From NCBI RefSeq assembly GCF_035594765.1, contig NC_085844.1, positions 188,682,107 through 188,746,106 of the forward strand: DNA of 64,000 nt, written 5' to 3'. A model generated the notes under the pieces. The model worked only from the letters and a program-made list of their open reading frames with translations, was not told where the DNA came from and did no database searches. Below, one piece after another: positions 1 to 64,000 of the stretch (position 1 is the first letter of the stretch; every line of letters starts with the position of its first letter). The stretch is from Anolis carolinensis. Its lineage: Eukaryota. The position numbers and the translations under genes are program-made.

Positions 1-34
1 GGTGCAGACTTTAAAATAACTCTTCTTTGTTTAG

Positions 35-2348
35 GTTTTAGATCAACGGAAAAAATGGTGGCTTGCCAGAAATTCTGCAGGGGAGGAGGGTTATATCCCT
101 AACAACATTCTGGAACCTACAGATCAGATGGCACCTAAGGGAAATTACACAGAACAAGTAAGTACAATTCTTTGCTGTTCCATGTGCCATGGGAGCAACT
201 CAAAGAAATGATGCTAGAAGCTCGAAGGAGGTTCTTCTTCTTCTGTGTTATATTCAAACATATCTAAGTGCAGCTGTCCACCATTCAGGATAAGCAGTCT
301 AATGCAAAATCAGAAACAGTCTGAGACTCCAGCTAATATGACAAATGATCAGGGATTCTAGAAGTTGGAGGACCAGAGAACCAGAGGACCAAATATTGCA
401 AACTGCTTTGTTTTAGAAAAAAAAGGCTGTATCACTGTGTGCATCAGGCTCCTTGTTTTCAGTCATCCTGGTGCATCACTGAGGGATGCGCACAATAAAT
501 CCCTGCTAAGTCACATTTGTCAAAGTTCTAAATTATGCAAAATTAAGCATGTTTATTTTTTATTATACTGCTTCCATTAATTAGTCCTCTGGGACTAGAT
601 AATGGTTTTGATGATATAAACCATTTGCTATGAGATATCTTTCTCCTCAAATATCTGCATTCAGGTCTCAAGAGACTTCTCTGACCTCCACCCACGTTCC
701 TCACCAGCAGAAGTCACTGTTTGGCTCAGGACAAAAGGCTTCTCTAAGCTGTAGGTGTTGCTTTATCATTGTTAACTGTCATCAAGTTAGCTTCAACTTA
801 TAGCTACCCCATGAACGGGAAACCTCCAAGTCACCCGATTGTCAAGAGTCCCTGCTTAGGTTCTGCAGACTCAGGACCATGACTTCCTTTATTGAGTATT
901 TCCATCTGGAATGTGGTCTTCCACTTTTCCTGTTGCCTTCTAGCTGAGCAGGCATCCTTGTCTTTTCTGCACTGTACTGTATTGTAGCAATAGCTATTGG
1001 CCCCATACCTTTCTAAAATGCAGTAATGTATAATTCACAGTGGTATTGATTCTGCTCAAAGGCATCAAAATTCCCACCTATAGGCCTTTGACATTACATA
1101 AATACAGTGCTGTTTTCCATAACTTGAAGTTTACAAAAGGGCATTTAGAATTCTCATCCCATAGAGTTCCTCTGCTGCCTTGCAAAACTACAAACCCCAG
1201 GAGGCAGTCATAGCAGTTAAAGGGAAGTCATAGTGCTGGAACTGTGTGGTGTGCAGGGGTCCCTAGATTTGCAAAGCTTGAAAGCCCCATAGCCAGATTC
1301 TAATATTATCTGATTCTTTCGGTGTTGTGGGGAAAGTGTGGGAAGGATATTGCCCCTTTCATTGACATCATTCTTGTGCACTATATTCTAGGCTCCAACA
1401 TCCCCGTCCCAATTTTGACTACTGGTTTATTTCCTCCTCCTAGATCAGGGAGGGATCAAAAGCATGGTGAAATGGTTTTAATGCTCTGTAGAAGGGATAT
1501 TTGGGACCAAAAATGTTTTGCATCTGTTTTCAGAGTTGGGGTTAATATGGGTAGATCCTCCTGGAAGTACAATGCAGCCTTCTGACCCTGGCAGTTGCTT
1601 TCCCTTCCCTATCAGGATGGCAAGCTCTGTAGAGGCTAAAAAAGGCAAAAGAATGTGTGTCTACTCCTACCATCCACCATTTGTTCTACATTCAAACAAT
1701 ATAGAAATACATTACAGTCAAAGACAAGGGTGGAAAAATTCAGGATAGATGTTCTCCCCTAAACAAACATAGCCCTGTCTTCATCTTTCAACAGTACAGT
1801 TAAATCTCTTGGCATCCTTAATGGACAGCAACTTCTGTCAATGAGCCAAGAAGAACTGAAAACAGTCTGCCCGGAAGAAGGGAGACGTGTTTTCCTCAAG
1901 CTTTCAGCAGTTAAATCAACACTAAAGGTAAGATCCCTTCCAAAGCCAGGAAACCTGTTTGCCATATCCATCTGTTTTGTGACTAGAGAATGGCCAGAGG
2001 GGACATTGGACTGGAGAGAGTCCCACAGCTCGCTTCAGCTTCCCACTGAAGCAAATAAATTCAGAAGCAACACAGTATAAATTTGAAAGGTCGGGTGATC
2101 ATGTAGCCCTCCAGATGTTGTAGTAACTTTGTATTCAAACCACATGGGTCAGCACTAGTTTTGGTTTGTAACAGTGAGACCTGGATCCTCCTTCATCTGT
2201 GGGTAGGGTAATATGAATAGGGTCAATAAACATAGTGTTGCTGCAAAGGAGAATAACCTCCTACATGGCTAGAATGTGGTTAGGAATGATGAATACTTAC
2301 TCAGTTCTTACTACTAATACTTCTTTCTCTGCTTCCCTTTAACAGTAA
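35..2348 (+). CDS. EPS8L3: EPS8-like protein 3, 3' exons (SH3 C-terminal half and C-terminal SAM/PNT-like domain); gene starts upstream of window
   Basis: Phase-compatible AG/GT-bounded exons: 35-157 ([28 protein letters not shown]..., EPS8-family SH3 WW...GYIP motif), 665-750 (..[18 protein letters not shown]) and 1795-1927 ([33 protein letters not shown]..). The probable terminal exon begins at 2346 with TAA (uncertain). EPS8L3 neighbours the GSTM cluster in human. Confidence 0.88.
760..968 (-). mobile_element. Old RTE-clade LINE 3' fragment
   Basis: Resembles a squamate RTE 3' end (rev: ..aggaagaccacattccagatggaaatactcaataaagg..); recognition only. Confidence 0.35.
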
Positions 2349-3342
2349 GACCCACAGAAGTAATATTCTTCAGCAGTCTTCAGTCACTGTAGTTCACTTC
2401 TAAGAAATTGTCTCTGCTACCAGTAATGGTTTGCTTTTCCAGCACTTAACTTTGGATGGTTATTCTCATCTGTTAATATGACCTTTATTATACAGGATGC
2501 CCTTAGATGCGATTCAGAAAGCTTGCCCATTATAAGACTGGCAAGTGTCTCTTATTGTAAGGATGCCCCTTATTTTATTTTTATATAGCTTGAATAGAGA
2601 TGTTTAAAAATCCTGTAGTTTGTAATTCAGTAAAGACAAAAATGGAAGCATCATGTAATTTATCGATGTGGACAACATGTTTATTTGACTGAGATACATG
2701 GATAAGTTAATTGAAACCAAATGCTTTTATTTAATATATAGATAGAATTGTTGTGGATACATCTCAACTTGTATTCCTGGATTTCATGGATTAAATGTTC
2801 ATATCCCTAATTGCTATTTTAAGCCTGGCAACACTAATTTGCAGATATATATATACAGAGCTACAGAACCTGGAAAAGCTAATTTTAAAATAACTCCCTA
2901 AATTCCCCAGGTAGGATAGTTAGTGATCAATCTAGCTTGAGGTGGGGGCTATTATCGTCTCAAACAGTAGCATTTCCAAGTACCGTGTCTCATTATTAAA
3001 GGGAAATAAATTGCAAAGAGAGGGGCAAGCAGGCCATAGTGATATTTCTAAAATATTTCAAATGCTGTATATAATGTTTTAAAAGACATTGTCCATTTAT
3101 TATAGCAATTGATTAGTTAGCTTTACAGGATTCATTGTAGTAACTTTAAACTCAATAGTTTGTGAGAGAGTTTGAAGTAATAAGGAAGAGATTTACCAAA
3201 TTCTAATCTAGCAATTGCAAAATATCTGTTCAGTGTTAATTTGCAGGAGAAAGTTGACTTTGAGATTATTTGGTGTTCAGGAAGTTCATGGTTTTCTCAG
3301 TAGCTTTAAAATATTTGTTTTATTTGTGCAGTACTTGTGTCC

Positions 3343-3348
3343 AATAAA
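3343..3348 (+). terminator. Probable polyadenylation signal of EPS8L3
   Basis: AATAAA followed ~25 nt later by a GT-rich tract (tgtttgtgttt); alternative AATAAA at 3005-3010. Confidence 0.4.
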
Positions 3349-3590
3349 TCTATTAAGCTGTTTAAGATATGTTTGTGTTTAATTGCCTAATATGGCTATC
3401 ACTCCAGAACTATTTCAAGAACACTTACAAAACAACATGTTTCAGAGATACAGAGCTTGGGAATGTTCCTGTTTGGACTACAAGTCCCAGAACCTTAAAA
3501 CAGCATAGCTTAATAACAATAAATATGTGAACGCATACATAAAGTATCAGGACACGTCAGGGAAGAAAAGCAAGACTGGATTTTTGTGCG

Positions 3591-3917
3591 AGGTAAAAGG
3601 TAAAGGTTTCCCCTGACGTTAAGTCCAGTCATGTCTGACTCTGGGGATTGGTGCTCATTTCCATTTCTAAGCCGAAGAGCCGGCATTGTCCATAGACACC
3701 TCCAAGGTCATGTGGCCGGCATGACTGCATGGAGCGCCGTTACCTTCCCACCGGAGCGGTACTTATTGATCTACTCACATTGGCATGTTTTCGAACTGCT
3801 AGGTTGGCAGAAGCTGGAGCTAACAGCGGCCGCTCACTCCGCACCCAGGATTTGAACCTGGGACCTTTCGGTCTGCAAGTTCAGCAGCTTAGTGCTTTAA
3901 CACACTTCGCCACTGGG
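3591..3917 (-). mobile_element. Sauria SINE
   Basis: tRNA-derived head (box B GTTCAAATC on - strand), conserved Sauria core, (ACCTTT)n-type tail; multiple copies in window. Confidence 0.85.
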
Positions 3918-3990
3918 ACGAGAATGCAATGCAATGCAATTCTAGTATGGAAAATAAAGGCATCCTATTTTTGAATTCTAAGTGTATGCT

Positions 3991-4257
3991 TACTGCAAGT
4001 CGCTTCTGGTTACAAAGGGCTACAAAGTGGAGTTCGTGACATGCGAGTGTGGAGAAGTGCAAACCACAGACCACTTACTACAATGCAACCTGAGCCCTGC
4101 CACATGCACAATGGAGGACCATCTCATAGTGACACCAGAGGCACTCCAAATGGCCAGCTTTTGGTCAAAGGAAATCTAGTATAATGCCAAGTTTTTAACT
4201 TTGTTTGTTTTTAAATGCATTATAACTGTATCTTCAGTGCGCTTCTGACATGATAAA
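3991..4257 (+). mobile_element. Vingi-type non-LTR retrotransposon, 5'-truncated 3' end
   Basis: ORF tail CECGEVQTTDHLLQC (C-C-H-C zinc motif), TSD aagtgtatgct at 3980-3990/4258-4268; homologous to 52672-52968. Confidence 0.7.
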
Positions 4258-5834
4258 AAGTGTATGCTCTCCTTCCCACTATTTTGAACTTGGTGCCAAA
4301 GCTGGTTTGGAGAAATCAAAATAGAAAGTGCATTCTGTGCATTTTTGGATCAGCCCACCTCTGATTCCAGGAATTTCTTCAGGTATTTCCACATATTTTA
4401 CATCTTCTCCTTCAAGCTGGATGGAGAAGAAGCTTGTTTGATTATAAGTAAAGTAAAATTACCTGTAATCTTCTGAATTTGATCATTATATAGCTTTTCT
4501 TATGCTTTTTGACTAATGGACTAGGCAGAGTACAGATGGGATGTAGGAAAGAAGGAAAAGCAGCAGTCAAAATCATGTAGGTTAGTAAAATTGTAATGTA
4601 TAATTTTGATCTAAGTTATAAATATTGTATCACTATGCAGTAGCAGTATGGAGCCAAATGTGGCATAGTAGTTTGTGAGCTGGACTATGACTTTCAAAAA
4701 GGACTGGAATCCCTGCTCAGCCATGAAAGTCCTCTGGGTGACCTTAGCTAAGCCACATGCTCATAGTCTCAAGTACCCAGTGATAGGTTTGCTTTGCGGT
4801 TGCCACAAGTCAAAAATGACTCAAAGGTACACAACTAACAAACTGTTCAACATTATCCCATCCTGTACAAGATGATCAAAAGGCCAGTCTCTACTGTTAC
4901 ATTTACCTGCAAGTAAGCACTGATGCTGTGAGTTTGCAAACAGTAAGTCATAATAAGCATATTTAGCACACATTAGTAGTAGTGCTTTTTCAGAAGCCAG
5001 TCCTTAAGTGGGTGAAGCTGTTTGGTGAGAAGTTCTACAATAGAGAGTAAATTCAAGGTGGAGGAACTGTCCACTTCAAAGCCCCGACAGGCATAGCAGA
5101 TAGTGATGAGAGATGTCCCCCAACATCCAGGTTTCTTTCTTTCTTTTTTTTGAAGTTCTCCTCGAGGAAAGTGATCCTACAAAGAGGAACTCCAGCTTCC
5201 TGTTCTTGGCACACACCAAGAGAATAGGAGAGTTATGGATCCAGCATGTAATGTGTTCATGTCCTAATCTCTCCCCAGCATGCCTTCATTTTTCTAACAA
5301 AAGCACCACAATAACTTTGAAGTTTATGAAGGCAGCTTTTTCACTCAGGGATTCCTCCCTCCATGGGAAAAGGTAGGAACATGTGGCATTCTGGATTTTA
5401 AGGAATTGTAACTCTCACCATTGGCTATGATGGTCATGGCTCCTGAGAATCAAAAACATTTGAAGGGCCTCATTTTGCCCATCCCTGCCATATAGCAGCT
5501 GATACCATGAAATTACGATATTGATCTTATGCTTGAAATTAGTTTTGGCATTAACACTTGTGTGTCTTTGTACATAGTAGAATGGGGGGAAAGAAGTAGC
5601 TGCAAAGGTAATTTGCAAATTTGATCCTCCAGTCTGAACTGAAGTGGGAAATATTTGCTTCTGAGGGGCTCCATAGTTACCTCCTCCTCTTCCTCCCTCC
5701 AAGCTTTCCTTCCTCTTTTCTGTTTCTTTCCCTCCACTTGCCTCCCTTGGCACCAAAAACCCTTTTTTCAGGGGATGCTTTGTGCTTTTCCTGCATGGCA
5801 AAAGGGAGCTGAACTGGATGCCCCCTGGAGTTTC

Positions 5835-5870
<36 letters not shown>

Positions 5871-5910
<40 letters not shown>

Positions 5911-6040
5911 TTATTATGACACAGCAAACAAGATAGACATGCTGGATTTCATATCACAAAATCACAAGTCGAACACTTCCCAAGTGTCTAGGACTGTGTG
6001 ATGTATTTTCGGATGATGCACGCAGATCCCAGTAGGGTGC
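5871..6040 (-). mobile_element. R4/Dong-type retrotransposon 3' fragment with (TAA)n tail
   Basis: Near-identical to the 3' end of the element at 29506-30606. Confidence 0.75.
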
Positions 6041-6486
6041 ATTGCTACTACTACTGCTACTACTACTACTACAAAGGCAGGGTGGCCATCTGTCCGGGGT
6101 ACTTTGATTGTGCTTTTCCTGCATGGCAGAAGAGGGTTGGAATGGATGGCCCCTGGGGTCTTCCACTTAAATACTGTTAAGTTTAATCGCTCATATTTTT
6201 TCAATTAGTTTACACAAACACTCTCCATCCAGCTGCCATTGGTCTGGCCCATCTGTCAAATTTTAAACACAATGCATCAAAAAGTTTGACCATGCCTGAT
6301 ATATATACATTATAAATAATAATTAATATAATATATAAAAACATTTCTTGGGGCTCCACAAGAAATTTTTGCCTCAAAAAGGGCTCCGTGGCTGAAAGAG
6401 TTTGAGAACCCTTTCTATATCTACGTAGTGAAAAAACAGAATAAGACAATAAGCCACAACAGCAATACCAATTCAGTCCAAGAATC

Positions 6487-6492
6487 TTTATT
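6487..6492 (-). terminator. polyA signal of GSTM-A
   Basis: AATAAA on - strand ~160 nt after the TAG stop. Confidence 0.6.
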
Positions 6493-6652
6493 AGCTGCTA
6501 CAGCCTTCAAAATAGAAAAGCTTCAACCATCATTCTACAGAAATACAGCATCAAATTCTAGGGGGGGGGGGGACCATCTGTCTATCAAATAAACTCTAAC
6601 ACCAAAAAAGCAAGGTACCATCCAGCATCAGAAAGCTTTCGCCCTGCTTTTT

Positions 6653-9600
6653 CTACTCTTTCTTGTTACACCATTTGGCCATTTTGTTATTAATGGGAGT
6701 CTTCATAAATCGGCTGGAGCTCATGTAGGCTGCAATTTTCTCCAAGGCCTGAGAAAACAAAAAATTGAGTGTTTCAGAAAACAAGGTGGGGAGAAAAAGA
6801 ATTTGCAACAGGTCAAAAGCTGAAAATACTACAGAAAAAGGAAAGTTTTTCCAGCCAGGTTGAGTTTGCTCATAGGCTATATTAAAACACAAATTCTAGA
6901 ACACCCTTCCTGAGTGTATTGCCCCACATATATTCTGGACCACAACCTTTGGCCAAACCCTCACAAGGACATGAGGTCTGAGAAGGCTTCAACCTATGGC
7001 TCCGAGAACAGCTCCTTTGTTCAAACTTGCTAACGGTGCATCAGATTTTTACCAGTTTGTCTTAGGCCTTGGATTTACTCCTATTTAAGACACCATCTCC
7101 ACAAATTGGCTTTTTCCTCACCTTTTCATGACATTGGTATAGGACATGAATAGAGAACCAGGCCCTCCTGTTGTCATATGACTGTAACTCCCCTCATTTT
7201 TGATCATGCAGCTGGATTTGATGGGAATTTGAGTCCACCAACACATGGAAGGCTGGAGTGTATGTGTGACTGGCATAAAATTTATTCCAAAATGATAATG
7301 CTCAGAGACTTCACCTGATAAAAGGGAAATCTCCCAGCTCTGCTACTCATGAAAAAGGCACTGCCCCTATCCAAGCAACTTTGGTGGACTACAACAGGGA
7401 GCAATAGATTCAAATTTCAGGGGGGGAAAAGATTCCACCTAAACATTAGGACTAACTTCCTGATGGTAAGACATTTTTTGCAACATGCTGCCTCAGAGTG
7501 TGGTAGACTATCTTTCTCTGGAGGTTTTTAAGCAGAGGCTGAATGGCCATCTGTCAAGGGTGCTTTGATTCTGTGTCCCTGCATGGCAGAGGGCTGGGCT
7601 GGATGGCCATGTGGTCTTTTCCAACTTTATGATTCTACGATTCTACAAAGTTGGTACAGAAACCAATCCATACTTTCTACACAGTAAGTTGGTGGCACTA
7701 AGGCTTTATAGATTGCAATAAGTAAGTTCTCCCAACTGCCAACAACTGTGTTACTACAGGAAAAAGCTCATTAAACAAAAGGATAAAAGTGAAATTACCA
7801 CCAGGCCCATTTAGAACAAAGCACATTTTAACAACCTGCCTGAAGCATTTGTGTACCTAAAGGAAACAGACAATATTTCTCACATATTCTTGTCTTTGCC
7901 AGCTTAGACAGCTGCTCCAGCCATTTTGGAACCTTGCTGTCTGTTAATCTGTCGGTGGCTGCTTGCCAGGAAATAACAAACCCCATCACAAGATGCACAA
8001 AATGACCGGCAAACAATCACATATCTCAAAGCCAAAACTAACCTCAAAATGGGTGAGAAAATCCTGAAGGTTCTTAAACTGATCAAGGCACTTAGGCTCA
8101 AACATGCGGTTTTGATCCAGGACGTCATACATGAGGAAGTCAACAAACGTGATCTGGAAAAAATCAAAGAGCATTAGTGATACTCCAGAAGGACTGAGCC
8201 TACTCTTGGGTAAAACCAGGTCTGAATATGCACATACCTTGTCACCAGCAAACCACTTTCTGTCCCCTAAGAACTGAGAAAACAATTTCAACTTCCCTGG
8301 CAGTTGCTCCAAGTATCCAGGTTTTAATTTTTCCTAAAAAGAGAACCAAAAAACCCAGGAAAAAATCAATGTACTATTTAAATAGAAGACTGTAACCCCT
8401 TATCTTAGAAATAATTATGGAAGACTAATGGCTGGAAAGTATTGCACTGTATGCAACAAACACTCGCAAATGTATGTATATTTGAAATATATATATACAT
8501 ACACACATACACATAAATCAATGAGGAATAAACTGTTTCCATGGCTAAAATTAAAAAGAACTTCTACTGTCCAATGTGCCTATGGAATTAGGAATAATCA
8601 ACAGCTAAGATACCAGAGTGAGGCAAAATGACTCTAGGAGAAAGTTCTTGAGTGATTCCAATAAACTTCTTTGGAAAAGAGTTATTGCTGAGAAGCTTCT
8701 ATTCCTAACAGCCCAAAAATGTCATTCCTCTGGCAAACTGTTTCTGCCATTACAGCAACATTCAAAGGAATGTTCTATTATTTATTTATTTGTTGGCTTA
8801 CTTTATTATTTAAGATGTTTTTACCCCGCCTTTCTCCACAAGCAGACTCAAGGCGGCTTACAACAGAATAAAACCATACAATACAAAGTTAAAACATGGT
8901 TAAAATCACATATTTGTAAATCCGTTGTTTCACACAACAGTCATGATTGCTGTGTGTAATTTTTGTTTCCTAAAGAGGGAGGGTGGCACACACATGCTTT
9001 AAATATCTTGGTCTTCTGAGACTCTTATCACAATCCCCAGAAACAGATGTGTGTGCATCACTTCATGCTTCGGGTAGAAGAAACAGCGCTGTACACGGTG
9101 GACGTGTTTACTGCATAAAACATGGATTATAATTCCTTTTGCAGATGTTGCAAAGACCTGCTTCTTCTCCTCTGGCTCAGTACAGTAGGTGTAAATGGTG
9201 GGAAGCAGTACAACTTACAAAATCAGGATTGTAGCAGATCATCACAAGGCTCATGCGGAAATCCATCACCTGATTCTCCAGCATGTCCACTCTCATTATT
9301 TCCTCTTCGGTTTCTCCACCTAGAGCCAACACACAGAGATGAGAAATCATGGGGAGAAGTAAGCAGGTTTTCCCAGTCCAGACCCCAGGAGAACTCAGCC
9401 ATACTTACAAAGCTTATGTTTGCGTGCAATGTACCGGAGAATGGCATTACTTTGTGTGAGCTTGGTCTTGCCATCAATTAGGTAAGGAAGCTGGAAAACA
9501 CAGAGAGAGATCAGCTCAAGGCCAAATCCTTGCCTTGTGCTTCCAAGTTCACTCTTAATGACCCATTCAGTCTATTCATAATTGTTCCTCAGCCCCTTCT

Positions 9601-12600
9601 TTTCATTTAAAGTTGTACACATGACTACCACTGAGAGTAGCCTGTTTCTTCCCATTCGGAATTCATGGATAAACAAAAGAGATGGCATTTCTCTGTATAA
9701 TATTATAAATACAGTCACTTACATTAGGAAAATCCAGTCCCAGTTTTTCCTTTTCATTGATCCATTGACTCTTATCATAGTCAGGAGCTGAGGGAGAAAT
9801 AAGAGGTATTAAATTCAGGCATAGAAAATCTATGTCCATCATGTTGCCAAGTCTACAACTGGAGTTTGGATCCAGGAAAAGCTAATTCAGAAATGACCCC
9901 TATTTCATTTATTTCTCAGTTAACTTGGTTATACCATGCTGTAAATGCTGGAGTAAATTCTTCTTCTTTTGTCAGGAAGCTATTAAACACATGTTGGCCT
10001 GCTGACAGCCTTGTGGCAAGCACTGCTGTAGTTGGTAATAAACTCAGACAGACTTGAATGCCACCAGTAGCCTCATTAACTTGCTATCTTAGAATATTAA
10101 AAACCAGAGGGCATTCCACAAGAGTAGTTTAGGTGGAGCTGTTCTTTGCTGCCCTCATTTTCAATCTAGACCACCTAGGTTTTGAGAAAATAACTTGGCA
10201 AGAGAAAGCCACAATGTGACAAACAGCAAGGTTGGAGCTGGGATGCTTCGGAGACAAAGGCTCCATTATGCTCTCTCACAGGGCGCACTGAGGACATTTT
10301 TCCAGACAATCTATTCTTTAGCACACAGCAAGTGATTATCACTGCACATTTTCCAATGGAGACAACTTGCTTAAAGTGAGTCGTTCAGCTGCAAGGATGG
10401 CATATTCACTCACCACTGAAAATGTATTATGCTATAATTGGGGAAATCTCCTCGCCTCATTCAAGAAGAGTCACCATATGGAACACATTATGTATCATGT
10501 GACATGGTGACCCCTGAAAGACCCCATCACCATACATTTGGGGTTATTTTTAAAGAAGACTACAACATCAGGGTCACTCTCCAGTGAATTGATACCATAC
10601 TAATTTGCTTAATATACACAGCAATCTTGTGTACTATCATTCTAGAAATAATCAAATAAAAATATCATCTCCTCTTTACCTAAAACAGGATTCAAAAAGG
10701 CTTATAAATTAAAACAAGTAGAATGAACTGTATTTCAAACAAGTGGTATAATTTTTATACTGTGCAACTGAGTAATACTGTAATCTGGGGACCTCTGGAG
10801 AAGTTACCCAGTTTTAGTTCAAGACCAGTCTCCAAATGAAACAGTAGCATTAATCTCCAAGATAGTAACCCAAGATCCTTGGGGAGTGAATTACACTGGC
10901 TATATTGAACTGGCAAGTGACAGGGAACCAACAGATATTAATTATATTTTCTAGTGATCTTGAAAGGTCTATTTTAAACATTTTGTTACAGCAGGGGTAA
11001 GGATTATATGGTCCTCCAGAAGTTAGTTCTTTTTAGAACACTCAGTGGTGAGTCATACTACAGTTCAGCGACATCTGGAGGGCTACGCAATTCCTGCCTC
11101 CGTCTCTAATATGTTTCTGAAGATAACTTTTATGTTCTCACCATACTCCAAGCCAATTCAAATGTTGTTCCAGGAGGCTCAATAATGAATTGCTGATGCT
11201 ATTTCTCCAGGAGACTTTAGCCCTGAGCTACCTTCAACTCTCTTCAGACTGCAGAATCATGGCAATTTCAAACATTAAGCAGATGCTTCCTGCACACTTG
11301 GATCTAGACACCTGTTTCTCTCCATAAAGAAAAGTAGGCTAGTTATATATATGATACTTAGTACATCAAAATCCATCCCTGTCATATTATTGAGCAATAC
11401 AACCAATATCTACTAGCAGATTTTTTTTTCCAAAGGAAGAAGTAAAGCAGAGCATAGAGTCTGCATTATTAGATACCAAAATGACACTCTTCCGATAATA
11501 CAGGTGCATATCATTTGGCACAAGCCTCTCCACTGACACCACTTTACAACCTTACAGACTTTCAAAATTTGCAGAGGTTAAGCAAAAAAAAAAAATCACT
11601 TTGGGGGTAACCAAAAACATAGGATACAGTTTCTATATCTAACTTGCTTAGAATGCCTTTATCCAAATGGGCTAGGAGTTACCAGGAAATTATGAATAAA
11701 CTAGCAATTTTCATTCCTGGTTGTAAACTGGGGGCAATGGGAGAAAGACTGTAGCACATACTCAGTTGAGCAATACAAACCTTCTCCGCAGCTGTATAAT
11801 TTATCTTCAAAGGCTGTGCCTGTGTATTCTAGTAGCAAGCGGATGCTATGAGCAAGCTGAAAGAAACAAAGGATAATGTTCAATGAGAAGTTAGCACATA
11901 CAGGTTTCAGGGTTTACAATCCTTTAAAGACGACACTGTACTGAAAAGAAATTGAGAATTCTCAAACTTACTTTGCGTAATTACTAACTGCATTGTGTTT
12001 ACAACTGTCATTACTCTAAACTCCCTTCTGTCCTTTCCAATGCTTCTGGTTAAACCCATCTCTCTGTGTTAGTACAGTCCTTCCCTTTGTCAAAATCCCT
12101 CTGTACTTAGGGCTGATCTCATACCTGAAGAAATACTGAGACTTACTTCTCTTTGCAAGATGAAAGCGCACAAACTTGAAATAGTATAATTATTTGCCTG
12201 TTGTACACAACCCACTGTGCACCTCTGGCTGCTTTTAAGAGAACTTGAACATACTTTTTCTCCCTCTGGTTGTTAACTGAAGAGATTTTATAGTGTTTGC
12301 ATTTATTGCAACAGCTTTTTTTATTAAAAAAAGAAAGAAAGAAAGAAGTGCTCAGATGTCGTGTTTTGATCTTTTTCTACTATAATCTATTTTAGGAAGG
12401 CCACAACTTTGAAGTATAGTTATCAAATATCTGAAATTAAAAACAAACAAATGCACAAGTTGTATGTTTACCATCACCCCTAAAGAGAAGAGAGAAGAAA
12501 AATCTGAGAAAACAAAACTGCATTCTACACCCTTGTTTGAGGAAGAACACATGGAAAAACAGAGGAGTTACAGGGGGAAACTAAGATATGAACTTCATCT

Positions 12601-13058
12601 CACTGGAGTTTGGATCCACTTTAAATCCACTTTAGGGAGAGGCCTTTAAACAGCTCAGACAGACAGGTCTCGGGCCTCACAAATCTACAAACCCTAGAAT
12701 TCTGCAGGAGTCAGAAACCGGATTTAAAGTGGACAAATGCTCAAGTGTGATGATACACTTCTGCTTTCTCTCTAATAACTGGATTTTCTAAGAAATAAGC
12801 TCTTCAGCAATCAGGCAAATTAAATCAATTTGTTTCTAAGCTGCAGCAACCCTAAGACAAACCTATCACGGGTTTTCCTTTCACGAGTTTGTTTAGAGGG
12901 GGTATTGCTGCTGCCTGAAAGAAAACCATTTTCCCCAAATCATCTTTCAGGTTGCATGGCAAAACAAGAATGAAACTTAGTCATCACTAAATAACCTCCT
13001 TCCTCGTTGCGTCTCTTCAAATGTTAAAATGCAAGTTTCAAAATTATGATTGCTTTTA

Positions 13059-13103
<45 letters not shown>

Positions 13104-15489
13104 GTTTGTTCTCTTGACTTATACGAAGATGTGGGTAAGAATTTTAAAAAATGGTTACTGTATATACTCAATTATAAACTGAGTTTTCAGCCCTTTTTTA
13201 GGGCTGAAAAAGCCCCCCTCAGCTTATACTCGAGAGAGGTCCTGGCCGGCTTATATTTGGGTTGGCTTATACTCAAGTATATACGGTAATCAGAGATGGA
13301 CAGTCTTATCTTAAATTACAATTTTATGTAAATATTCAAAAACATTTAACCTACTGATGCCTCAATCAATGTATTTTTATTAGTATCTATTTTTATTTTT
13401 GAAATTTACCAGTAGCTGCTGCATTTCCCCACCCTCATTTTATACTCGAGTGAATAAGTTTTCCCAGGTTTTTGGTGGTAAAATTGCATGTCTCGACTTA
13501 TACTCGAGTATATAGAATATTATTATTCAGCTTAAGGTATTCTTGGCAAGATTCATTCAGAGAGGAAGAAACATGCTAAAGTCTTCTGCTTTTCTCTGAG
13601 GCTGAAATCGGGTAACTTCCCTAAGGCCACCTGATGGGTTCCCATACCCGAGCAGGGATTAGAATCCTGATCTTAGTCCAACATGCAAACCACTCAGTCA
13701 CAAATCAAAACTGTCGATGCTACCAGTGTAAGTGCAAGATATAGAGGTGAGATGCTTACCGACAAAACAGAGCTACAAAGCCACAACGCAGCCTCCAAAT
13801 GAAGCAAAATGGTTGCATTCGCCAACATGAAAAGAATTCCTTACTGCCTACTCTGGGGGAGTGGCTGGCAAAGCTTAAGACAGGGCAGAAACAAGACACG
13901 TTGCCTTGTTTGATCAAAGGAACGGCTTTTCTGAAAAGCTGGAAAGCCCTTAATGGACTTTTGTTTTGCACTCCCCCCTTCCAAAAAACTCTTGATAACT
14001 TTACATTTTCATCATTAGACAAGATTGGTTGTAAAAAAGAGAAGGAAGCAGCAATAACTGTAAAGTAAGCATAAGTGCTGAAAACATGGACGGAAGTTGC
14101 TTTTTTCTTCTTCTCCATTTCTTTCTGTTCTCTTTCTAAATATATCTTTCAGTGCAGTGTTAAAATCTCTGTATGCATGTGTGCATGTGTATCTTTTAGT
14201 GCAATGCTAATAGCTTTGCATGTATTCATGCATGCATATGCATGTATGTGTGTATCCTTTAGTGCAATGTTAAAACCTTTGTATTTAAGTAGTGTTCCAA
14301 AAGTCTGTATACATAGAAAAAAACATAACAAACATATATTATATTTAACACATGTAAAACATTTTTATATTTATATTGTTGTGTGTACTGGAAGAGTTTT
14401 GTAAAATTTTGTAAAGAAAGGTCGATTTATCTACAATGTCCCATTTCCCCTCTGTAAGCCAACTGTTGGTACACCTTATATGCATATACACAGGTGGGTC
14501 AAAAAGTAATGCCTCCATCGCTCTAACTCTAATTTATTTCACAGCTACTGGACTATCTATGCATGATATGATAGAGGTAGCCTTACTCTATCAATATAGT
14601 CTTTTCTTTCTCTGATTGGCTGATTAGAACCATGAATCTGAAGCTAAAAGAAAGAGGGGTCCTTGAATTCCTGGCAAAAGAAGGTTGCACACCTAAGGAA
14701 ATCCAAAATCCCTTGAAGAATTTTTATGATTTGCCCCCTTCTGACTTTTACCTGTTTTGGACCTCTGAAAGACCACTTGCGTGGTTTCAGATTCGAGGAC
14801 CTGAACGATGTTAAAACAGCTTTAAAATCATGGGTCACAAAAGCAAAACAAAACAAAAAACTAAATTTTTCCAAAATGGTTTTGACGCCTGGGTTAAAAG
14901 ATAGTACAAGTGTATACAAATGGATTCTGGTGACTATGTTCAACGGTAGTTTTGTGTGTAGAGGATAGTTCAGGCTGTGATCTGTAGCAACGTCTGCTGT
15001 TAATATGTTCATTCATAACATTTTTATGAAGCAGGAGACAAAACTTTTTGACCCACCTTGGTATCTATCTACAAAATGGAAAGATATATACACACACACA
15101 CATACAGAAACAAAAAGGACACCAACTGCACTTTGTATGTATGTACTATATATTCTGAATCTATCCCTTTGTGCATATACATGCATGTATGTGTGTGTAT
15201 AATACAGAGTGTGTGTGTATATGCAAAGATTGATATAGATATGTATATATACACACACAGAGACACATCCCAAACAAAAGGATCTTCACTCCAAACGTGC
15301 TGCGCTTGCTGCAAGACTCCATCATTTCCTTTCCCAGGAGCTGAGCTTTTTCCTATCGCTTCCCAAAGACATCCAAAGAGGTTTTCCTTCATGGGGCGAC
15401 CCTCCTTACACAAATTGCAGGCCCACCCCCCTGCAAAAGGGCCTCTGACTCACCCCTCGGATATCCCAGTAGCCCAAGATCATGGCCAT
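6653..15489 (-). CDS. GSTM: Glutathione S-transferase Mu (GSTM-A, GSTM3-like), complete, 220 aa
   Basis: Exons 15454-15489 ([12 protein letters not shown]), 11781-11856, 9723-9787, 9409-9490, 9219-9319, 8238-8333, 8043-8153, 6653-6748. All introns GT-AG, open frame. Catalytic Tyr7, Mu loop, [18 protein letters not shown] and PINNKMA motifs. Confidence 0.96.
7388..7646 (+). mobile_element. CR1 LINE 3' fragment
   Basis: [14 protein letters not shown]2 tail, ATTCTRTG-like terminal repeats. Confidence 0.75.
13158..13514. mobile_element. Tc1/mariner-superfamily MITE(s)
   Basis: TIRs (c/t)gtatatactc..gagtatata(c)g flanked by TA, repeated cttatactcgag motif. Confidence 0.6.
14489..15061 (+). mobile_element. 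Internally deleted mariner transposon
   Basis: TIRs aggtgggtcaaaaagt / actttttgacccacct with TA flanks; transposase remnants [11 protein letters not shown] (SPDLAPSD motif) and [12 protein letters not shown]. Confidence 0.8.
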
Positions 15490-15700
15490 GGTCGCCCTCT
15501 CGCCTTCTGCCTCCTCGTCCGCGTTGCTTGCAGCTCTGCCTTTGCAAAAGCGGGGGCGCCCTCGGAGGCAGGGACTGGGATAAAAGCGAGTCCTTCGGGG
15601 GAGGGGGAGAGGGGAGGGGAAGGGGGGTGGATTCGATTTTATTTGGTTCCTTAAAGGCGCAGAGCCTATTTCTGGCAGACCAAGGGGGCGGGGTGCTGAA
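15490..15700 (-). promoter_or_regulatory. CpG/GC-rich promoter and 5'UTR of GSTM-A
   Basis: CpG-rich stretch upstream of the ATG, GC box GGGGCGGGG at 15685-15693, G-runs 15597-15630. Confidence 0.6.
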
Positions 15701-15857
15701 TTCCGAGAAACTTCTCTGAAGCAGAAAAGAACAAAGGGAGATGGTTCGCATCTTCTCCCCTCTTGCCTCAGAACGACACTCACTCGCACAGTGGAGTGTG
15801 TTTGTCTCTGGGTGCATTAATACAGTCTGATACAACTTTAGCTGCATGGCTCTATGC

Positions 15858-15991
15858 CAGGCATGGGCAAACTTCGGCCCTCCAGGTGTTTTGGACTTTA
15901 ACTCTCACAATTCCTAACAGCCGGTAGGCTGTTAGGAATTGTGAGAGTTGAAGTCCAAAACACCTGGAGGGCCAAAGTTTGCCCATCCTTG
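15858..15991. mobile_element. Palindromic hAT-like MITE
   Basis: ~130-bp near-perfect hairpin with caggcatgggcaa termini; relatives at 35040-35080, 49787-49911, 57568-57660. Confidence 0.7.
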
Positions 15992-16266
15992 CTCGATTAG
16001 ATGGAATCCTGGCATATGTAGTTTTACAAGGGCTTTCGCTTTCTCTGCCCAGGAGTGCCGTGCCTCACTAAACTGCAACTTCCATGATTCCATAGCATTG
16101 AGCCGTGGTAGTTAAAGTGGTGTCAAACGGCACTAGATGCCCCTTAAACTACAGCTCCCCCCCCCCCCATACAGCCTTTAATGTCTAATATAGGTTGAGT
16201 CTTCCCTATTAAAAATGCTTGGGACCAGAAGTGTTTTGGATTTCGCCTGTATTTACATATATGTAC

Positions 16267-16470
16267 ACCTAGCAGTTCGAAAACATGCAAATGTGAATAG
16301 ATCAATAGGTACCACTCCAGTGGGAAGGTAATGGCGCTCCATGCAGTCATGACCTTGGAGGTGTCTACGGACAACGCCAGCTCTTCGGCTTAGAAATGGA
16401 GATGAGCACCAACCCCCAGAGTCAGACATGACTGGACTTAATGTCAGGGGAAACCTTTTCCTTTACCTTA
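16267..16470 (+). mobile_element. Sauria SINE, 5'-truncated
   Basis: Core and tail match other copies. Confidence 0.8.
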
Positions 16471-16538
16471 CACAATGAGATGCATTGTTTTTCCTATACG
16501 CCTTATAACATAAATGTATAAACAATCTTTTTAATGTT

Positions 16539-16830
16539 TTGTCGAAGGCTTTCATGGCCTTCAATCACTGGGTTGCTGCGAGTTTTCCGAGCTGTGTGGC
16601 CATGTTCCAGAATCATTCTCTCCTGACAGTTCACCCCCATCTATGGCAGGCATCCTCCGAGGTTGTGAGGTCTGTCGGAAACTAGGCAAGTGGGGTTTAT
16701 ATATCTGTGGAAGGTCAAGGGTGGGAAAAAGAACCCTTGTCTGCTTGAGGCAAGTGTGAATGTTGCAATTGGCCACCTTTGAAGCTGCAAGGCTATTCAA
16801 TGCTAATCAAGGTGGCCAATTGCAACATTC
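16539..16830 (-). mobile_element. Penelope-like element terminal-repeat fragment with inverted junction
   Basis: Matches copies at 45570-46124 and 55272-55913; inverted pair 16758-16779/16808-16830. Confidence 0.75.
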
Positions 16831-16887
16831 AATAGTGGTTTGAGCATTTGAAGATGACCCTGGAGACCAGTCTCCATGGTGCTATAG

Positions 16888-17495
16888 CAGGCATGGGCAA
16901 ACTTTTTTGCTTTGGGCCGCATTGCGGGTCTGGCCAGAAGGGTTGGGCCAGGCCGGGCTGGGAGCGAGGATGGGCCTGGATGGAGTAGGCTTGGGAGCGG
17001 AAGGGCCCAGGAAAGGGCAGGGCCAAGAGTGGGCAGAGCAGGGCCTCAGGTTGTCCTCCCGGCATAAGGACAGACTGTTTACCACATCCTTATGCCAGGA
17101 GGAAGGCAGGACACATGATGACTGCCCCGATCCTCCTCCCCTGATCCTTGGGCTGTCCTCTTGACATTTTGCTGGGAGGAGGGAGAGATAGGCAGTGGCT
17201 GAGTGTGCTCTGGAGGGCTCTCAGCCACCACATGCCTTTCTCGAGCTGTCCTCCTGGCATAAGGACAGGGCCGCTCGCACCGTCTTTATGCCGGGAGGAG
17301 GGTGAAACATGCAGTGGCTGAGAGTGCTTGAGAGGGCTCTCAGCTGCTGCGTGCCTTCCTCTCCTGTCTTTTTGGCATAGGGATGAGGTGCACTGCTGTG
17401 TCCTTATGCCAAGAGGACAGCGAAAATGAGGAGGGGCTGAGGTAAGTGCCCAGGAGGCAGTATCTGGCCCCCAGGCCTTAGCTTGCCCATGCCTG
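16888..17495. mobile_element. Non-autonomous hAT transposon
   Basis: TIRs caggcatgggcaa/ttgcccatgcctg, perfect 8-bp TSD tgctatag (16880-16887, 17496-17503), internal cataaggac/gtccttatg repeats. Confidence 0.85.
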
Positions 17496-17635
17496 TGCTA
17501 TAGGATCCCTTGTCATCATCTTAGGTAAGGTGCCTGTGCAGCAACACACTGCTTACTCTGTCAGAGCATAAAGCTGCAAATCTCACTTTCAGTTTCTCTT
17601 GACATTTTGCAAATCTTTGCTACATTGGAGTCTTA

Positions 17636-17782
17636 GGGCCCTTCCACATAGCTGTATAATCCAGAATATCAAGGCAGAAAATCCACAATATCTTCTTTGA
17701 ACAGGTTTATGTGAGTTCACACTGCCACATAACCCAGTTCAAAGCAGATAATGTCAGATTTTATACAGCTGTGTGGAAGAGG
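17636..17782. mobile_element. PIF/Harbinger-like MITE
   Basis: TIR gggcccttccaca..tgtggaag; relatives at 47811-47953, 52180-52312, 54311-54720 and 62938-63062 (TCA TSD). Confidence 0.6.
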
Positions 17783-18569
17783 AAATAATTCCTTTGAAAG
17801 GATGTATATAATGTTGGAGGAAATGTGACTCCCTTCCCTTCTCAGAATTATAAGTTGTTACGATTGTGTATGATTTGAGAAATGTGTATGCTTTGAAGCA
17901 CACATGGCAAACCTCCATGCAAAGCAAATGCGGAAGAACCATCAAGAGGCTATTACTTGGCACGTTGGTTTTCTTCTTTTATAGCTGTGTCATGGAAGCC
18001 TTGCCTACAGTTTAGAGTTCCTTAAATTGTAAGCTACTGACTTTTAGAGCTCGAGATTCACACAAGAAGAGAAGAGCCAAAAAATCGAGAGTGACAGGAT
18101 CCAGTTCTAATAACTGTAGAAGGGAGAACCTTGGCAACAGTACAGTCTTACAGGAGATTCTTGAAATTCTTTGCACACGGTCAGCTTTATAATTTGATGC
18201 AATCCAAGCAGACATGGAGATATGTTTTCAGACTTATCATTTCAGCAGAATCAGCAGAATCATTTCAAAAAATGTTTGGACCCATAAAGGGAGGTGGGGG
18301 GAGTTTCCAAACACACTACAGTTGGAGTGTGGTCAAACTGCATTAGTTCTGTAGTGTAGCTGTACTCTGAGTCTATGAATGTGAAGTTATGTGATGAACA
18401 TTCAATCTTAATATGTTTATAGGCTGGTACAGACTAACCCAGACATGTCTTTGAATATGACTTACTGCAGAGCTTCCCAAATATTTCATGATGGTGACAT
18501 ACTTTTTGGACATGCATCGTTTCGTGACACAGTCATTCAGTTTTACTAGCAAACTGAAGGTTGAACCAA

Positions 18570-20773
18570 TCTATATATATAAAAGGGTAATGGAATCGCG
18601 GCACCGAGCAAAACAACAAAAGTAAAGGCCCCCCAATCTCGAAATTTTACAACACAACCCATCCTCCACGCCTTAAGGTTGAAACAACACAAAATCACTT
18701 CAGGCACCTCCACATGGAGAGAACCCACAACGCACCATCGGGAGCCATGCCAGGAAGGGAAAAGAGAAGCCCTCATGGCCGCGGCAAGAGGGAAGGCAGG
18801 CAATGGGAAAAAGCTGTCCCCTGGGTCCTAGTGCCCGCCCATCATCAGAATCATTTCTCTCCACTATACCTGGGCAAAGAGGCAAAAGCTCAGCAAGAGA
18901 CAGCACACCTCCCCCTCAGGAGCCTAAACTACCCATCCTGCAATCCCCTCGGCTTAACCTTCCCCGCAGCCTCCTCCCGCCCTTCCCTCTGTTTTACATC
19001 CTCCAAAGCACTTGGCCGCAAGCCCCGCCCCTTCTACACCTCGCCTGTCCCCAAGAGGACACTGCTAACTGTGAGTCCTCCGGAGGCAGCGGGGCGGGCC
19101 TTTCACTGCCCTGGCTTCCGGCTCTCCCTCCTCAACCGGCACGCCTCCCTCAAGGCCTCCCTCACAACCTCCTCACTGCTGAAACTGCAGCCCATGGACT
19201 TGCTGGAGGGCGAGCTCCTCCTTCCGCCTCCCCACCCAAACAAAGCCAAAAGGAGGAAGGAGCGCACGATGAGGACAAACGGGAACAGCCAAACCCTCCA
19301 CCACCTCAACCCCCCTCGAAAGGCGGAGGAGGACCAGGGATCTCCCTCCCGCCTCCCAGCAGGGCATACCTGTAAACGCACCCTCTCGGGAGGGCTTTCA
19401 TTCACTCCGATATAACAGAATGGTTCCCAACTGCATGACCTTTGGAGTAAACCACTTTTCTCTTCAACGTTGGAAGTGCTCCACTGGATTACCATTGAAT
19501 CCCCTTGGGGCTTCAAAGCCTGGCTACATCCTGCCTGGGAAATCCTTTCTGGGACATGTAAGCTGCCCCTATCATTCTCTTCTCACCTTTCCCCCACATC
19601 TACGTCAGGTATCCAAAGGTTCTCCAATGTGTTGCAAACAAGGCAAATGGCCTTCATATATATGTGCTGTAATGTCCAGGGTGCAGAAAAGGACTTTTCG
19701 ATGTTTTAATTCGACCACTTGATTACCATTGAATAGCCTTGCAGCTTCAAACCCTGGCTACATCCTGCCTGGGAAATCCTTTGTGGGGACATGTAACCTA
19801 GCCCTATGATTCTCTCCTCACATTTCGCCCACATCTATGTCAGGTATCCACAGGTTATCAGGTCTATCGCAAACTAGGCAAGCAGGGCTTTATACATATG
19901 TGCAATAATCCCCAGGATCCATTAAACCATTTTTGTCATCAATGTTAGAATTGGTCACTTTTATTACCATTCAATACCCTTGCAGCTTCAAACCCTGACT
20001 GCATCCTGCCTGGGAAATCCTTTCTGGGACATATAAGCTGACCCTATGATTCTCTCCTCACGTTTCACCCACATCTATGTCACATATCCACAGATTCTGA
20101 AATGTGTAGACAACTAGGCAAATGGCATTTATATATATATATATACAATAATGTCCACAGTGGAGAAAAACACTTTTCTCTTCAATATTGTAATTGGTCC
20201 ACTTGACCATTTAATACCCTTCCAACTTCAAACCCTCACTGCATCCTCCCTGGGAAATCTTTTGTGGGGACATGTAAACTGACCCTATAATTCTCTCCTA
20301 CGTTTCGCCCACATCTATATCAACTATCCACACGTTCTCAAATGTGTTGAAAACTACGCAAATTGAGTTTATATATGTCTGCAATCATGTCCAAGGTGGA
20401 GGAAAGGACTTTTCTCTTCAATGTTGTCATTACTCCACTTGATTACCATTGAATAACCTTACAACTTCAAACCCTGCCTCCATCCTACTTCGGAAATCCT
20501 TTCTTGGGACATGTAAGCTAACCCGATGGAACCCCTGCCCCCCGGGGTTAAACCCTTATTACTTCAACATGACCTTCCTCTTCCGAAGGCACATAAGCTC
20601 CTTCTATCACCTCCACCTCCATGCGGGGACATCAGAAAACCCTCCCACAAAGATTCTAAAAAACATCAAAACATTCCACCAACGTCCCACGGCCAATGTC
20701 CTTCCACATGCCCAATTCTCTACCCAACAAAACATTCCTACAGCCACAGCAACGCATGGCCGGGCACAGCTAG
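18570..20773 (+). mobile_element. Non-autonomous Helitron carrying captured sequence
   Basis: 5' A|TCTATATATATAAAA, 3' subterminal hairpin gccacagcaacgcatggc then CTAG|T, no TSD, no RepHel ORF. Confidence 0.8.
19440..20524 (-). repeat. Tandem array (~4.5 units of ~240 bp) of Penelope terminal-repeat sequence inside the Helitron
   Basis: Anchor cttcaaa recurs at 19511, 19745, 19986, 20226, 20465; units align with Penelope copies at 16615-16800 and 55320-55570. Confidence 0.85.
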
Positions 20774-23700
20774 TCCCTTATAAAGGATAAGAACACATAT
20801 ATAAACATTATTAATGAAATGCATGGGAACACAACATAGCTCGTGAAAACCTTTCCTTCATATTATAAAAAATATATGATTGATTCCTTATTTCACTTAG
20901 ACACAGAGGTTTCTTATTAGGTATGTGCGGTACACCTCCGCATTAAAGCCAACACAGTAATATGTTGCAGCACGCAATTTGGAGAGCTCTAATTTATTGA
21001 TTGTAGTTTTTCTAGATTACAATCCACTTCCTCAGATACACTGATGGAGTACAATATTCAAATCTCAGGCATAAACTACATAGTTATGAAGGTGGTCAGA
21101 GAGGGAAAGAGAATACAGAAAAGGCAATTGTCCCACTGCACATAAATTGTCAAGGCAGTTAAGATAACTGTTCTGAGATCTGTAGGTTAAGATGTTTTTG
21201 TAATGTTAAGGTGTTTCATCTCTGAAGGATGAAAGCAACATTTTCTGCTTTCAGAAAAAAATGTTACACTTTCTTTTCTAGAAATATTTGACAATCAAAA
21301 CAGCAGCATGAAAACGTTTTATTATTCATGGTAACAGCATCAAGATTCCTTGATGCACAAGTGTGGAAAATGTGGAAATTCAATGGAAGACTGGTAGTTA
21401 AAATATTTGAGATGGTAGAAATGGAGATGTTAATTACAGTATGTTGTTAAGGGGGAAAATAATTGACGACTTTTGGAAAGATTGCAAACTTTTCATGTGC
21501 ACACAGAACCAATGTAGTAGATAATTCTAAGGCCCTTATCAGGCTACAAATTCCAGGATCCCAAGGTTAAAATGTTGTAATATTGTATTCATTCTGCAGT
21601 GCAAATGTATCCGTTGCTATGATCCAGTAATGCTTTGTTACAGTGGTGTGCATTATTTCCTTTTAAAGAATGCATCACAAAACTGGTTCATATTTTAAGG
21701 TCTCACAAAACTCTTGTTTATGCTGCAAAAGACCAACCCTGCTACTCACCCAACCCATGGAAATTTCTTTTGAAAGTAGTTTTGAGTGTTAACATTCATT
21801 TCTTTTAAGTGAATCTTCACCCGCACATGAAGATGCCATGCTATCAAAATGCAAAAAAAAAACCAAACCATTGTTTTGTGTTTTACTGCCATAGAAGGAA
21901 TGCTTTAATTCTTCTTAACCAAATTTCTGTCCTGTTTGGATGGGTTATTATGTGTCTTTCCTCATCTGTTAGGACAGAAGTGAAGGAACTTTGGCCTTCC
22001 AGTTGCTACGCATTCCAGCTGCCCAGAATTGCCAATGTCAAAGGTCTGTATTTCATAAGATTGAGTGCCAAAGGTTCTGCATCGTTGTGATAATACAGAG
22101 AAGAGGAAGAGAGGGCCCTCCAACTGTTGTATTGCAGTGTCCATGGGTCTTAGGTTGAAGGGCCAATGAGAATGATGGGAACTGATGTCCAATGAAAGGT
22201 TGACTAAGGAATGTGGGTGCTACAAATGGGTGTTGTAGTTTGAAGCAGAATATGTCTCATGACACTGTAGAATTGATGCACTTTGACATTATTTTAACTG
22301 CCCTGGGTCAATGCTATGAAATCCTGGGAGTTGTAATTTTACATGTTATTTAGCCATCTTTGCCCAAGAGTTCTGGTGCCTCATCAAACTGCAAACCCTG
22401 GGGTACCATAGCATTGATCCATAGCAGCTAAAGTGGTGTCACACTGTATTAATTATAGTGTGGATGCACCCTTAGGCAGCAGAAGGTAAATGGAACTCTG
22501 GCAGCATCTTTTATTTATTTTGTATCTGTAGAAAGCTGAAAAGGATCACTAATTGTTGGGCATTAAAATGAGAATCTTCACCACTGCTTGGTCTGTATAA
22601 TTGTAAAGAAATACTGATATAATCAAATATGATCAACTTCTTAAAAGAGGTCTCACTGGAAGCAAAATAAAATCACAATTAAGTACAAACACCTCTATAA
22701 TTCTCATGATCACTGATCAGTGTTCAAATTCAGCTCTGCATACAGATAGCAGGAGACAGCAACTATTTCTCCTATATCCTGCCTACAGGAGGAAACATGC
22801 AGCTATTCACACATATTGCTATCCTGTAGGGCAAATATAATTAGATCTTCAGTCTTAAAGGTACTGGATAACCTTTTCATTCATCCCCAAGCTTCTGGGG
22901 ATTTCAACCATTCCCCATTTTTAGGACATTAGAAGCGATGAGAATGTCACTTGAGGTGTTCCAACAAAATATAGGTGCCCCAAATAGCATTTAATAAGGA
23001 GAGTGATGCCCTCTGCAGGTTTCTAGAGGTGCAATTCTCAACATTTGCTTCCCCGTCCCCCCCAGCAATGAGTTGGGGATTCCCTTAGGCATCTTCAAAA
23101 GCTGTGTGTACAATACAACGGCTACGCAATTCCTAAGAATCTAAGTCAGTTAGAAAAGGTTCAGCTGAACTTCCACAGTATCTTTTGTCCTTTAGGGGCA
23201 CTGAACTGTACCCCAAGGGACTTTTTATGATGTGTGCACAACTGTTTTGCATAAAGTTATTTGGTTATAGGAGTATCACATTCTTTCAGCAATGCAAAGT
23301 AGGACATAAGACACACATACACACATGTGGCATTGTTATGGCACAGGCGTTTATGTAACTGTGCAATGAAAACTAGCAACACACCACATATCATTTATGA
23401 ACCATTGGCTTCTTTTAAAATGGTGGTTTCATGGAAGTGTATTTATAGATTTTATTTATAGATGCCTAGAAAGTACTAGAAAGGAGATACTGCATTCACA
23501 TACTGCAGTATCCCCTTTCTTGAACTTCATGTCTCTCTTAAGAGGCTATCTGCTGGAATATTCCAGGACTAAACAATTTGAAGGGAATATTTTCACTGAT
23601 AACACAGAGTCTCCTCATCTATATGGAATTAAAAGTGTTTAGTGTTTTCCAGCTACAGAAAACTGTGTACAAGGTTAATGCTTATGGACTCTGACAATTG

Positions 23701-24265
23701 TAGTCCACAATATCTGGAAGGTATGATATTGCCTATCCCTGCTTTCCCCTGGATCAGCAAACAGTACTGCAGGATATATGTGTGTGCTTTTTTTGTATCA
23801 CAAAGTCTTGTGATTTTCAGCCTTCTTATCATAGAAACATTTCAGTTCTCATTTGAAAGGGGTGGGAATCATGTGGCCATTCAGATGTTCTTGAACTGCA
23901 GCTCTAACCACTGTGTCTCCTACTTATATTGGCATTTGTTAGGCCACATGTTCCCTTGTATTAGCAGGCAACACCAAGTTTAGCTTTGCTGGAGACATTT
24001 GATCCCAACTTTAAAATGAGGGAGCAGGGAACAGAGAAAGATTACTCAAAGGGTTGCGTGATTACAGGCAAAAAGGAGATGAAGAAGAAGCCAAGACCAT
24101 TTTTCATACTCAACGGCTTTTATTATTATCTGGTTCCTTGGAATGTATTTGGGGCATTGGAAATACTGTGCAACAATGTTCTGAAGCATGAAGGGAGGTG
24201 GTGTTTCAAGGCTCCTTACTGATACAGAATTGCAAATGTCAAGCCAGGAAGAATCCTGTTTCCTT

Positions 24266-26341
24266 CTATTCATTTGTATTACCCCAAGTGGCATTTCTGC
24301 CATAGAGAGGAGTTCTCAGGAAACGGCTTGATTTTATGTAGGCAGAAATCTTCTCCAATGCCTGCAGAGAAAGCCAGCAGAAGAATACTTCTCAGATATT
24401 AGTTATCATTACAAGTTTCTGTAACTACAATACAGAATGCCGACTGTCAACCTGGTTACCTCCTGGAACCTGAAGCAACATCTAAGTTTAAACAAAGACA
24501 ACATTTAATTGCCTTGGCCTCTAAAATGAGGAGGTAGACTTCCAAGTGCCCTTACCTAAATTGAAAGTACACCCTGCTATTTCTACCACAAGATCTTAAA
24601 TCTTGCTTCCTAATGAGACAAGTCTGGAGTCATTGTTCCAAACCAGGCTTTAAACTCAGCACAAAGCAACCTCTGACACCACACACCATGAAAAATGACT
24701 AAATGAGAGAACATGGTTTGTGCAAAATGGGTATTAGGTAAAGGCAAAGATTTTCCCCTGACATTAAGTCTAGTCGTATCCGACTCTGGGGGTTGGTGCT
24801 CATCTTCATTTCTAAGAGCCAGTGCTCTCCAAATTCATGTGGCCGGCATGACTGCATGGAGCGCCGTTAACTTTCCACCACAGCGGTACCTATTGATCCA
24901 CTCACATTTGCATTTTTTCAAACTGCTAGGTTGGCAGAAGCTGGGGCTAACAGTGAGAACTCACCCCCGTTACCCAGATTCAAACCTCTGACCTTTCGGT
25001 CAACAAGTTCAGAACCTCAGCAGTTTACCCACTGCACCATTGGGGGCTTATGTTATGGGTATTATAACATCTAATAAAAAGATGGATAAATTGGAAAGAA
25101 ATTATTTAGCAGATCCTTTGCCACTAATCCCTTGGACACAAATACCAGAACAACCCTTTAGTTTGGAATTTTAAGCATAAGCCACAGTAAAATTCACCTC
25201 AAAGCGATCCAGGAAATCTTTTAAATTTTTGAACTGATCCAAGCATTTTGGCTGAAACATCTGGTGCAGATCCAAAATGTCATATGCAAGGAAATCTACA
25301 TAGGTGATCTAAGGAATTTTAACAAGAAAAAAAGAAGAGATTTTAAAGTGAATCACATATCTGAGTTAAATCTTGGCTTCTGTATGTATTATATCTAACC
25401 TTATCTCCTAGAAACCATTTTCTGTCTCCCAGAAACTGGGAGAACCGCTTCAGTTTCTCAGGTAGCTGTTTAATGTACTCGGGCTTCAATTTTTCCTGCA
25501 AAAAGAGGATGTTATCAGCAACAGGCTCATTTTTAACTGACATCTTTGGAAAGTTCGACAGTTTTCACAATGCTCTTTTTTCCTCTTTTCTTCTGCCACA
25601 CTGACTTTATCCTCCCACTATTAAAATATCTTCTGAATTCCCAATCTTACCCAAACATAAACTCACAAAATCTGGGCTGTAACACACTGTTGCAAGGTCT
25701 GTTGCAAAATCTACAACCTGGTATTCAAGTATATCCATCCGGATTATTTCTTCTTCAGTCTCCCCACCTGTAGCAAGACACGGAGACGGTCAAGATGTTT
25801 CTGACCCCATCACCCATTTGGCCTTTGGGTTTTAAGCCAGGATCCAAACGATCACTGGCTTCATAAACACTCACACATCTTGTGCTTGCGGGCAAGATAT
25901 CGCAGGATGGCATTGCTCTGTGTAAGTTTTCTGTCACCGTCAATTAGGTATGGCAGCTAAGGAAAGAGAAGAAGATTAAGAATACTGGTGAAATTCTTAA
26001 ATGATCTGTACACTTGGCCATTTTCACTAAACAATGTACAATGTTTTTAAGCTAATCAATAAAAAATAGTCTGAGGAAAGAATGCTACTAGATGAACTTG
26101 CGATTAGAGAAGAGCCTCTTTCTAATATCACTGGAGGATTGTCTGCCAATAATCCAAACTCAGAAAACTTTCAGAATTATTAACTCCTCAAAAATCCCTG
26201 ACTTCATGGCCAGTAACTACCATATGCTGTCCAGGAGCTCCTGTAAGTTATATTTCAAAAAATAACTTTTTCAGATTCTGATAGCGGTTTCCATACATTT
26301 CAAAGTTAGCAGCAGCACACTGATTTCATTTCCATGCCACT

Positions 26342-26407
<66 letters not shown>

Positions 26408-29400
26408 TTTATTTCTTGCCCACCTCTCCTCACAGCTCAAGATGGGTTACAATATTACTAAAATATAAACAAACACATAATCATTTTAAAACACTCCACA
26501 AAATACATATATTAAAACATATTTCCATAAAATACATACAGTAGAGTCTCACTTATCCAACATAAATGGGCCTGCAGAACGTTGGATAAGAGAATATGTT
26601 GGATAATAAGGAGGGATTAAGGAAAAGCCTATTAAACATCAAGTTAGGTTATGATTTTACAAATTAAGCACCAAAACATCATGTTATACAACAAATCTGA
26701 CCGAAAAAGTACTTCAATACGAAGTAATGCTATGTAGTAATTACTGTATTTACAAATTTAGCACCCAAATATCACTATATATTGAAAACATTGACTACAA
26801 AAATGCGTTGGATAATCCAGAACGTTGGATAAGCGAGTGTTGGATAAGTGAGATTCTACTGTATTAAAATACACAAAACAAACATTAGGCATTCAGTGTA
26901 AGTTTAAAATTCATCATTAAAACTATCTGGGTTGGCCTGCTGGAAAAATTAGGTTTTCATTTGTATATTAAATCACAACAGCTGATTCAGCTGTCAGAGC
27001 TCTACCAGCAGGTCATTCCAATTGTGGAGCGGCCGATGAAAAGGTCCTCTGGGAGGTGGTTGCCAGTCATGTTTTGATTAGTTGGAGTAACTGCCCCACA
27101 GAGGAACTAAGTGTTTGGGGCGGGTTGTATGGGAGAAGGCGATCCTTTAGGTAAACTGGACCCAAACCATGTAGGGCTTTAAAGATCAAACCCAACACCT
27201 TGGACTTTGTCCAGAAACTAATTGGCAGCCAGTGGAGTGACTTTAGGATAGGTTTAATATGCTCACTCCTAGATATTCTCATAATCAATCTGTCTGCCGT
27301 ATTTTGTACCAACTGGAGTTTCTGAACTTGATACAAAGGAAGCCCAATGTAGAGCATATTACAGAAGTCCAACCTTGAGGTTACCAGTGCGTGCACCACC
27401 ATGTTCAGGTCCTCCAAATCTAGGAAGGGGTGCAGCTGGTGTATCAGCTGAAGCTTATAGTAAGCACTCATGACCATTGATCTACCTGGGCTGATATTTG
27501 GAGAGACAGATCAGGAGCACTCCCAAGCTGCAAATACAGTCTTTCAGGGGGAGTGTAAACCCAAAGAGGACTGATGAACACACCTCCATCCCCAGATTAA
27601 GACCTTTGATGGCAAGCACCTCTGTTTTGTTTGGATTCAGTTTCGATTAGTTTTTCCTCACCCAACCTATTACCTCCTCCCGGCATTCATTCAGAGGAGA
27701 CACACTATCCTTAGCTGTAGCTGATTTTGAAGGCATGGAGAAATATATACTGATAACACCCTGCCCCATGCCTATGGATAAACTCTCCCAGAGGTTTTAT
27801 GTAAATATTAAAAAGCATTGGAGATAGAATGGCATCTTGTAGGATACCACATAGCAGCTCCTTTTTTTGTGGAGCAGCTATCCCCAAGCACCACCATCTG
27901 GAACCTGCCTAAGAGATACGACCGGAACCACTGCAATACAGTGCATCCAATTCCCAGCCCCCCTCCCCAGGCGTTCCAGAAGGATACCATGGTTGATGGT
28001 ATCAAAAGCTACTGAGAGGTCTAGAAGCACCAACAGGAACACACTCCCACTATCGGTGTTGAGATGAAGATAATCCACTAAGGTGCCATAGCTGTCTCAA
28101 CTCTGTATCCTGCTCTGAAGCCAGTTTGAAATGGGTCAAGGAAGTGTGTGTCATCCAAGCCTGTCTGAAGTTAGAGGGCAACTGACTTCTCAATCACCCT
28201 GCCCAAAAAAGGAAGGTTAGACACTGGTCTGTAGTTATTAAGGTCATGGGGTTGCTACATACATTTGGGAAGTCAAAGCCCAGTTTCTCTTTTACACTAG
28301 TCCACTCGCGTCTGTCAAAATCAGGAGCTGTAAATATAGATACAAACAGTAAATGCCATGTCCTTGTACGTACTTGCCCAGGATAATTTTCTTCATTTTG
28401 TCTATAGCTTGCAGGTCCAGCAGTGATTGCTACACTTAGCAAAAATGGCACAAACAATGTTTGTTGGCATAGAAGGGGCCAAAACATTTTATTAGTAATA
28501 GAGGCTGGGTCCTACTTGGGTCTAGATCCAGATATTGATTGACCTGCCTGCTGGCTGATGGGAACTAACTCTCCCAGACTACCTTGTGTATACATTTGGA
28601 ATGACAGATTTGGAGTTCCACATGGGCATAAACCACTGTGTAGTTTCCTTTCCTCCTGGGCATGATCCTCATAGTCCACACCTTCAAAGTCTGAATTTGA
28701 TAGGCACCAAGAAAAGGGATGTAGAGGGAAGGGGATTAAGATTTGTGATGACAACTGTGAGGAACACAGCCTTGCTGCCACGTAGCAGACTAGAATCATC
28801 CTATTGCCTCCAACCCAATAGGGACACTGGCATATTTTCATGCCTTTTCCAAGGATACTGAGCAGGCTTCTGGGAAGAAGGCTCCATCAGTGACGAAAAA
28901 CAGCTCCACTTTGTGCAGTACAACATGCAAATGATTCTCTTTGGCAAGTCAGGGAATACCCTTTGTACTGTTTTCAGTAGTATAGTTCCTTATGTTGTGA
29001 ACCTATTTGGAAACAAACCCTGTTGAGCATGATGAGACTTGCTTCCAATAAATTTGATAATATTATGCCATAACCTCCAACATTTCACAGATGAAAACTG
29101 GAAGATGTTTGGCCAGGCAACATCAAAATGTTGTCAAGATGAAGAACATTATTTATGAAGAACACGCAAACTGAGAGAGATGGCAGCAGTTTTCTTTTGC
29201 CAGAGCATACAACAAAGGGAAAGATTCTACCCCTCTTCTCTCCCCTGCTCAATGCATAAAACGTTGGTACTTTAAATTCAGTTTGCAGTATTTAAACAAA
29301 GTTGAGCATGAGGGCAAAAAGCAATGGGAAAAGAGAGAAATTGGGAGATTTTGAATGCCCCTGGAAAAGCGGGATAACAGAGGATTAATAAGGACAGTTC

Positions 29401-30628
29401 CTGCCAAATTGGGGCAGTTGGTGGGGTAGGTATGCTGTTTGGCTGTATGCTTACGTATTTAATTTGAATCCCCTTGGGGAGACAGGACGGGTTACAAATA
29501 AAAACATTATTATTATTTTATTATGACACAGCAAACAAGATAGATATGCTGGATTTCGTATCACAAAATCACAAATCGAACACTTCTCAAGTGCCTAGGA
29601 CTGTGTGATGTATTTTCGGATGATGCATGCAGATCCCAGTAGGGTGGCCTTTTGCAGTTGGCAGATCGTGATTTTGTCAATGTCTATTGTTTCCAAATGC
29701 CGGCGGAGATCTTTTGGAACGGTACCCAATGTGCTGATCACCACCAGGACCACCTGTACTGGTTTCTGCCAGAGTCTTTGAAGTTCAATCTTGAGGTCCT
29801 GATAGCGGCTGAGTTTTTCCTGTTGTTTTTCATCAATGCGACTGTCACCTGGGATGGCAACATCAATGATCCAAACCTTTTTCTTTTCCACAACTGTGAT
29901 GTCTGGTGTGTTGTGTTCTAGAACTTTGTCAGTCTGGATTCGGAAGTCCCACAGTATCTTTGCATGCTCATTTTCCAATACTTTTGCAGGTTTGTGATCC
30001 TACCAGTTCTTTTCTGCTAGGAGGTGGTACTTGAGGCATAAGTTCCAATGAATCATTTGGGCCACATAGTTGTGCCTCTGTTTGTAGTCTGTCTGTGCGA
30101 TTTTCTTACGGCAGCTGAGGATATGATCAATGGTTTCGTCAGCTTCCTTGCACAGTCTGCATTTTGGGTCATCAGCTGATTTTTCGATCTTGGCCTTAAT
30201 TGCATTTGTTCTGATGGCTTGCTCCTGGGCTGCAAGAATCAGGGCCTTCTGTCTCCTTCTTCAGTGTCCCATTCGTGAGCCATAGCCAGGTCTTCTCCTT
30301 ATCAGCTTTTCCTTCAATTTTGTCAAGGAACTTTCCATGCAATGTTTTGTTGTGCCAGCTGTCAGCTCTAGTTTGTAGTGCGGTTTTCTTGTACTGATTC
30401 TTTGTCTGCTGTGCTTTGAGGAGTTTCTGATTTTTGACTTCAATAAAAGCAGGTTCTTCACTTTGCTTTACATATTCTGCCAGGGCATGTTCTTCTTCTT
30501 TGACTGTTTTACTTGTAAGAGTCCTCTGCCACCTGATCTTCTAGGCAGATATAGCCGGTCAACATTACTGTGAGGGTGCAGTGAATGATAAATGGTCATG
30601 AGTTTTCTTCTTCTTCTTCTTCTTCTTC

Positions 30629-30671
<43 letters not shown>

Positions 30672-32280
30672 TTCACTTTTAGCAACCAGCTTTTTTAAGG
30701 AAACTATGAGGAAAGCTGACATTTAACTTCAGTTAAATTTTATTAATATTTAAACAGACCACCATCATTGCTGCTGGATAGTCTCACTGCTAGAATATAG
30801 TTCTGAACTGGACACTGTCCACCCTACAGTCACTGTCTTTCATGTCGTCATTGTACATAGATGCTTCCCTGCTCACTAAAAATAGCCTGGTAAGTGAGTA
30901 TTACTAGATCATCTATTCCAGGTTTGGTGGATCAGGTCCAGAGCCTGTCCTCCCTTTTCTTTATTTAAAAGCAAGTCTCTGATCTGGCAAAAAGTAAAAT
31001 GTACAGGGAAATTCTAAACTATTGGACCCTGTGTGAAAGGGGTCCAATCCCAACTTTCAGCATGTTTAACAAATGGGTCAAGTCACACATGAATATGATG
31101 TTTAGAGAAATCATGTTATGTTTAAACATGGTAAAGTTCTTATCTCATTGCCTGGAGAAAGTGGGTATGTATTTATTCTGTTGTATTTACTACTACATAA
31201 TGTCCAAAGAAAATACTTTGGAAATCCCTCCACCCCTCTATTCTGCCTTGGTCAGACCACACCTGGAATACTGTGTCCAATTCTGGGCACCACAATTGAA
31301 GGGAGATGTTGACAAGCTGGAAAGAGTCCAGAGGAGGGCAACTAAAATGATCGAGGGTCTGGACAACAAGCTTTATGAGGAGCGGCTTAAAGAACTAGGC
31401 ATGTTTAGCCTGCAGAAAAGAAGGCTGAGAGGAGACATGATAGCCATGTATAAATATGTGAGGGGAAGTCATAGGGAGGAGGGAGCAAGCTTGTTTTCTG
31501 CTGCCCTGGAGACTAGGACACGGAACAATGGCTTTAAACTACAGGGAGAGAGATTCCATCTGAACATTAGGAAGAACGTCCTCACTGTGAGAGCTGTTTG
31601 GCAGTGGAACTCTCTCCCCCGGAGTGTGGTGGAGGCTCCTTCTTTGGAGGCTTTTAAGCAGAGGCTGGATGGCCATCTGTGGGGGGTGCTTTGAATGCGA
31701 TTTCCTGCTTCTTGGCAGGAAGTTGGATTGGATGGCCCATGAGGTCTCTTCCAACTCTATTATTCTATGATTCTATGATCCCTGATTTGGATTGTATATC
31801 CAAGGAGCCCACAATGGCACAGTGGGTTAAACTGCTGAGCTTCTGAACTTGCTGACAGAAAGGTCAGTGGTTCGAATCCGGGGATGGGGTGAGTTCCTGC
31901 TATAAGCCCCAGATTCTGCCTACCTAGCAGTTTAAAAACATGCGAATTTGAGTACCGCTCTGGCAGGAAGGTAACGGCGCTCCATGCAGTCATGCCGGCC
32001 ACATGACCTTGGAGGTGTCTATGGACAATGCCAGCTCTTCAGCTTAGAAATGAAGATGAGCACCAACCCCCAGAGATGGACACGACTAGACTTAATGGCA
32101 GCAGAAAACATTTACTTTTACCTAACCATCACAAATGCAAAAAGTAGCTATGATGTTTCCTTTCTGGCAGAAAATGCTACATTTTCTGTAATCATAACAA
32201 ATTCAATGACAATGGAATGTAATTCATAAATACAATTACAGTACTTACCCATATTGCTGTATGGGTGTTTTTTTAAAAAA

Positions 32281-32352
<72 letters not shown>

Positions 32353-35239
32353 AAATGCAGGCGGAAGACATGCTAAGATGATTGTGGCAGCAATGTGGTT
32401 GTCTATGTGTGCAAGTAATTGCTTTCCTATCCACAGGGGACATTTGAGGATTCTTGCAGGAGTTAAGTGGTATAAACACTTAACTGATTATACCCATGTC
32501 AATTCATGAAATCAATTTTGCTTTTGGAAAAAAAAGACAAGTGCAGCTCTTTGCTCTGTGATAATAACATTGTTACTAGTTATTGTAATGTAAGTGAATA
32601 ACTGTAAGTAAACATCTTAGAATACTGTATGTGCATGATATCACTGTAGTCTCGATTTAATCAAATACAAAACATTCGAACCTTGGGTGTTATAAATCTT
32701 AAGTCTCTTTTGATCTTGCCTCACCCTGCAAATAGCATACCTTATTTTAAACTGAATGTAACAATGCCAGTCTTAGATCAGCTAATGAAAGACCTGCTTC
32801 AGCAGCATTGAGATGATTTATAGCTTATGAAATAGTTCTCTGCATGGTTTGGACTATAAACTTTAGAGATAACAGTAGAAGAAAAGCTAGTATGGCTATT
32901 AACTTTAACAGTTGTATGGCAGGTAGAAGTTCAAAACTTTAAGCCACCTGTTGATAATCTATCTGAGACATATCATTTCTGTGTCCCCACCCTTGATATA
33001 CACATAGAAAATAGGTTTTGAAATCTCTTCTTTATATTTACCAACTCCCAAAGTCGAACTTTGAATAATGGGACACCTGTTCTGCTCATACTCTTCCTCA
33101 CTATAATGAGAGTTAGTGATTGATTTGATTTATATTCCACCCTTCTCCCAAAAACAGAACTCAAAGCAGGTGACAAGAAGTTTTAAAAGCGGATATAAAC
33201 AAGACCACAAATTGATATGTGAATGAATATTCAAAGCAAATAAACAAATTATAATAAAGCATACATAAATTTAAAGCAATTAAACAGCATATAATTTTAA
33301 AAGACATCCTTATTAACATCAATAAAAATAGCTGTGTTAATTAGTACTCTTAATTAGCAACTAAACTTGAATAAGGAGTTATTTGTCTGTTGGCAGATGG
33401 AGAACAAAAAGCAGGTCAACCTAGGCTCCTTTGGAAAGGAGGGCCACAGCCTGGGAAAAGCCACCTGTAAAGCCCTCTCAACTATTTAGATGCATTATGT
33501 TTATATTATAGTAATTTGCATCAATACATTTAAATCATCGCATCTCAATTTGTATTATCCTTTACAGATGGCATGAAAGACTTAATCCACTTACAAAAAA
33601 TCTGTTGCCATCCCTCTTAAATCAGATACTTTGCACAAGAGGTCCACAGAGATAACTGACCAGTTACAAGGCCAGTTAATATAAAACACAAAGACAAGTT
33701 CACCAGTAAGTTTAGCAAGTCATCTTATTCTGAGTCTGCATTCTAACAAAAATGCCTGTCCAGATTAGATGGAGCCTGTCTAGTCCAGTGTTCTTTGCAA
33801 GAATTCCAGTCTCCAGCATGCACTGGTAGAGAACCCAGAACCAGTGAGTGGTCAGCCATATATCCTCTACCAACTTCTGATCTCGAAGATTAGAGCCATG
33901 ATTACATATTAGGAGTTAGCTCTTCATCGTGCCAGTAAAATAAAATGAAAATATTTAATGTCTTAGCCAAACACTGCTGAGAAGCTGAACATGAAGGCAG
34001 TGGCCTCCTGTTCCCAGCATTATTATCTGTGTCCCAGGGAGGTCCTTCTTGCAGGAATATTTGGTATCTACATTATGCAGAGTGTAGCAAAGCTAGTGCA
34101 ATATCAGCTTGTGAGAAAAACAGTAAAAATTATTCTGGATACAATTGTGAGATTTTTTAAAGGATTAAAAACTTGATCTAAACTAGGTTATAAAAGTTGA
34201 CTGACTCTCCAGTGTAGGGGTATGCTAACATCCATCATTAAGGTTGGAGCCTCATGGATGATCCTTCCTTGCCAAAGGAAAAATAAACTGACTTCTTGGG
34301 AGAGGAGGAAGTGATATTTACAGGTAAGAAGTAGGCAAAAGGCTTGACTACATAGAACAAAGATAGAAAGATAATAACAAAGGTCAAGGTAGACTCCCAT
34401 CTCTCATTAATCATTTAATACAAGCATCAATACCTCTTTGCTTCCAACTATCTAACTCCTCACCTTCTCCAAAATGGTATCGTTTTTCTTCATATGGTGT
34501 TTCTGTGTATTCTAGGAGTAGCCTGATAGCATGGGCAAGCTGCAAGAAGACAAAGGGAAAGAATGAGTGAAAGACAAAATAGACAATGTGTTGCCATTGG
34601 CTCTTTTGGATGGGAGATATTAAAAAGTGAAACGCTCCAAATGGGTTTATTCTTGTGATTTGGTCTCTGTTGAAACGCTTCACCATTCTTTGTTTGTTTG
34701 CCCCAAATATGATAATATACAGATGAAATACAGGAATTCCATTTTTTCACAGTATTCTCAATGGTAAGGGTGTTATAAAACTCCATATCTTCTGAACAAC
34801 TCTTTTGCATTCTTTTGTGAGACTGTTGCAAATTTTACCCTTGGGATTAGTAAAACCTTAGTTTTCTTTTTACCTGTGTCTTCCTCTTGCTGTATATACC
34901 CGTGTTGTGATTGTATTGTTGTATGCCAATAAAGGCTCTGTGTATGTGAATGAGTGGAAGGATAAAGCTACCAGAGGCTGCTTGTTAGTGGCTATATGTT
35001 GCTTCCACCAGGAGAAAGGCAAACTGAGAATATACTGCAAGCCCAAAACACCTGGAGGGCCGAAGTTTGCCCATGCCTGGTGTAGATGCACTCAAGTGCA
35101 CACCTAGAAAGCATTGCATGTTGCAACCCATGTTAGAAATGCAACAGGCAAAGCCCCGCCCAGAGAGTCTCTACTCCTCCTTTTAAAGGATATACTGACT
35201 TACCCCACGGATGTCCCAGTAGCCCAGCGTGACGCTCAT
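24266..35239 (-). CDS. GSTM: Glutathione S-transferase Mu (GSTM-B), complete, 220 aa
   Basis: Exons 35204-35239 ([12 protein letters not shown]), 34464-34539, 28263-28327, 25875-25956, 25667-25767, 25400-25495, 25198-25308, 24266-24361. All GT-AG, open frame ending ..[22 protein letters not shown] at 24119-24124. Confidence 0.95.
24736..25048 (-). mobile_element. Sauria SINE in GSTM-B intron 7
   Basis: Head to tail; atgggtatta repeated on both flanks. Confidence 0.85.
26345..28250 (-). mobile_element. L2 LINE 3' portion (degenerate RT) in GSTM-B intron 3
   Basis: ORF pieces [40 protein letters not shown]; microsatellite tail 26345-26407. Confidence 0.85.
26539..26861. mobile_element. Tigger/Tc1-like MITE nested in the L2
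   Basis: TIRs cagtagagtctcacttatccaac / gttggataagtgagattctactg, TA flanks. Confidence 0.85.
29506..30606 (-). mobile_element. R4/Dong-clade non-LTR retrotransposon (restriction-like endonuclease), 5'-truncated
   Basis: ORF 29595-29978 with PD..D RLE motif ([22 protein letters not shown]), upstream CCHC region; flanked by (TAA)n. Confidence 0.85.
31233..31779 (+). mobile_element. CR1 LINE 3' end
   Basis: [20 protein letters not shown]...RLRGDMI ORF2 C-terminus; (ATTCTATG)n tail. Confidence 0.92.
31804..32124 (+). mobile_element. Sauria SINE
   Basis: GGAGCCC start, box B GTTCGAATC, core and tail. Confidence 0.85.
32280..32353. repeat. (AAAG)n microsatellite
   Basis: Seen directly; others: (TG)n 13066-13101, (CTT)n/(TTA)n 30606-30668, (CAT)n 41455-41493, (TG)(AG) 53408-53457. 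Confidence 0.95.
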
Positions 35240-35445
35240 CTTCCTCGCGTGGCGTGCCTCGGCTTCTGCTGGTCCTGGGCTCCAGGGCAGGAAGAGAAAC
35301 ACTCCCGAAAGTGGGGTGAGTCGAGGACAAGCCTGGCTTGGAGGTGGCCGCGCACTTGGCGGACTCCGCCCCACTCCCGGGACTTTCACTTCTGCCCTTT
35401 CCACTCCCACCTCTGACGCCTCTCCCGTGGGGACTCTCCCGGTGT
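35240..35445 (-). promoter_or_regulatory. CpG-rich promoter/5'UTR of GSTM-B
   Basis: CpG-rich, GC box (ccgcccc ~35366-35372), homologous to the GSTM-C upstream region. Confidence 0.55.
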
Positions 35446-35904
35446 TATGCAAAAGAACTACCGGGGTTATAAAATATGATCAATGTCTTAAGAGATTGCA
35501 TGGGAGACACAATAACACCCCAGTTCAGCAATTGCGCCTCTAGAGTTCTACGTGATATCTTAACAGCGCTGCAAACACATGGCAGGAAGCTGCATCTGCA
35601 GAATGAATGCACTTTGATAACACTTTCACTGCCAGGGCTCAGTGCTATGGAACTCTGGGAGTTGTAGTTTGGTGAGGTATTAACACGTTGTCAGAAAACT
35701 ATAGGTCTCATGATTCCATAGAATTAAGCCATGACAGTTAAAGTGGTGTTCAGATGCATTATTTTAAAATGTAGATGCATGCCAAACCTTAAGGAGATGG
35801 CTCTCAGAGGAAGGCAATGGCAAACCTCTCCTGAAGAAATCCTGCCAAGAAATCCCTGCAATAGGTCAGAAATTATTTGAGGGCAGACAACAGCAATATA
35901 GAAG

Positions 35905-36260
35905 ACTTGAGAGAAAACTGAAAAGTAATATGATGGCTGCCTTTAAATACCTAAAGTGATGCCATGGAAAAATGGGAGATAGATTGGTTCCTGCTGCTTG
36001 CCTGCGGCTCCAAAGACTGGAACACACCACAGAGCTTAAAATTACAATTAAAAAACCCAGATTCCATATTGAGGGGTTATTGTATAAGCTATTTAACAGT
36101 GGAATGGATTTTCTAAGAGAGTGACAGACTTTTCATCTTTCAAAGTCTTTAAAGAGGGTAGCTGGGCATGTTTCAAGGGTGCTTCAGTTGAGTATTTCAG
36201 CATGAGAGACGGCTGGACTGGACAGCCCTTGTGATTCATTCCACCTCTAAGATTCATATT
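35905..36260 (+). mobile_element. Old CR1 3' fragment
   Basis: Degenerate match to CR1 copy at 31420-31770. Confidence 0.55.
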
Positions 36261-36840
36261 TTTCACACTCCACACAACCTGAGCTCCTGTTGCCCTTTCA
36301 CTAAATGATAGGCAACCAGAATTGCACTGTGGGATTTCCAAAAATCCTGTTTGGGATCCATGCAAACTGTAGGGAGCCTCTAACAACATTTAATAAGACA
36401 ATGACTGAAGCCTTCTGGAGGTTTCTGGAAGATACAATTCTCAGTTTTTCCCAATTTGTTTTTGAAAGTGGGAGAATCTCCTTGGTCTAGAGGAGGGACT
36501 GCACAAATGGATATGAAATTCCTACTCTGAAAAGAAATTAAAATGATGTTAAGATTAAAGAAAACTAATCCATGATGTTGGCATGGGTTGACAGGTGAAC
36601 TGAAGGCCCACAAGTCAGGCTCCTTCTACACATTATGACCAGGATCCTAGACACCCGGAGGCCAGCTGTGCAATGAGCGCCATGGCCTTGAGCTTCCCCA
36701 GTGCACCATAGGCAGTTAACTCTGCACCCGCTCAGTCAAAAGCAAGGGGGTGGCCCTAGGAAAATGATTGGCTTCCCCAAGGACCAAACTTAGAAAACCC
36801 CTGAGAAAGTGCAAGTGCTTCTGCAGTTATTTGCATAATA

Positions 36841-37510
36841 TCTATATCTATACACATCAGAAAAAATGAAAAAATTATATGTGTGTATGTAGCGGAGGTG
36901 TCCACTTACATAGACAGCCTCCTGCCTCCACAAAGAGCTATCGTTCCCACTGAGCAGGAGACACCAATGGCCCTCCCTCCACTGACATGCAGGTTATAGT
37001 GAGCGCCATGAATATGTAGCCCAAACCCTGCCAGTGTCCTCCACAAACACCACTCAAGTGAAGGCTTTTATGTGGGGACAATTTCATCCTAGATGTTCTG
37101 TTTTTCCTCCAGAATGGACATCCCAGGGTTCCTTAATTTGCATGATCCCACCCACTGCCTCTCCCTTAACCCTTTCCTACCCTTTCCTATGGCACACAGT
37201 TAACAGAGGAATTGATCATCAACTGAGCAAGGGTTTTGGGGAAAATTCACCATGATTTACAGTTGTACTTGACCTACATCCAGAGAGCACTGTTAACCCA
37301 ACCAACGATGGATCTGGACCAAACTTGCCATGGATGATGAGACTTCCAGTACCTTCTCTGATACTGTGAACCCCACTGACAATGGACTGGGACCAAACTT
37401 GGCACAAAAAAGCCCCATGACCAACAACTTACTGCAGGGGTTAGTGGGATGGACCTTGATTTTGGGAGTTGCAGTTCACCTGCATCCAGAAAGCACTGAC
37501 TCCAGCTTAA
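36841..37510 (+). mobile_element. Probable Helitron-like fragment
   Basis: TCTATAT start and internal repeated gaccaaacttg units; no clear CTAG end. Confidence 0.35.
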
Positions 37511-38244
37511 TTTTTTGCGTCTCATAGACTTAGCATGGGGATTTGGTTAACCAGTTAAAATTCATGAGTAAACCAGGTGTTTTTTTAACCTGAAAAATTT
37601 CAGGGGGGGGGGGAGGCTTGAACCCCTAACCCTCCCCTCCCCCGGCTACAGGCCTGGGTATCACAGTCAATGCACAGGTGAGGCGATGGATGGAATGTGT
37701 TGCTACTATGTATGTTGCTGTTTTTGTATGTTGCGTGCTTTATTTGTTAATGTATATCACTGTTTTTCTTTTTGTGTTTAAATAATCATAAAAATTTAAA
37801 TAAAAATAATTTTTTTTAAAAACAGCTAATGTGTAACCGTGTTCTAAAGTAAGGCTTCTTAAACTTTTCTACTTGTGCCCCCTTTTGGCCCAAGAATTTT
37901 TTAAGTGAGCCTGATATATAGGTATATAAAACAATACAAAAATCAGACATGTACTGTGAATAAATCTGTATTTGCAAGGCCTGTAAAACGAGCTAGTTTT
38001 CCATTTTATGAAGTACAGCTGAAGCATCTGTTGCAAAGTCCACTGTAAACACTGCACAAACAAATTTGTGTAAATGTCTAAAACAGCTAATAGGTGAGTA
38101 CCAAAATGTTTTACTGTTGCCAATGTTTTTGTCACCCCAATACTGAGCAATGAGGATGATGACCCACAATTAAAAAGCAGTGTTCTAAATCATGAAAGGA
38201 AGGCGAGAGATTCAAGGCTCCTCACTGATTGAACAGCAAAATTC

Positions 38245-41200
38245 CTATTCTTTCTTGTTGCCCCACGTGGCATTTCTCAAGAAGACAGGAGTTCTCAGGA
38301 AACGGCCCGATTTCATGTAGGCAGAAATCTTTTCCAGTGCCTGCAGAGAAAGCCAGAAGGATCCTTCTGAAACATTTGTGATTGTTACATGTTTCAACAG
38401 CTTGATCCAGAATCCCAGAGAATAACTATAAATGCCTGCTTAATTTCTAGCATGATTTTGATAATGAAGGGGAAAACACTTGATGTGTACATGAATCAGC
38501 CAAGAAAGGGGTTTGGAGAAGTTCAGGAAACTCAGTTGGGAAGAACACGGTTAGCCAGAGGTTACCATAAAGTACTTTGCATATAAGGGAGTTTTTGTTG
38601 GTATGTTCAAGTTATTTCAGACCTAGGGTAATTTGAAGGCAAACTCTTATGACAGGGTTTCTTGGCAGAATTTGTTCAGAAGAGGTTTGCAGGATGGGGC
38701 AGGAGGCAACTTTATACTGCGCACACTTTTCAAAATATCTGCCTCGGGTTTCCATACATATTGCTGGGGTTTACATGGCTTAAATGCATGCATATGTTCA
38801 AAACTATAATACTCCTGGAAAAAATCAGGCATGGACTAAATGTTCCACACTGAAGCTAAGACCTCTCCTCTTCCCACAGTAGTGTTTTGGCTTGTATTGA
38901 ACCAGATTACCGTTACCTTAGGACTTCATATTGATGAATAAACCAGGAAAATAGGCCAGAATTAGGAAACCAGGAAGGGGCATTTCCAGCATCATAAACC
39001 ATGGTTGGTATCCCATTCCTTTTTTCATGGAGTATATATCATCTACTTTCTAAAAGTATATCACAGTTCAGATTATTGTTTATAGATGCACAGCCTGCTG
39101 CCCCAGAAGCACACTAAATGAAAATCAGCCAATATGGGAGTTATAGTCCACAGCATCAGTAGGACACCAGGTTGTCTAACCCTGGCACTAAATTCCATCT
39201 GATACTAATACTAAAATAACCCTTCACTTTGGGATTTCAAACATAAGCCACAGTAAATTTCACCTCAAAGCGGCCCAGGAAATCCTTTAAATTTTTGAAC
39301 TGATCCAAGCATTTTGGTTGGAACATCAGATGCCGATCCAAAACATCATATGCAATGAAATCTACATAGCTGATCTAAGAAAGAAAAGACATTGTGAAGT
39401 GAAACACAGAACTGACATAATTCATGTCATTTGTATGAATCATAGCTAACATATGTACCTTATTTCCTGTAAACCATGTTCTATCCCCCAGAAACTGGGA
39501 AAACAGTTTCAGCTTGTCCGGTAGCTGCTCAATAAACTCGGGCTTCAATTTTTCCTGCGAAGAGAGGATGTTGTATCAGACCTAATTTCAAGAAACCTCT
39601 TAGGAAATCTCCAGATGTCTCATATTCCTAGGTCTCTTTATCTCTTTCCTCCTGAGCCCCTCGCCACTTCTGTTAACCTCCTTTGTGCAGTAGAAAGACT
39701 CCCTATCCCTATCTGGCCATCTACATCTTCATGATCTTTATCCTCACATACAAGAGTGAATAATCCCTGCAATGTTCTCCCTGGTGAATGAGAACATGAA
39801 GATTTCTGTGTACTTCCCATACAGCTCTTTTGTCCTCTTCTAATCCTGGGAGTCCATAAAGAAATATTTGGCAAGTCCTACATAACTGGTGCCTTCTGTT
39901 TCTATATTTTTCCTCCCACATATTGTCAAATCATCTGCTGAATTCCCAGTCTAATCCAATTCGGAAAGAGAACACAAAACTCACAAAATCTGGGCTGTAG
40001 CACATTCTTGCAAAGTGCATTCGGAAATCCATGAACTGGTTCTCAAGTATATCAATTCGGATCTTTTCTTCTTCCGTCTCACCACCTGTAAGTAACACAA
40101 AACAGAGACTGTCAAAATGATCCCAATCCCCATCACAGATTTGGCCTCACAGTACCTGCGGGTTTTAAAATAGCATACAATCATTGGCCTCATAAACACT
40201 CACACATTTTGTGCTTGCGTGCAATGTATCGCAGAATGGCATTGCTCTGTGTAAGTTTTCTCTCACCATCAAACAAATATGGAAGCTGCAGAAAGAGAAG
40301 ACAATTGGTGATACTGGTGAGATTATGCAGTGACTGGCACGCTCAGTCATCCTCAAAAGATAAGGTACAGTGTATTTGGATTAATCAGTACAAAAAAAGC
40401 AATCTGGAGATTTGGGGGCATAATCATCCTGAAGAAAGAGTGCTACTAGGTGGTTGTTTATGGCCTTAAGAGCGCAATTTTGCCGTAGAATTTGCAAGTA
40501 GTCATAAAAATCTCTAATTGCTTCAAAATGAATATTAAGCAAGCACTAGAGACTCCAACAGTTATCTCAATGGATCATCATGTGTTTTGGACTGGAACTT
40601 CCATAATCTCCTATTATTGTTCACGATAGTTTGGGATTTCTGGAAACTGAAATCCAAAACATCTGGAGAGCAAAACATTATCCATTACTGCTGTGTTGGA
40701 AAGAGTAACACTGCTGTGTTGGAAAGAGAAGGAGCAACAGCTATTTTACAAATACAGTAGAGTCTCACTTATCCAACATAAATGGGCTGGCAGAACGTTG
40801 GATAAGCAAAAATGTTGGATAATAAGGAGGGATTAAGGAAAAACCTATCAAATGTCAAATTATGATACGATTTTACAAATTATGCACCAAAACATTATAT
40901 TTTACAACAAACGACAGAAAAAGCAGTTCAATAAATGGTAACGTTATGTAGTAATTAGTGTTTTTACAAATTTAGCACCAAAACATTGCAATGTATTGAA
41001 AACATTGACCACAAAAACATTGGCTACTAACAAATTGACTACAAATAAAAACAGAATTGCATAAAATGAAATTACAGTAACAACATTGTCGGAAGTTAAA
41101 TCCATAAAAAGTTCAGTCCTTGCTGCCTAGAGAAACAGCTGTGGATCCGGGCAGGAAGCAGACTGTGTTGGATAATCCAGAACATTGGATAAGTGAAGGT

Positions 41201-41454
41201 TGGATAAGCGAGACTTTATTGTATTTATTGTCTAGTCTTGTCTTCAAACATAGCATAATTTTAGTCGATTTTAAAAGTTTTTAAGAATGTAATATGTTGT
41301 AAATGTGTGAATGTATTATGTCATGTTTATTTAAGTGGCTATTTTTATATTTTTTACTGAATTTGCTTTTGACTTGTTATATGTTACTCTTGGCATTGAA
41401 CGTTTGCCATTGTGTTTTATCCCTCTGGGGAGATAGGGTTGGCTGTAAATAAAG

Positions 41455-41493
<39 letters not shown>

Positions 41494-44400
41494 TATTGTA
41501 GCTTTCTTTTTTCACAGAACATATACAAGATTACAAATTCCTGTATGGCAGGGGTGGGAATGGATGGCCAGTCAAAACTTGATACATTTTAGCTAGCACA
41601 TTGGGAGGCTGTGACTATTTAGTAGTCTTGTTGTTGTAAGGTCATGTCTAGATATTCTTTGCCTCACTCTTCTTTTTCTCTTGCAAGCAAGAAACCAGAA
41701 ATTAATTAGAACAGCCAGGTTTTCTTTGACCCTGTGATTAAGATTATACTCTACCCAGCCCTAGTTTTCAACTGTGCTGCAATTTCTACTTAAAGCAGTC
41801 CACAATTTGGCACTGTGAATGTGGGCAAGAGTCTCTTTCTGAGATCACCGGAGGACACTTTTCAAAGTTAGTAGAAAACTAATTTCACTTCCACGCCAAC
41901 GCTCAGCATTGGCTTGTAATGCCATAATTGCTACATACATTTGGGAAGTCCAAGCCCAGTTTCTCCTTCACACTAGTCCATTGACTAGTGTCAAAATCAG
42001 GAGCTGTAAATAGAGAAACAAACAGTAAATACCAAATCCTTGTCTGTACTTTTCAAGAGTTATTTTCTGCATTGTATCTATAATATACAAGTTCAGCAAT
42101 GACTGAGGTTCTGCCAAGCAATAATGGCTTGCAGCAGTAGAATTTAGTTTCCAACAAGTAGTCCCTCATGCTGAAAACCTACTTGGAAACTAGCCCTGTT
42201 GAACATTGTGGGACTTACTCCCAATAAATATAAATAATATTATGCAATACACTTCAACAATATAGTAATATACAATTCTAATATTGTGCTATGCTAATAA
42301 TATAATATATTGTATGTACATATAACATTGATCATAATATTGTAATACAATATAATACTAATAATACAATATTGCAGTATAGTGGTATAGTATACTATAG
42401 TAATGTATAATGTTAACATTGTGCTATGCTAATAATATAATATATTTTATGTACATATAATTTGTAAGCCACTCTGAGTCCCCTTTGAGGTGAGAAGGGC
42501 GAGATATAAATGTCGCAAATAAATAAATAAACATTTCAGATGAAAACTGAAGCAACATACAATTCATATCTGTCACCATAATACCTAAATATTTCATCTT
42601 GTTGTCATTTTTAAACCAGATTTATCCATCAATCAGAGCCCCCGATGGTGAAGTGGGTTAAACCCTTATGCCAGCAGGACTGTTGACTTGAAGGTTGGGT
42701 TGCTAACCTGAAGGTTGCCGGTTTGAATTCAACTTGGGGAGAGCGCGGATGAGCTCTCTCTGTCAGCTCCAGCTCTCCATGCAGGGGGACATGAGAGAAG
42801 CTTCCCACAAGGATGGTAAAAACATCAAAAACAGTTCCCTGAGGAATGTCCTTGCAGACAGCCAATTCTCTCACACCAGAAGCGACTTGCAGTTTCTCAA
42901 GTCACTCCTGACATGAAAAAAAAAATCAATCAACTGTATATGTTCATCTTTTTGTCAATGCCATCATCTTTTGCTACTTAATCTCAAACCTTGCCAACTC
43001 TCCAAATCTTTCCAGTTTCTCCAATAATGGATCTATTCTTTCTATTCAAAACTTCATGAGTCAAAATAAATAAGAATTGAGACAATCAACAACCTCGTCT
43101 TGTTTCTTTCTGTATTTCACATGGTTTTGTTAGTTTATCATTAACCAAGGTTTGTGCATTCTGTGAATTATAAATCACCTTAATCCATTTAGTAAAATTA
43201 TTACCAAAGTTCATATCTTCCAAAAAGACCCAGGGGACAGGGAATGGGACAGGACTTGCCCTCCATATTCCTGGAGGTCTTGCTTCTTGTAGGAAAGTAG
43301 ACACAAAAGGAATTGTTCTCTGGCTTTTAACTATGTGAATGTAGAGCCCTTTTTTACAGAACACAATATCTAAAACAGAGATGGTTTATTTCTTGTTGGT
43401 GAACTGCAACTCCCATTAGCCCTAGCAAGCACAATCAGGGAGCGCGGAAGCAAAAGGCTTGAGTACATAAAGAAAAGAAAGATACAGAGGCAAGAATAAG
43501 TGACACGTATTATATAAACTTCCCTCTCTGACAAATTACTCTATATGAGCATCAGTTCCTCTTTGCTGCCCATATTCTAATTTTTTACCTTCTCCAAAAT
43601 GATATTGTTTGTCTTCATATGGTGTTTCAGTGTATTCTAAAAGTAACCTGATTGCATGGGCAAGCTGCAAAAAATCAAAGGGAGAGAATTAGTGGAAAGA
43701 TAAGACACATGTTGCCTCTAACAGGAGAAAAAGCATACTTTTAAGAAGTTGCTCAGGAATACGAGTGACAGTGCTGGGGTTGCTAGTATGACTTCCCTTC
43801 ATATATTTAATTATAGCCCTCATTGTGTCTCCTCTCCATCCTCTCTTTTGCAGACTAAACATGCCCAGCTCTTTCAGCCACTCCTCATAGGGCTTATTCT
43901 GCAGACCCGTGATCATTTTAGTCGCCCCCTTCTGGACACCTTCCAGCTTGTCAACGTCTCCTTATAAATTGCAGTGCCCAGAATTGGACACAGTGTGATT
44001 CCAGGTGTGGTCTGACCAAAGCAGAATAGAGGGGTAGCATGACTTCCCTGGATCTAGACACTAGACTCCTATTGATGCAGGCCAGAATCCCACTGGCTTT
44101 TTTAGCTGCCACATCACATTGTTAGCTCATGTTTAACTTGTTGTCCAGGAGGACTCCAAGGTCTTTTTCACACGTACTGCTGTCGAGCCAGGTGTCCCTC
44201 ATTCTGTATCTGTGCATTTCATTTTTTTCTAAGTGAAGTATCTTGCATATGTCTCTATTGAACTTCATTTTGTAAGTGCTGGCCCATCTCTCTAATCTGT
44301 TAAAATCGTTTTGGATTCTGCTCCTGTCTTCTGGGATATTGGCTGTCCCTCTCAATTTGGTGTCGTCTGCAAACTTGATCATGCCTTCTAACCTTTCCTC

Positions 44401-44515
44401 TAAATCATTAATCTATTGGATTTTGTGGGAACAGAATATGGGAATAGACAGGCCTTTGATCTAAGGGATACTGACTTACCCCACGGATGTCCCAGTAGCC
44501 CAGCGTGAGGCTCAT
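38245..44515 (-). CDS. GSTM: Glutathione S-transferase Mu (GSTM-C), complete, 220 aa
   Basis: Exons 44480-44515 ([12 protein letters not shown]), 43589-43664, 41939-42003, 40204-40285, 39985-40085, 39459-39554, 39264-39374, 38245-38340. All GT-AG, open frame ending ..[16 protein letters not shown]. Confidence 0.95.
40755..41221. mobile_element. Tigger/Tc1-like MITE
   Basis: Same TIR family as 26539-26861, TA flanks. Confidence 0.8.
42636..42924 (+). mobile_element. tRNA-derived SINE with Vingi-like 3' end
   Basis: gagccccc head, 3' hairpin ending ctcctgacatga(A)n as in the Vingi tail, 8-bp TSD atcaatca (42628-42635/42925-42932). Confidence 0.75.
42940..43225 (-). mobile_element. Old L1/Tx1-clade RT fragment (homologous copy at ~52440-53022)
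   Basis: [13 protein letters not shown]...[14 protein letters not shown] resembles the L1 RT GTRQGCPLSPLLF region. Confidence 0.65.
43787..44408 (-). mobile_element. CR1 LINE internal fragment in GSTM-C intron 1
   Basis: [11 protein letters not shown] motif, [25 protein letters not shown]. Confidence 0.9.
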
Positions 44516-44760
44516 CTTCCCCGCGTGGCGCCCCTCGGCTGCTGCTAGTCCTGGGCTCTGGGGCAGAAAAAGGAACGCCCCGGGAAGCCGGGGGAGGGGG
44601 GGAGGGGGAGGGGGGTAAGGCCGGCCTTGAGCGGGGTCTCCAACCCTCCTCCCCCCCCGGTCCTTCTGTCTCCGCCCCTGACGCCCCTCCCCTTCCCGCC
44701 TTGGAGAGACTGGGCAGCCGCTCTCAACTCGGGAGCCAGAGCACACGCTCCCGTGGGAAA
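44516..44760 (-). promoter_or_regulatory. CpG-rich promoter/5'UTR of GSTM-C
   Basis: Very GC/CpG-rich, GC box ccgcccc ~44672-44678, G-runs 44590-44615. Confidence 0.55.
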
Positions 44761-45053
44761 GGAGGTCATGGTCAGAACTTCTGCTTCTGAAATGTATCTT
44801 TGGAGAAAGTTTTTGTCCATTATATGATAGCAAAGGCAAACGTCTTCTACATAAAACAGTCTTTTGGGCGCAGGAATATCACAAGGCCATCCTCTCCGAC
44901 ACTGCATTGCTATGATTTTGTGCCTTCGGATCACATCAAAATACCTCTGCAGGAGCCTACCGTATCCCATGCAGCTGTGGACAAGTCTACATAGGGACCA
45001 CCAAAGGCAGCATTGCCCAGATACGAATCAATCAGATTAGGCAGGCCCCCACC

Positions 45054-45307
45054 CAGGGCCAGAGCCAGAAAAAATTCGGTGTGTGTGTGTGTGTGTGTGT
45101 GGAGGCTTTATTTGGCGAATCATGAAGAGTAGTTCCATAACGCAAATTAATTTAGAAATCAGGCTTCCTCGATAAACTGCAGTGGACACTCAAGGGGATT
45201 TGGTTAATCAGTTAAAATTCATGAGTAAACCAGGATTTTTAAAACCTAAAAATGGGGGAGGGGGTGTTTGAACCCCTAACCCCCCCCCCCCCTTGGCTAC
45301 AGCCCTG
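45054..45307. mobile_element. MITE (hAT-like TIR cagggc..agcc)
   Basis: Inverted termini; 3' half also present at 37535-37657. Confidence 0.5.
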
Positions 45308-45569
45308 CGGCCCCTCCTTTTATCCCATTCCCTTGTTCCTTAGCTACAACATGCAACCTCCCTTGCCTTTCTTCTTCTTTACAGTTGGCCATGTTTTTAG
45401 GACAGATTACACTATAGGTTATTGGGTGCTGTCCTGAGTTCAAATTGTTGTTTTATATACTCATGGTTTTATTTTTAATTGTACTGTCTGTTTATTTTAT
45501 GTGTTGTTTAAGGCACCATGTGCCATATGAAAGCAGTGGCTTTCATGTCCATTGATGATGATGATGATG

Positions 45570-46124
45570 ATCAATGGACGTGAAAGCCACTGCAGGCTAA
45601 CTCAATCAGAGAAGTGAGTAATAGTAGAGCACTTGGTGAACCAATCTGGACACAAGCATGTTATTTGAGAACACAGAAATACTGGACCACTCTAACAACT
45701 ACCATGTCAGACTACATAGAGAAGCCACTGAAATCCACAAGCATGTGGACAATTTCAACAGAAAGGAGGAAACCTTGAAACTGAACAAAATCTGGCTACC
45801 AGTATTAAAATAAACTCTAAAATCAGGACAGTAAACAAACACTCTGAAAACAGGAATTCCAGGCACAAAGCAATCAGGGCCTGCTAACACCTCCCAACAA
45901 AGGATCTCACCAGGCAGGAATCAGCCAGGCCTTGAAGCTGCAAGGCTTTTCAACAGACAAGAGTTTTTTCTCCCATGCTGGACCTTCCACAGATATATAA
46001 ATCTCCCTTTCCTAGTTTCCAATATACCTTACAACTTCTGAGGATGTCTGCCATAGATGTGGGTAAAACGTAAGGAGGGAATGTTTCTGGAACATGGCCA
46101 TACAGCCCGGAAAACTCGCAGCAG
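45570..46124 (+). mobile_element. Penelope-like element 3' part (GIY-YIG C-terminus plus terminal repeat)
   Basis: ENTEILDHSNNYHVRLHREATEIHKHVDNFNRKEE; terminal repeat with degenerate hammerhead motif at 46038-46073. Confidence 0.8.
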
Positions 46125-46509
46125 TGACAACAGGAGGTGAGAAAAATCTACTCCTCCAAAGAGAAACACACTCCTGGAAAAGTTATTCTCATGGGGAAAA
46201 GGTGCCTCCACTGAAATTTTCTCATCAATTATTGTTTCTACAAGCCAAAATTTTAAAAATCCAATTATCACAGGAACAGGAAGTGAGGTGAAATCTTCTG
46301 AACAGAGGCAAAGCCAGCAAAACAAACAGCACAGGAATGTTCACCCTTCCCTAGGCTATCCAAAACTAATATAAATATATATTTGGCTGGAGTTACACTT
46401 CAAAATGTACCTGTTCCAACTTGCATAAAAATTCAGCTTGAGAACAAATCTACAGAACCTTTCTTGATCATAACTTGGCTGTTGGGAGTTGTAGTCCATC
46501 AGAATGTGG

Positions 46510-46935
46510 CGGTCATATTATCCCTCGCCTTTATATTAGCAAGGAACTGCTTGCTTAGCTTTGCGAGAAGCAGTTGATCCCAGCTTTAAAGTGGGGGAAA
46601 ATAATGAAAATTATGCAATGAGACTGTGCAGTTGTCAGCCAGAGAACTAAGAAGCTAAGATAACTTTTCAGTTTTCAGCTTTTATTATTTTGGGTGTTCT
46701 GTTACTGTGCCACAAAGTTCTGACGTATGAAGGGAGGGTGAATGATACAAGATTTCTCATGGCTACAATAGAGCAGTGTCTTTATTGGCCAACCAAAATG
46801 CACAAAATATTCCATGCAAGCTTTGAATGCTTCATTGAGTTATTTATCAGAAAATGATACTAAATTCCACTGATCTCATTACTGCAAATGTCAGGCCAGC
46901 AAGATGGCAAGTTCTTTCTTTCTGCTCCACTTGCT
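46510..46935 (-). pseudogene. Relic 3' end (last codons of exon 8, 3'UTR and flank) of a further GSTM copy
   Basis: Aligns along its length with GSTM-E 58785-59226. 46912-46932 reads AAG TGG AGC AGA AAG AAA GAA (KWSRKKE) on the - strand versus KWSNKKE in GSTM-E. Confidence 0.7.
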
Positions 46936-48019
46936 GGCCTTTTTGAATGCCTGGGTGGGAAAATTTGGGTCCCAAAACCTGCTTTTGACTTATACATGAG
47001 GTTGATAAATACATGAGTATATATGGTAACCTCTCACTCTTGTATTAGCAATTAACCTCTAGTTTAGCTTTATTAGAGCATCCCAACTTTATAGTGGGGG
47101 GGGGGGGGGAGCAGAAAAAGATTATCTAAGGGAATTACAGTATGTGATTACAGGCAGAAAACTAAGAAGCCAAACAACCTTTAACTACCAACAGATTTTA
47201 TTATTCATTCCTCGGAATGTATTTCGGATATTGCAGCTACTGTGCAACAATGTTCTGATGCATGAAGGGAGGTCGTGAGATTCAAGGCTCCTCGCTGGCT
47301 CAACATTTGCAAGTGTCAGGACACCAAGATTCCTGTTTTCCTTCTATTTTTTCTTGTTGCCCCACGTGGCATTTCTCAAAAAGATGGGAGTTCTCAAGAA
47401 GCGGTCAGATTTCATGTAGGCAGAAATCTTATCCAAGGCCTGCAAAGGAAGCCAACAGAAAGATCCTTATTAGAGTCAACTTATATGGGTTTTCCTGAAC
47501 ATTAAGAAAAACTCTTTTTGATTGATCTAGGTAACACGTGGCTATGCCCCCCCCCCCCAACCAGGTAATTAGAATCATTCTAGATATTAAGCAGTCAATT
47601 AAAGTTTTTTAAAAATATGGTATTGAAAGTTGAAACATTTGATTCAAAGTGTCCTCCCTTCTTGTCTACCTAATCTGACTTTTCTGTGATATAAGATGAT
47701 CTTCTAAGCAATGCTTCTCCACCTCTTCTTCTTCTCTCTACTTTTAGCATCCTAGAGTAGGGCTACATTACCAATTCTTGGGTAGCATTTATTAGCATTT
47801 ATTATCTTAGGGCTCTTCCACACAGCCATACAGCCCAGAATACCAAGGCAGAAAATCCTACAATATTTGCTTTGAACTGGCTTATCTGACTCCACACTGC
47901 CATATATCCCAGTTCAAAGCAGATAATATGGGATTTTATTCAGCTGTGTGGGGCTTTAGCCTTTCTATAATACAGCTAACTCTTGTGTCCACAGATTCTG
48001 TACTGTGTACTATGATGGA

Positions 48020-48133
48020 AATAATAACAATAATAATAATAAGTGTTCGACTTGTGATTTTGTGATACGAAATCCAGCATATCTATCTTGTTTGCTATGT
48101 CATACAATATAATAATAATAAAATAATAATAAT
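48020..48133 (+). mobile_element. R4/Dong 3' UTR fragment within (TAA)n
   Basis: Reverse complement of 29520-29590. Confidence 0.75.
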
Positions 48134-49028
48134 ATTTCTTTATTTATATCCCATTCCATCTCCCCATGGGGACTCAGGGAAACTAACAAACATAAAAATA
48201 TTCAACCATCCATGTCTTGAACGTATCCCCCACCTCCTTAAAAAAACTTTGATTTTGCCATTTTTATAAGGGAAATTATTTTAGTCTATGGACTTCGGAA
48301 GTCATAGGTGGTCTAGAGTAAATCAGGGAGCCCATAAAGTGAAATCCAAGAACATATAAAAAGCTTGATGTCCTTTAGTTCTCTGTTGCTTAATCTGGAT
48401 CTCTAAGGAGTGCACTCTGTCAATCCAAAATACCTAGAGGACACCAGGTTGCCTAACCTGTCTATAGATCTTGTCCATGAGCAACAAAGCCTTCTGGGAC
48501 CTGGAAGCTTTTGTATATGCAGCCTAATAGAGAGCTCTTCAATTAAAATCTGTAGGTATCCTACATTGGATGTTTAGTTACAAATGCGTAACCCAGGAAC
48601 CTACAAATCTACCTTAATGACCACCAGCAACTTTTGAGTAAAGGAGTTCCATTCATTTTCCAGTCCACAAAGAGGAGTATGTTTCCAGCTGCTTCCCATC
48701 AGTTAGCAAGGCTGGGACAAGGAACTGCAACAGAGATCCTGCTTTGGATTGTTTCAGTCTCACTCACTGGGGCCTGGAAATAGTTATCTGCCTTGCATCC
48801 CAATCAACATCTGAACAGATCTCCTTCATTTTATGTAGCTGCTGGTTGTTAAGGTGGGATTTAATATACAGTGACCTCATAACATTACAGAGCTTACAAT
48901 TGTTGACAACAGTGGAGGGCTTGGGTTATAATTTCAGTATCAACAACAGCAATGTATTATTTTGCTGAGATCTTCTTTTGTGTGATATCTAGCCAAGGTC
49001 TATTATACTCACCCAGAGACTAAAAATA

Positions 49029-49428
49029 CATAGAATCATAGAATCATAGAGCTGGGCATGTTTAGCCTGCAGAAGAGAAGGCTGAGAGGAGACATGATAG
49101 CCACATGTATAAATATGTGAGGGGAAATCATAGGGAGGAGGGGGGAAGCTTGTTTTCTGCTGCCCTGGAGACTAGGATGTAGAACAATGGCTTCAAACTA
49201 CAGAAAAGGAGATTCCACCTGAACATTAGGAAGAACTTCCTCACTATGAGCACTGTTCAGCAGTGGAACTTTCTGCCCTGGAGTGTGGTGGAAGCTCCTT
49301 CTTTGGAGGCTTTTAAGCAGAGGCTGGATGGTCATCTGTCGTGGGTGCTTTGAATGTGATTTTCCTGCTTCTTGGCAGGGGGTTTGACTGGATGGCCCGT
49401 GAGGTCTCTTCCAACTCTATGATTCTAT
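49029..49428 (+). mobile_element. CR1 3' end with an inverted copy of its tail at the 5' junction
   Basis: Matches 31395-31770; 49029-49055 is the reverse complement of the CR1 tail. Confidence 0.85.
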
Positions 49429-51055
49429 CCACTAGTGAGGTCTTGAATATCAACATCTAACAACATGGAGGTGATATCTTCCACACTAAGCTCCCCATAT
49501 GCTACAAATAGTAGCAGGAGATATAGTAACACTGTTTTACCACTTAGTTCTGTTTCTAAGAGTGGTATATCAGAAGTTGTTCTGTATTTGATTTATTTGG
49601 ATAATACTTCTTGGCCTGTGTTGTGAACTGCCTCTTTAAAAAGTTTAAAATACCCCAGTACTGAAGATGTTGTGGAATGCTTTCAACTTGGGATAAAAAC
49701 TGGTCGTGGTGTTTTAGGACCAGTCTTCCCTTCAGTTGACTTCATAAACTTCCCTCTATTTTTAGAGGTTGGAGTGAAAATGATAATTTCTCAAACTCTG
49801 CTCCTCCAGGTGTTTTGGACTTCAGCTCCTAGAAATCCCAGTCAGCTTACCAGCTGTTAGGAATTATGGGAGCTGAAATCCAAAACACCTGGAGGAGCAG
49901 AGTTTGAGAAACAGTGTGGTAAAACCTGGTTTGTCAACACTGTGACATCAAGAGATATGGCAGACAGTTAAAAAAAATGGGAATGTTTGTTGGAATGAGG
50001 TTCCGTTGTCACTAATTTCACTAAATTCCCTTTGAAACTAATATTAAAACAACCCTTCAGTTTGGAATTTCAAATGTAAGTGCAGTAAATTCACCTCAAA
50101 GCGATCCATGAAATCCTTTAGATTTTTGAACTGATCCAAGCATTTGGGCTGAAATATCCGATGCACATCAAAAATATCATATGCAAGGAAATCTACATAG
50201 GTGATCTAAGAAAAAAAAATTGAAAAAGGAAGACATTGTGAACTGAACCCCAGACTTGAGAAAAATCTTGGTCTTTGTATGACGTATTATGCAGCACGTG
50301 TACCTTATTTCCTGCAAACCAATTTCTGTCCCCTAGAAACTGGGAGAACAGCTTCAGCTTCCCAGGTAGCTGCTCAATAAGCTCAGGTTTCAATTTTTCC
50401 TGCAAAAAGAGAACCCTAAGTATCATAACACAAGCTTAATTTCAACTTTCCTCTTATAAAATCTTATGATACCTCCCACCCCAAGGTCGCTTTTTCCACA
50501 ATCCTCTCCCCTAGCCTTTTTGCTTCTCCCAATCCCAGGAATGAAGAAGAAAAAAATGGTAAGTCTTATAGAACTAGTGTCCTCCAACACACTAATTGAA
50601 GACTTAGTCTCCCATTTATTGTCAAATCACCTTCTGAATTCCCAGCCTCATGCAATTAGGAAGGAGAACACAAGACATAAAACTCACAAAATCTGGGTTG
50701 TAGGATATTCTTCCCAAGGTTACCCGGAAATCCCAAACCTGGTTCTCAAGTATATCCATCAGAATTATTTCTTCTTCAGTCCCCCCACCTATAGCACAAG
50801 ACCAATTTGGGTTTGCATTACTTTAAGAGTTTTAAGCCAGCATCCAAACAAATACTGGCCTCATAAACACTCACACATCTTGTGCTTGCGTGCAAGGTAT
50901 CGCAAGATGGCATTGCTCTGTGTAAGCTTTCTCTCACCATCAATCAAATATGGAAGTTGTGGGAAAAAACGATTAACAATACTGATGAGATTCTTCAGTG
51001 ATTTTTACACTTGGTCATCTTCAAAAGACAACGTACAATGTTAGGCTAATTAGTA

Positions 51056-51348
51056 GGCAAAGGTTTCCCCTTGACATTAAGTCTAGTCGGGTTCAACTCT
51101 GGCGGGTGGTGCTCATCTCCATTTCTAAGCCAAAGAGTCAGCGTTGTCTGTAGACAACTCCAAGGTCATGTGGCTGGCATGACTACATGGAGTGTCGTTA
51201 CCTTCCTACCTTTGCATGTTTTCGAATTGCTAGGTTGGCAGAAGTTGGGGCCATCAACGGGAGCTCATCCCGTCATGCAGAACTTACTGACCCTTCCGGT
51301 CAGTAAGTTCTGCAGCTTAGTGGTTTAACCCACTGTACCACCGTGGCC
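51056..51348 (-). mobile_element. Sauria SINE in GSTM-D intron 3
   Basis: TSD ttaggctaat(t/c)agta at 51041-51055/51349-51363. Confidence 0.85.
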
Positions 51349-52671
51349 TTAGGCTAATCAGTACAGAAAGAAAATCTGGAGATTTGGGGGACAGAAACAG
51401 CCTGAAGAAAGAGTACTAGTAGGTGGTTGCTTATGGCCTTCAGAAAAGAAACCAGAAATTAACAACAACAACAACAACAGATTGTCTTGGACACTCTGAT
51501 TGAGATTCTAGTCATACCTAGTTTTTAACTGCCATTTCTACTTAAATTTAGCACTGTGAGTTTGAGCATTGGAGGACACATCTCAAAGTTAGCAGCAGCC
51601 AACTCATTCCACTTCAACGCTAACACTCAACATTGGTTTGCGATGCCACAGTTGCTACATACGTTTGGGAAGTCCAAGCCCAGTTTCTCCTTCACACTAG
51701 TCCACTGACTTGTGTCAAAATCAGGAGCTGTAAATAAGGAAGCAAATCATAAATGCCAAACCCTTGTTTGTACTTGTCCAGAGTTATTTTTACTACTATA
51801 TCTATAGCTTGCAGGTTCAGGAATGACTGAGATTCCAATAAGCAATAGTAATATAAACTACATTGCAAAAGAGATCACAACTTATTAGTTTCAGCTGTAC
51901 CTGTCCCCGCTGGTTTGCTTTTAATTACTCTGATTTTATCTCCTTGTATTTTAATGTATTGTCCATTTTTTTATTTTGTGTATCATTGAAATGTTTTAAG
52001 TTTTGTCAAATATGTTGTGTCGTTTTTCGGGCTTGTCCCTGTTGTGAGCTGCCCCGAGTCCCTTCGGGGAAATGGGGCAGGATATAAAAATAAAGTTGTT
52101 GATGATGATGATGATTATTATTATTATTACAATCCAGTCTCCAAGAAGTAGTCCCTTATGCTGCAAGCCCAACTTGGGTTGGATCTACACTGTCATAAAA
52201 TCCAGTTTCAGAATGCAGATTAACTGCTTTGAACTGAATTATATGAGTCTGCCAAGTAATCAAGTTAAATGCTGGATTCAAAAACTGATTATATGGCAGT
52301 GTAAGATAGGGCCTTGTAAGCAACTCCTGCCAAACGTAATAGGACTTGCTTCATAGATAAAAAGTGAAACAATATACAATTTATGTTTGTCACAGTAATA
52401 TCTAAACATTTCACCTTCTCATTTATCCAACTGCATTGTATCATCTTTTTTCACAACACCATCATCTTTTGCTAATTAATCTTTAATTCTGTCAACTCTC
52501 CAGATCCTTTCATCTTCTCCAGTAATGGATGTATGCTTTCTATTCAAAGCCCCAAGAGCTAAAATAAACAAGAATTGAGATAATGGGAGACTTTGCCTTT
52601 TTGTTTTTTTATTTCACATGGTTTTATTACTTTATCATTAACTGAGATTTGTGCCTTCTGTAAAATATAAA

Positions 52672-52968
52672 TTTTATTTATTTATGTACTTATTGTATCA
52701 GAAGCAAACCAAGGGTGCAAGTTGTAATGTATTTGAAAACACAAACAAAGTTAAAAACTTGGCATTATACTAAATGTCCTTTGAGCAGTAGTTGGCCACT
52801 TGGAGTGCCTCTGGTGTTGCTGTAAGAAGGTCCTCCATTGTGCATGTGGCAGGGCTCAGACTGCAATGTAGTAGGTGGTCTGTGGTTTGCTCTTCTCCAC
52901 ACTCGCATGCCATGGACTCCACTTTGTGGCTCCATTTCTTAAGGTTGGCTCTGCATCTCATGGTGCCA
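52672..52968 (-). mobile_element. Vingi-type retrotransposon 3' end
   Basis: ORF 52770-52979 RCRANLKKW..CECGEEQTTDHLLHC; (TAAA)n tail. Confidence 0.75.
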
Positions 52969-53407
52969 ACGTTATACATTAATTCATTTAGTTAAATTAT
53001 TACCAAAGTTCATCTCTTCCAAAAAACTACTAAAAAGGCCCAGGGAACAGTGAATGGGGCAGGGCTTCGCACAGTAAGGAATGGTTCCCTGACTTATGAC
53101 CATGTAAATGTAGAATCTCTTTTAGGAAACACAATATCTAAACCAGGGGTGGTCTGTTTCTTGTTGTTGAACTACAACTCCCATTAGCCACAACAAGCAC
53201 AATCAGGGGACATGGAAGCAACAAGTTTGAAACCATAAAGGAAAAAAGAAATAGATGTGAGAATAAAGGACTTGTATTATGTAAACTCCCCTCTCTAACT
53301 AATTACTTTATAAGAGCACATGTGGTTGTTGTTGAACTCCAACTTGCATCAATCCCAGCAAGCACAATCAGTGGTCAGGGATCCTGGGAATTGCATTCCT
53401 TACAATG

Positions 53408-53460
<53 letters not shown>

Positions 53461-54310
53461 TTGACTATATGTGATCTAAATAATCTGATTTAGGAAGATA
53501 TGAGATTACCAGTTTCAAAGTACATCAGATTTATATTATTGGCATTCTTTCCATCTCATCTTGCTTGCAGAACTAGTTCCTAGTTTTTCAAGTCTAAGTT
53601 GACTCCTCTAATCAGTAGACCACATTCATATGAAATGTGACTTTTAGACATAAAAAACCAGGTCTTTAGTCATCTTATATCAAAAGGAAAAAATATATTT
53701 ACATTGTTCTTTTACATGCCTAAATAATCAGCAGATGGGATATTAATCTTGCCTATAACCATCCCGTTATGACACTGGTATTAGAGTAAAAAGTCAGATT
53801 TTGCTAACTGTTACTTAGAGGTCTAGTCTCATGAAACCGTGAATTATGATATTTTCCTTTTTAAAAATAAAGAGTGATGGAGAACCCCTGAGACCATAAA
53901 AATCTAGTAGACCAGAAATATTTAATAAGTGGGATTTTAGAACTGCCAGAATGTTTAATGTAGTGTAACATTCTGTTTCAGGCAAACACTGAGAGAAGCC
54001 AAGCATGAAGGCAGTGGCCTCCACCTCTTGTCCTTTCCCAGTATTTGGTAATTATACTGTCTTTGCTCTGGGAGATCCTTCTTGTATATTAAGCTAAGTG
54101 CAGGAGGGCTAGTGCAATATGAGCTTATGGGAGAAACAGGGAAAATGATACTGGGTGCTCTTGAAAGATTTTTTTAAGACTTACCTTATATACATATGAA
54201 TGAGTCTAGAAAATTTAGTCAAAAATCAGCTCTGAAGACCTGGGTTGATTTAACCATGTGAGGACTGTACCTTAATTCCTATCAAAAAAGGTACTCTTCT
54301 CATTATCTGA

Positions 54311-54720
54311 GGCCCCTTCTACACTGCCATTATCTGTTTTGAACTGGATTATATGGCGGTGTAGACTCAGGACCCTTCTACACTTTCATATCATCCAGAT
54401 TATTAAAGCAGATAATACACATTATCTGCTTTGAACTGGATTGTATGAGTCTACACTGCCATATAATCCAATTCAAAGCAGATAATCTGGATTTATTCAG
54501 CAGTGTAGAAGGGGCCTCATATAATCCAGTTCATAGTAGATAATCTGGATATTTGATTTGATAGTTTGGATTATCTGGCAGTGTAGAAATTGGATCTACA
54601 ATGCCCTTTATCCCAGGATATCATCCCAGATTATCTGGCAGTATAGACTCATATAATCCAGTTCAAAGCAGATAATCTGGAATTGGAGCCTGGGATATAG
54701 GGCAGTGTAGATCCAGTCTC
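54311..54720. mobile_element. Harbinger-like MITE cluster with internal inverted repeats
   Basis: Repeated tctacactgccatataatccagttcaaagcagataatctgg units in both orientations. Confidence 0.6.
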
Positions 54721-55271
54721 AGATGCTTCCTTCTTCCACAGAATGAACCTCAACTTAACCATTCTTTTATCAGGCTATAATTTTGGCCTCCAAATCTGCC
54801 ATTGATTTATACACAAATGTATATGTCTCAGGAAATGAGAACGTGACCTAACTTAACCCTGATTAGAAGAGCCCCCAAAAGATGGCTCTTAAGTGTAGGG
54901 TTAAGGTTGGGGCTTCACAGATGGTCCTTCCTAGATAAAGAGACAAACTGGTTCCTTGAGAGAAGTGACATCTATAAGTAAGAAACATGCCAAAAAGCTT
55001 AAGTGCATAGAGCAAATAAAGCTACAAAAGTGAAAACACAGGGCTCGCCTTAGGTAGACTCTCCTCTCCCACTAATCGGTTCATTCAAGCATGGATGCCT
55101 CTTTGCTGCCAGTACTCGGACTCCTCACCTTCACCAAAACGATACCGTTTGTCTTCATAGGGTGTTTCTGTGTATTCTAGAAGGAGCCTGATTGCATGGG
55201 CGAGCTGCAACAAAGACAAAGGCAAAGAATTACTGGAGAGTTAGGAAGAGCTGCCCAAGAGGCAGGGAATA

Positions 55272-55913
55272 GGCTGGATTGCTGTGCGTTTTCCGGGCTA
55301 TATGGCCATGTTCCAGTAGCATTCTCTCCTGACATTTCACCCACATTTATGCAGGCATCCGCAGAGATTGTGAGGTATTGGAAACTAGGCAAGTGGGGTT
55401 TATATATCTGTGGAAGGTCCAGGGTGGGAGAAAGAACTCTTGACTGTTGGAGGCAGGTGTGAATATTGCAATTGATCACCTTGATCAGGACTGAATAGCC
55501 TGGCAGCTGCAAGATCTGACTGATTCCTGCTTGAGGGAATCCTTTGTTGAGAGGTGTTAGCTGGCCCTGATTGTTTCATGTCTTGTTTTCAGAGTGTTGT
55601 TCTTTATTTAATGTCCTGATTTTAGATTTTTTTAATACTGGTAGCCAGATTTCATTCATTTTCATGGTTTCTTCCTTTCTGTTGAAATTGTCCATATACC
55701 TGTGGCTTTCTCTGTGTAGTCTGACATGGTGGCTGTTATTCCATAGACATATAAATCCCACTTGCCTAGCTTCCAACAGACCTCCCAACCTCTGAGGATG
55801 CCTGCCATAGATGTGGGTGAAACGTCAGAAGAGAATGCTTCTGGAACATGACCATACAGCCCGCAAAACTCACAGCAACCCAGTGTGAAAGGCCATGAAA
55901 GCCTTCGGCAACA
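55272..55913. mobile_element. Penelope-like insertion with inverted structure (55272-55735 -, 55742-55913 +)
   Basis: HHVRLHRE..DNFNRKEETMKMNEIWLPVLK on - strand; second terminal repeat in opposite orientation. Confidence 0.8.
55789..55829 (+). ncRNA. Minimal type I hammerhead ribozyme motif (Penelope-associated)
   Basis: CTGAGGA (55792-55798), stem II gcctgc/gtgggt, GAAAC (55819-55823), GTC triplet; weak stem I; activity untested. Confidence 0.5.
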
Positions 55914-57084
55914 CACGGAATAGGCTGCTTCAGAGTCTGGTGAAGTCTCCTTCTCTTGAGGTTTTTAAGCAGAAGCTGGATGGCCATCTGCTGGGAGTGC
56001 TCTGATTGTGCGTCTTTGCATTTCAAGAGCATCCAATTCTACTATTCTCCGATTTATCAGGCATTAGCCTTCTCTGCCCTAGAGTGCTGCAGCTCACTAC
56101 AACTCCCAGGATCCCCATGGCAGTTAAATTAATGTAGGTGTCAAACTGCAATAATCCTGAAGTGTAGATGCACCCTCAAGGCAGACATGAAAAGTTGAGG
56201 TGTCCGCCTTTCCGCCCCTGGAAAAGCTTCACTTGTTGAACATCTGTCTCTAAATGCAACAGCCGAAAACCCCTTCCAATGGATCCCTGCTCCTTCCAAA
56301 GGGCTCTGACTTATCCCACGGATGTCCCAGTAGCCCAGCGTGACGCTCATCTTCTTCCCAACTTTGCCCTTTCTGCTCCTGCCTCTTACACGCTCTCCTC
56401 TCCCGTGGGAACACTCTCAGACTAGAGATCTAAAGCAGGCTCCCTCCTCCCATTCTTAGTGTCGTCTGCTTCCTATAGAACTCTGGGAAATGTAGTTTGG
56501 AAAGGTGAGGACCTTTCTAGCCGAGAATGCCAAAGGCCCCGCCCTAAACTACATTTCCCAGAATTTTGCAGGAAGCCGAAGACACCAAGAATGTGGGGGT
56601 GCTCACTTTAAAATGCTAATCTTTTTTCAAATCCCAGTGTCGAAAATGTTAATTGCTGGTCTTATAAAACCTTATCAACTTGTTAAGAGATCTCACTGGA
56701 AACAAAATATGGTCACAGTTAAGCAACCTTTAGACTCCTTATGAACTTTTAACAGTGTCAAACGCAGAGCAGGAAGTTCCAAAGGGTGCATCTATACTGT
56801 GGAATGAATGCAGTTTGACACCACTTCAACTGCCATGGCTCGATGCCATGGAATCATTGACCTCAAAGGAATTGTGAAGAATCAAAGGAATTACAGAGGA
56901 AGAATGGAAATGGGAAGAGCTGGATGTGAGCATGGGACTATGACTCTGGAGACCAGGGTTTGAATCCTCACTTGGGCATGAATGCATGCGTAAGTCACAC
57001 TCTCTCAGCCTCAGCAGGAGGCTGTAGTTTGGTGAGGCACCAGCACTCTTGGACAGAGAAGACTAACGCTCTTGTAAAACTACA

Positions 57085-57486
57085 AGCGCGGCTGGTGGGG
57101 ACGAGAGACAGGGCCTTCTCGGTGGTGGCTCCTCGGCTATGGAACTCCCTCCCCAGTGACATCCAGCAGGATCCATCCCTTCTGGGATTTAGAAAGAAGT
57201 TGAAGACCTGGCTATGCGCACAATGAACTCAGTTAGCGTTGACATGGATTGGATTAAGGCTTTTGCACAAGGTCTGATGAATGATTGGCATATATATTCG
57301 GTGTTGCGCTGTGATAAATCTTGTATATCTTTATTTTACTATGTTATTTAACTATTTTAACTGTTTTATTCTTATTTTATTGTATTATGATGTACTGGTA
57401 GTGATCCTGCCAGTTATGTAAGTCACCCTGAGTCCCCTCGGAGAGAAGGGCAGGGTAGAAATAGCGGAAATAAATAAATAAATAAT
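57085..57486 (+). mobile_element. L2 LINE 3' end
   Basis: RDRAFSVVAPRLWNSLP...FRKKLKTWL; (TAAA)n tail. Confidence 0.85.
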
Positions 57487-58235
57487 ATAGCTCTCATGAT
57501 TCCAGAGCATTCAGACGTATGGCAGTGAACGTGGTGTCAAACTGCATCCATTCTACAGTCTAGAATCAAGCATGGGCAAACCTCGGCCCTTCAGGTGTTT
57601 TGGACTTTAACTCCCACAATTCCTAACAATTCCGGTAGGCTGTTAGGAATGCCCATGCCTAGTGTAACTGCACCATGAGACTGAGAAAAAAAACTTATAC
57701 TATAAGGTTTTGTGAAGATTTCTTTTTGGTGGGGTACATATACACCCCAGAAATGAAAACTGGAACATTAATATATGTTGTGTGCTAGGAGACCATGATC
57801 CCTTTTCAGTCCTTTGGTTTAGTGTTGTGTGCCTTTAAGATGTTTTTGATTGATTGATTGACTGATTTACAGTATTTATATTCTGCCCTTCTCACCCTGA
57901 AGGGGACTCAGGGCGGATCACAATGTACACATACATGGCAAACATTCAATGCCATATGACATACAGACAGAGACAAAGACACAGAGGCTATTTAACATTT
58001 TCCAGCCTCCAGGCTTCATGAGGGTATGCTCAATTCCGGCCACAGGGTCATTTATTGTGACCCTAATGTGAAACTGTTATTTGAATGTTCTCAGCAGGAA
58101 GGATATGCCATTCTTCAAAAAGGACTTGCCATTGCCTCCCACTGAGGCTGAGAGAGTGTGACTTACCCATGAATTCATGGCCAAGTGGGGATTCAAGCCC
58201 CGGTCTCCAGAGTCATAGTCCAATGCTCAAATCCA

Positions 58236-58500
58236 GCTTTTCCCCTTTCCATTCAGTCAGCGTTTTCCATAGACACCTCCAAGGTCATGTGGCTGGCATG
58301 ACTGCATGGAGCAGCGTTACCTTCCCCCCGGAGCGGTACCTATTGATCTACTCACATTTGCATATTTTTGAACTGCTAGGTTGGCAGAAGCTGGGGCTAA
58401 CAGCAGGCGCTAACCCCGCTCCCCGGATTCGAACTGCAAACCTTTTGGTCAGCAAGTTCAACAGCTCAGTGGTTTAACCCACTGTACCACCGGGGGCTCC
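58236..58500 (-). mobile_element. Sauria SINE (3'-truncated)
   Basis: Head and core match other copies. Confidence 0.8.
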
Positions 58501-59201
58501 ATTGGGAATTGTATTTCACTACATTTAGAAGACATGAGGTTGCCTAGCCCTCACTTTCCATGACTGAGCAAACAGTATTTCAGGCTGTGTGCATATGCAT
58601 CTTCTGTATCACTGGGTATCCTGTCTTGGTGCCTTCTGATGGCATGAAAATATTTGCATTCTTTCTCATTAGAAATGGGTGGGAATCATAAGATGTTCTT
58701 GACTTGCAGCTCCATGCACTGTACACCTTAGCTATGTTGGCTAGGGCTGATGAATGTTGCAGCACATCAGCATTGGGTGGGCTACATTATCCCCCACTGT
58801 TATATCAGAAGGTAATCACTAGTTTAGATTTGCTAGAACTTTGATCCTAACTTTAAAGTGGGGGAAACTAAATAAGATAATCCAAAAAGACTGTGTGATT
58901 ACTAACCTAAGATGCCGAGATGACTTTTCAGTCCCCAACAGCTTTTGTGATCTCATTCCTTGTGAAGTATTTTGGCTATTAAAACTGCTGTGTAACACTT
59001 TTGTAAAGCATGAAGGAGAGGTCAGTGATTCAAGGCTCCTCAGTGATAAAACAGATTGACACTTTTATTGGAACCCAAAATGCACAAAATATGCCATGAA
59101 AGTTTTCAAAACTTGACTGATTTTTCTCTATGAGGCATAGGTATTATATTTCACTGATACAATGTCTACAAGTGTCAGGTCAGCACTATTCTTGGTTCTT
59201 T

Positions 59202-62200
59202 TTACTCCTTTTTATTGCTCCACTTGGCGATTCTCCAGTAGATGGGAGTTCTGAGAAAACGGCCAGATTTCATGTAGGCAGAAATCTTCTCCAGTGCCTG
59301 CAGAGAAAGCCAACAGAAAGACCCTTATCAGACTCCACTGTCACTACATTTTTCATCTGTGTGCACATAAAAGAATGATTGAGAAAACTATAAATAACTG
59401 TTTAGTATCTAGATTTCTGCTGATTAATGTGGAGGAAAAGCGAACATCTGTTACCTGCTTCAGACAAGAAGGGTTTTCCTGATGTTCAGGAAACCCTATC
59501 AGGAAGAACATAGGCCATTATGAAGCCTCTGTAAGAAATACATATAGTTCTTCTATACAGAAATGTGTATTTATGCACATGTTTTCTGTACAGAAAAACG
59601 CATGCATTTCTCATGGGTAAGCATCTTCTTGGTGAATTATCATGGCATAAGTCAGATTAATACCATATCATAATTCACTGGTTACATCCCTGGTGGAGGT
59701 CAGACAGAATTCACTATCAACTGCATGAAGACCAACTTAACCTCTTAAAAAACAGTTTTTAGCAGCAATCCCAGAATCTGGGTATTTTCTAATTGGTGGA
59801 GAACAGGGGAGCAGCAGATAACATCCAGTTGTTTATTAAATTCTAGCCCCACATCTTCCTGGACAAAGAGCAACAACATCATCTTCCAGGACCTTTGGGG
59901 AACACAGAATTCCCATGAAGGCCTATGTGACTGTTGGGGGCAGCACATTTAAGACATTTTTAACTGTCCTGTCCTCCAAAAAGATGGTGCCGGTCTCCAA
60001 CTACCATTTTCTCTGAAAATTTAATATTGGAGTCTACTAAGCTTGCATCTTAAAGAAGTAGTTTATCCAAAATCAGGATTTACAAATAACAAAGAACAAT
60101 TTCTGATATCCCACCCAATGACAAAGCAAATGAACTAAAGTTTGTGACATCTAGTGATATAGTAGAAAGTGGAAAAAATTTGAAAGAATATTTTGAGTGA
60201 GGATCCTTTACCAAATTGTCTTTAATACTGGAGACGACAAGGGTGTTTCAAAAAGATGGATCCAATTTGAAATCACTTTATCTTTGCACTCACAAACCAT
60301 ACATGAATGAAACTCTTACCCCTTGAAAGGGCAGGCTATAGGGTTTCAAATGATTACCACTAGAGGCCTCTCCCAGCACATAAAAAGCCCCTCTCCACAG
60401 TTTTTTGCAAGATGGTGACCCTGCAACATAAGGCCTAAGGCGACAGTCTCCATTTGCAGAGTTAAGGTTTAGATTTGTTTCTGACTCATAATGGTTAATA
60501 AAAATTAATATCTAATTAAACCGTTTGCAACTGAATGTGCAATTGTAACATGTTGCTATCATGAAATATACCGCTCTGAAATTGGGTCATTATTTTGAAG
60601 CATCCTCTATGAAGCTTGCTTTTTTAAAAGGCAGTCCATAACAAAGGCCTAGAATTATTCCCAAAATCAGGGTTTACACACCTCAGAACAATTTCTGACA
60701 TCCCACTCTATGACAAAGGACTAAACTAGGCATTATGACATCTAATGACATGGTTGAAAGATGGATTATTTTGAGTCAGGATATTTTGAGTAAGGATATT
60801 TTGTCAATAATTCCACTAAATTTTCTTTGACGCTAATACCAGAACAACCTTTCACTTTGGAACTTCAAGCATAAGTCACAGTAAATTTCACCTCAAAGCG
60901 GTCTAGGAAATCCTTTAGATTTTTGAACTGATCCAAACATTTTGGCTCAAACATCCGCTGCACATCCAAAACATCATATGCGAGGAAATCTACATAGGTG
61001 ATCTAAGAAATTTCAAAAAACAGAAAGAAGTTATATATTGAACCACAGAGTTAAGCTGAATCTTGACTTCTGTATGAACCATATCCAACATATGTACCTT
61101 GTTTCCTGCAAACCATTTTCTGTCCCCCAGAAACTGGGAAAACTGCTTCAGCTTCCCAGGTTGCTGTTCAAGAAATTCAGGCTTCAATTTTTCCTGCAAA
61201 AAGAAATTAGGCTCAATTTCAGTAAATCTCTTTGAAAACCTCAAGAGGTTTCACATTCCTAAGTCTATTTCCCCACAATCCTCCCCCTATTTCTGCTAAC
61301 TTGATAAACATCTCTTTTGTCTCTTCCTAATCTGCAGAAAAAATGTTTGGCTATCATAGGTGATCCCTTGTTGTTGAGTATGATTGCCTTCTAAGGGTAG
61401 AGTCTTGATGGTGGGTCCGTAAGTGACTGTAGAAACCAATATGGATTCACATCGTCTTTCACAGTGAAGACATAGATTCCAGATGGAAGGCAGTTCCACA
61501 GCACTGTTGGTAACAGCTGACCTCTAGTTAGAATGCTCAAGGGCCACGGTTTCCCCGTTTTTGGTGTCTATGCCACAGTTTTACCTTTACCTTTAAGCCC
61601 ATCTTTAAATCTCTTTTCCTGTCCACCAGCATTCCATTTTCTGTATAGTAACTGCTTTGGAAGTGATTGGGCATTCAGACAATGTGGTCAGTCCAGCGAA
61701 GTTGATTGTGGAGGATCATTGCTTCAATGCTGGGGTTTTTTTTGCTTCTTCCAGAATACTGGTGTTTGTCTGTCTGTCTTCCCAAGAGATTCGCAGGATT
61801 TTTCGGAGGCAATGCTGATGGAATCATCCCAGAACTCGAGAGTGACATTTGTAGACAGTTCATATTTTGCAGGCATACAATAAAGATGGAAGGATAATAG
61901 TACCCTTACGAATGTCCTTATCCCCAAACACTCCTGCTTCATTCGAAAAAATGCTGCACTCACAGAGCTCAGATGGCATTGTATTTCAGCGTCAGTAAAC
62001 TTTTGTGGACAGATGTCTGCCTAGGTAACAGAAGTTATGTTGTCCTCCTTGGGTATCTCAGATAGAATGGTATCCAGTTGACAGTATAATTTTTCCTTGC
62101 CATCTTCATCAGCATCTAGTGTTAGTGCATAGACACTTATTATAATTGCCTGCTGGTTTTGGGTAAGATTAATTCAGAGGAATGACAGCCATTCATTAAT

Positions 62201-63417
62201 GCCAATAGTGGTTCAAAGAGATGCTTCACCAGGTCATTTCTGATAGCAAAGCGAACTCCAGATATTCACCATTCTTGTTCAGGTAGTTCCTTCCAGAAGA
62301 AGGTGTAACCTCTTTTTTCTTCCTCCAGCTGTCCCTCTCCTACTCCCCAGATCTCTTGGAGTGCTGCTATATCGATGTTAAAACACATCAGCTTCACTGG
62401 AATAACAGCAGTCCTACATTCAGGGTGTTTGTTGTCTGTGTTATCCAAGAGTGTTGAAATGTTCCACGTTCCAAAACTCATTTGTCTTTTTTGACCACAG
62501 GAAGCAGCAGTCCAGTCAGGGATAAGTAAGAGAGGCAAACTATGTTTAGGGCACCTTTTCTATCCCCTTCCCCATATGGGATGAGCAGAGTGGATGCCAA
62601 ATATGGCTGCACAGTTATGGATACAACTGCCAGACTGATCAACTGCCTCAGATCTTGAATTAGACTGACTGAATCCATATCCACCACTCATGTGTCGGTC
62701 AGTAGCTAGGGGCTTCCAGATTTTACAGTCCAACCCCCATTACCACTCAATAATTGCCATGAGATTTGGTTGGTTGTGGTTTGTGTTTGAGGACATCTGA
62801 GCAACAAATGTATTTTATGTGTGGAGATCAGTGCACAGCAACCAACATTTGGTAAGCCTTACAGAACTGATGTCCTCCAACACATGCACTTGATATTTAT
62901 CCTCCACATTATCATCAAACCACCTGCTGCATTCTCAGGGTCCTTCCACACAGCCAGAATATCAAGGTAGATAATCCACAATATCTGCTTTGAATTGGAT
63001 TATATGAGTCCACAGTTCAAAGCACATAATGTGGGATTTTATACAGCTGTCTGGAAGGGGCCTCATTTTTATTCAGGAAGGAGAACACAAGCCACAAAAC
63101 TCACAAAATCTGGGCTGTAGCATATTCTTGCAAGTTGCATTCGGAAATCCATGAGTTGGTTCTCAAGTATATCCATACGAATTATTTCTTCTTCAGTCTC
63201 ACCACCTGTAGCAACACAAGATACAGAGATGGTAAAAATTTGTGATAGAAACAGACTTTCATCACCATAGTGTCCTTATGTTACTTTGGGTTTTAAGCCA
63301 GGATTCAATAAATTACTGGCCTCATAAACACTCACACATCTTGTGCTTGCGTGCAAGGTACCGCAGGATGGCATTGCTCTGAGTGATCTTTGTCTCACCA
63401 TCAATGAGATATGGAAG
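59202..63417 (-). CDS. GSTM: Glutathione S-transferase Mu (GSTM-E), exons 4-8; exons 1-3 lie beyond the window end
   Basis: Exons 63336-63417, 63105-63205, 61098-61193, 60892-61002, 59202-59297. GT-AG, open frame ending ..[22 protein letters not shown] at 59064-59069. Confidence 0.93.
60238..60608. mobile_element. Tc1/mariner-like non-autonomous element
   Basis: Imperfect TIRs agggtgtttcaaaaagatg..ccaattt / aaattgggtcattattttgaagcatcct. Confidence 0.6.
61356..62830 (-). mobile_element. RTE-clade LINE, internally deleted (AP endonuclease region plus 3' end) in GSTM-E intron 5
   Basis: [12 protein letters not shown]...IDIAALQE...GEGQLEE..GYTFFW APE motifs; [12 protein letters not shown]-like downstream remnants. 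Confidence 0.8.
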
Positions 63418-64000
63418 CTGCAGAAAGAGAAGATTAAGAATACTGTTGAAATTCTTTGGTGATTTTCATAGTCAATCATCTTCATTAGGCAATGTACATC
63501 TAGGAGGATCATTTCTAAAAAAAGAAAAAAAAGCAATCCAAACATTTTCTGTGCCTCAACAGCTTTATGAAAGAATGCTACTAGATGTCCAAATGGTTGC
63601 CTAGGATCTTCAAAAAACTGAACAATTTTTCACAGAACTTGCTAGTAGTCAGAAACATCTGTTATCACATAAAAATGGGGATTAACCAAACACTTGGGTC
63701 CAGTAGCTACCTAAATGGGCCATTTGCCAGGCAGGGATGAGAAATCTTTGGCTCAGCAGGACCTTTGGACTGGAGCTCTCACAATCCTGTCATTGGTGGT
63801 GATTGCTTAGGTATTTGGAAACTGAAATCTTGAATATCTGCAGACCTAAATATTTGCTGCCACTGCTTTAGCAAAAAGAGCAGAGAAGGCACAGCAACCA
63901 CATCACAACAATGTATTGTCTAGTCTTGTTTTCTAGTACAGCACCTGTCTTCTTTCATGGCACATAACAAAATAAATTTTACTTACTATAAACTACCAAA

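Follow-up and report, generated by a model that had tools for sequence, protein, structure and literature searches.

The question raised by this locus is whether the guanines of captured repeats in one Helitron of the lizard Anolis carolinensis have been removed by a mutation process of their own and, if so, on which strand and when. The window, meaning the whole stretch of DNA that was analysed, is 64,000 nucleotides long, and positions below refer to it.

A Helitron with captured Penelope-like and SINE-like repeats

The element (Table 1) begins TCTATATATATAAAA, and direct reading of the sequence places its TC at 18570 and its CTAG at 20770-20773. It has the 5' TC and 3' CTRR ends of Helitrons; the same ends, together with the A and T flanks, were found in most related copies, and the right flank was T in 30 of 30 sampled family members, as in insertion between A and T without target duplication. 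The 3' end is common to intact RepHel elements. A subterminal stem of 6 pairs, 13 nt before the end (-3.5 kcal/mol), was no better than those of shuffled sequences (z 0.36).

Table 1. Features of the window bearing on guanine loss; u0 to u4 are the units of the tandem array.
Feature	Position	Strand	Remarks
Non-autonomous Helitron	18570..20773	+	2204 bp; ends TC...CTAG; target between A (18569) and T (20774); without target duplication
5' terminal ~300 bp of Helitron	18570..18865	+	92-95% match to a different internal family (L020-L030)
C-rich interior	18866..19442	+	found only in related Helitron copies
Penelope-derived partial unit u0	19443..19576	+	G changed 13/32
Penelope-derived unit u1	19577..19811	+	G changed 29/67
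Penelope-derived unit u2	19812..20051	+	G changed 33/67
Penelope-derived unit u3	20052..20292	+	G changed 37/64; contains 22-mer 20220-20241
Penelope-derived unit u4	20293..20523	+	G changed 38/66; contains 22-mer 20459-20480
Captured SINE-like piece	20585..20743	+	G changed 23/38; G>C 12, C>G 1
Helitron 3' terminus	20743..20773	+	short subterminal stem-loop, CTAG
Free Penelope-like copy, query and control	55280..55620	+	without G>C bias
Free Penelope-like copy, reference of the sequence-only reading	45850..46140	-	G>C 1/19 differences
Free Penelope-like copy	16520-16830		in the window
Free copy of the SINE-like source of 20585-20743	42630..42915	+	

The 5' terminal 300 bp were likely swapped in by recombination, because L005 and L018 have the same interior with another 5' end. 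For the C-rich interior no source was found, all 8 long hits being Helitron copies or pieces of them where checked; in a four-way comparison of this interior, 32 of the 36 differences on the internal branch involved G on one side. A tandem array with a 240-bp period and 4.5 units follows at about 19443-20530, each unit being a contiguous piece of a repeat that we take, following an earlier sequence-only reading, to be Penelope-like, as we do the free copies.

The Helitron lies about 3 kb upstream of a GST mu-like copy starting near 15490. This copy belongs to a putative cluster on the minus strand (8150-63420), in which about six genes of the glutathione S-transferase mu-like type lie in tandem, with presumed exon-1 motifs at 15477, 35227, 44503, and 56338 and further presumed exons at 8153, 9490, 11853, 25308, 25956, 34536, 40249, 43661, 50205, 50956, 55201, 61002, and 63417.

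Elsewhere in the genome, near copies were found at 92-97% identity (L002-L004, L006 with L007, and L018), only about seven near copies having the exact structure of the Helitron, along with farther copies (L005, L008-L019) at 76-81% identity and a family (L020-L030) that has only the 5' 300 bp in common with it. The last 28 bases of the family have 14,869 exact genomic matches, which puts the family at about 15,000 copies. One young copy (G000:C2:307730803-307739417, comprising L006 and L007) is interrupted by an insertion of about 6.3 kb. At several head-to-tail junctions (L098:8385, L105, L013, L020, L211), CTAG is followed directly by the TC of another family member.

The autonomous partner (L098, L100, L102) has open frames of 1511, 1484, and 1381 aa, shares 31 of 32 terminal bases with the family, and encodes a RepHel protein with Pfam Helitron_like_N and PIF1 domains over cut-off, 100% identical to an Anolis carolinensis entry and followed mostly by arthropod proteins among named relatives. 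The three elements (L098:729-8384, L100:885-8130, L102:942-8185) are young and mutually 97-99% identical, have long open RepHel frames (1487 aa from ATG in L098), and are possibly still active. Their 5' region holds a tandem repeat of about 133 bp and a captured Sauria-like SINE. A second RepHel lineage (L103, L104), about 66% identical, is found in the same genome.

Guanine is lost from the captured pieces

The sequence-only reading had set two 22-mers of the array (20220-20241 and 20459-20480) against the reverse complement of 45922-45943. We recovered its 6 and 6 differences, 12 of 12 at G and 6 of 12 being G>C, although three rather than two of them are shared between the units. A full alignment of all 4.5 units with the majority sequence of 30 free Penelope-like copies gave 243 differences, 150 of them at G (66 to C, 64 to A, and 20 to T), while C changed to G 4, to T 13, and to A 8 times (296 G and 209 C sites compared). 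With each site and allele entered a single time, 85 of 138 differences were at G, and the ratio of G>C to C>G was 37:3, compared with 13:12 among the 704 differences of the 30 free copies (Fisher p=5e-4). For G>C the bias is absent from free copies, but G>A is itself mildly in excess there on the same strand (204 on 99 G versus C>T 101 on 68 C), and so only G>C is cleanly diagnostic.

The SINE-derived piece, which lies outside the stretch pointed out originally, behaves in the same way: 23 of its 35 differences are at G, with G>C far above C>G (Table 1), while 25 free SINE copies gave G>C 6 and C>G 11 among 551 differences. G depletion also rises downstream in this copy, as had been suspected (u0 to u4 in Table 1; trend p=0.026, the units not being independent). 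The strand-resolved alignment of units and other copies is asymmetric with its bias at G, and the hypermutation is thus confirmed and larger than first reported.

The letters themselves were compared with contigs from 4 of 24 listed runs, from 4 studies and 2 organisms. The contigs matched the units mostly with 0-4 other letters per 90-350 bases (for example, 1 in 348 bases over 20134-20481), and two pieces from the second organism had 8 and 13. Base-calling error is ruled out by these four independent runs and by the recurrence of the units in other genomic copies at 92-97% identity. The free copies are the best hits to one query, so their majority may not be the true source, and the root branch of the unit tree described below has 21 changes with little G>C, as might be seen if a divergent Penelope subfamily had been captured. 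A wrong Penelope reference is nevertheless ruled out, since the bias falls after the root branch, on post-capture branches (227 events), and it recurs in three other captured sources. An artefact, whether of sequencing, assembly, or reference, is thus hardly conceivable.

The loss follows the Helitron strand

We found that G loss tracks the strand of the Helitron irrespective of the orientation of the captured piece. In L020-L030, where a Penelope piece was captured in reverse, G of the Helitron top strand was lost at 9 of 20 sites and C at 1 of 29, which bears out the proposed tie to the Helitron strand. A Sauria-like SINE within the autonomous element showed G>C 13 and C>G 1 among 60 differences. 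Free Sauria-like copies (21, lying in flanking sequence) lean in the opposite direction (C>G 34 versus G>C 16 among 562), which may be subfamily structure. No bias was seen in a CR1-like captured piece (G>C 1/23, with a poor source match) or in a MITE insert (G>C 5 and C>G 4 among 24), the latter being likely a late insertion. This MITE, of 323 bp, is nested in the Helitrons L020, L023 (element 1197-1520), L022, and L024, is partly tandem-amplified together with flanking Helitron sequence, and has an end matching TcMar-N7_AC (PMC3014272).

Hobo-like cut-and-paste elements served as a control: of 30 loci bearing the hobo end motif, 22 contain Penelope and Sauria repeats of the same kinds. In these elements fixed differences changed G at 10/94 and 10/92 sites, G>C occurred 3 and 2 times, and the skew was -0.03 to +0.07, the pieces being only about 9% diverged and hence having had less time for change. 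A bias common to any repeat captured by a composite DNA transposon is ruled out by these elements.

The coding sequence of the autonomous RepHel element, which has the same 3' end, carries the same mark. Its fourfold sites are A331 C130 G44 T116 (G 7%, C 21%, A 53%), and its CpG-free GC skew is -0.44 to -0.51, compared with -0.07 +/- 0.16 in 68 other RepHel genes, retained from 80 metagenome loci after genes of <400 codons and duplicates were dropped. Skew was below zero in 46 of the 68, and none of the 68 was as low as the lizard family; G loss as a general property of Helitrons is unsupported by this set. Scans of metagenomes and viruses with the lizard RepHel protein alone as query gave no result, and tblastn against phages returned distant helicases only. 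In the second anole lineage (L103, L104) the CpG-free silent-site skew is flat (-0.05, +0.02). Amino-acid changes of lizard RepHel, ranked against 114 relatives, were 8:3 for the G>C type (rank 2/115) and 22:8 for the G>A type (rank 3/115). Recent RepHel branches are weakly biased at most, in a polarised spectrum that rests on just 37 G at fourfold sites.

Across the family, top-strand GC skew was negative in 90 of 90 sampled members and AT skew positive in 88 of 90, the sample being taken among the 100 family ends that head the listing for contig C1 and covering a few subfamilies and one element twice, so that members are not independent. The A-over-T excess is strong on the top strand of family interiors and at RepHel silent sites (L098, L105, L106; AT skew about +0.5 versus 0.00 +/- 0.12 in the 68 RepHel genes). 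The rates measured below predict a T-rich end state instead (A.28 C.31 G.03 T.37). Loss of T was not shown to be the cause in the lineage events (T>C 22 versus A>G 14; T>A 11 versus A>T 10) or in RepHel amino-acid changes (T>A rank 8/115, T>C rank 70/115).

The loss accumulated in the transposing lineage

Young copies of this Helitron differ by about 1.3% from their majority. In five of them, private changes (n=137) were rich in CpG and balanced between the strands (G>C 6, C>G 9, G>A 35, C>T 40), which rules out damage to the copy at 18570-20773 after its insertion. Instead of the attack on this copy that had been proposed, the bias built up along the transposing lineage, ahead of the last amplification. 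Private clusters of the APOBEC type were not seen in single copies, whose private changes were symmetric or nearly so.

A set of 384 lineage events was assembled from the root branches and internal branches for four captured sources, with the unit tips of L005 added; 253 of these events fell at G on 22% of sites. G>C exceeded C>G by 115 to 10 (p=6e-26), G>A exceeded C>T by 115 to 32, and G>T exceeded C>A by 23 to 9; A>C was mildly raised (17 versus T>G 6, p=0.035) and T>C not significantly so. A tree of 41 units placed 227 changes on lineage branches, 169 of them at G (G>C 82 versus C>G 7, G>A 75 versus C>T 10, G>T 12 versus C>A 2), while G>C made up 1 of 25 changes on terminal branches of the young family and 31, versus 2 C>G, of 149 on those of older families; such parsimony counts on trees of recombining tandem units are approximate.

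Units of the older families have lost 13-23 of 63-68 G, and those of this Helitron's family and L005 have lost 29-43 of 63-67, while non-G changes per unit stay constant at about 11-25 across older and younger families. Up to 25 of 50 G changed on single branches with 5 other changes, and about 40% of G changed on single stems with non-G sites unmoved. G loss therefore ran independently of the neutral clock and is a property of the founder line, in support of the earlier view that this is not ordinary neutral decay. Singletons in young short families (40 short copies) were near symmetric (G>C 12 versus C>G 10, p=0.04), and pooled terminal changes gave G>C 18 on 3647 G versus C>G 18 on 6985 C (p=0.054). 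This small excess is compatible with a slow ratchet, without proving it or establishing an effect per hop; with intermediates between older and younger families outside the sample, the data fit a burst or a slow ratchet.

Taken together, these results define a G-loss spectrum that lies on one Helitron strand, arose before the last amplification, and is tied to this Helitron family, whose captured host sequences have lost roughly half of their top-strand guanines.

Sequence context and type of damage

Context was scored over the 253 G events. The AID hotspot WRC (GYW on the top strand) was not enriched (65 observed versus 63.1 expected), and the AID-like targeting suggested earlier is unsupported. 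GA, the bottom-strand TC context, was raised 1.3-fold (79 versus 59.6, p=0.006) and WGA was raised too (48 versus 31.0, p=0.002); G in runs changed less than expected (110 versus 139.2) and CpG sites as expected (20 versus 21.0). The preference is confined to G>C (5' A 45 versus 26.7; on the 3' side, A and C are raised and G is lowered), and G>A by itself had no contextual preference, whichever of the four positions was scored (p 0.39-0.88). The APOBEC-like context proposed for the element thus survives as a weak TC preference but fails for G>A, and with AID unsupported as well, host restriction is unproven.

Read on the bottom strand, the changes are C>G 115, C>T 115, and C>A 23, the strand-coordinated pattern of uracil and abasic-site bypass. 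Plain guanine oxidation fits poorly, G>T being the rarest outcome (23/253) where 8-oxoG would make it dominant. Cytosine damage with abasic bypass on the minus strand, one of the mechanisms named in the sequence-only reading, is the best fit to the spectrum. GC-biased gene conversion or CpG decay cannot yield G>C.

It is highly improbable that selection merely sorted ordinary mutations by favouring master copies whose top strand was poor in G, with fewer G-quadruplexes or hairpins and easier peeling. Such selection would agree with a top strand that is G-poor family-wide (90/90) and with A-richness beyond the measured rates. However, the neutral ratio of G>C to G>A is 13:204 in free copies compared with 115:115 in the lineage (p=6e-27), non-G sites stood still on the stems where about 40% of G changed, and G runs were lost less, not more.

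A proposed model for the loss of guanine

We lean, at somewhat better than even confidence, toward the explanation that cytosine lesions in the bottom strand, bypassed as abasic sites during resynthesis of the top strand, caused the loss of lineage G equally to C and A. The transposase would peel off the top strand and leave the bottom, template strand single-stranded where peeling outpaces resynthesis. Cytosines of the bare template would likely be deaminated or otherwise damaged to abasic sites, and translesion polymerases making the new top strand would likely insert C (Rev1-type) or A opposite them. The altered top strand would be kept by the donor or moved to a new site, the next founder would begin from it, and small losses per donor cycle could ratchet up through many serial hops. 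The lesion-bearing strand, the lesion chemistry, the polymerase, and the per-cycle ratchet are inferred. The source of the damage looks poorly sequence-specific, being either spontaneous or a weakly TC-preferring deaminase.

Published work provides the setting. Helraiser transposes its plus strand alone, with resynthesis and reuse of donors and double-stranded circles (PMC5876387), so in every cycle the same bottom strand is the template for a fresh top strand. In persistent single-stranded yeast DNA, equal C>T and C>G is the mark of uracil-to-abasic conversion (PMC9262586). Against this explanation, peeling and leading-strand synthesis are coupled in the published model, an arrangement that would expose the top strand and not the bottom (PMC5876387), and our proposal of uncoupled peeling and resynthesis runs against that picture; a briefly exposed leading-strand template in yeast shows mostly C>T (PMC9262586). 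L103 and L104 are unskewed, recent RepHel branches are weakly biased, and the A-richness is unpredicted by the rates.

By the substitution spectrum, a bottom-strand C lesion is indistinguishable from a top-strand G lesion, and the main rival puts guanine adducts or oxidation products on the displaced top strand while it is single-stranded, whether as a circle, an inserted loop, or the template of the lagging strand; bypass would then place G or T opposite the lesion. The tested model does displace the top strand (PMC5876387, PMC4778049), and in single-stranded yeast DNA G>C is the change that methylglyoxal causes most often at G (C>G/G>C 1.13, C>A/G>T 0.75, C>T/G>A 0.67, x1e-5; PMC11956917). 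Yet G>T, at 23/253, is far under the methylglyoxal ratio, in which it about equals G>A, and CpG is unenriched, unlike the cCg>G motif of the same work (PMC11956917). The G>T count is also far under the 8-oxoG expectation, G runs are avoided, and an exposed top strand should also give C>T and C>G, both of which are low (32 and 10 of 384). We consider such top-strand lesions fairly unlikely.

A host deaminase, of the lizard APOBEC1-like kind, might instead edit the bottom strand as a defence in occasional heavy bursts, with later steps as in the abasic-bypass explanation. The GA and WGA excess and the long branches speak for it, as do the arthropod-like relatives without bias, and lizard APOBEC1 is a strong DNA mutator in a host whose L1 elements carry G-to-A editing (PMC3880073). 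It is nonetheless unlikely: the enrichment is 1.3-1.5 fold and in G>C alone, G>A being contextless, GYW is unenriched, the second lizard Helitron lineage is unbiased, and the family reached about 15,000 copies, so that any restriction must have been weak. The weak motif does not single out lizard APOBEC1.

Very unlikely is a lesion-free process in which the top strand is resynthesised outside S phase and low dGTP or an error-prone polymerase misinserts A or C opposite C. It accounts for the strand and for the lack of a strong motif, and C:C mispairs, which are poorly repaired by mismatch repair, would escape. But errors are confined to G (253/384 events on 22% of sites), and plain misinsertion would not usually produce G>C and G>A in equal numbers.

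Overall, what stands of the original interpretation is a non-neutral process on the Helitron strand, with cytosine damage on the minus strand as its best fit; AID-like targeting and an attack on this copy do not stand, and plain guanine oxidation fits poorly.

Relation to known systems

The element is of a known kind. Anole Helitrons with captured Penelope-type and SINE fragments are already published, and Helitron-2N3_AC resembles this one in being about 2 kb long and young, in having Penelope-type (Poseidon) and SINE fragments, and in a RepHel partner nearest to arthropod Helitrons; it is, however, listed with >1,000 copies compared with about 7 near copies here, the two being compared by length and content alone (PMC3014272). 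The word "mutation" has 0 occurrences in the main text of that paper, and the parts covered describe no strand bias. Helraiser shares the TC and CTAG ends, the target between A and T, the moved plus strand, and the resynthesised, reused donor of its peel-and-paste cycle (PMC5876387, PMC4778049), and this reuse gives the repeated one-strand synthesis that the G-loss signature requires. It differs in that its proposed coupled fork exposes the plus strand, while our signature, if it arose at C, would mean that the minus strand lay exposed; the parts covered of these two papers give no mutation spectrum.

Single-stranded-DNA hypermutation at yeast telomeres and in BIR, and APOBEC kataegis, likewise show C>T equal to C>G on one strand with C>A minor (PMC9262586), but the lizard signature is germline, cumulative along a transposon lineage, and without a strong TCW or WRC motif. 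APOBEC editing of lizard L1 occurs in the same host with the same plus-strand G loss (PMC3880073); it consists of G>A clusters in single retrotransposon copies, whereas the Helitron changes are half G>C, in a DNA transposon, and founder-fixed.

In mitochondria, strand displacement exposes one strand to damage, and the silent sites of its partner become poor in G and rich in A and C. The Helitron resembles this in its G-poor, A/C-rich strand, but the mitochondrial bias consists of transitions, while in the Helitron G>C is as frequent as G>A and T>C shows no significant rise (22 versus 14).

A review of transposon base composition mentions Helitrons just in passing (PMC9099904). Among the matches listed by our full-text searches, which covered main texts (including parts of PMC12001565, PMC4778049, and PMC2997563), no paper dealt with strand-biased mutation in Helitrons; Repbase-level notes or subscription papers could mention composition. 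The lineage-wide G>C/G>A signature thus appears undescribed.

Implications

These results describe a mutation process in a eukaryotic DNA transposon that is strong, specific to one strand, and linked to transposition. They bear on which Helitron strand is exposed and on whether donor resynthesis couples to peeling, which can be tested in Helraiser assays. Fairly unlikely, in our estimate, is a bolder version in which a vertebrate host deaminase edits the exposed template of a rolling-circle DNA transposon in the germ line, leaving founder-fixed scars that rewrote a family of about 15,000 copies and its transposase. If true, it would amount to APOBEC-type editing of a Helitron and to a fossil record of uncoupled peeling and resynthesis in vivo. 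With G sites changing about 10 times faster than others, divergence in this Helitron is not a neutral clock, and ages and subfamily trees are therefore distorted. Captured host sequences are recoded quickly and directionally, and G loss is usable as a counter of time spent in the active lineage.
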